From NCBI GenBank assembly GCA_002269645.1, contig NIVC01002183.1:62001-126000 (forward strand): 64,000 bases of DNA. Reading direction: 5' to 3'. A program made the translations under genes and the position numbers. Positions 1 to 64,000 of the stretch are shown here, piece by piece. The notes under the pieces are model-generated. The model saw only the letters and a list, made by a program, of their open reading frames with translations. It had not been told where the DNA came from and did not search any database. Numbering within the stretch: the stretch's first letter is position 1; every line of letters begins with the position of its first letter. This stretch comes from Macrostomum lignano. Lineage: Eukaryota.

Positions 1-2912
<2,912 letters not shown>

Positions 2913-2937
2913 GTAACAGATTATATTGCAGTTCGGT

Positions 2938-3261
2938 TCTCTACAGAGTTAGGGAGAGGACAGCTCTACAGAGTTAGGGAGAGGACAGCTCTACAGAGTT
3001 AGGGAAAGGACAGCTCTATAGAGTTAGGGAGAGGACAGCTCTACAGAGTTAGGGAGAGGACAGCTCTACAGAGTTAGGGAGAGGACAGCTCTATAGAGTT
3101 AGGGAGAGGACAGCTCTTAAAGAGATAGGGAGAGGACAGCTCTTAAAGAGATAGGGAGAGGACAGCTCTACAAAGTTAGGGAGAGGACAGCTCTACAGAG
3201 TTAGGGAAAGGACAGCTCTATAGAGTTAGGGAGAGGACAGCTCTTAAAGAGATAGGGAGAG
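2938..3261. repeat. 25-bp minisatellite (AGAGTTAGGGAGAGGACAGCTCTAC), left part; continues at 15650-15783 after the Polinton
   Basis: The same unit occurs on both sides of the element, so the array was split by the insertion. Confidence 0.92.
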
Positions 3262-3478
3262 AGTAGTATGGGTTAGCAGAACCCTGCCGAACAGTGCGGA
3301 GATAGGAGACTCCGGAGACAGAAAGGCGATGGGCGGAGGTGAGGTGGTGCAAGGAGTTGGGGTGGGTGGGCAGAGTGGCGGGTTGGAGGTGAGGCCGGCG
3401 CAAGGAGGGAGGTGGGTCGGCTGAAAGTTAGCAGAACGCTGCCGAACAGTGCGGAGATAGGAGGACAGAAAGGCGATG
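3262..3478 (+). repeat. Left terminal inverted repeat (TIR-derived tandem subrepeats continue to ~3820)
   Basis: Reverse complement of 15433-15649; no mismatch found by eye. Confidence 0.95.
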
Positions 3479-4002
3479 GGCGGAGGTGAGGTGGTGCAAG
3501 GAGTTGGGGTGGGTGGGCAGAGTGGCGGGTTGGAGGTGAGGCCGGCGCAAGGAGGGAGGTGGGTCGGCTGAAAGTTAGCAGAACGCTGCCGAACAGTGTG
3601 GCGATAGGAGGGCTGAAAAGGCGATGGGCGGGGTGAAGGTGAGGCCGGCGCAAGGAGGGAGGTGGGTCGGCTGAAAGTTAGCAGAACGCTGCCGAACAGT
3701 GTGGAGATAGGAGGGCTGAAAAGGCGATGGGCGGGGTGAAGGTGAGGCCGGCGCAAGGAGGGAGGTGGGTCGGCTGAAAGTTAGCAGAACGTTAGTTAGC
3801 AGAACGCTGCCGAGCAGTGTGGAGATAGAATAGAAGAGCGAGCGTACGGGGTAGGGGGGGGGGCAAGTCAGAGTGTGGGGTTGGTTGAACTGGAGAAATT
3901 GGAGAGGCCCAGCGCGCCTAGCGTGGGGTTGGTCGGTCAGGTGGGGGAGGCAGGTAGCAAAGCAAAGAATCGGAAGGTTTTGGAATAGCAGAGTAAACAA
4001 AT

Positions 4003-4310
4003 TGACAGAGAGGTGAGCTCTAAAACAGTTGTTCAACTCTGCCGCACTTTCACTGTGCAGGGACAGAGAGGTGAGCTCTAAAACAGTTGTTCAACTCTGC
4101 CGCACTTTCACTGTGCAGGGACAGAGAGGTGAGCTCTAAAACAGTTGTTCAACTCTGCCGCACTTTCACTGTGCAGGGACAGAGAGGTGAGCTCTAAAAC
4201 AGCTGTTCAACTCTGCCGCACTTTCACTGTGCAGGGACAGAGAGGTGAGCTCTAAAACAGCTGTTCAACTCTGCCGCACTTTCACTGTGCAGGGACAGAG
4301 GTGAGCTCTA
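4003..4310. repeat. 58-bp subterminal tandem repeat (x~5) inside the Polinton
   Basis: Unit CAGAGAGGTGAGCTCTAAAACAGTTGTTCAACTCTGCCGCACTTTCACTGTGCAGGGA. Confidence 0.9.
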
Positions 4311-4456
4311 GGCGCACTGGCATTGTTAATAAATGAGCAATAAACTTTGCAACGGTTTGTGTGGCTGATGCTGACGAGCAGCCGCTGCTTGATGCCGAAT
4401 AAGCAAAAAATGGGGTGGGTGCTCATTCTGACACCCACCCCACTCCGCTTTGAGGG

Positions 4457-4464
4457 TATATAAG
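4457..4464 (+). promoter_or_regulatory. Candidate TATA box for the PC4-like gene
   Basis: TATATAAG about 85-90 nt upstream of the ATG at 4548, at the end of the subterminal non-coding region. Confidence 0.5.
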
Positions 4465-4547
4465 CCCCGATTTTTTAAATTCAACGGTAAATCTATTTTT
4501 TTCTTGAATTCGATTTCACAAGTTTTCGAAGTGATTTTGTGTGAACT

Positions 4548-5279
4548 ATGGATATTAGTGAAGGTTACAGAGTGCAGGTGCAAGAATTCGAAGGCCAGAA
4601 ATACATCGCGATCAGGAAGTTTTACCGACATGGCAGCACAGCAAGCCTCAAGCCTGGTGTTCCCGGCTTCAACCTGAATGTGCAGCAGTGGACGAAGCTA
4701 AAGGACTTAAAGCGCTCCCTGGTGAAGTCGGCTCTGAACAACGAGCTCAAGGTCATCAAGCTGGGCTTCGACAAATTTGTTCAAGTCAAGGATGGCCTCA
4801 TCTGGCTAAAGCGGCTGCCTGAGGACTGCTGTGATGAATTTATGAAGCGCAACACCGTGCCACTGTCTCCGAAGCTCTGGCAGAAGCTGTGGCAGACTTC
4901 GGACTGGATAGACCAGCAGCTATCAGAGCCCTACCAAGGTGCGGGGGCGAAGTACGAGCTGAGCTCATCCGAAGATGAGGACGAAGACGCCACCCTCATA
5001 CTGCCGGTCAAGACTGAGGCTGCTGAAGGCGAGGAGGAGGTCGGCTCACCATCGGAGCTGACAACCGACATCGAGGCTGTGACTTCCACACCTTTGGCCA
5101 GAGCCGGCACATCGACTGGGAACATCCCGGCGGAGGACACGGACCTACAGCAGGATCCGGTGTGGTACCGATTCCGGGCTCATGCCGCTGAGGTGGAGAA
5201 CAATCGAAAGCGGAAACTGCCGTATCCTCTGCGCAGGCAGGAGACAATGAAGGTGTCTAAGCTGCGTTTTGAAGACTGA
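4548..5279 (+). CDS. PC4/p15-like ssDNA-binding protein, probably two PC4-like repeats plus an acidic tail (243 aa)
   Basis: YRVQVQEFEGQKYIAIRKFY...PGVPGFNLNVQQWTKLK matches the PC4 consensus (V.EFKGK.Y+.IREFY...PG.KGI.L..EQW..L). A weaker second copy is LGFDKFVQVKDGLIWLKR...VPLSPKLWQKL. Acidic run SSSEDEDED follows. Confidence 0.75.
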   Translation: MDISEGYRVQVQEFEGQKYIAIRKFYRHGSTASLKPGVPGFNLNVQQWTKLKDLKRSLVKSALNNELKVIKLGFDKFVQVKDGLIWLKRLPEDCCDEFMKRNTVPLSPKLWQKLWQTSDWIDQQLSEPYQGAGAKYELSSSEDEDEDATLILPVKTEAAEGEEEVGSPSELTTDIEAVTSTPLARAGTSTGNIPAEDTDLQQDPVWYRFRAHAAEVENNRKRKLPYPLRRQETMKVSKLRFED

Positions 5280-5649
5280 GCTGGAGGTTGGATGAGACTG
5301 ATGAGACTCAAAGGATAATTCAGTTTGGTTTGCCTTTGTCTAATTTTATTCAGCTAAGTTAAGTTTTGACAATTGTCGTAACCGTTTAGTCTTATTTATT
5401 CAGGTGTTAACAAACCAAGTTTATACTTAAATGCATGCAATTTATACTTATTTGCACTACTCAGTGTTACTATTTCCTGCAATCTTCTTTTTAAGATCAC
5501 CAACTGTTCGCAGTCCCTAAGTTAAAAAAATATATAATAAGTGTACGGTGTATGAGTTTAATATTGGAATAAAACCTGTCTTTTAAAACGCCAATCGTTG
5601 TTCTTAAGAAAAACATACCTGTGTACATCTGGTTCTTTTTCATTTGAGG

Positions 5650-6715
5650 ATGGAAAAAATTTACTTTGACCCACAACAGCCGGCTAGTTTTTCTAGTGCT
5701 TCCAAACTGTTGAATGAAGTTAGGAGAAGAGGAGATCGCATATCCACTAAGTGCATAGAACAGTGGCTCAGTGAGCAGCCAGTGCACACCCTACACAAGC
5801 CAGCTAGAAGGCGATATCCAAGGGCCCCAATCATAGTGCGGGCTATCGATGATCAGTGGGAACTTGACTTGGTAGAAATGATTCCATTCGCAAAGTATAA
5901 TAAAGGCTACAAATATATTCTCACATGTATTGACGTACTGTCAAAGTGTGCTTGGGCCAAGGCACTGAAAAATAAAACTGCTACAGAAGTGAAGTCAGCA
6001 TTCGAGAGCATACTGAGAAGTTCAAAGCGCCAGCCACGCACAGTTCGCACAGATCAGGGGAAGGAATTTATCAACTCCACTTTCCGTCAATACTGCATTG
6101 ACAGAGGGATTCTGGCTTTCCCAACTAACAGCGAGCAGAAGGCGGCTGTCATTGAGCGATGGAATCGACTCTGAAAAGTAGAATGTGGCGCTACTTCACC
6201 TACAAGAGCACACTGCACTGGCTTGATGTGCTGCCTAAGCTGGTAAAATCTACAACAATACCTACCACAGAAGCATCAAAATGGCACCCACTAGTGTCTG
6301 CAAAGAGAATGAATCTGAAGTGTGGATGAACCTGTACGACGGAAAAGCAGCCGAGACTCTAGAAAAATTAAGGAAGCCTAAATTCGCTGAAAACCAGTCA
6401 GTGAGAATTTCCAATGCTCCACGGCTATTCAAAAAGGGATACAAAGCGAGCTGGAGTGAGGAAGTGTACACCGTGGTGAGCAGAGCCCCAAAACATTATC
6501 CCTACATGTACAAGATTAAAGACATGCGGGGGCAAGAGATTCGAGGACTCTTCCATGAGCACGAGGTGCAGGCTGTCCCAGACTCACAGCGGCTGTATGT
6601 GATTGAGAAGATCCTGAAAACGGAGAAGCGGAAGGGAAAAATTCGCTATCTGGTGAAATGGGCCGGCTACGATTCGACTGGCTGGGTGGATGAAAAAGAC
6701 TTAAGAAAGGTTTAG
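5650..6715 (+). CDS. Retroviral-like (rve, DDE) integrase with C-terminal chromodomain; two -1 frameshifts (~6167, ~6247)
   Basis: KIYFDPQQPASFSS (Maverick integrase N-terminus), DDQWELDL / RTDQGKEF / IERWNR catalytic motifs, and YVIEKIL...YLVKWAGYD chromodomain. Restoring one base at each site gives RTLKSRMWRYFT...LVKIYNNTYHRSIKMAP. Confidence 0.92.
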
Positions 6716-6734
6716 CTTTGGCACATCCCTCATC

Positions 6735-7562
6735 ATGAAGTTTATCTTTATAATGCGAACTATTTTGATTAACAGTGAGCATGCTGAAGGTACTCCTAGT
6801 GACTTTAATTTTTACCTGTCTTCACCTATTTACTTGGATCGAAATGTGGACTATGAGGCAGGTCTGGCTGAAATCCATCTGCCTACTGCATGGTTCAATG
6901 TTGACGAGCCTTACTGCTTCACTGTCTCAGATGGAAGAGAGCATGAGGCCCTGGTTCTTCAACCCGGACGCTTTGCTAGAGTGGAGGAGCTGGTGGAGCG
7001 CCTGAATGAGCTGCTGGCCAACTCTGATTCGCTGTTCTTTGATGCGATGAGTGACAGGGAGTCTGAGATGGAGGCTGATGAGTCCGGCCTGATGGGGCGT
7101 AGTGGCAACAGGGAATTTGGTATGAAGTTCGAAATCCGCAACTCACGAACTGTGGTGCACAACAACACTACGAGAGCAGAGCTGTTTCTCCCATCCAGCA
7201 AAATTCTGCATTGGCTGGGATTCGGAAACCAGGCTGTGAAAATCCAGCCAGGGAGCCGCGTGTCCGAGCATTGCATTGGCTGCCCGCGCACCAGCTTAAT
7301 CAATGTGCACTGCAGTATCATTGAGTCAACTAATTGCGACTGGGGCTCCTTGTTGAGAACAGTTGGAATGAAAGCTGGCATTGAATGGGGCAACTATCAA
7401 ACAAAAATATTTAAGAAAACAATATTCTTCCCGATTCAACGAATCAGTATTCTCCACAGCATTCGAGTTCAGCTGCGGGACATCTATGGTTGCCTACTGA
7501 TTGCACAGACTCACAGCCCTGTTCTGCTCACAGTTCAGATTCGAGAGAAACGCATTCAATGA
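6735..7562 (+). CDS. Minor capsid protein (penton, single jelly roll), Polinton type
   Basis: TPSDFNFYLSSPIYL..YEAGLAEIHLPTAWFNV at the N-terminus; INVHCSIIE and IRVQLRDIYG at the C-terminus. Position is next to the major capsid gene. Confidence 0.8.
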   Translation: MKFIFIMRTILINSEHAEGTPSDFNFYLSSPIYLDRNVDYEAGLAEIHLPTAWFNVDEPYCFTVSDGREHEALVLQPGRFARVEELVERLNELLANSDSLFFDAMSDRESEMEADESGLMGRSGNREFGMKFEIRNSRTVVHNNTTRAELFLPSSKILHWLGFGNQAVKIQPGSRVSEHCIGCPRTSLINVHCSIIESTNCDWGSLLRTVGMKAGIEWGNYQTKIFKKTIFFPIQRISILHSIRVQLRDIYGCLLIAQTHSPVLLTVQIREKRIQ

Positions 7563-7948
7563 ACTACCAGCAGCTGATCCAGCAATATTCGGGGGTGAGG
7601 ACAGCACACGAAAAGCCTGCACTCAATGGCTGTGGGAGCTTCCCTGGGATCATGACATACCAGCCTCCTCCAGCGGCTACATCATTATCCTCAACGCTTA
7701 GCAATGTCAGGCGCAAAAGAAATGCTGAAGCAAGTCCGAAACGATTGAAGAAGAAGAAGCGCACCCGAAAGGCAACTGGTGGCGATCGCCTCAATAAGAG
7801 GTCCAATGGAAGAAAGCCGAGCAAGGCTAGTAGGAAAAAGCTTAAGAATAGGAAGACGAAAGCAAAGAAGAATAGAGCAGGCGGAGGAAAGCGACAGCAA
7901 AAAGTCAGCAAGAAAACTGTGAAACGCGTGCTCGACTCTCTGTCATAG
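7559..7948 (+). CDS. Small Lys/Arg-rich protein, putative virion core/DNA-condensing protein (129 aa)
   Basis: The ATG overlaps the penton stop (ATGA). GCGSFPG..YQ motif, then a highly basic C-terminal half (KRLKKKKRTRK, SRKKLKNRKTKAKK). Confidence 0.6.
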   Translation: MNYQQLIQQYSGVRTAHEKPALNGCGSFPGIMTYQPPPAATSLSSTLSNVRRKRNAEASPKRLKKKKRTRKATGGDRLNKRSNGRKPSKASRKKLKNRKTKAKKNRAGGGKRQQKVSKKTVKRVLDSLS

Positions 7949-7950
7949 AC

Positions 7951-9225
7951 ATGGCTTACGGATTCAATCCCAGACTTGATTTATTTAAGACGCCCGTTCT
8001 ACAAACCTGCATTGAAAAAGCTACTTATGTTGATATTCACCCAGTAATTCCATTGTTGCAAACTCCCCATTGAATTTGACTGCCACCAATCTGCCGATGA
8101 ATACACAGATCTGCTAATTCTTTTCTTTATATTCGCTGCCGCCTTGTGAGACTGGATGGGGGTTTGCTGAGGGAGGATGTTCGAGATGGAGATGGCATCA
8201 TCACCGAGCGCAGAGACAGTGATGTGCACCCAGAAAACTTTGTTCTGTCTACAGTCTTCTCAGATGTAATTGTGAGCATTAACCAGCGAGTGGTGTCTGG
8301 TGGAGACCAGCTCTATCCCTACCATGCGTACTTCAAAGCACTAATGAGCTCATCTGATGCCCAGCAACTAAAACTTTACCCTGCTGGCTTCCTGGAGCCG
8401 GACTCTGCAGCTGAAGAGCACACGGAGAGCCACAGGGAATCCCGATGGATGGAGTATGCGGGGCCGCTCTTCAGCGATGTTTTCCAGTGCCCAGTGTTTC
8501 TGCTAAGCAATCTGCACTTGCACATCAAACTGGTCCCCAGCGATGGGGCCTTTGCCATCAGAACCCCGAATGTAAACAACGCGGCTTATCGCATGGAAAT
8601 CTCTCACAGCATTCTTCATCTTCGCCGAGTCAAAGTGGTGCCCCACATCAGCCTGGCTCACGAGCAGGGGCTGACAAACCAAAATGCACTGTATCCCATC
8701 GAGCGAACTGAAATGCAGAACTTCATCCTACCCCAGGGCATTCAATCTAAAAACATTGAAGGATTCACTCATGGAAAATTGCCGAAGTTCATCATGCTGG
8801 CCTTCGTGAGCCACCGAGCATTCAACGGTCATCATCACGCGAGTCCGTTCCAGTTCCAGAGCTTCAACCTCAGCCGGTTGGCTCTAAAGAAAGGTGGAGA
8901 GACCGTGTGCCACGGCGCCTTCACACCTGAAAACAATTCCTTTGTAAGAGAATACTTGCACTACATGAAAAGCTGTCAATCTGCAAGCAATTCGGTCCCG
9001 TGGATCCCCTACCAGCTCTTCTCCAACAACAACACGGTGTTTGCATTCGATCTCACACCAGAGGGAGCGGCTCTGTGGTACGGACAGAAGGAGGGCAACC
9101 TGCGGCTGGAGATTCGCTTCCGACAGGCTCTGGACGAAACGGTGTCCCTGATCGCTCTGTGCCTGTATGACTCGTTGATTGAGGTCACCAAGCACCGGGA
9201 GCTTTTGCTGGACTATTCCTCTTAA
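7951..9225 (+). CDS. Major capsid protein (double jelly roll, hexon-like); apparent 1-bp deletions at ~8048, ~8066, ~8112
   Basis: ATG 7951 gives MAYGFNPRLDLFKTPVLQTCI; with the frameshifts repaired it reads PIEFDC..DEYTDLANSFLYIRC. Also YAGPLFSDVFQ and the C-terminus FAFDLTPE...GNLRLEIRF..LIEVTKHRELLLDY, typical of Maverick MCPs. Confidence 0.9.
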
Positions 9226-9230
9226 TTGGC

Positions 9231-9740
9231 ATGGACGCAATTCAACTACTTAATCTCGCCAGAAAATTTTTGTCTTGCCGAAAATTTCTCATCATTACTT
9301 TACATTCACGCTATAAAAATGTTTTGCCTTTGAGTCTAAAAAGAAAATATCGATCAATTTCCCTTGAAAATAAGTTTGTTTTTGTTCTACTACAGCACAA
9401 TGGTTCATTTGGTCATTGGGTGGTGTGCTATGTTGGACAAGGAAATTGCATTGAGCTGTTCAACTCCCTCGGCTGGGAACCTGAAATTTTATCTGTGGTT
9501 TATAATTTGTTTCGAGAGATTAAAACAACTGGCTTTTGGCTCCGAAGCAATATAAACAGATTTCAATGTGCTAACTCTAATAAATGCGGAATGTTTTGCA
9601 TCTATTTTGCTTATCAAAAGTTTCTGTTCAATCGGTCATTTGAGGGGATTTTGAAGCATTTGCATGCTAATGAAAAAAATCATTTGAATGATAGAATCTT
9701 ACAGAGGTTTGAAGCCAACTTAAGAAAAATATGTGCGTGA
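9231..9740 (+). CDS. Adenain-like cysteine protease (virion maturation)
   Basis: GHWVVCY (His), IELFNSLG, and RFQCANSNKCGMFCIYF (Gln, Cys). Confidence 0.88.
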   Translation: MDAIQLLNLARKFLSCRKFLIITLHSRYKNVLPLSLKRKYRSISLENKFVFVLLQHNGSFGHWVVCYVGQGNCIELFNSLGWEPEILSVVYNLFREIKTTGFWLRSNINRFQCANSNKCGMFCIYFAYQKFLFNRSFEGILKHLHANEKNHLNDRILQRFEANLRKICA

Positions 9741-9764
9741 TTTCTAATATTTATGCATTAAGAC

Positions 9765-10412
9765 ATGGCAGAAAAGCGAGTTTGCTACGATATCCGCCTC
9801 AGACAGGGAAGCTGCATGATTGTCTGCGGGCCCACCAATGCAGGAAAAACAACCTTTGTCAAACACCTGATCCAGTACAGAGACGTCATGTTTGATGTGA
9901 AGCCTGGCAGAGTTCTGTGGTACTATGGGATCTCACAGGCAGGCCATACAGAATTGAGCAGCCTAGGTGTGCAGCTGCGCCAGGGATTTCCCACCAACAT
10001 CGAGGCAGCACTTAGGCCCAATGACCTGGTTGTTTTCGATGACTTAATAGAGGAAACTTCAAACTCTGCTTCAATGCGAAATTTTTTCACAGGAATCGCA
10101 CATCACTTGCCGTGCTTCTTGGTGATGCTGACTCAGAATATATTTTTCAAGGGAAAAGAGTCGCGAACAATGAGCTTGAATGTAATGTATTTAGCTATCT
10201 TGAAAAACCCCAGAGACCAGCTGCAGATTGCAGCACTGGGCAGGCAGTGCTTTACAGAAAAACCCGGCTTTCTGCTTTCAGTGTTCAGGCATGTAACAGC
10301 ACAGGGAAGGGGAGCCTATCTGTTTCTGGATTTTCATCCATCAACTCCTGATGAGCTGCGAGTGCGAGCTAGAATTTTACCCAACCAGCGACCCCATCTT
10401 GTCTATGCTTAA
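9765..10412 (+). CDS. FtsK/HerA-family (A32-like) DNA packaging ATPase
   Basis: Walker A GPTNAGKTT, Walker B LVVFDD, then MLTQNIF and SLNVMYLAILKNPRD. Confidence 0.92.
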   Translation: MAEKRVCYDIRLRQGSCMIVCGPTNAGKTTFVKHLIQYRDVMFDVKPGRVLWYYGISQAGHTELSSLGVQLRQGFPTNIEAALRPNDLVVFDDLIEETSNSASMRNFFTGIAHHLPCFLVMLTQNIFFKGKESRTMSLNVMYLAILKNPRDQLQIAALGRQCFTEKPGFLLSVFRHVTAQGRGAYLFLDFHPSTPDELRVRARILPNQRPHLVYA

Positions 10413-10450
10413 GAATAGCTCCGTTGCTTTGTAAGCTTTTTTCTCAAAAA

Positions 10451-10753
10451 ATGGAAGCTCTTGAATTGCATAGAAACATTTTTGTAATTCTTGCGTCATC
10501 AAAATATACTGTTAGCTTTAAGCGCGTACTAATAAAGCGCGGCCCAAGAGAAGTGAGAAATTTTCTTGCCGAGGCCTGCTACAATCTATTGGAAAACAAC
10601 TTGTCTTTCTCGCTTACTGAAAAGGCAGTTTTGGTTAAGTCGAGACACATAATTCGAAGAATTACAACTCAAAGAAGGAAAGAAGACTTGTGCAATGCTG
10701 CATTCATAAAAATTCTACCTATTCTGTTAAAGCTCGTCAAGAAAAAGAAATAA
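10451..10753 (+). CDS. Small basic conserved Polinton protein (PW-like), function unknown
   Basis: FLAEACYNLLENNL...KAVLVKSRHIIRRI...FIKILPILL resembles the small gene usually found beside the Maverick ATPase. Confidence 0.6.
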   Translation: MEALELHRNIFVILASSKYTVSFKRVLIKRGPREVRNFLAEACYNLLENNLSFSLTEKAVLVKSRHIIRRITTQRRKEDLCNAAFIKILPILLKLVKKKK

Positions 10754-10754
10754 G

Positions 10755-11456
10755 ATGAACAAATTCACCGAAATGGTTCTGATCTCCAAGTCCGAGTATG
10801 ACATGCTGATGCAGAATTTGAAGCCGACTGAGTCTGCAAGCGAATATAGTTTAAAGCATGCCCAGCAAAAATGTGATGATATCTTGTATACTGAGGATTA
10901 TCCCGCAGAAGTAAAAAGAAACATGTATCAGAATGCAATGCAGAGTGTTTTGACCAAGCGCAAGCAAGCAGAGGAAGAAGCTACAAAGAGCAAAGCTAAA
11001 GCAAAGACGATGAAAGCAGATCTGCCGCAGAACAACTGGGAGGAGAAGATCAGCAAATCAGTGCCTCAGAAATTCAAGACCAGGGCCCGCAGTCTATGGG
11101 CAAGCCTGTCAGACAAGCCTGAATTGATTCAAGTTTTGGGAAATGGAGAGGTGGAAATTTCAGGCACATCGATTCCTTGCTCAAACATACTGGACTTAGT
11201 TCAACACGCAGTGAGGGATTCAGTAGGTGGGAGTGAACCAGTTGGGTGGAATGAATTTTTTTGGTTACTACAGCGAAAGCAGCTGAATGTTCCAGTTTCG
11301 GCAATCGGGAAATCAGTTAAAAACCAACTATCACTAGTGAGTGACTCGGCAGGGGCTGAATTGAAAAAAGAGCAGCAGGATATAGTCAAGGGACTAGGAA
11401 GCAAGACAGCCTGGCTGAGGTTGAGCCAGAGAAAAGTATATAAGAAGACAAAGTGA
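10755..11456 (+). CDS. Conserved Polinton protein of unknown function (233 aa)
   Basis: GEVEISGTSIPCSNILDLV...EPVGWNEF...LNVP matches a motif I recognise from Maverick accessory ORFs. Confidence 0.65.
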   Translation: MNKFTEMVLISKSEYDMLMQNLKPTESASEYSLKHAQQKCDDILYTEDYPAEVKRNMYQNAMQSVLTKRKQAEEEATKSKAKAKTMKADLPQNNWEEKISKSVPQKFKTRARSLWASLSDKPELIQVLGNGEVEISGTSIPCSNILDLVQHAVRDSVGGSEPVGWNEFFWLLQRKQLNVPVSAIGKSVKNQLSLVSDSAGAELKKEQQDIVKGLGSKTAWLRLSQRKVYKKTK

Positions 11457-11489
11457 CAATATTTAAAAATCAAAGTGATCTTTCTCAAT

Positions 11490-12335
11490 ATGAACTATAT
11501 TGACATCCAAGGATTTCCTTGCGAAAGAGAAAGCAAAGAATATATTATAAAAGAATTTGCTGTTGTTCAAGTCAGAGCAGGAAGCTTCCGCATCGCTCAC
11601 CACATCTACGCTCCCCCTTATCCATGGGAGAGAGTTTCACCTGAGATGCGGTTCTACTACAAGAGGCTATCAAAGAATTTGCACAAGCTTAAGTGGAACG
11701 ATGGAACCCGTCCGTACATGGATCTAGCAGATGACACTCTGAACATTACCAGTGGTCCTATCTGGACGAATGGAGCGAAGAAGTCGATGTTTTTGACTAA
11801 GTTGCTTGGCAGACAGGTACACAACCTAGAAGATTTGGGAACACCTTCAGTTGAAGAGTCAGACACCGGGTGTGCAGTGCGGAATGCATTGATGTACTAC
11901 AGTTGGCTCAGACCCAAGTTCTGTATCAGCTTAAGAAGCGACCAGTGTCCTTGGCACGAGAGCAGGCACGAGAGCGGGCACAGCAGCATTGGTGAAGAAA
12001 TTTCCGATCATAATGTGTTCAGCTCTAAAAGTGACAAACCTAGTCGGCGGAGTAGACTTGAAACTGGATGGGGGCGAGGGCGCTCAGCTGCCTCTACGGG
12101 AACTGGCTCTCAGCATGGCTCATGTGATCTACCGGCCCGCCTGGCCCCGAGTGCTTATCAAGAGGATGCGGACTCCCAGAGTAACGTTGCTACTCTACCC
12201 TACTGGCCAACTGAGCATCTGTGGTGCCAAGACCCACGCAGACGCCAAAAGGGCTGCCCATCGCTTTGTGGCTATGCTACATCGCAGAGTTTCGACTCAA
12301 CTGCTGCCTCCTCAAGTTATCTGTTTTCGAGTTAA
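11490..12335 (+). CDS. DEDD/DnaQ- or Maelstrom-like nuclease-fold protein; low-complexity C-terminal part overlaps the TBP-like ORF
   Basis: YIDIQGF...YIIKEFAV...HHIYAPPYPW...LHKLKWNDG...CAVRNALMYYSWL. Similarity appears confined to about the first 145 aa (to ~11920). Confidence 0.5.
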   Translation: MNYIDIQGFPCERESKEYIIKEFAVVQVRAGSFRIAHHIYAPPYPWERVSPEMRFYYKRLSKNLHKLKWNDGTRPYMDLADDTLNITSGPIWTNGAKKSMFLTKLLGRQVHNLEDLGTPSVEESDTGCAVRNALMYYSWLRPKFCISLRSDQCPWHESRHESGHSSIGEEISDHNVFSSKSDKPSRRSRLETGWGRGRSAASTGTGSQHGSCDLPARLAPSAYQEDADSQSNVATLPYWPTEHLWCQDPRRRQKGCPSLCGYATSQSFDSTAASSSYLFSS

Positions 12336-12576
12336 GACAATAACTGCGCATGGTCAACTTTCAATAGGCTCTGCATTATCTTTGCTGGACTTGTCAAAGA
12401 AAATTCCAAAAGCTGAATATGAACCTGAGTCTTTTTCTGCGTTAATTTTTGATGTCAGTTGTTGCAAATGTCTTCTATTTCATAGTGGCTCATTTGTATT
12501 AAGTGGTGCTCGGTCAATGGCACAATTGCGAACTGCCTGTATGCGTTTGCGCAAACTAGTTTTCCAGTCTCAGTAA
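12013..12576 (+). CDS. TATA-binding protein (TBP/TRF)-like protein encoded by the Polinton (187 aa, both repeats)
   Basis: KVTNLVGGVDL..LPLRELAL..VIYRP..RMRTPRVTLLLYPTGQLSICGAK..AKRAAHRF aligns with TBP [53 protein letters not shown]. Repeat 2 AEYEPESFSALIF..LLFHSGSFVLSGAR aligns with SSYEPELFPGLIY..LLIFVSGKVVLTGAK. AATAAA at 12578. Confidence 0.9.
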   Translation: MCSALKVTNLVGGVDLKLDGGEGAQLPLRELALSMAHVIYRPAWPRVLIKRMRTPRVTLLLYPTGQLSICGAKTHADAKRAAHRFVAMLHRRVSTQLLPPQVICFRVKTITAHGQLSIGSALSLLDLSKKIPKAEYEPESFSALIFDVSCCKCLLFHSGSFVLSGARSMAQLRTACMRLRKLVFQSQ

Positions 12577-13069
12577 AAATAAACTAAAAAGTCAAATTCT
12601 GTGCATCGGTAAATTTTGCTTGGAATTGAGCATATTGTGCTTGGTTTTTTATTTCACGTTATGAAAATGATAAGAGAAAAAACTGATACAATGAAAACAA
12701 AAATTAAGCAAACAGAAAAACTAGCAATATGAAAACATTATTGTCAAACTGAAAAACATTTAAGCTCATGCAAAAGAAGTTGAAAAAGAAACAGAATTTT
12801 ATTTCACAAGCAAACAAGTTTATTTAAAGAAAAACTACAAACAATCGTCAATAAAAATAAGTACTTCAAATTCAACTGATGGCTAACAAAAGAATGGAGA
12901 ACGAGAACCTACGGTCGTAAGTTTCTCTATTAAAAAAAGCAGACATGAAACTTCATTTGTACGTTTAACCTATCTTTTTACAACATGCAATCAATTCACT
13001 GATACAATCGATAGAATATTGCAAAATTTATTAAAAAGCATAACAGCTATTAAAATTACGAACATCAAT

Positions 13070-15432
13070 TCAACAATCAGTTAGTCTAGCTCGCTTGGGA
13101 CTGCCAATGAAAGGCACTTCGTAGGTCGGCCGCTTAAGAGTCCGTACTTGGGAGTTAGAGGTTCGCAATGCACAGTGACCAAATGGAAGACTTGAATTTG
13201 CGTTTGTCCATGCTCGCTTATCCTCCCAAACTGTCAATGCTCGCTTGGACTGCTCAGTTGTAAAAACACGATGACGCTTGCTGCCGATACGTCGAACTTG
13301 AACTGTTAGCTCTTGGAGAGAATAGAATGCTTCTCGGTAGCTCTGGTGTGTGATTACACTGCGGACGACAGATTTTTGTACACCCTTAGCGACCTTCTTG
13401 TTTATCTGAGGGCAGCTTTCATCTGCAAGCATCGAATAAAGCTTTGGGCGAAGGAGAATCCACTCCTTAAATTTTGCACCAGACGATTCGTCCTTCAGAC
13501 AGCCAAGCCTTGCTTTCAGTTTGTTAGACTTTAGAATGTGACCATCAGGATAGTTGCTTGTGTCTAGCAATCCGGCTTTAATCATTTCTGGTAGCACGTA
13601 ACCTTGAACATCTAGGTTCTCTAAACATAGAAACAGCGAGTCAGTGTCTCCTCCACATAGTTTCAATCTGCTATGAGGAACCTGCTCGAATCGCGACTTA
13701 AGCTCACAGTAAAAGAGGTTATACATGACCAATTTAGAATTGTCTAAGACACACTGCCCGATATAAACAGGCCGGTTAAGCTTGATATTGGTCTTCGATA
13801 GTTGGAATATTGATATTGTTTCATTAACAATTAGGAAGTCTTTCAGCGTAGGCTTGGAACAGAAGATTCTGGCTTGTTCTTCGCTTGTGCAAATTCGAAT
13901 ATCTTTTCTTTTCCGGACATTTTCCATTGTCTTTCCGAACAAAGAGTTATTTTTCAGCTTGTAGTAATTTCGCTCAAAATCACTGGTAGCGGCCGATCGG
14001 CACTCACTATTTTTTCTAATGTAAGGCTCAAATACACGCTCTTGTGAGAAGGCAATCGCCCGATGAATCTTCTTGATCTTCATCCCTTGCTGAAGATAAA
14101 ATTTGAGTATGTTCGAGTGTACTACGTAGCGCTCTTTGTCGTAGCATGTTAGAAGTAGCTTTTGGCAAGGATGATACGGACGGTCTTCATTCAGCTGAAG
14201 TTGGCTCCAGAGTTCTTTCATGAATTCGGGAAATTCGTTGTAATCAACTTTTCCTTTTTCAGGTGCAAATGGTAAGTCTTCTGTCTGTCTATGAAGTTCG
14301 TCTGGATAAAGTAAGTCAAGCTCGACTAGATAGGCGATGGGTGAGTCTTCAGTTAAGGATAAGAATGTTTCAGCAGTCCACTCCTCAATTGTCTGGTTCT
14401 CAACCCATTTGAAACCACTTGTAGGCAAAGGCATTGAGAGCGCAACACCATACAAATTGTTGACATCCAATGGAATTAAAGCAGCACTTTTTGGAGGCTG
14501 ATCAAGAGCAATGAAGTTTTCATCATCATCTACTTTCTCATATGCTTGAGCTTGATGCACATTAGTAAAAGTTATGCCTCCACGAATACCTCGCTCAAAC
14601 ATTCGATACATATCCACATCAGTGAGCAGCTCTAACTTTGCGCCGGTGTTTTTTAGAGCAGAATCAAACGATAGACCTGGTGTAGTTATGTAATGGAGAG
14701 GATCCAAGCCATCGTCTTGCAGACTCAACTTGCGGAAGGACTCAAAGACATCGGCCAATTGGCGAATGTCTAGTTCTAGGTAGCGATTCATGTAATCTCC
14801 AAGGTTCTGGCAATTAAATTGGCACCATGCTCGCTGAGCGCGACTGTAGTCAGCATCACTACACTCCGTCTTTGTCAGTGAGTTGAAGAAACTATTCTGA
14901 TCTGGCAGCGCGGTAGTTTGCAAGTCAGAAGTGCTTTGAATATAGTCGTAAGGGAAAATACCCTTGCTAAGAAGAATTTCCTCAGAGACATTTGGGAACG
15001 CGTTGCGCATTTGCATTGTCACGTTACACTCACTTGCTAGCATGTTTCGCATCAGGTTATCAAGACTACAGTTTAAAAACTGAAGCGAGTCTAAAAATTG
15101 CAGACTAAATGTAACTGGCTTCTGGCGACCCTGAATTTCAACAATGTCTACAACGAATTCGGCTCTTAGAGACAAGTAGCGCTCTATCGACTGAGGAATC
15201 ACGGATATTTTCCAGTGAGTCATTCGCTTTAGAGCTGTAGAAAACAACAAATGACAATCATAGCCTGCTAGGTTATGAAAAAGGATCGGCAAAAAGCGTC
15301 GCTTAAGTTGGGATCGCATGTTACAATCAGGACAAGAAGCCCCCTTGAATTGTCCGGTCAAGTGGTCATGATCCCAGTGCTTCTGAGATGGGTCTGGGAA
15401 AACCGATCCGCAGCGGAAGCAAGTAGTCGACT
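13070..15432 (-). CDS. Protein-primed family B DNA polymerase, N-terminally truncated at the right TIR
   Basis: CFRC..DHDHLTG..CPDCN, FHNLAGYD, FLDSLQFL, KGIFPYDY, RGIRGG, DVNNLYG (motif A), KLKNNSLFGK (B), GDTDSLF (C), LLRPKLY. The frame runs into the TIR without an ATG; the first in-frame ATG is at 15319. Confidence 0.95.
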
Positions 15433-15649
15433 CATCGCCTTTCTGTCCTCCTATCTCCGCACTGTTCGGCAGCGTTCTGCTAACTTTCAGCCGACCCACC
15501 TCCCTCCTTGCGCCGGCCTCACCTCCAACCCGCCACTCTGCCCACCCACCCCAACTCCTTGCACCACCTCACCTCCGCCCATCGCCTTTCTGTCTCCGGA
15601 GTCTCCTATCTCCGCACTGTTCGGCAGGGTTCTGCTAACCCATACTACT
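15433..15649 (-). repeat. Right terminal inverted repeat of the Polinton
   Basis: Reverse complement of 3262-3478. Confidence 0.95.
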
Positions 15650-15831
15650 GGAGAGGACAGCTCTACAAAGTTAGGGAGAGGACAGCTCTACAGAGTTAGG
15701 GAGAGGACAGCTCTATAGAGTTAGGGAGAGGACAGCTCTTAAAGAGATAGGGAGAGGACAGCTCTACAGAGTTAGGGAGAGGACACACACACACACACAC
15801 ACACACAGCTACTCATTCCCTCGCACTCCAG

Positions 15832-18800
15832 CTAGTGGTCGTGTTCATCTTCTTAGCAGCAGTTGTTGCCTACCGTTTACTTGTGTCGGTGCCGCTATTC
15901 CGCAACCCGCTGTTTCACGCCCGAGCCAACCTGCTGGCCAACGCCTCGGCTGCTGTGCTCAACCTGATCATCATCATGTGTCTGGGACAGGTCTACGAGA
16001 AGCTGGCCTACCGCATCACCCAGTGGGGTAAAGATCTTAGAATGATATCATCATATTTTTCTAGGCGAACCTAGGCATAACCCTAATACAAATAAGAATG
16101 CCCATTTGCCTGTACCAGCCGCTGTTACAAGGTGAATTGCTTTCATAAACTCGAAACTTCATATGGTTTCGAGTTTTTAAAGCCTCTCCCCCCTGTTTCC
16201 CCTCTGAACTCTACTTTCTCCTCTCTCCTTTCTCCTCTCTACTTTCTCCTCTCTAAATTCTCGCTTCTCTCGTCTCATTCATTCCCTCACCTCTCCGTCC
16301 CCTCTTCTCTATTCCCTCTCCTGGCTCCCCTCCTCTGGCGCGCAGTCATGCTCTTGGTTCTCCATCGGCCCTTGAGCTAAAATAGTTTGCCGAGCCCTGA
16401 TGTAGACTATATACGCTCGTAAATGACTGTTCTTGGCCTACGAGTGCGCTTCTCATCACGCTGTGTGCACAAATTTGCAGAAATGCACCGGACTCAAACT
16501 GAATTCGAGGACCAGCTGGCGCTGAAAGTGTCCATCTTTCAAATCGTAAACTACTACTCTTCAATAGTGTACATCGCATTTTTCAAAGGCAAATTCATGG
16601 GACTACCCGGTCGCTATCTCACTTTTCTTGGCCTGCGAAACGAAGAGTGCGACAGTGGCGGCTGTTTAATCGAGTTGGCCCAGCAGCTCGGCGTCATCAT
16701 GATTGGCAAGCAGATCATCAACAACTGCCAGGAATTCGTTCTGCCGTGAGTCATGGCTAACTGTTTGTGACTTGCATTCTAGGACAAATGCGAACTACTG
16801 TTCTTATACTACTTACTCACACTTGGTACTGTCTTGAAAGGAGCGGTTTGAAACTAGCGCGGAAAACTTTAGGTTCTCGTAAGTACAAGTAGCTATCCTC
16901 AAATCCTTAGCTTGCTTCAGACCCCCCCCCGATCATTAGCACCGCTACACCGGAGACCCTTAGCACCGCTACACCGGAGATCCTTAGCACCGCTACACCG
17001 GAGATCCTTAGCACCGCTACACCGGAGATCCTTAGCACCGCTACACCGGAGATCCTTAGCACCGCTACACCGGAGATCCTTAGCACCGCTACACCGGAGA
17101 TCCTTAGCACCGCTACACCGGAGATCCTTAGCACCGCTACACCGGAGATCCTTAGCACCGCTACACTGGAGATCCTTAGCACCGCTCGGCCTCCCCCCCC
17201 CCCGATACTTAAAACGAGCCTTTAAAGGAACGCTGTAAGAACCCACATTGTCTGAACTCATTGAAACTGCGGAAAAGATAGAAACACGATACTCGTCAAT
17301 AAATTTTACGTGCATGTGGCTCTGGTTCTTTTAGTGTCGAAAAATTCACAAAAGCAGCAAAAACTGCATACAGGAAGCTGGCCTCGTGGATCCATCGATT
17401 TCGCAGCGGATTAAAGAGCTCAACAGCGGCAGAGATGGACGACAGCAATGAATCCAGCGGCCAGAGATTAACCCGTTGTGAGGCCGACTATCGTCTGGTC
17501 CCGTACGAGGGCCTGTTCGATGAGTACCTGGAGATGGTGCTGCAGTTCGGCTTCATCACCATCTTTGTGGCGGCGTTTCCGCTGGCGCCGCTTTTCGCTC
17601 TGCTGAACAACTGGCTGGAAATTCGATTGGACGCCGGCAAGCTTGTCCGGGACACTCGCCGGCCAGTGTCCGAACGGGCGCAGGGAATCGGGATTTGGTT
17701 CTCGCTGTTGGAGGTGATGGTCAAGCTGTCAGTCATATCCAATGTGAGAGCAAGTCGCAATGCACTTACAGTGTATATCAGTTGTATCTAGCTCGTATGT
17801 AGTAATGTAATGTATCTGTTGTATTGTATCTAGGGGGCTGTAGCCTAGTGGTTAGAGCGTCGGACTCATAACTTGAAGGTTGGGGGGCTCGATTCCTGAT
17901 CCTACTGGAACAATTTATGTCCTTTGAGCAAGACATTTAACTCTATATTGCTTCAGTTCACCCAGCTGTAAAATGGATGTGTGTGGCGACCCCCCCCCCC
18001 AAATCCTACCTTGGACTGCATGAACAGCCGTACGCAGCCTTCAGATGCGCCGCGCAATGGCTGCGGCTGAGCTGGGCTGTAACGCTTTACGTCCCAGATG
18101 TTGCCCCTTTGACAGTATCTGACTGAAAAGCATGCGTTTAAGCAGATAAATAAACCTCCTTGAAGTCTATAGTTAAAGTAAAACCTGTGATCGACAACTT
18201 TTCAATTCACCCACAGGCTTTTCTAATCGCATTCACCTCCGAGTTTCTGCCCAGACAGCTTTACCGCCACGTCGTGGACTCCGAGCTGCGCGGATACGCA
18301 AACTTCAGCTTGGCCTGGGCGCCGCCCAACGCCACCTCGCAGCCTTGCCGCTATCGGGCCTTCCGAGACGCCGATGGCAACTACAGCATGTTCCACTGGC
18401 GCCTCCTGGCTGTGCGGCTGGGCTTTGTCATTTTGTTTGAGGTTGGCTCCAGTTCCAGTTGAAAAAAGGAAGGATACCAGTACAAAAACTTAGGACATCG
18501 CAACGATTTAATTCAAACCAACTGGAGTTTGAAGCGAATTAGAGTGCAAGTGAACTTGTACATCAGCGCCAAAGACTGTTGAAATTCGTCACTTGAAAAA
18601 ACCTAGCTCCCAAATCAATAAATCAACAACTAGTTGCTTAGGGAATTAAATACGTCTGACTCTCGCGCCACGACCATTTGGTTTGATTCCTGAGCGGCCA
18701 CGTTCATTTGGGGCAATTGTGCACGAAAATTGACTGTGGGTTGTCGAGCGAGATTCACATCCATGAGGACCAACCACCCAAGGCACAGAGAGTATACATG

Positions 18801-19475
18801 CTTGACGATTGGAAAGTCAGGGCCGCTGTATTGGCGCGCTTGTATATGCTTAGGAGTCAGTGGAGTGGGCACAATAGCCTCAGAGCAGGTTGTCGGACGA
18901 TATCGCCGAATGTGTTGCGCCCGGGTGACCACAACTCTCTTGCTAATATACACTCGGCAATTATGTTAGTCTCCACTCCGAAGCCAGTGGTCAACAAGTG
19001 GCAGCTTTAATCCAACTCAAGCCATAGCTCTCCACTGTCTCCTCACCAGCCTAAGCCAGGGCCTCTGTGACGCAAATTGTATCACCTATAGTTGAGACGA
19101 GAAACACGGGTGTGGTGTGAATTGCGTTCCTTGGGACTGAGAGATCTGAGAAAAGTTGACCACTGGTTTCGGAGTGGAAACTTTAACATGTTGCCGAATG
19201 TTATTTTAGAACACTTAGGACACGAATAATACATGTACTTGGGCATGTATTATTTAAGATTGTAATAATCAATGTTACGAATTATAAAAGCAACTCTCTG
19301 AAACTTTTCCTTCTCGTAATACCTCCCCAAGCATGTGGTATTCTTCACCAGCCGGCTGCTGGACTTGCTCATACCGGATGTGCCAGAAACTGTGCGCATC
19401 AAGATGCGCAGAGAGCAGTACCTCGGCCGACAGGCTCTAATGGACGCCGAAATCAAGACCAAGAGCGCTAACTAA
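15832..19475 (+). CDS. Anoctamin/TMEM16 gene, 3' exon block (resumes after the Polinton-containing intron 2913-15831)
   Basis: Exons 15832-16027, 16481-16745, 17374-17743, 18217-18441 and 19332-19475 (TAA). Motifs: [101 protein letters not shown] at ~19502. Confidence 0.93.
16925..17185. repeat. 24-bp minisatellite (CCTTAGCACCGCTACACCGGAGAT), intronic
   Basis: About 10 near-identical units. Confidence 0.95.
17833..18150 (+). mobile_element. tRNA-derived SINE with CORE-like central domain, intronic
   Basis: A box TAGCCTAGTGGTT and B box-like GGCTCGATTCC. Then TGTCCTTTGAGCAAGACATTTAACTC...CTTCAGTTCACCCAGCTGTAAAATGG, which resembles the MIR CORE consensus (GTGACCTTGGGCAAGTCACTTAACCTC...CTCAGTTTCCTCATCTGTAAAATGG). 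The 3' end is approximate. Confidence 0.65.
18963..19189. mobile_element. MITE-like element with ~33-bp imperfect TIRs
   Basis: ATGTTAGTCTCCACTCCGAAGCCAGTGGTCAAC (18963-18995) is the near reverse complement of 19155-19189. Confidence 0.55.
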
Positions 19476-19959
19476 CCAACATTCTACGAGGGTTGACAGA
19501 AAATAAAACATTACGAGTCGTAGTTCCATGTACAAGTTTGCCATTGTCTAAAAATGACTCGCACTCCTACAGTTGTGTTAATGACATTTTTATTTTTTGA
19601 TAGTGATTGCTAGAGTTGTTGTCTGTCAACGAGTGTCCATCTGATAGTCATGCAGTATGACCGGTTTTACTTCTATTTTTACAACCAATCTGTAATCCCA
19701 GTTGCGGTGAAGGAAGACTTCAATAACAGAAATTTAAATCTCCATAATCTATTTTTTCTGAGAAGATCGACAAATAGCGCTGTTATTTAGAAGCAAGAAT
19801 TTATTTGGTTTTTTTTAAATTACAACCTGAGGAAAATTAGCGAAATGAAAATGCACTAACTGGAGTACAAAATGCGACATAGTAAAGCCAACTATTTCGA
19901 TTTACGAGTATGCAGTCAGTCACACTCAAACCAGTCAACCACTGCTCGATGAGCTAGTA

Positions 19960-20535
19960 TCACTTTTGGCCTTCTTCTTGCTTTTCTTTTTGGATTTTTT
20001 GTGTTTCTTTGTCTTTTTTTGCTTTTTTTTCTTTCTTTTTGGATTTCTTTTCCACTTTCTGTGGCAAAGTAGTCGACAGTTCAGTCTGAGCCACCTGGTG
20101 AGCATATCGATCTCGATCAGAGTCGCCGTACATCAGCTCAAAGAAAATATGATCGCGGCCATTCTCTGCAGCCGAGGCAGCTTTTGCTCGCCTATGCAAC
20201 TCTCGCATTGTCGCCTGGGCTGCAATCTGGGCTTTGCCTGCGCTTCTGCTTCTGCTCCGGCTTCGATCTCTGTTTCTGCTTCTGTTCGGCATTCGATCTC
20301 TGTTGCTGCTTCTGCTCCGGCTTCGATCTCTGTTGCTGCTTCTGCTCCGGCTTCGATCTCTGTTTCTGCTTCTGCTCCGGCTTCGATCTCTGTTTCTGCT
20401 TCTGCTCCGGCTTCGATCTCTGTTGCTGCTTCTGCTCCGGCTATACCCATTCTCAAACTGACCTCTGTTGCCGGCCTGTGCCGCTTTCTGCCTGGCATGC
20501 TCCCGCCAGCAGTATTCTTCTTCGAGTTTCTGCAA
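19960..20535 (-). CDS. Possible RS-repeat/Lys-rich ORF (191 aa) built around a 30-bp tandem repeat
   Basis: ATG-to-TGA ORF with (SRSRSRNRDR)n and a KKSKKKEKKAKK tail; no recognisable domain. Confidence 0.25.
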   Translation of the reverse strand: MQKLEEEYCWREHARQKAAQAGNRGQFENGYSRSRSSNRDRSRSRSRNRDRSRSRSRNRDRSRSRSSNRDRSRSRSSNRDRMPNRSRNRDRSRSRSRSAGKAQIAAQATMRELHRRAKAASAAENGRDHIFFELMYGDSDRDRYAHQVAQTELSTTLPQKVEKKSKKKEKKAKKDKETQKIQKEKQEEGQK

Positions 20536-21289
20536 TCATGAATTGTAATAAACTGAATGTAAGCCTGACAAAAGAGCACAATCCAAGAGGCAAGACAGCA
20601 TGCAAACACATACTTGGTTGTAAATCTCTGCGTGACGAACAAATCTACCCAATGGCTGGGACATTGTACTGATTGCTGAAAGATGAAAATGTTTTTTATT
20701 TTGAATTTTATATACTATAATTTTTTCGTATAGGACATAACAGAAGTATGTCATAGAATTTAGCAACTATATATGACTAAGTTTTCAACATCCAGAACAT
20801 TTTAAGTCGAAAGTTTTAATCGCTCACGCATAGCTGGAGGGCAGCAAAACCACAGAAGAGAATTGACAGCTTTAGTGCTATCATAGCTCTGAGCGCTGAC
20901 ACCTGCCTTTCCAGCAACGAAGCTGCAGGTAAGGATGTGGCAGTGGCCAATGCGGCCACTTATCACCAGAGTGAGTGACAGCCTGCTCCAGCTGCATAGC
21001 AGTTTGCTAGAGCTGATGCATCCTAGACACTGGCTCCCAAGTGCTAATCAACCAGATTTGTGTGACAATGAGGTCAGTGAAAGGGAAGCCTCGTTATTTG
21101 CTTTGCTAACTAGGAAGCAATAATAAGCAAGGATTGCCTTTCTACCTATCTTTTGCAAGTCAGGCTTGCTTTGAAAATTTGGGAAAACAGCTAGTGATAT
21201 TTTTTCTTGTTGCGTTTTATAGTTATAGTGTATTGATTATTAAATCACAATGCAACTTAACCTGATCACAGTTACACAAGCTTCATCTT

Positions 21290-22740
21290 CCAGCTCTCTA
21301 TCCCCCATCTCCCAGCTCTTTATCCCCCATCTCCCAGCTCTCTATCCTCCATTGCCCAGCTCTCTATCCCCCATCTCCCAGCTCTCTACCCCCATCTCCC
21401 AGCTCTTTATCCCCCATCTCCCAGCTCTCTATCCCCCATCTCCCAGCTCTCTATCCCCCATCTCCCAGCTCTTTATCCCCCATCTCCCAGCTCTCTACCC
21501 CCATCTCCCAGCTCTTTATCCCCCATCTCCCAGCTCTCTATCCTCCATTGCCCAGCTCTCTATCCCCCATCTCCCAGCTCTCTATCCCCATCTCCCAGCT
21601 CACTATCCCCCATCTCCCAGCTCTCTACCCCCATCTCCCAGCTCTTTATCCCCCATCTCCCAGCTCTCTATCCTCCATTGCCCAGCTCTCTATCCCCCAT
21701 CTCCCAGCTCTCTATCCCCCATCCCCCAGCTCTCTATCCCCCATCTCCCAGCTCTCTATCCCCATCTCCCAGCTCTCTATCCCCTATCTCCCAGCTCTCT
21801 ACCCCTATCTCCCAGCTCTTTATCCCCCATCTCCCAGCTCTTTACCTCCCTCATCTCCTAGCTCTCTATCCCCCATCTCCCAGCTCTCTACCCCATCTCC
21901 CAGCTCTTTATCCCCCATCTCCCAGCTCTCTACCCCCATCTCCCAGCTCTTTATCCCCCATCTCCCAGCTCTCTATCCTCCATTGCCCAGCTCTCTATCC
22001 CCCATCTCCCAGCTCTCTATCCCCCATCTCCCAGCTCACTATCCCCCATCTCCTAGCTCTCTATCCCCCATCTCCCAGCTCTCTACCCCCATCTCCCAGC
22101 TCTTTATCCCCCATCTCCCAGCTCTCTACCCCCATCTCCCAGCTCTTTATCCCCCATCTCCCAGCTCTCTATCCTCCATTGCCCAGCTCTCTATCCCCCA
22201 TCTCCCAGCTCTCTATCCCCTATCTCCCAGCTCACTATCCCCCATCTCCCAGCTCTCTACCCCCATCTCCCAGCTCTTTATCCCCCATCTCCCAGCTCTC
22301 TATCCTCCATTGCCCAGCTCTCTATCCCCCATCTCCCAGCTCTCTATCCCCCATCCCCCAGCTCTCTATCCCCCATCTCCCAGCTCTCTATCCCCCATCT
22401 CCCAGCTCTCTATCCCCTATCTCCCAGCTCTCTACCCCTATCTCCCAGCTCTTTATCCCCCATCTCCCAGCTCTTTACCTCCCTCATCTCCTAGCTCTCT
22501 ATCCCCCATCTCCCAGCTCTCTACCCCCATCTCCCAGCTCTTTATCCCCCATCTCCGAGCTCTTTATCCCCATCTCCCAGCTCTTTACCTCCCTCATCTC
22601 CCAGCTCTCTACCCCCATCTCCCAGCTCTTTATCCCCCATCTCCCAGCTCTCTATCCTCCATTGCCCAGCTCTCTATCCCCCATCTCCCAGCTCTCTACC
22701 CCCATCTCCCAGCTCTCTATCCCCCATCTCCCAGCCCCTA
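21290..22740. repeat. Pyrimidine-rich ~22-bp minisatellite (CCCAGCTCTCTATCCCCCATCT)
   Basis: About 1.45 kb of diverged tandem units. Confidence 0.95.
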
Positions 22741-24696
22741 TCTGCTAACTCATAAAGCAACACAGTATTTAAATACTGTATCCAACTTTGTGTGTTACCA
22801 ACCTGCCACAGTTGCAGTATAAGAAAGACCCAAATGTTTCTGGCTTGCATATGTGGATAGCTAAGTTCAGGCTTAAGAGAAAGCCAAAGGCAATTATTGA
22901 ATTATCAGCCAAGGCAGAAGTTAATAGGTCTAGTTGGACAAAGCCAAAAATATTTGAGTCTAAAAAGTTGAAAAGTTGAATAGAACACTTTGTCAATTAT
23001 AAAACATTTTATACAAATCTTTGCTATATAGTGTCACAGTATTTTCAATAATTTTCTATTTATTTTTTTCTTTTCAACCTAAACCTAATCTTAAACCAAA
23101 GTTTAAGATTCACTTTTTTGAAGAAATTTTATCAACTAATTGATAGTTATAAATAGGATAGGACATAGAAACCATATATAGGAATTATATATAGATAATA
23201 CATAGGTGGCACACAGATAGTACATAGATTATCCCCTATAAATTTGTTCCAGTGCACACTATGCTACCTAATTGACTATGGGACTAGGGTTGGTATATAC
23301 AAGGTTAGTATTATTGAAAAAGTTATTTATTAGTCTTATCCTTGCTTATAAGTCTAGGGATCTTATTATTTGCTTATTATTTCTTTTGTATTCTTTAAAA
23401 AATTAATTTTAATGCTTTATACCTACAAGAGCCCTATTATAACATTATAGCTAATTACATTTGATTGTATTGTCTATTGGTAAATTGGAATAGGGCTATT
23501 TAGCTTAATAAAAATATCAAATTCTTTTTTCATTCAAATATCCTGTCTACATAAAACATTCCTAAAAAATTTAGAGAAATTTTATGAACCAATAATTTAA
23601 TAATTAAATAATAATAAAATATATAATACTTTTTGCTTTATTGTGAATAGCTAGCAAAATTGCTTGCTTAGCCATTTGAATTTTTAGGAGCAAAATTTAA
23701 AATATAATAAATAGTAAAAAAAATAAATTTGTGCATGAATACAAGATTAAACAATGTCGGTAAGTACAGTAAAACAATCAGGCGATGTTAAAACACAGTT
23801 TATAAACATAATATGACCAGCGAATTTCTTAACTTCGTGGAAAACGCGATCTTAAAATGGTGCGACTAAATGCTGAGTGATTTTAATGCACGAACGAGAC
23901 TTATGACGACCGATGTGTTTTTCGGCTAAGATTTGAATAAGAATAAGAACTGTTCAATGTTCAATCTACTGAACTACACAACTACAAGTTCCATGGGGGT
24001 GAATATCACATGAGTGTGTCTACTTATAATAGCAGTGCTCCAAGATAATCGAGAGTTCCTCTTCCAGGAACTACAGAATCGCAGAGCTAACTTTGTGTCC
24101 TAGGACGCCTTGAGATAAGGAGAAAAATAATGATGGATGATTACAGTTATAAATTTAATAGCATGCGTGATGGATAAAAGTTGGGTTTTCCATCAGTTAG
24201 TGAAAAATATATATAGCAAGCATGCTAGATTCATGAAAAGAACCACTAAGAAGAGTACATGTCGCTATAGAGGTACAGAGGCAGTGCTGGGCGTTAACTA
24301 GTTAATTGTTTAACTAGTTAATTAACTAGTTAAATTTTTTTTTAAAAATCGTTAAATTTTCGTTAAATTTTTTATGTATTAACTAGTTAACAAAAATCGT
24401 TAATTTTTTTCTGTAAGTTAAAGTTAAATGACAAAAGTTAATAATTCCGGGAAATGGAGTTCCCCGGGTTCAAAATCCGCGGGTTTCAACAGCTTGTATG
24501 CCATTAAAAAGTAAAATTAATACATACATAAAATAACTTCGCCTTTCTAAGCATTATTTAACGCGTCACAAACTATTACATGTATATAATTTCAGTTACA
24601 AGTTATAATGTATTGAATATTCCGGAAGATTCTGGAATCTTCAACTATTATCTATTGATATTCTACCCAAGGACTACTAGAAGTTATCGTTGTACA

Positions 24697-25770
24697 TAGG
24701 GATGTCGATTCCCCGGGGAATTTTCTTATCGGGGACCCGAGTAATTTACTGTCATTCCCCGGGGACCCCGGGGACTCCGGGGAAAAAATAAGTAAAAAAC
24801 GGCGGATAACTTAGATCTTAAGTCACTAAGTGGCATTTCTTAAACTTTGATTAAAGCTTTGGATGGACTACATGTTCAAGGCGCAAGGGTAAAAACTTAA
24901 GGCAATGTTTGTTTAAAACTGTATTTGACAACGTGGCATCACCAAATCGTGCGCGCACCTTTATCAGAAAGGGTCCAGACTCCGGAGGCGGAAAATGCAT
25001 ACTCAGCAGCTGCACTCGAGGGAGGATAATTAATGAATGAGACTGTTTTTATAATCGGAATTTTAATTTCTTGCAGATACATATAAATCACAATTTTGTC
25101 CTGTCTAATAGGGAGTATTTTGTTATTGTATGACACCCCCTATGCGTCAGTGACTGACGCAGGATATAGCGCTGTGCCTGCGTCAAATGCGTCAAGCCGT
25201 CAACGCAGACCAACACAATAGTCAGTAAGGCTTCTTTTTCCTGACGGCTTTCTACGCTCGTACGTTCAATTTGCTTGATTGAAAGACTCATAGTGAAAAA
25301 AACATTCAAACGGGTCGCTTTTACAAGACCGAAATTTCACAACACCGAAAAGCACTACCCTTCACAAGACCGAAACTTCATAAGACCGAAATTTCACAAC
25401 GCCGAAAATTCTGCATGCAATACAATCCTTATTGTAAGGTTTTCTACGATGTGAAATTTCGATCTTATGAAGTTTCGGTCTTGTGAAGTATGGTGTTTCG
25501 GCGTTGTGAAATTTCGGTCTTATGAACCCCCCCCCCCATTCAAACGTGTGTTGTGTTTGAAATAATACATTGAAATAAGCAGTTTTGCGGTAAAAAAAGC
25601 ATAGACAGAGTTTCAATCAGCTTTCTGTGAATGATTTTCTTATTTAAATGGCAAAAATTTAGTTAAAAATGATTTTTTTCTCCCCGGGGTCCCCGGTCTA
25701 ATTCCCCGGGGAGTATTCCCCGACAAGCTCCCCGGGGCCCCGGGGAGCCCTCCCGGGGTCGACATCCCTA
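24697..25770 (-). mobile_element. Nested deleted hAT element with transposase C-terminal remnant
   Basis: Ends TAGGGATGTCGA / TCGACATCCCTA. Flanks GTTGTACA / GTTGTATA (7/8 TSD). The minus-strand PPSSAAAEYAFSASG at ~24980-25030 resembles the hAT dimerisation motif (SS..ER.FS..G). Confidence 0.8.
25311..25538. mobile_element. Foldback/MITE-like element nested in the inner hAT
   Basis: Repeated AAGACCGAAATTTCAC units on the left are mirrored by GTGAAATTTCGGTCTT on the right. Confidence 0.55.
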
Positions 25771-27713
25771 GTTGTATACATGTAGTTGTAATTCTGCCTT
25801 CCCTGCTGCGCTGCTCCGCGTCGCGCTGCATAGATATTTCCTTGTCGCGTTGCACCATTCTGCGCCATGTCGCGCCGCCGCGCGACTTCCCGCGCCGCCG
25901 AACGACCTCCTGCGCTGCGTCGCGCCACCGCGGCGCGCCGCGCCGCACCGCGACCTGGCCACAGCCGCGCCGCGCCGACCTGAAATTTAAAAAACGCGCC
26001 GGACGCATGTCCGGGAAAATGTCACTTTTTCCGTTAGAGAATTATTAACTTTAACTTTTAACTTTTCAGAAGTTAAATTTTGGGCAAAAGTTAAATAATT
26101 AACTAGTTACAGTTAATTTTTTTGGAGCAATTAAATTAACTTTTTAACTTTTAACGAGTTAAAAAAATTGATTAACTTGCCCAGCACTGTACAGAGGGCG
26201 CCACACTCGTCGCGCTGGCCTAAATAGGACTGCTCAGTTGCAAAAAAGCGTCTCTCAAAAGCTCAATAATTTATTCCTGGACGAGGTGATCGAGAGCAAA
26301 AGAGCAAAAGACAATCAAACAGAAGGGTATGAGGTTACATATAGTACATTAATTAATTGCTAATCTTGAAAACTCTAAATACATGTACGTGCCATTGTAC
26401 TCACTGAGTTATAAGTCTGCCATGTAATGTCTGCATAGATTTAGCTCAAAACTTTACATCATTTTGAAGAGAACAAATTTTCGAACAACCTGGCGAAAAA
26501 ATTAAGCATTTTAATCACGGTTCAGTATATATAGTGTATGCGAACTGTAGGCAAGCCATACGAGAATCATGCCCCGAATAGCTGGCAGGTAACAATTATC
26601 TAACTGCGCTGCATAACATAGAAAAATTGCATCATCATGACCTTTGATCACGCGACCGCCGATATACATGTAGAATTAAACCCGTATATTGTCAAGAAGG
26701 TTAGCTGCTTTCACGTGTATCTATGCGTCTATCTGTTTTGCGATCCAATCTTAACTTTAATTGTACGTAACTTTCATATACAGCAGTACGTCGGATTTCT
26801 ATGGATAGCTATTAGATGTAGATGTGGGCTTTGGTGTAAACTGCGATTATGTGCATTTCCGCCTGCAGTGTCTTCAAAGATGTATACATGTAGCACGTAT
26901 ATTTGACGCTAAGAATTAGGAAGTAAGTAAATATAAATTTTCTTCCATTAAGAATAAAACTGTTATCCGCAATAGCTATTAAATCGATCTGGATTAAATT
27001 GGGTCCGACATGAACTTTCTAGTTTTGAGAGCTTTATTAGGTAAGTTCGAGCCGCGTTCCGGAATTTTGTGCATGATTTTTAAAAGGGCCTGTCAACTTA
27101 ATTAAGCTCATAAAGTGGACCTAAAGTAACCTATGTACACAAATGATACGTCATTTTGGTCACAGTGACACCAGGAAGCTGGATTTGGCAAAAAAGTGAC
27201 AAAAACTGGACCTGGGATAGGAGAGAGCAAGCAAAGATGAAAATTTGGGACTTTTATGTAAACTTAAGCTCATAAGGTGGAGTCTGAATTGAATTGTCAG
27301 GTGCTATCGTGTCGATCAATCTCATATACCTACATGTGGCTGAGCTTGACAAAATTGATGCTTTTTTGACCCATGGACAAATAAAACCATGGATTGCTCG
27401 AATGCTGTCTTAAATTTGGGGGTGCACAATTTCACTCCGCGAAGCCTCCGTACGCATATCGCTTGGCTACTGCACATTCCTTAGTTGTCTATGGCAAAAA
27501 CGCTGCAAGCTTTGTTTTTCGACATGCTTTGCACCTGGACAGCTATATGCCTTTGTATGCATGCCTTCTCGATACTGTTTTCTTTTACTGTCATCGTATG
27601 AGCTAAATTCTATGAATGCGTCGCTAAATTTCACAAACCCACAATCCACCGCTTTCAACAGCGACTGCAGCAAGCCTATTGCTGCTGCCACGTCTGGAAG
27701 GATGCAGTCTCAG

Positions 27714-36999
<9,286 letters not shown>

Positions 37000-37051
37000 G
37001 TGAGCTGCTGCTGTCTCGTAGAAGTCGGCAAACTCTTACCCGCGGAACACA

Positions 37052-37385
37052 TGCGGGCCGCAAAGCCTCTCTATCTGGCCCTCGGGTCCTTTGAAACTTC
37101 ACAATAGCAATCCGGCCCGCTCAATGTTTGTGTCTCTTCTCAGCTTTCTTCTCTCACTTTTCTCTTCTTTTCTCCTCTCCTCTCCTCTCCTCTCCTCTCC
37201 TCTCCTCTCCTCTCCTCTCCTCTCCTCTCCTCTCCTCTCCTCTCCTCTCCTCTCCTCTCCTCTCCTCTCCTCTCCTCTCCTCTCCTCTCCTCTCCTCTCC
37301 TCTCCTCTCCTCTCCTTTCTCTCATATTTCTCTTTTCTATTCCCTCGCCTTTTTCCCCTCCTCTGGGCCGCAGTCGTTCGCTGGG
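37052..37385 (+). repeat. Dispersed repeat with internal (TCTCC)n; related copy at ~360-570
   Basis: GGTCCTTTGAAACTTCAC..GCAAT..GGCCCGCTCAATGTTTGTGTCTCTTCTCAGC is shared between ~395-455 and ~37084-37145. Confidence 0.75.
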
Positions 37386-38443
37386 TTCTCTATAATCTTT
37401 TTATAGTTATTTTTACGTCTGCACTGATTCAACGGAGAAATCTCTCATTAAGTTCTGCTAATCTGCTTTTATCTTCGCGGACTAACCTTAGATTCCTATC
37501 ACTCAGTCTTTTTACTGGCTTGTGACTGTCATCTCAATGCTGCCAATTGCTGCAGAGTAGCACTTATGTGATGCGCTTCATCCTGATTCCAGGCCTCGAT
37601 CTTGTCCGGATTTGGTGCTTCATCATATTGGCATCTGTAATTGGCTGCAGTGTGATTGTGCTGCTGATGCGCTGCCACAATCGATATGCTGCACATTAAA
37701 CCGTGTAAAAGTCTCGGAAACAATTTGAAAAAGACATGGAGTTTAGTTCTACTGATATTGTCTGAAGGTGCAATTAAAGCTAGTAGTAGGTAATTTTATC
37801 CAATACTAATTGCTAGGTTTGCAAAGGAGAATTCATTAAAGCTGCAATTAGCGACATTTTAATACTCATATTTTGAAAAAAAGTAGTTAATATTTCACAA
37901 TACTATTTTTGGCGCAAATAATTTCACTTTCTTTGAATTTCAATACATTTCATTGAACCATACTAATATTGCTGCATGCAGTTATGAACAAGCATATATA
38001 TTTTACATTATATTAAATACATTATTGTGTGTTTTAAACATAAATTCTCTTGAAATTTAAAACAAATTTTAATCTACACGTTCACATTATGAGGTTGTGC
38101 GTTCAAGTATATTATATTCAATTAGTTTTATTTATTAGATTATTGTTATCGATTACCATTTATTTAAACTAAGTATAAGAACCACTTGGAGAAGAAGGAC
38201 GGGAGTTTGACTTGGGAAAAGCAGTTATATTACGAGTCAGTATTTTAATGGGGGAAATTTATTTGTTAACTCCAAAGTTCGCAACGTAATTTTCGGCAAA
38301 AACCTGCCTGAACTTCTTTAAGAAACGCGTGGTTTCGCTTCCTTTTACTTCAAGTTGGTCGTCATGACTAGTAAAAAATATATGTGCCATATTCATGTTC
38401 ATGTAGTGTTATTTTTACTTGTTGCGGACATGTGGTACATGTA

Positions 38444-39349
38444 GGTTGCTTTGACACAAGTTTGGTGTTGTTTGAAAACGGAAAGTCTATTCTTTAAAAT
38501 GACTTCAACTGCAATCAATTTGGATCTATATTTCAAGAGATATTTGCATTTAATTAGATTAGAGGGAGATCGGTCGAGTCATGAACTCGCAGAAGCTCAA
38601 ATAGGCCTATCTGCTAAAATTAACAGTTTGCTCAGATGACAATCGATACTTTTGTATGCATGAGTTGTTTCATGGTCAAAATTGCGACATACAGTGAAAA
38701 GCTTTTTGCCGAAACATTTATCACTGTTGCTCAATTTTCATCCGTCAATCGTCAACTGGGCGTGTGTTCAAAGACTGGGCAGCGACATGCCATCTTTTTG
38801 GAGCTCCGGGTTTTAAGGCAGCTGATATTCACAGGCAACTTTGCACTGCTCTTGGTGACCATTCCGTCAGCAAGATGACAGTGAAGAAGTGGGTGAACGA
38901 GTTCAAGGATGGAAGAACTGACGTGAGCGACATGCCAAGGTCCGGACGCCCTGAGATCCAAGCCAGCAGCAGCCTGATCGCATTCTCGACTTGATCAATA
39001 AAGAGTGGACTGCCGCCAAAGCAAAGCAATGGCTGATCGACTATGGATTGCCCGGAGTTCATAGTTTACAAGTATCTGCAGAAGATGGATTATTTCAAGC
39101 TGAGTGCCCGTTGGGTTCCCCGATTGCTCACTGGGGACATGAAACTGGATCGTTTGTCCATGCAGACAGCTGGTGGTGTCCATAGCTTCGATCTGTAGTC
39201 TACGACCTCCCTCTAATTAATGCACATATATTTCTTGAAATATAAATCCAAATCTTTAAGTCATTTTTTAGTTTAACTTTAAGTTTAAGACATTTTAAAG
39301 AAGAGACTTGCGGCTTTCAAACGACACCAAACTTGTGTTAAATGCAACT
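38444..39349 (+). mobile_element. Mariner-derived deleted element with long imperfect TIRs
   Basis: TA flanks. The first ~150 bp are inversely repeated at the right end. Remnants KAADIHRQL..VSKMTVKKWVNEFKDGRTDVSDMPRSGRP and FKLSARWVPRLL (mariner HTH and WVPHEL-like linker). Confidence 0.8.
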
Positions 39350-39695
39350 TAATCTACCAATGCCCGAAACAAGTACAAGTAACACTATATCTTCTGGACA
39401 CCCCTCGTATAATAATATAATTATGCACAATTGTGTGCCAGTGAGACTGCAGCTGGTTTTTTGGAGCCAAGAGTACATTGCATTTATACATGTACATGTA
39501 CATATAGTTCAATTCATCAGCCACGCATTGGAGCCGGATGAACGGACTGGACAGTCATGAATTATCAGACTTGTACATCTAGACTGCATGGTAGACTAAG
39601 TAAGTAGACTTAAGTCATATATTTGGTAGCACACCTACCTACGCTTGCATTCATAATTTACATAATGCGTTTTAAGATTAAATTTCTCCTGCATG

Positions 39696-40056
39696 CAGGG
39701 GCGTCGCCATGGATTTTATGGTGGGGAGAGACAATTAGCCAATAATTATACATGTACATGTACATGACGAAATTCTTACATGTACATTATTTTCAGAATC
39801 GGTGTTGTCAGCACTCATTTTAGCGCCGCGGGCACTCATTTTAGCGCCGCAAGCACTCATTTTGGCGCCGCAGGCACTCATTTTAGCGCCGCAGGCACTA
39901 TACATGTTCTATCCGCCCTGCAGCGAAAATTATTGATTTCCATAACGGGTCACAAGGTGGGGTGGGGGACAAAGCATTGGCATTATATCCCCCCAGATCT
40001 TTTACTGAGAGGGGACATGTCCCCCTGTCCCCCCCGTTGGCGACGCCCCTTATCAG
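39696..40056. mobile_element. hAT-type MITE
   Basis: CAGGGGCGTCGCCA ... TGGCGACGCCCCT ends; 8-bp direct repeat CCTGCATG at 39688-39695 and 40057-40064. Confidence 0.7.
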
Positions 40057-43000
40057 CCTGCATGTACAATTGGCTCAAAGTTAAATTGCTAAGAAACTAG
40101 AGAGTAAAATTGTATAGAAGGTATACCACGTTATGAAACAAAAGATGGTGCCTGGATTTCAGGTTGAAAATTAAAAGAACATGGGTCCATGTCAACAGCT
40201 TATAACACAATATTCGTGTGGTTTATTCTAGTTTGTAGCCACCCGTGTCAAAATGTAAGGCCGAAAAATACTCGTTTACGCAGGGTGTTGTAGCAGGAAA
40301 TGGAATTAGCGTATCTTGTAAAACGGAGAAGCAAAAGCTAATGATTTTTAGTAGTTTGAGTAGTAGCTAATGGAAAACATGCCTAGTGATTAAGCTTTGT
40401 TAAAGCGCAAACATCTATCTAAGAAGGATTGGCACAAAGTTAAATTGCTTTATTTGTAATTTTTTGATCGTGCAATACCACAAAATCAAGCTGTTTAATT
40501 CTTTCTTTCTGCAGTCGATCGCTACGTGCCAACTAATATTGCAAGTTAAAAAATTATCAAAGCTTTTAGTTTTTTATAATCATTTCAAACTTTTCAAACT
40601 TTGGCTCATAGTTTATGGTTTTATTTAAAATAAATTCATGGACCTGGTTCAGTAATCAGTATCACTGGTTCCGGTTTAGTTGTAGTATGTAATAAAATAA
40701 ATGTTATGCTATATTTTATAATAATATCAATAATGTAATGTTATGCCTATTATAGTAGACTTATGTTTATATAAAAAATTATAGAATCTTACTTTTCCAA
40801 TGTAGGATAGGCCTATCTTAGACTTAGATTAGAAATTATAATATTTTAAAGAACTACAGTAGTCCTAGTCAATCCAATATACTAAAAATTCTTATTAGCT
40901 ATTAATAGGCCTAGTTAGTAGCTAAGCTAAGTAGATACCACAAATATCTCAGTCATAGATCAAGATCAAGTTTGAGTAGTAGAACCTTACAAGTTACAAT
41001 TCTATTCTGTTTTGATATAATAGAATAACTATAGTAACCCCACACTCTAGATCATGTAGTATATGTAATATGCCCAAAAATTTGGGCGTGCATTGGCCTT
41101 GGGCGCCAAAAGTAGGTGTGCACAGTTGTCATGCATCACTTCTAAGAAAATACACCTGGTATGCACTTTATAGAATAATGCAGAAGAGTTATTATAGGCC
41201 TAAAGTAGAAAAAAGTTCATTTTTAAGTGTAAATTTCCTACTTTCCAGGTTTTTAAGCTTGTAATAAGGCATTTAAACAAATTTTTGCACATATCAATTT
41301 TTTAATATAAACAATATTGCCTAAAAAGCAGAAAAATTAACCAAATTATCTGTCAAAAGGGTCTATTATGCAATGAAAAAAGGTCATTAATTCTCACAAC
41401 ATAAAAAGGTCATTTATTGTTGTAATACCAGCAGAGTTTTCAGAATGGGCATGCACTCATTTTTAGGCATGCATTTGTACCTATCAATTTTTGTTTGGGT
41501 GTGCACCTAGCATGATCCAGACTATAGTAGTAACCTATAGTAATAAGTCTATTTATAGCAAATAAATTCTTTTTCTAGGTGTACTATAATATTAAGGCCT
41601 ATAGAATTCAAAGTAGGCCTAAAGGCCTAGTAATTATTAATATTATAAGCTGACCTTTTTGTTACATCTAAAATCTTTAATGGTAAGCCATAGCCTCTAA
41701 TTTATATTATATTTATAACTAACTTATAAAATGTCACATTTTGCCTCAAAAATTATTATTAAAATAACAAAAAATATAAATTATATAATAGGTAAAGTGG
41801 GGTCAGAAAAAGTTAATAAGCTTAATTTGAAGTTGGTTAGTCTTGCTAACTCCAATGAGGTGGAGGCAGATTCTGCATTTGAATTCTTGCTAGCATTGCA
41901 TTTGCACAAATAAATCCTAAATCCAAAGATGTCGCGCAGACAAATCACAACAAAATTCTTTCTCCTGTTTTAATCTGACTGCCGGGGTCCTCAAAGTCCT
42001 TCAAAGTATTGTAGCAAAATGGTCATATAGCAGCGCAGTGATTCAAATTAATGCGTCAATTTGCTGAGCTTGTTACTCTTAGTATGGTAGGGCTGCCACC
42101 ACTGTAATTTACGTATTACAAAACAAATAAGTCTTAGAACTTTCTTTAGTTGAGAACTTTGATTGTTTTATGCCCCATGGGCAAAGAACTCAAGATATGC
42201 TATGGCTTAGGGATCAACAAATAAATAGAATGTAGCTTATTATTTATTATTTATTTTCAGTTATTAATTATTAGTAGGCAGGTTAAAATAGTTAGTTAGT
42301 CAATCGAGATAAATTTGTGGCAGCACCAGGGTGCTAAATTATAAAAGTAGTTCACTAATTTATAAACTTATTAAGCTTTGTTATCAGGCAAAGCAAGATA
42401 GATAGTGAGAGTAAATAAATGTGTGTAAGAATCAGCAAGTTAAATGGAGCAGAGGATAAAAGAAAAGGGCAAGGAAGGTAACAGAATTAGCACATGAAAA
42501 CAGGCGATTAAATAGGGGCAGCGAGCAATTCCGCGGGTAGGAGCAACTGCTGGATGCAACGGTGGGCACCTATGGGAATAGCATGGACAAAAGAAAAAAA
42601 ACTGGGAGCATTAGTGCAACTTAACAAAGTTCCACAAAAAGGATAATAACAGCCTTAATAACTGCGCAACCTTGGGATTCACCCGGCCATTTCTATTGGC
42701 AAAACATACATGTAAGTTGCTATTGGTTGAGAGCAGTCACGTGACTAGGCCTACTATTCCGTCCAATAGCGACTTACATGTGTGTGTTGCCAATAGAAAT
42801 GGCTGGGTGAATCCCTAGGTTGCGCCCAAGCATGGGTGGAACAATGCCTAGACAAGCAGAAGCAAACCACACTAGGGTTGACATCAGCGGACAGTGCACG
42901 GGAAACTTATTTGCAAAAATTATATCTCTAAAATAAAAAAAAACAAATCTTGCAGCTGCTGTCTTGCAACTCTGTGCTTGATCAGCTCTACTTGTGGCTT

Positions 43001-44147
43001 TCTTCTGAGTGAGCATAGAAGCACTATGCGGTGTGTATTTCTATGGCCAAGGGTATGCAAACAAATGCATGCTGCTTACAGCAGGAAGCAATTATAAAAA
43101 TTGGACTTTCATGGCATGAAAGCTAAAATAAGCCACTAACTTTTAGGGCATATGATTTTTTAACATACATTAATATTTGTGGAAGCAAGCAAAAGTGACA
43201 CTATTTCTGGGACACCCCTTGTAGATTTATAGTAAATAGAAAAATAAACATCAGCAAAAACATATATAATTTTTCTTTTTAGCCAGCACATTTTGCAAGC
43301 ATAAGATATCATCAGGCCCAATTCAATTCAGCTTAATTCAATACACCATTAAGGTGAATTAAGAAAAATTAAGGTAAATTGAATTTGCCCTGACAATGTC
43401 TTATATTTGACAAAATTCATTAAATAAAAAGAAAAATTGTATTATATGTTGTTGTTTACATTTATTTTTCATACTATTTGTTAGGCAAGCTATATTTCCA
43501 CAGTTTACAGTAAACTTCCACAAGAGGACAATGTCTAGAGCAATCTGAATCAACCTCAGTATCAAGAAAAGTGAGACTCTTCTTTATGCTTTCAATGGTG
43601 AGTTTGATGTTTAGGTAAGTGGAGTTAATACTGATAATAACTTTTTGTCAAAAATAGCAAATGTATCATCAACATAATGCTTATAAAACTGTGGGGCATT
43701 GAGGAGTTTTATCTATTCATTCTCCTAATGACTCAGGTACTGATTAGCAAGTATAAGGGCAAGAGGATATCCCATAGCAACACCATCAATCTGGAAGTAG
43801 TATTGGTTTTCAAACATTAAAATGCACAACCAAGAATGACAGATAATGTATGTCTGAAATTTAACAAGTTTTTGTATTGGAGTCATTGTAAAATATAAAA
43901 TCTTTTTATTTATTCAATATGACAAACTTATAAATTTATGATAATAATTTAAGTATTTCTTTGGCCTATAGTTAATACATGAAAAATGTTCCTCAAAGTG
44001 CCAGCCAGATTAGGTGCTCATTTCAAAGTTCAAGTCATCATATAAATTAAATTAGTAATCTCAACAAATATAATGTAATGCATGAATATTTAAATTTTAT
44101 GTTTGTAATTTTATATCATAAATACTATTTCTGCAACAAGCTGAGCC

Positions 44148-47100
44148 ATGGGCAGGCGAGCAGTTGGCACCACCAAGACTGGCCGGTTCATGAACCCGAC
44201 CGACCAGGCGCGGAAGGAGGCCAGGAAACGGGAGCTGAAGAAAAACAAAAAGCAGCGAATGCAGGTAAAAATTTGCTCATTGAAGGCAGCATGACAGGCT
44301 TATTGTCACCTGGCAATAAGTGTGTGACAATGACCTGGCAATAAGTGTGTGACAATAACCTGACAATGAGTGTGACAGTGACCTCATAATGAGTGTGTGA
44401 CAGTGACCTAACAATGAGTGCGTGACAATGACCTGGCAATAAGTGTGTGACAATGACCTGACAATGAGTGTGACAGTGACCTCATAATGAGTGTGTGACA
44501 GTGACCTAACAATGAGTGTGTGACAATGACCTGGCAATAAGTGTGTGACAATGACCTGACAATGAGTGTGTGACATTGACCTGGCAATGAGTGTGTGACA
44601 ATGAACTGACAATGAGTGTGTGACAGTGACCTCATAATGAGTGTGTGACAATGAACTGACAATGAGTGTGTGACAATGACCTGGCAATGAGTGTGTGACA
44701 ATGACCTGACAATGAGTGTGACAGTGACCTCATAATGAGTGTGTGACAGTGACCTAACAATGAGTGTGTGACAATGACCTGGCAATAAGTGTGTGACAAT
44801 GACCTGACAATGAGTGTGTGACATTGACCTGGCAATGAGTGTGTGACAATGAACTGACAATGAGTGTGTGACAGTGACCTCATAATGAGTGTGTGACAGT
44901 GACCTGGCAATGAGTGTGTGACAATGACCTGGCAATAAGTGTGTGACAATAACCTGACAATGAGTGTGACAGTGACCTCATAATGAGTGTGTGACAGTGA
45001 CCTAACAATGAGTGCGTGACAATGACCTGGCAATAAGTGTGTGACAATGAGTGTGACAGTGACCTCATAATGAGTGTGTGACAGTGACCTAACAATGAGT
45101 GTGTGACAATGACCTGGCAATAAGTGTGTGACAATGACCTGACAATGAGTGTGTGACAGTGACCTGGCAATGAGTGTGTGACAATGAACTGGCAATGAGT
45201 GTGTGACAATGACCTGGCAATGAGTGTGTGACAATGACCTGGCAATGAGTGTGTGACAGTGACCTGGCAATGAGTGTGTGACAATGACCTGGCAATGAGT
45301 GTGTGACAATGACCTGGCAATGAGTGTGTGACAGTGACCTGGCAATGAGTGTGTGACAATGACCTGACAATGAGTGTGTGACAATGACAATGACCTGGCA
45401 ATGAGTGTGTGACAATGACAATGACCTGGCAATGAGTGTGTGACAATGACAATGACCTGGCAATGAGTGTGTGACAATGACCTGGCAATGAGTGTGTGAC
45501 AATTACTTCCCATCTTGCAGGTGCGAACCAGCGTGCTGAAGGCGCGCCAACCAGACCAGATACTAATTGAGCTGGAAGAGTACGACAAAATGGAGCTGGA
45601 TCCGTCAGCTGAGGCCGACATCGGCGGCGGCAGCGCCGTTGGTTTCAGCGACGGCGAGAGGTTGGCACTGCGAGTTATTCAGGAGAAGCGCAGGAAACTG
45701 CTGGAGACCTACGACCGGATCCTGTCTATGGTTGTGAGTGCCTCTGCGCTGCTGTCGCTATCTTATCGTTAATTCATTTCTGTTCTACCTTCCAAATCCG
45801 CATTTCTAATCCTTAATCCGGAATCCCCATCCCTAATTCAGCATCCCGGCCCTGATTCCTAATCCATAATCTAGGATTATAGATTAATCCAGAATCCTGT
45901 TCAATCCATAATCCATATTTTTAATACAGGATTCAAATCCCTAATCCAGGAGCTCCAAATCCATATTTTCTATCCCTAGTCCATAAGTTCGTCTCTAATT
46001 CATAATTCTCCATTCCTAATCCACAATCACCATCACTAATCCATTATCCCATCACAAATCCATTATCCCATCACTAATCCATTATCCCATCACTAATCCA
46101 TTCTCCCATCAATAATCAATAATCCGTATCAATAATTCATTATCCCCATCAATAATCCGTTATCCTATCACTAATCCAGGACCCCCGCAGCACTAATCTA
46201 TGATCCCCTTCCTAGTCTTGTATCCCAATTCCGGAGCACTCGCAAGTATGCAAGTCAGCTGTCCCCATTTCCGCCAATTCTCATTGCCCCCCCCCCCCCA
46301 GCAACGCGAGAGCCCGGACGAGGCTGGCAAGCTGGTCGCCGCCCGCCAAGAGTACGAGCAGCGCCGGCAGCAGCGCGCGCTGTTCTACGAGCAGGTCCGA
46401 GCGGCCGAGAACGTCGACACCAGCAGCATCCCGCTGCCCTCGCTGCCGCCCGGCGCCACCCAAGCGCCCGGCTTCCCGCCCGTGTTCCCCGGCGGCGCCA
46501 TCCCGCCTCCGTCCAGCGTGTTCTCAGCTGACGGCGGCCTCCTGCCCGGCATTTTGAAAGCCTCGGCGCCACCGCCGCGGAAGAAGCCGGACAGAAAGCC
46601 GGCCGGGCCGCCGCCGGGACCGCCGCCGGACCTCTCCGACTGCGAGGACGAGCCGCCGTCAGCGAAGCCGCCTCCGGCACAGCCGCAGCAGCAGAAGTCG
46701 ATCCGATTCAGCGACGAGCCGGCGCCTCCCGGCGAGAAAGCGCCGGCGCCGGCGCCGCTGGTGCCGCCTGCGCCTTCGATGCACCCGAATCCGCCCGCGC
46801 CGGCGGCGGCAGCGGCGGCTGCGGCAGCTGCAGCAGCTGCGGCGGCGTCGCTTCATCGACCTCAGCCGGCGATGCCACCGCCGCCGCCGCCGCCTCAGGC
46901 GATTGTTCCGCCGCAGGCGCAGCCGCCGCCTGTCGCTCCGGCAGCCGCAGCCCCGGCCGAGGCCGGCCCCCGACGCCACGGCCAGACGAGCATCTCGGCT
47001 GCGCCGCAGTTGAAGAACCTGATCGGCGATGCCACCAAACTCGTGCCAACCGCGGTTCGGATCAAGCGAAGCGCCCAGCAGCAGCAGCAGCAGCAACAGA

Positions 47101-47303
47101 AGCAACTGCATCCAGCAATGGCTTCTTCCGCTGGTCATCAGCAGTCGGCGGCGGCAACTGCTGTCAGCGCCCCGCCAATCTCCGGCGTTATCGGTGTCGG
47201 CGACGAGGCCGCCGCTAGTCACCACCGTCAGCAGCAGATGAGCAGCAGCGCCAAGGACGACGCCTACGAGAAATTCATGCAGGAGATGCAGGGCCTGCTG
47301 TAA
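44148..47303 (+). CDS. WBP11: WW domain-binding protein 11 (SIPP1/NpwBP splicing factor)
   Basis: Exons 44148-44264, 45521-45733 and 46302-47303. MGRR...GRFMNPTDQARKEARKRELKKNKKQR N-terminus, SIPLP, proline-rich middle with PPGPPP, KLVPTAVRIKR, and C-terminal KDDAYEKFMQEMQGLL. Confidence 0.96.
44300..45502. repeat. ~22-bp minisatellite (TGACAATGACCTGGCAATGAGTGTG-like) filling WBP11 intron 1
   Basis: Tandem units run to within ~20 nt of the acceptor at 45520. Confidence 0.95.
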
Positions 47304-47517
47304 TAACAATCTTAACAACTGCTTTTAACGATGGCTTTGCATTGCAATTCTTGTGTGTAAATATATACTTGGCTAAGGTCTGACCCTACAGCACACATCT
47401 TACTGTGGCTGTTTGTGCAGAACCATTACTATTGATAGTTCCGTTCCTGTTCCGTACGAATTTAAATTGAGTGGCTTATCTTCATTTGTGTTGCATCATT
47501 TAATGTTAGCTTACCTG

Positions 47518-48572
47518 TTCTCAGGCTGAGTCACCGGTCACTTCCCCTGTCCTCTCAGGCTGAGTCACCGGTCACTTCCCCTCTGTTCTCAGGTTGAGTC
47601 ACCGGTCACTTCCCCTGTGCGCTCAGGTTGAGTCACCGGTCACTTCCCCTGTGTTCTCAGGTTGAGTCACCGGTCACTTCCCCTGTGTTCTCAGGTTGGT
47701 TCACCGGTCACTTCCCCTGTGCGCTCAGGTTGAGTCACCGGTCACTTCTCCTGTGTTCTCAGGTTGAGTCACCGGTCACTTCCCCTGTGTTCTCAGGTTG
47801 AGTCACCGGTCACTTCCCCTGTGTTCTCAGGATGAGTCACCGGTCACTTCCCCTGTGCGCTCAGATTGAGTCACCGGTCACTTCCCCTGTCTTCTCAGGC
47901 TGAGTCACCGGTCACTTCCCCTGTGTTCTCAGGTTGAGTCACCGGTCACTTCCCCTGTGTTCTCAGGTTGAGTCACCGGTCACTTCCCCTGTGTTCTCAG
48001 GTTGAGTCACCGGTCACTTCCCCTGTGTTCTCAGGCTGAGTCACCGGTCACTTCCCCTGTGTTCTCAGGTTGAGTCACCGGTCACTTCCCCTGTCTTCTC
48101 AGGCTGTGTCACCGGTCACTTCCCCTGTCCTCTCAGGTTGAGTCACCGGTCACTTCCCCTGTGTTCTCAGGTTGAGTCACCGGTCACTTCCCCTGTGTTC
48201 TCAGGTTGAGTCACCGGTCACTTCCCCTGTGTTCTCAGGCTGAGTCACCGGTCACTTCCCCTGTGTTCTCAGGTTGAGTCACCGGTCACTTCCCCTGTCT
48301 TCTCAGGCTGTGTCACCGGTCACTTCCCCTGTCCTCTCAGGTTGAGTCACCGGTCACTTCCCCTGTGTTCTCAGGTTGAGTCACCGGTCACTTCCCCTGT
48401 GTTCTCAGGTTGAGTCACCGGTCACTTCCCCTGTGTTCTCAGGTTGAGTCACCGGTCACTTCCCCTGTGTTCTCAGGTTGAGTCACCGGTCACTTCCCCT
48501 GTCTTCTCAGGCTGTGTCACCGGTCACTTCCCCTGTCCTCTCAGGTTGAGTCACCGGTCACTTCCCCTGTCA
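47518..48572. repeat. 34-bp minisatellite (CTCAGGTTGAGTCACCGGTCACTTCCCCTGTGTT), ~31 copies
   Basis: Highly homogeneous tandem array. Confidence 0.97.
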
Positions 48573-48729
48573 CTCATTGTGAAGTGGTAGTGGGGCTCTG
48601 ACCGATGGATATCAGCACTAAAAGCAACAAATAATCGCCGTACTTCACCTGTACGTACGTTAGTCTCAACTAGACTAACTTCGGTTATTAAACTTTGACC
48701 GTCTGGAAGCAGTCCTTTGATCTTTCCGC

Positions 48730-48955
48730 TCACATACAGTGCCACAAAATTGCTATAAACATGCGCTAGCTGCAACAGAGTACATACAGTGCCACAACAT
48801 TGCTATAAACATGCGCTAGCTGCAACAGAGTACATACAGTGCCACAACATTGCTATAAACATGCGCTAGCTGCAACAGAGTACATACAGTGCCACAACAT
48901 TGCTATAAACATGCGCTAGCTGCAACAGAGTACATACAGTGCCACAACATTGCTA
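48730..48955. repeat. 50-bp tandem repeat (x~4.5)
   Basis: Unit TACATACAGTGCCACAACATTGCTATAAACATGCGCTAGCTGCAACAGAG. Confidence 0.9.
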
Positions 48956-49194
48956 TCGGATGCTCTCTTCAAAGTAACAAACGCTGTTGTCAGCGCTTTA
49001 TAGCAAGCCCCAATTGCCATAGACTATTTTCAAGACACTTGATCTCTCTCGCCATCCGTCTGATTCCGTATTAGTGCAATAACAAGCAAGCAAGCAAGAT
49101 TTCATCCCCGCCCCCCGGATCTGCTTCCTGTGTGTCGAGTCTGTCTTTATTATTACAAATTAGTTCTCTTGTCGCGGCCAAAAAGCGTAGGGCC

Positions 49195-52100
49195 ATGCCG
49201 ACCGAGCAAGAGGAATTGACTGGTGAGCACCAAGAAGGCCTCTCTGAACGGGCAGCGCCTCTCACTAATCAGCACGCCAGCGAAAAAGGCAGCAGAGACT
49301 CCCGCAGCCGAGGCAGCAGCCACTTCTCCACGGATGTTTTTCGCGGCAGCAGTATGCCATTCTGGGAGGACGACGACGAAGTGAGCAACGACAACGTGGT
49401 GAGCCCGAGGAGCGGCATGATCCAGGCTTGCAACCTGGATGAGATGTCCGAGAGCGATTTCATCGACACTAAAAAGGACTGCAACAAAACTAGCAAGGAG
49501 ATCGCCGAAATTATCAAGCAGATCAATTCGCTGGTGCTGTTTCAAGGATACGAGGACAAGGAGCTGAAGGTAACACGCCAGAATACTCTGTCAGTTAGGT
49601 CGTAAAACAAAAGCCGCGTCACAGGACGCTCGGATGATGTGGCCTGCCAGCTGGAACCGTCACTTCTACTAAAGCAACAGTGACACAATTTCTAGGCGCC
49701 ATTGCACATTTACTGACATTCATTGACCCAAGCACAATCTCCTCACTTACAGTCGGTCATTGGCTACATGTACCGGCGCAAAGTAACCAAAGGCGAGGTG
49801 GTGATCAAACAGGGCGACGTGGGCGACGCCTTCTTCGTCATTCGAAGCGGCAAGTACGACTGCACGGTGATGAAGGGAGGCAAGAGCACCAGGATTCGAA
49901 CTTACGAAGGCTCCGGTTACTTCGGTGAACTGAATTCTACTGTTTTTGTTAAAATAGATTATAATATTAATACGAGCTAATACTGCTATAATACTACTGA
50001 ATGATACTAATAGTTTCACAAATAGGTACTACAGATAATTAACCGATACTACCGATAGCTAATAGATACTACTGATAACTAACAGATACTACTGATAGCT
50101 AACAGATACTACTGATAGCTAACAGATACTACTGATAACTAACAGATACTACTGATAGCTAACAGATACTACTGATAACTAACAGATACTACTGATAGCT
50201 AACAGATACTACTGATAGCTAACAGATACTACTGATAGCTAACAGATACTACTGATAGCTAACAGATACTACTGATAACTAACAGATACTACTGATAGCT
50301 AACAGATACTACTGATAACTAACAGATACTACTGATAACTAACAGATACTACTGATAGCTAACAGATACTACTGATAGCTAACAGATACTACTGATAACT
50401 AACAGATACTACTGATAGCTAACAAATACTACTGATAACTAACAGATACTACTGATAGCTAACAGATACTACTGATAACTAACAGATACTACTGATAACT
50501 AACAGATACTACTGATAGCTAACAGATACTACTGATAGCTAACAGATACTACTGATAACTAACAGATACTACTGATAGCTAACAGACACTACTGATAACT
50601 AACAGATACTACTGATAACTAACAGATACTACTGATAGCTAACAGATACTACTGATAACTAACAGATACTACTGATAGCTAACAGATACTACTGATAGCT
50701 AACAGATACTACTGATAACTAACAGATACTACTGATAGCTAACAGATACTACTGATAACTAACAGGTACTACTGATAGCTAACAGATACTACTGATAGCT
50801 AACAGACTACTGATAGCTAACAGATACTACTGATAGCTAACAGATACTACTGATAGCTAACAGATACTACTGATAGCTAACAGATACTGCTGATAGCTAA
50901 CAGATACTACTGATAACTAACAGATACTACTGATAGCTAACAGACACTACTGATAACTAACAGATACTACTGATAACTAACAGATACTACTGATAGCTAA
51001 CAGATACTACTGATAACTAACAGATACTACTGATAGCTAACAGATACTACTGATAACTAACAAATACTACTGATAGCTAACAGATACTACTGATAACTAA
51101 CAGATACTACTGATAACTAACAGATACTACTGATAGCTAACAGATACTACTGATAACTAACAGATACTACTGATAGCTAACAGATACTACTGATAGCTAA
51201 CAGATACTACTGATAGCTAACAGATACTACTGATAACTAACAGATACTACTGATAACTAACAGATACTACTGATAACTAACAGATACTACTGATAACTAA
51301 CAAATACTACTGATAACTAACAAATACTACTGATAGCTAACAGATACTACTGATAGCTAACAGATACTACTGATAACTAACAGATACTACTGATAGCTAA
51401 CAGATACTACTGATAGCTAACAAATACTACTGATAACTAACAGATACTACTGATAGCTAACAGATACTACTGATAACTAACAGATACTACTGATAACTAA
51501 CAGATACTACTGATAGCTAACAGATACTACTGATAGCTAACAGATACTACTGATAACTAACAGATACTACTGATAGCTAACAGACACTACTGATAACTAA
51601 CAGATACTACTGATAACTAACAGATACTACTGATAGCTAACAGATACTACTGATAACTAACAGATACTACTGATAACTAACAGATACTACTGATAACTAA
51701 CAGATACTACTGATAGCTAACAGATACTACTGATAACTAACAGATACTACTGATAACTAACAGATACTACTGATAGCTAACAGATACTACTGATAGCTAA
51801 CAGATACTACTGATAGCTAACAGATACTACTGATAGCTAACAGATACTACTGATAACTAACAGATACTACTGATAGCTAACAGATACTACTGATAACTAA
51901 CAGATACTACTGATAGCTAACAGATACTACTGATAGCTAACAGATACTACTGATAACTAACAGATACTACTGATAGCTAACAAATACTACTGATAACTAA
52001 CAGATACTACTGATAGCTAACAGATACTACTGATAACTAACAGATACTACTGATAACTAACAGATACTACTGATAGCTAACAGATACTACTGATAGCTAA

Positions 52101-53951
52101 CAGATACTACTGATAACTAACAGATACTACTGATAACTAACAGATACTACTGATAGCTAACAGATACTACTGATAACTAACAGATACTACTGATAACTAA
52201 CAGATACTACTGATAGCTAACAAATACTACTGATAACTAACAAATACTACTGATAGCTAACAGATACTACTGATAGCTAACAGATACTACTGATAACTAA
52301 CAGATACTACTGATAGCTAACAGATACTACTGATAGCTAACAGATACTACTGATAACTAACAGATACTACTGATAGCTAACAAATACTACTGATAACTAA
52401 CAGATACTACTGATAGCTAACAGATACTACTGATAACTAACAGATACTACTGATAACTAACAGATACTACTGATAGCTAACAGATACTACTGATAGCTAA
52501 CAGATACTACTGATAACTAACAGATACTACTGATAGCTAACAGACACTACTGATAACTAACAGATACTACTGATAACTAACAGATACTACTGATAGCTAA
52601 CAAATACTACTGATAACTAACAGATACTACTGATAGCTAACAAATACTACTGATAACTAACAGATACTACTGATAGCTAACAGATACTACTGATAACTAA
52701 CAGATACTACTGATAACTAACAGATACTACTGATAGCTAACAGATACTACTGATAGCTAACAGATACTACTGATAACTAGCAGATACTACTGATAGCTAA
52801 CAGACACTACTGATAACTAACAGATACTACTGATAACTAACAGATACTACTGATAGCTAACAGATACTACTGATAACTAACAGATACTACTGATAGCTAA
52901 CAGATACTACTGATAACTAACAGATACTACTGATAGCTAACAGATACTACTGATAACTAACAGATACTACTGATAGCTAACAGATACTACTGATAACTAA
53001 CAGATACTACTGATAGCTAACAAATACTACTGATAACTAACAGATACTACTGATAGCTAACAGATACTACTGATAACTAACAGATACTACTGATAGCTAA
53101 CAGATACTACTGATAACTAACAGATACTACTGATAGCTAACAAATACTACTGATAACTAACAGATACTACTGATAGCTAACAGATACTACTGATAACTAA
53201 CAGATACTACTGATAGCTAACAGATACTACTGATAACTAACAGATACTACTGATAGCTAACAGATACTACTGATAACTAACAGATACTACTGATAGCTAA
53301 CAGATACTACTGATAACTAACAGATACTACTGATAGCTAACAGATACTACTGATAACTAACAGATACTACTGATAGCTAACAGATACTACTGATAACTAA
53401 CAAATACTACTATCAAAACCCCGCCGCCAGGTGACCTGGCTCTCGTCAATCACGCCCCTCGCGCTGCCAGCATCACGGCCCTGACAGACGGTGAGCTGTG
53501 GGTGCTGAACGCAACTCGCTACGTTTGGTTGAAAAAGAATCAAGCGGTTCGCAATGCAGAATGCTTCGAGCGAGTCATCCGGCAGATCCCATTGTTCAGC
53601 AACAACCTCACGGACAGTCACGTGAATAGTCTTATTGACGCGATAGAAGTACTCACCATGCACAAAGGTGACGTCATCTGTCGTCAGGGCGAGCCGGGCG
53701 ACGCGATGTACTTTATCTTGGACGGCAGCGTCAGCGTCTTGGTCGGCGGCAAGCAGGTGCGCACAATGGGCGCCAATGAGTTCTTTGGCGAGCGGGCGCT
53801 CGTGCTTGACGAGGGTCGAGCGGCCACCTGCTCGGCGCTGTCCGATGTCAAACTGGCCAAGCTGCCTAAGGAGAGCTTTGAAATGCTCATCCCAGATTCT
53901 GTGGTTGCTAGCATGCGGGAGTACGTTGCCAAGGCCTACGCTAGTGAGTAA
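49195..53951 (+). CDS. cAMP-dependent protein kinase regulatory subunit-like protein (two cNMP-binding domains)
   Basis: Exons 49195-49569, 49753-49924 and 53431-53951. [22 protein letters not shown]|[15 protein letters not shown] and [34 protein letters not shown]. The start codon is uncertain. Confidence 0.85.
50040..53411. repeat. 20-bp satellite AACAGATACTACTGATA(G/A)CT, ~168 copies, filling intron 2 of the PKA-R-like gene
   Basis: Direct inspection. Confidence 0.98.
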
Positions 53952-54035
53952 TTTGAGCATATTGCAGTTGATCGCAATAGATTGCAGTAGATTGCAGTAA
54001 ATTGTGATTCTTGATAAATGTTACGCAATATTTGA

Positions 54036-54598
54036 TTCCCAATACCCAATACCCGATTCCCAATACCCAATACCCAATTCCCAATACCCAATACCCAATT
54101 CCCAATACCCAATACCCAATTCCCAATATCAATACCCAATACCCAATTCCCAATACCCAATACCCAATTCCCAATATCAATACCCAATACCCAATACCCA
54201 ATACCCAATACCCAATTCCCAATACCCAATACCCAATACCCAATACCCAATACCCAATACCCAATACCCAATTCTCAATCCGATTTCTAATACCCGATTC
54301 CCGATACCCAATACCCAATTCCCAATGCCCAATACCCAATTCCTAATACCCGATTCCCAATACCCAATTCCCAATATCCGATTCCCAATTCCCAATACCC
54401 GATTCCTAATTCCCAATACCCAATTCCCAATATCAATACCCAATACCCAATACCCAATACCCGATTCCTAATTCCCAATACCAGATTCCCAATACCCAAT
54501 ACCCAATACCCGATTCCTAGTACCCGATTTCCAATACCCAATACCCGATTCCCGATACCCAATACCCGATTCCTAATACCAGATTCTCAATACCCGAG
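54036..54598. repeat. 7-bp CCCAATA/CCCAATT repeat
   Basis: Direct inspection. Confidence 0.95.
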
Positions 54599-55155
54599 TC
54601 ACACTGAGCAGTAGAATTTTCAACAATAATAAAGCCACTATTTTCAATACTTGCATTTCAGAGACAGCTCAAAAATAGGCACGAGCCAACGGTCAGTCAA
54701 GGACTGCCAATCCAGTCAGACCCTGAAAGCAGTTTATGCGCAAGTTTTTTTTAAAAAAAGAAAAAATTTCTGTTTTCTGCGCCGCCGTTGCCAAAACAAA
54801 CTTATTCAGTTGAAAGAAATGCGTCCTGTTCCGCTCTCTGGAAAATCTGCAACTTTCTGCCTGCTTATTTCGATTTAAAAATGAAATCGAACCAAAAGAA
54901 CATACCAGAGATGGCCTGCAACCAACAATTGTTTCGGTCAAATAATATACCGGCTCCGTCATTTGTCTTGACTTTATTTACTATGTTTTCAAGTGCAAAT
55001 CTCTATATAGGTATGCGTGTGTATATTACAGTGCAAATTCATGATTAGCATGACAATTTCAAGCAGACACACTGCATCACAGAATACAAAACACAAACAG
55101 CAAACAATTTGACCAGCGAACATTGCATGGACTGTTCTCGTCATTCTGTCTCTTC

Positions 55156-58100
55156 CTAATCGTCGTTTTCGAGATCCTCGTACCAGGCTTTGCCGGATCG
55201 GCGAGGTGGTGGCGGCGGCGGCGTCGGCGACGGCAACTTCGTCGACGAAGCCGGAATCGGCGGCACCGCGGCCAGGAGTGCAACAGCGGCGCTGCACAGC
55301 AGTTGCCGAGCTTCCGGCGTGGTCGCGGCCGCTCTGAGCAGCAGAATGTTTTCGTCAACCTCGACCAGGTCGAAGCCCAGCCCGGACAGCAGCTGCTGAC
55401 AGCCGGGCAGTCGCCACAGACTCGCCGGCAGGCGGGCGGCCACCTCGGCCGAGGCGACGGCTTCGTCCAAGTGGCCGGCCAGCTGGGCGAGCAGCGGTGG
55501 CGGAGCGGCCAGCAGGCGGCAGAGGGCGGCCAGGCAGCGGTCGGGCAGGCGGAGCAGCGCGCGGACCGCCTCGGCTATCCGCGTCACGTGACCCGCCAGG
55601 TCGGCGCTCGGCGGGCGCGGCAGCCGGCTCTCCCGCGGATTTCTTCCCGACGCTCTGCCGACGTCAGCGCTGTTGTCGTCGTCCTCGGCAAAATGAAATC
55701 GCAGCGCGCGTAGCAGCGAGCGCCAGGGCGTCAAGCTGCTCAACATCGGTGCAGCGGGGACGGCGCCGACGGCATCCAGCAGGTTCAGCAGCTGGCGCAG
55801 CGAGCGGCGACAGTCGGCGGGGTCCGCTGTCGAGTTCGCCAATTGCAGGCCGGCGGCGAAAGCCTCGGCGATCCGGCCGGCGCGCGGTCTCAGCGCCGAC
55901 TCCGGGCTCCCTAGCAACAGGACTCGACAGTCGCTGAAAGAGGCAACGCTTGAGGCGGCCCGGCCAGCTGGCTCTTCTCGAATCAGCGACTCCAGCAGGC
56001 GCGCCGCTGCGGCCTCCAGGCGGCTGGCATCCGGCTGCAGCAGAAGCAGCACCGTTGGAGGCGCCTCACCAGCCAGCAGACTCCGGCATCGCTCCAGTAG
56101 GCGGCGAGAGTGTCGACGGAGATTGTTGCTATGGCAACAGTGGGTGACAACCGCCAGTCGGCAGTGACAGCCTCCGAGCCGTCGCCAGGCTTCGCCAGTT
56201 GCCAGCAGCTCCCCGTCCTCCTCCTCGCTGTCGGTCGCGCAGGCTGGCAGCGCCAGGTGCAGAAGCTCCGCCCGCGGCGGCCCGTCCGCCATCGAGGCTG
56301 GCAGCCCGCCGAGCTGCTCGCACAGCCGGTTCCAGCTCGCCCGCTCCGTTGCCTGGCAACCGTCAGCTACCGTTTCCAATGGCAACTCGTCATCCTCCTG
56401 CTGGTCCTCCGCCTGCGAAGCTGCCCGACAGCGGCCGAGGCTCGCCAGACTCGTCGCCATGGTGAATCCTCCAGTCGGTCGGAGCTCCGCCAGCTCGGCG
56501 AGAAGTTGCGGCTCCGCCACCAGCGCAGTTCGCCAGTCGGGCTTCGATTCCGGCGCCAGCTGCTCCAGCAGGCCCTGCCAGGCTGTTTGGTTTCCATAGC
56601 AACAGTCCAGCGAGCAGGCCGCAGACTTTTCTACGCAGCCAGGCGGTCCGCAAAGAAGCCAGCCGTGCAGGCGGCCTTCAGCCACGGAAAAGTACAAAAT
56701 CCGCCAGTCTCCATCGGACGCGCTGGAGGACAGCTTCGACCAGAAGTCGCTGTCGCCAAGTGCCGACGCCGATACATACACCTTGTCAGATTCAAGCTCG
56801 CGACGTCGTTCGGCGAGTTGCAGGGCCTCGGCGGCATTCGCGTCCATCAACAGATGCTCCAGCGATTCAAGGCAGGTCAACAACGCAGCCAGTTGACGAG
56901 ATTCAGCTTCGGCATCCGCCGAGTTGGTCAGCCGTCGTGCCAGAAGCTCGGTCAGTAGCCGATCCGACTGACGAAGCTCTTCAACAGCCGCAGCCGATTC
57001 GCCCAGAATCCTCAGCGACAGCCCGAGTTCGAATCTGGCCCCGGCTTCCGCCTCGGGCTCCGCCGCTCCCCGTTGAGCTTCCAGGGCGCACTGCAGCCGA
57101 GACGCCGCGTCAGCCGCCTCGCCGAGGCCCCGCAGCACCCGGCCGACGCTCGTCAGGGCGCGGAGTCGAATCGCCGAATTGGAACTGGCGGCTGCTGCCG
57201 CGAGCTCCAGGTGCTGCATAACGGCGGTGGCGGAATCTCCGGCCAGTTCCAGGGCGTGAGCCAGGTTCAGGTGGGCCCGGCCGACCGCTGCTGCTGCTAC
57301 GGTATTGTCTTGCGCTCCTTCTGTTCCGCTTCTGGTTCCGTTTCCGGTTGTAGTTTCGGTTCCACTTTCACTTCCGGCTGCATTTCCGGTTGCATTTCCG
57401 GTTCCGTTTTCAGTCCCAGTCGCAACTTCAAGCTTGCTGCTTTCAACATCACGACTCTTCGCTTCTTCCGCGGCAGCTTCAGCTGCCAGCAGCTCCGCCC
57501 GGTGCCAGTTGACAGCCTCGGTCGGGTCCCGGCCAGCCGCCAAGCAGAGCGCGCCAAGCGCGGCCGCAGCGTCCGCTTCGCCGGCGCGCCAGCCGGCCGC
57601 CACCGCGGAGCGCAGACGCGCTGTCTGGCAGGCCTCCGCGCGCTGCCAGGCGCCGGCGCTGACATGCAGCCGCGCCATCCCGGCGTAGGCGCCGGCGGCC
57701 CAGTCTGGCCGGCGGGCCTCGTGCGCCGCCAGCAGGCGCCGTTCGTGCGCCAGCAGCGCCAGCTCCGGCCGGCCGGCGGCCTCCTGGCATTCGGCCAGAC
57801 AGGTGCAGGCCTCCTGCAGAGCCTCCGGGCTGTCAGCCGCGGCCGCTGCCCAACGCTCGCAGCAGTCGGCGGCCGCTTCCGGTTGGCCGAGCCGACGCCG
57901 GAAGTTGGCCAGCCGGGCCAGGGCCTCGCGGCGGCCGGCGGTGGCCTCAGCGGAGTTGGCGCTTTTTAGCAGCTGCAACCGGCGCTCGCACAGCACCTCG
58001 GCTTCGCGCAGATCACCAGCATCAGAGCGAGCTTCCGCCAGGTGTGCGCAGGCTCGGGCTTCGACTTCCGGTCGACAGCAACCGGAAGCAACCGCTTTAG

Positions 58101-61100
58101 CCGCCGTCTCGAGCGCCTCAGTGAAGCAGCGCTCGGCCGAACTGGCGTTGCCTAGCAACCGGTTGACTTCGCCCAGGCGGCCGAGCGCCTCCGCCGTCGG
58201 GCCGGCCTCGCCGAGTTGCCTCGCCGCGGCCAGCTCGGAGCAGTGATGGCGCAGTGCCTCCAGCAGCTCGCCACGTCGTCGGTGCGCCTCGCCAAGCCCG
58301 GCGTGCGCCGATGCCAGGCGCCGCTGATTGGCGCCGGCGGCCGCTAGTTGGCGCCGACGCGCCGTGAGCTCCTCATCGGATTGACGCTTCGCCGCCGCCA
58401 GCTCGGCGAGGCGACCCATAGCGCGGAATCGACAGCAGGCGCGAGCGTCACCGTCTGGGAATTCGTCTTGTTCGGCGACATCAGCGGCAGCCGATTGAGG
58501 GTCGATTGAGTCGTCAGAGCCGCTACCAACGAGTCGGAGAGCGGCTTGAAGGTGTGACTCGGCCTCTGCCAGGCGGCCGAGTTGCTGACAGGTCTGAAAA
58601 ATAAAAAAATAATGAAACTTGAAATTATGTTGTTTTTCTACCTGCTTTTGCACTCTAGTTGTCTTTTAGTCTCCAATAGTTTGTTGGGTGTTCTTTAGTG
58701 TTACTTTAATTAAATATGCCTAAAAGTAAGCACTCTAAGCGTACTTTTAATCAACCGGTAGGTACACCCCGTCCTATTAAAAGCTAAAGTACATTGAGTG
58801 TAAGTCTCCCTATAAGTGCATTTAAAGTGCACCCTAGAAGTGCGCGCACCTGTCCCAGGCTGCTGCGGGCCCGAGCTACTCCAATCTCGTCTCCGGCCGC
58901 CTCGGCCGCCTCCAGCGCGGTCCGGTAGCGCTGCTCCGCCTCGGCGTGTAGCCCCATTGCCGAGGCGGTCGAGCCGAGCCGCTGCTGAGCTCGCCTGGCC
59001 TCCGAGCACGTCGCCGAGGGCAGCGACAGCGCGGCCGTCAGCATGTCGGCGAACGCGGCCTCTGCCAGTCCGAATCGGCCGGCCGCCTCTTCCAGGCAGC
59101 CGATCGTCTCCAGGGCGCGGCACTCGGCCCGCCGATCGCCCAGCTGCCTGGCCAACCGCAGCTGCTGTCCGGCGTGCTGCCGCGCCAAGTCGGGGTGCCC
59201 GAGGCCGCGCTGGCAGGCGGCGAGCCGACCGTGGCAGGCGCACTCGCCCGGCGCATCGTCCAGAGCCTGAAGCAGCTCCAGCTGCTCGGTGTGGTACTGC
59301 AGCGCCGATGGGTACCGCCGCATTCGCTGCTGGCACTGGCCTGCATAAATAGATTGCGGCGTGTGCATCCATTGTAGGCTCTCTATTATTGTTTTCGATA
59401 CATATCGGTCATTCTAAATTTCATTCATTACGGAATTAGCTTTATTGTGGTATATCTTAATTCGTATTTTAGCGTACCCTATGAGTCCTTGACGCTCAGT
59501 TCGGTGCCCATTGATGCTAGACATGGCGCTTATTGATGCTAGATTCGGCGCCCCTCTGATGCTACGAGTAGATTCGGCGCCCCTCTGATGCAAGATTCGG
59601 CGCCCCTCTGATGCAAGATTCGGCGCCCCTCTGATGCTACGAGTAGATTCGGCGCCCCCCTCCCTGATGCTAGATTCGGCGCCTCCCCCTGATGCTAGAT
59701 TCGGCGCCCCCGAATTCTTTCGAAGAATTTGCTTTTGCAATAGCTTTCTACATTAGCTACTAACAGTAGGAGAGTAGCACATGTAATACTATCTTAGCAA
59801 AGTATATTTTCAATTGAACAACCATTGCCATTATTCGAAATTGGCAGTCGCAGTTGGCAATCGGTCGGGGCTGGCTGAATTTGCGTGAAAAAAAATGGTT
59901 ACGTTCCAGCCTGTCTCCACTCAGACCCAGACGGCCAAAAATGCGGAAAGCTTTTTTGTCAACTAAAAAATCAGTTGAAAAAGTTTCAACTTGGATTTTT
60001 GCATCTCGTCCGGCTGCATCAGTCGCAGGCCGCAGTGGGAAAGAGGAAAAAATAAAGGAAAAAACGGTCGGAAAAAAGTTTTTCTAGCGATTTTAGTGGC
60101 TCGAGAGCGACTTCAACTGGGGCGTGAGGGAGCAGTGAGTTATTTTCGAACAGCCATTTGTTTAACCGCAATCGAGTGCAAAATCCAGCTGTTCAGTTGT
60201 CACAGTGTGTGACAAGACTGCTTCGCATTTGCTATCACGTTTGCGTCTGCTTTCGTGACTTTTCGCGACCGATTATTATTTATAGCAATGAATTGAGGCG
60301 CTAAGTGCAATTTTGGGACTGGTTTGCCAGCACTGGTTTACGCGGAATTGTGAACTTGGGATTCGGGTTATCGTTTTTTTTGAAAGCGACTTATCTGAAC
60401 TTCATTTTTGCTTGATTTATTTATTAAATTTTATAATTTACGATCATGCTATGGGTGCGTTCAGGTAGCGTTATTCATTTGCGGGGTTTCTGGGCAAGGA
60501 GGGAGGTGGGTGAATGGGTAGGGTTTCATTCGGGGGGGGTTTATGGCCAGGGAGGGAGGTGGGTGAATGGGTAGGGTTTCATTCGGGGGGGGGGTTTATG
60601 GCCAGGGAGGGAGGTGGGTGAATGGGTAGGGTTTCATTCGGGGGGGGTTTATGGCCAGGGAGGGAGGTGGGTGAATGGGTAGGGTTTCATTCGGGGGGCT
60701 TATGGCCAGGGAGGGAGGTGGGTGAATGGGTAGGATCGCGGGGGCTTATGGCCAGGGAGTGAGGTGGGTAAGTGTTTGGGGTTTCATTCGCGGGGGGGGG
60801 GTTTTATGGCCAGGTAGGGAGGTGGGTGAATGGGTAGGGTCATTCGGGGGGGGTTTATGGCCAGGGAGGGAGGTGGGTGAATGGGTAGGGCTTCATTCGG
60901 GGGGTTTATGGCCAGGGAGGGAGGTGGGTGAATGGGTAGGGCTTCATTCGGGGGGGGGGGGTTTATGGCCAGGGAGGGAGGTGGGTGAATGGGTAGGGTT
61001 TCATTCGCGGGGGGGTTTATGGCCATGGGGTGAGGTCAGTAGAGTTTAATTCAAAGCTTTTTTAACCAGAGATCTTTCAAAATATTTAGAAAGTTTGAAA

Positions 61101-62969
61101 ACCGCCTTGGATTAGTAGCACTTTTTCATCTGTTACGTAAATGCTTTTCAGAAAGAATGCAGCACTGCCGCCATTCATCATGTTATGTCATCTTCATCCA
61201 TTACGAAATTGCTTGCAAGACGGATAGCATTTGCTTTTTGGAGGAATTATCACTACGAGTAAGACCAGCAGTGGGATTTATAGTCAGAATTTGTTCGCAT
61301 TTTCAGCTTTTTTCAACTGACTAATGAAATGCTTTTACTGTGGGAGCTTTGCAAATTGACGGGCAAATGGCGTTTGAATCAATATTCCTTGTCCAAGTTT
61401 ACAATTGCTTTCTGTGGCATTAACTTTGAGGTTCAACTTCAATCCAGCCAAGAATCCCGCTCACTAAGGCCAACACCAATTGATACCGAGTATGCAAAAA
61501 TGTAGATAAATAGATACTTATATCAAATACCACTGAAGTTCCATTGAAAATCCTTAGAGATCCTGATTTCCAGCAGAAAATATATGGGAAACGAAGGAAC
61601 TCCCGTGGTAAATCCATGGAAATGCCATGGAAAACCCATGGAAATGGAAAACCCATGGAAGAACTTGGACATACCTATGCCACCCAGCGCCTTGGCCATG
61701 GCCGGCTTGTCCCTTTGCTGACTGGCCAGCCTAAGCTGGGATTTGTGCAGCTTCAGGGCCGACTCGGGGTCGCCCAGCTCAGCGTAGATACAGCCGAGGG
61801 CGCCGCAGGCGGCCGTCTCCAGTTCGTGACTGCCAGCGCGCAGGGCGCAACTCAACTGGCGCTCGTGCAGCGCGCGCGCCTCGGACAGCCGCCCGGCCAG
61901 ACGGCGGCACTCGCCAAGTGCGCCGCAGGCACGACCGACAAGCAAGGCTGCGTCGACCGACTTCTCAGCGCCTCCGAGATCCTTGCTGTCCGGTTGCTGG
62001 GACCCGGAGCTGGTAGAATTTTCGAATGCGAGGAAGTTAAAATATTAAATTACAATTTTCCGCCCCCTAAGATCCTACATCCGCCCCTTAAGACCCTAAA
62101 TCCGCCCCCCTAAGATCCCCAATCCGCCCCTAAGATCCTAAATCCGCACCCTAAGATCCCCAATCCACCCCTAAGATCCTAAATCCGCCCCTAAGATACT
62201 AAATCCGCCCTCTAAGATCCTAAATACGCACCCTAAGATCCTACATCTGCACCCTAAAATCCTAAATCCGCACCCTAAGATCCTAAATCCGCACCCTAAG
62301 ATCCTAAATCCGCACTCTAAGATCCTAAATCCGCACCCTAAGATCCTAAATCCGCACCCTAAGATCCTAAATCCGCACCCTAATAAAATCCTAAATCCGC
62401 ACCCTAATAAAATCCTAAATCCGCGCCCTAATAAAATCCTAAATCCGCACCCGAAGATCATCCACCCGCCGCTGACATTCACCTTCCATCAGCAGCCTCG
62501 GCAGCGGCAAGAGCCTCGGCCAGATGCTCGGCCGCTTCGTCCGGCTGGCCGGCCGCCATCGCGTCCTCACCCAGGTTGATCAGCGCCCGCGCCCGCTCCC
62601 CGGCGCTGCCGGCAGCCTCGGCCAGCCGCAGCTGCTCCCGGTGCCAGCTGGCCGCCTCGGCCGGCCTGCCGAGCTGCCGGTGTAGGCAGCCGATGCTGCC
62701 GAGCTCCGCCGCCTGCGCCAACGGCCGCCCGGCGCCGCGCCAAATATCGGCGCATCGACGGTGGCTGGCCAGCGCGCCAGCCGGGTCGCCGGCCGCGGCG
62801 TACAGGTGGCCGAGGCTCGAAAGCGCCTTCGCCACCGTTTCGTCCAGGCCGAGACCAGCGGCCAGACGGAGCCGCTGCCGCTCGTGGCGCATCGCCGCCG
62901 ACCGGTCGCCCTGAAGGAGGCGCGCCGCGCCCAAATTGCCGTGCGCTCGGCACTGGCCGGCCTCGTCAC
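55156..62969 (-). CDS. TTC28: TTC28-like TPR-repeat protein (3' part; upstream exons not identified)
   Basis: Phase-compatible exons 62969-62483, 62009-61675, 59340-58850 and 58593-55156. TPRs of the type CRAHGNLG, ALSSLGHLY, ACGALGCIY. C-terminal SLWRLPGCQQLLSGLGFDLVEV matches the TTC28 C-terminal motif LWRLPGC.EFL.ALGFDL. Confidence 0.8.
59515..59712. repeat. GATGCTAGATTCGGCGCCCCTCT-type minisatellite, intronic
   Basis: About 7 diverged units. Confidence 0.85.
60495..61030. repeat. ~50-bp G-rich minisatellite, intronic
   Basis: Unit GGCCAGGGAGGGAGGTGGGTGAATGGGTAGGGTTTCATTCGGGGGGGTTTAT. Confidence 0.92.
62060..62460. repeat. 21-bp minisatellite (TAAGATCCTAAATCCGCACCC), intronic
   Basis: Direct inspection. 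Confidence 0.92.
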
Positions 62970-63687
62970 CTGCGGGGTTGATTGAGAGGCCTGTCTGTCC
63001 TAGTGTCTGTCCTAGTGTCTGTCCTAGTGTCTGTCCAATCTGTCCTAATTTCTGTCTTGGTGTCTGTTTAGAGTACAAGTCTAGACTAGGTTGAGAATGC
63101 CTTGAGGGCAGCTTTTTCCCCTTTTCAAAGTGAAATTTGGGATTTGCCATGCCCAGTTGAGCTGCATGACTCATGCATGCACAGATCAGAGTGATTTATG
63201 AGCCTCAGTGAATAATAGAATTAACAACTCAGGAATACCGCCGCTAACATGCAGCAGTTCTAGGTTACTTGTCACCTTCAAGATTTCAATGCAATTTTAA
63301 ATTGATCGACAGCTTTATAATTCTAGTCTGGGCATTCAACTAGCGAGCATGAAATTCCTGTCAGGCTGGGTCTCTTGCGGCATTGCTGCCCTGGAGCCTC
63401 GAGAGGGTGATAAATCCTTGTCTCCCATGGCAAAATAGGCAGAATTCTGCATTATCCAGAAATGCATCAGAGATAAAAGGGGTTTTATAGTTGCAGAAGT
63501 TTCCGTCCCGTTCCAGTTGCCATGCATTTGTGCGTTTGGCATCCAGCCATCTTTTTCTCGTCGTATAAAATCTGGCCCGAAGAGAAAATATTTACATTGC
63601 AGTGTGCACTGTTGCGCAATACATTGCTAGGAAATGTCAGAGAGATAAAAGCTTATCCCAGTTGGAAGCACTGGCCTTCACCACTCA

Positions 63688-64000
<313 letters not shown>

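Follow-up and report, generated by a model that had tools for sequence, protein, structure and literature searches.

Control of the capsid genes and virion formation in animal Mavericks is an open question, and a 64,000-nt stretch of the Macrostomum lignano genome (the whole of which we call the window) bears on it. The window holds a Maverick, or Polinton, with an open reading frame that resembles a TATA-binding protein (TBP). We asked whether this is a real TBP of the element and which promoters it might read.

A Maverick element with a TBP gene

The element has the ends of a Polinton/Maverick, with 217-nt terminal inverted repeats (TIRs) that are 100% complementary, AG-start termini (AGTAGT...ACTACT) and the 6-bp target-site duplication GGAGAG on both sides (Table 1). 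The TBP ORF lies inside these boundaries, as a first-pass annotation made from the sequence alone had claimed. A protein-primed B-family polymerase (pPolB) and an rve integrase are both encoded and both damaged in the window copy: the integrase is interrupted, as is the putative major capsid protein (MCP), and the 5′ part of pPolB is absent. The putative MCP and putative penton ORFs gave no Pfam match, and these capsid labels are presumed from gene order. The insertion site is a 24-nt tandem repeat (window 2940-3261 and 15650-15760), and about five copies of a ~57-nt direct repeat lie at 4013-4310, between the left TIR and the PC4 promoter. The element is probably within an intron, because ORFs on both sides (778-1347 and 16423-17791) look like what we take to be anoctamin exons. 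Further ORFs at 30343-35234 on the minus strand presumably represent a non-LTR retrotransposon (endonuclease, reverse transcriptase and RNase H parts). A PC4-domain gene stands behind a canonical TATA box in both Maverick clades described below (window 4548-5279; 325-798 in the clade-B copy L031), and its product may be a second basal-transcription-type factor or an ssDNA-binding protein.

Table 1. Coordinates of the element, its genes and its candidate promoter boxes in the window.
Feature	Position	Strand	Basis
Maverick element	3262-15649	n/a	TIRs and target-site duplication
Left target-site duplication, GGAGAG, 6 bp	3256..3261	+	sequence
Left TIR, 217 nt, begins AGTAGT	3262..3478	+	sequence
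Canonical TATA box TATATAAG, 91 nt before PC4 start; also in L071 and L072	4457..4464	+	motif search
PC4-domain protein (coactivator/ssDNA-binding fold)	4548..5279	+	PF02229 E 5.9e-9
YWTAAGAA box (CTTAAGAA) before integrase	5603..5610	+	motif search
rve integrase with C-terminal chromodomain, interrupted (pieces 5650-6174, 6281-6715)	5650..6715	+	Pfam
Box before putative penton gene	6700..6707	+	motif search
275-aa ORF, putative minor capsid/penton	6735..7562	+	gene order
Box TTTAAGAA, TAAGAA core 147 nt before basic-protein start	7410..7417	+	motif search
K/R-rich 129-aa ORF, putative core protein	7559..7948	+	translation
Box before putative MCP gene	7841..7848	+	motif search
Putative MCP, interrupted near 5′ end	7951..9225	+	gene order
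Adenain-like cysteine protease, candidate	9231..9740	+	PF00770 E 0.002, under cut-off; expected place
Box before ATPase	9719..9726	+	motif search
P-loop ATPase, putative packaging ATPase	9765..10412	+	Pox_A32 E 0.019, weak, under cut-off; expected place; Walker A visible
Box before ORF100, overlaps ATPase stop codon	10408..10415	+	motif search
ORF100, 100 aa, no family match	10451..10753	+	Pfam
ORF233, 233 aa, no convincing family match	10755..11456	+	Pfam
Composite TATATAAGAA, canonical TATA overlapping box, before ORF281	11437..11446	+	motif search
ORF281, 281 aa, tail overlapping first 107 TBP codons	11490..12335	+	translation
Box 83 nt before TBP start; in 9 other clade-A loci examined	11930..11937	+	motif search
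Two-repeat TBP-fold gene of 187 aa without N-terminal extension	12013..12576	+	Pfam and model
AATAAA, one base past TBP stop, putative polyadenylation signal	12578..12583	+	sequence
pPolB, 5′ part missing	13070..15319	-	PF03175 E 1.5e-18
Right TIR	15433..15649	-	sequence
Right target-site duplication, GGAGAG	15650..15655	+	sequence

The annotation had described an intact two-repeat TBP with its own AATAAA, and this description holds. The 187-aa frame has no stops and matches PF00352 in two stretches (E 2.4e-26), and solved TBP structures match it at E 7e-13 to 2e-10. An AlphaFold2 model (pLDDT 91.8, from a 14-row alignment) has the two-repeat saddle fold of the TBP family, with a TM of 0.84 against human TBP (1cdw) and a Z of 20.6 with an rmsd of 1.9 Å over 175 residues against 7egb_P. 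The gene is indeed intronless, as had also been claimed, but this is undiagnostic since the core domains of host TBP and TRF2 lie in single open frames as well. Its identity to cellular TBPs is only ~25-30%, and the closest relative that carries a name is a hypothetical protein of Macrostomum lignano (81%). Contigs from three runs, guessed to be RNA and with a profile like that of a DNA-type run, cover a large share of the element and reach into the TBP gene over its first half; we give them no weight as a sign of expression.

A selected gene family in two clades

Searching the genome yielded at least 152 TBP matches (150 of 231 candidates scored). By hand count, ~108 of the 150 matches listed are near full length and free of stops, in a copy number that assembly duplication may have inflated. 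The copies form two clades, A and B, which are only ~34% identical. Upstream ORFs and a convergent PolB-like ORF are present at 27 of the top 30 loci; of the other three, two run into a contig end and the third holds a different insert. The one clade-B copy examined likewise sits between TIRs, in an element whose integrase, putative MCP, protease, ATPase and PC4 genes follow a different order. Relatives at 30-73% identity occur in other datasets, and scans of viral contigs and metagenomes gave no confirmed locus for relatives P0003-5, P0007, P0029, P0160, P0161 and P0163 or for the short-TBP family described below. Over codons 3-108, dN/dS is 0.07-0.27 in all 36 pairs of nine clade-A representatives, and over codons 109-172 it is 0.06-0.27 in 24 of the 36 pairs, the other 12 being saturated. 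The TBP gene is under purifying selection and is no dead retrocopy.

All Maverick rows group together, separately from host TBP and TRF2, both of which we found as ordinary genes in the genome; support for this clade is an SH-aLRT of 96 in a quick tree (162 rows, 142 of 147 library rows kept) and 99/98 in a careful tree of 50 hand-picked rows with long branches. Cellular TBPs group at 99/95 in the careful, long-branched tree, away from the Maverick and other short TBPs. However, in AU tests neither a grouping with host TBP (p 0.09) nor TRF2 as sister (p 0.28) could be rejected, though TRF2 stands apart in the trees.

The first 107 TBP codons share their DNA with ORF281 in another frame, a point absent from the annotation. 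In seven clade-A copies, the ORF281 frame is open over the first 107-111 TBP codons despite 13-17 synonymous chances of a stop, and past the overlap it has 4-9 stops; in clade B (L031), an upstream ORF is open to TBP codon 129. TBP synonymous divergence is about halved in the overlap (0.27 vs 0.47-0.54). The overlap points to an overprinted tail or translational control. In some copies, ORF281 and TBP are joined in a single open frame of 358-391 aa (G000 C4402, C4807, C2930, C2941 and C3017; protein P0010), probably through indels or assembly errors in the overlap. ORF281 itself is blank in Pfam and falls into unnamed clusters in the Atlas with a Maelstrom lead at 0.88, and its N-terminal domain is possibly DEDD/Maelstrom-like, which we treat as a lead; its fold model was discarded (pLDDT 41.8). 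Several families (L003, L005, L007 and L060) are 97-98% identical up to mid-TBP; identity drops to 61-86% in the remainder of the gene and further still past it, and their polymerases differ. It appears that polymerase arms have been swapped, with a junction that falls between the two TBP repeats, close to the KTIT motif (window ~12334).

A rebuilt DNA face and conserved TFIIB-contact glutamates

We compared 18 Maverick and Maverick-like rows with yeast TBP, whose numbering was transferred by alignment offsets. N69, V71, T112, L114, E186, E188, F190 and F207 are kept in 18/18 rows, and F116Y, T124C, Q158K, N159T and V203K, together with V161T/S, V122S/T and P191S/T/N, are likewise found in 18/18. 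Both residue claims of the first-pass annotation are borne out: the repeat-2 phenylalanines and the acidic stirrup are present (F190, F207, E186 and E188), in repeat 1 F99 aligns to P45 (with W44 adjacent) and F116 to Y62, and the second Asn, N159, aligns to T109. All 13 clade-A rows have Pro in the F99 column; for clade B the residue depends on the aligner, with Pro in one alignment and Leu in two. Where a canonical TBP has four intercalating Phe and two minor-groove Asn, the Maverick protein has P/Y/F/F and a single Asn. The acidic C-terminal stirrup that serves TFIIB in canonical TBPs is present in every row, the TFIIB-side residue L189 varies among the 18 rows, and K133 and R141 vary among the Maverick TBPs. 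Judged by sequence, the acids that contact TFIIB are kept and the DNA face is remodelled towards more polar residues. The intercalation sites of host TRF2 read Y/R/H/F, a pattern that the Maverick TBP does not share. The analogy with TRF2 in the annotation is thus a loose one: Phe positions are changed in both proteins, but to different residues, and the box described below is still TATA-like.

N159T is found in 3 of 207 longer TBPs vs 21 of 31 short TBPs (<=175 aa) in a short-TBP sample enriched through searching with N159T-type proteins. TBPs of ~170 aa with N159T and V161S/T make up a large unannotated family with its own clade at 99/93 (P0164, P0166-P0174, P0036, P0026, P0064 and others), and this family may belong to other Polintons.

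A TATA-variant box precedes many element genes

YWTAAGAA occurs within 150 nt upstream of eight genes of the window element. All seven matches to CTTAAGAA in the 64-kb window are inside the element, a count reached in 3 of 100 whole-window shuffles, and the six in sense orientation precede the starts of the genes for integrase, putative penton, putative MCP, ATPase, ORF100 and TBP by 35-110 nt. Of 11 gene starts, 6 have the word within 130 nt (best-word p, corrected for word choice, between 2e-4 and 8e-4 under six settings), and none of 3000 local dinucleotide shuffles went above 4 of the 11 starts. For the TAAGAA core, all eight sense matches in 4331-12700 are within 150 nt of a start. With this core fixed beforehand, matches stood before starts in 7 of 8 cases in a third lineage, L072 (47-91% protein identity, p 9e-5), 5 of 5 in L069 (p 3e-4) and 2 of 2 in L031 (p 0.04); these binomial p values overstate independence because boxes at homologous positions have a common origin. 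Across the gene arm of clade B, 7 of 7 TAAGAA matches are before starts.

The box precedes seven of the same genes in L072 and six in clade B (the penton gene twice), and the clade-B ATPase is preceded by TAAGAG only. When flanking bases were left free in the search, Y was found at 21 of 22 sites and W at 21 of 22; three of seven clade-B sites read TATAAGAA. Most box sites are 33-62 nt before the ATG, and six of the eight window boxes are inside upstream coding sequence, some of them in K/R-rich tails. The box is absent before the protease and ORF233, and TAAGAA is absent from the element TIRs. At the ORF281 site of L072, the TATA part is lost and TAAGAA is kept. A canonical TATA box precedes PC4 in 4/4 copies examined, and in clade B a canonical TATA also stands 53 nt upstream of TBP, with another before the pPolB remnant. 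A TBP-less Maverick that could serve as a control was not found among the 98 putative-MCP candidates scored of 492, all of them close relatives.

A candidate late-promoter factor and its alternatives

We consider it reasonably probable that the Maverick TBP is a virus-specific late-promoter TBP that acts like the herpesvirus ORF24/TATT system but with host TFIIB. Host TBP would first transcribe the genes with canonical TATA boxes, namely PC4 and, in clade B, pPolB and TBP. The Maverick TBP would then bind the 8-bp YWTAAGAA, as a promoter, through its remodelled and more polar saddle, and the conserved acidic stirrup would bring in host TFIIB, and hence host Pol II, at the genes for the integrase, putative capsid proteins, core protein and ATPase and at their neighbours. 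The clade-A TBP gene has its own box and would be driven by positive feedback. The annotation had proposed a promoter-recognition factor, and indirect evidence favors it: purifying selection, invariant TFIIB-contact glutamates and a conserved TATA-variant box at structural and packaging genes. Host TFIIB is the likely partner because no TFIIB homologue was found at element loci, where a sequence-level search of the genome gave 13 PF00382 matches from 23 candidates and none on the contigs of the TBP list.

The altered residues can be set against the box. PMC1636458 reports that P191 forces T at TATA position 1 and that contacts to the 3′ half are made by the N-terminal repeat. Set against TATAWAWR, box position 1 is C/T and positions 6-8 are G-A-A. 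By the rule given there, loss of P191 fits the C found at position 1 in 14/22 sites, and the N-terminal repeat, which is the more altered, fits the 3′ half A-G-A-A, the most distinctive part of the box, which it would contact. By the structural rules for TBP exclusions quoted in the available part of PMC13566119, CTTAAGAA at positions 1-8 breaks no strict exclusion; for this reason, and because of the clade-B sites that read TATAAGAA, host TBP might use some boxes. Among the same quoted rules, Val119 excludes a G facing it, and there may be a second register, T-A-A-G-A-A, in which the G at position 4 faces T111 (the Val119 site) and the conserved Y and W fall outside the footprint. Against a late-promoter reading, the box is also before the integrase and ORF281 and not before virion genes alone, it is missing before the protease and ORF233, and the change of F99 to Pro in clade A and the variable L189 likewise count against it.

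The use of some boxes by host TBP would be general if the Maverick protein were a TBP of relaxed specificity, proof against regulation, that boosts all element promoters and escapes Mot1, NC2 and TAF1, with the box a weak TATA. Such a box is structurally compatible with canonical TBP in the accessible text of PMC13566119, some sites are TATAAGAA or TATATAAGAA, PMC7221094 makes the case that N-lobe signatures for host regulators have been lost from viral TBPs, and K133 and R141 vary in the Maverick TBPs. We nevertheless regard it as unlikely: the G-A-A 3′ half is kept at homologous sites across lineages, the ORF281 site of L072 has TAAGAA without the TATA part, and PC4 has a distinct canonical box in every copy examined. 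The TAAG core could alternatively be read by the RNA polymerase of a helper virus of the baculovirus or nudivirus type, leaving the TBP with a separate job. TAAG is the core of baculovirus late promoters, a match that might by analogy also weaken the late-promoter TBP. PLVs that parasitise large viruses are described in print. Conservation over an 8-bp footprint, the spacing of most sites, which suits a TATA position, and the retention of a TBP with an altered DNA face make a helper polymerase quite unlikely.

The annotation had also raised a decoy, which would titrate host TFIIB or occupy promoters and so damp host genes or quiet the integrated element. Invariant TFIIB-contact glutamates combined with the loss of one intercalating Phe and one Asn would suit it; we judge it very unlikely, with a matching box before the element's own genes, and it is the weaker of the two readings in the annotation because all 18 rows carry specific new residues at the DNA-facing positions, without drift. 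A TBP that bends DNA for replication, integration or packaging and has no role in transcription would agree with a gene that adjoins pPolB, with a second half that moves with the polymerase arm in recombinants and with a PC4 that can act as an ssDNA-binding protein. It is highly improbable in our view, as it leaves the invariant TFIIB stirrup without a reason, and the boxes sit before genes and not in the TIRs. Finally, the AU tests are compatible with an old capture; that the gene is a captured host retrocopy drifting neutrally is nonetheless hardly credible, since dN/dS far below 1 refutes neutrality and the gene has low identity to cellular TBPs, two deep clades and distant relatives in other datasets.

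From its sequence, the Maverick TBP is genuine, encoded by the element and under selection, and it has a candidate promoter to match; its function is what we infer. It suggests a very small virus-made switch for late genes on the host polymerase, and it turns capsid-gene control into a testable pair of a small protein and an 8-bp box in a lab flatworm. If the late-promoter reading is true, this is a natural TBP with its TFIIB surface kept and its DNA surface rewired, which bears on the evolution of TBP specificity. More tentatively, Polintons might have a one-gene late-transcription system, in which a minimal retuned TBP and a matching box work with host TFIIB and Pol II, different lineages pair different TBPs with different boxes, and the ~170-aa N159T TBPs belong to such elements. 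Such a system would explain the timing of virion genes in some Mavericks without a polymerase or helper, and would provide natural altered-specificity TBP/promoter pairs.

Comparison with known TBP systems

A TBP in a Polinton-type virus has been labelled before. The legend of Fig. 5 in Starrett et al. 2021 (PMC8502044) gives a 'TBP' gene label in MELD/adintovirus-related genomes, as does the preprint; the accessible text names no carrier element, residues, promoter or function, and one supplement of that paper had no TBP match. The Maverick TBP is accordingly less novel than the annotation had assumed, while we found no precedent for its function or box. TBP is mentioned in other elements in the available part of PMC10675990, and we found no TBP mention in the accessible text of PMC8097293, 10.64898/2026.06.19.733378, PMC11131425 and PMC12220804. 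In literature outside subscription journals and Repbase, we found nothing on Maverick TBP function, the YWTAAGAA box or Macrostomum Mavericks.

With cellular TBP and TRF2, the Maverick TBP shares the fold, N69, F190/F207 and the acidic stirrup. It differs from cellular TBP by F99P (clade A), F116Y, N159T, V161T, P191S and V203K, and the residues lost in TRF2 are others. The model resembles cellular TBP, at the TM given above, more than it does any viral model (BFVD; best TMq 0.76, 5-17% identity). Like the TBPs of large dsDNA viruses, it is a two-lobe TBP in a dsDNA virus; in the available part of PMC7221094, however, those TBPs mostly come with their own TFIIB and their TFIIB glutamates vary, whereas at the sequence level no co-encoded TFIIB is found at the Maverick loci.

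By analogy, KSHV ORF24 is the closest working analogue of the Maverick TBP. In the accessible text of PMC12529657, ORF24 reads TATTWAA with a polar TBP face, and the Maverick system resembles this beta/gamma-herpesvirus vTBP in having a virus-encoded TBP fold, a polar DNA face and, as proposed here, a TATA-variant box on late genes and the use of host Pol II. The box is present and conserved in the Mavericks, and it would be shared by late genes, as in herpesviruses, if our reading of its promoter activity and timing is right. As described in the same text, ORF24 is multidomain, works in a six-protein complex, binds Pol II directly, keeps four Phe and is without the TFIIB glutamates. Unlike ORF24, the Maverick TBP is a bare 187-aa protein, all of which aligns to the TBP core, with no Pol II-binding N-terminus, and it has both glutamates in an element of ~12 kb. 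If the late-promoter reading is true, the viral-TBP strategy for late promoters is not confined to herpesviruses and giant viruses but reaches a virus-like element of very small size.
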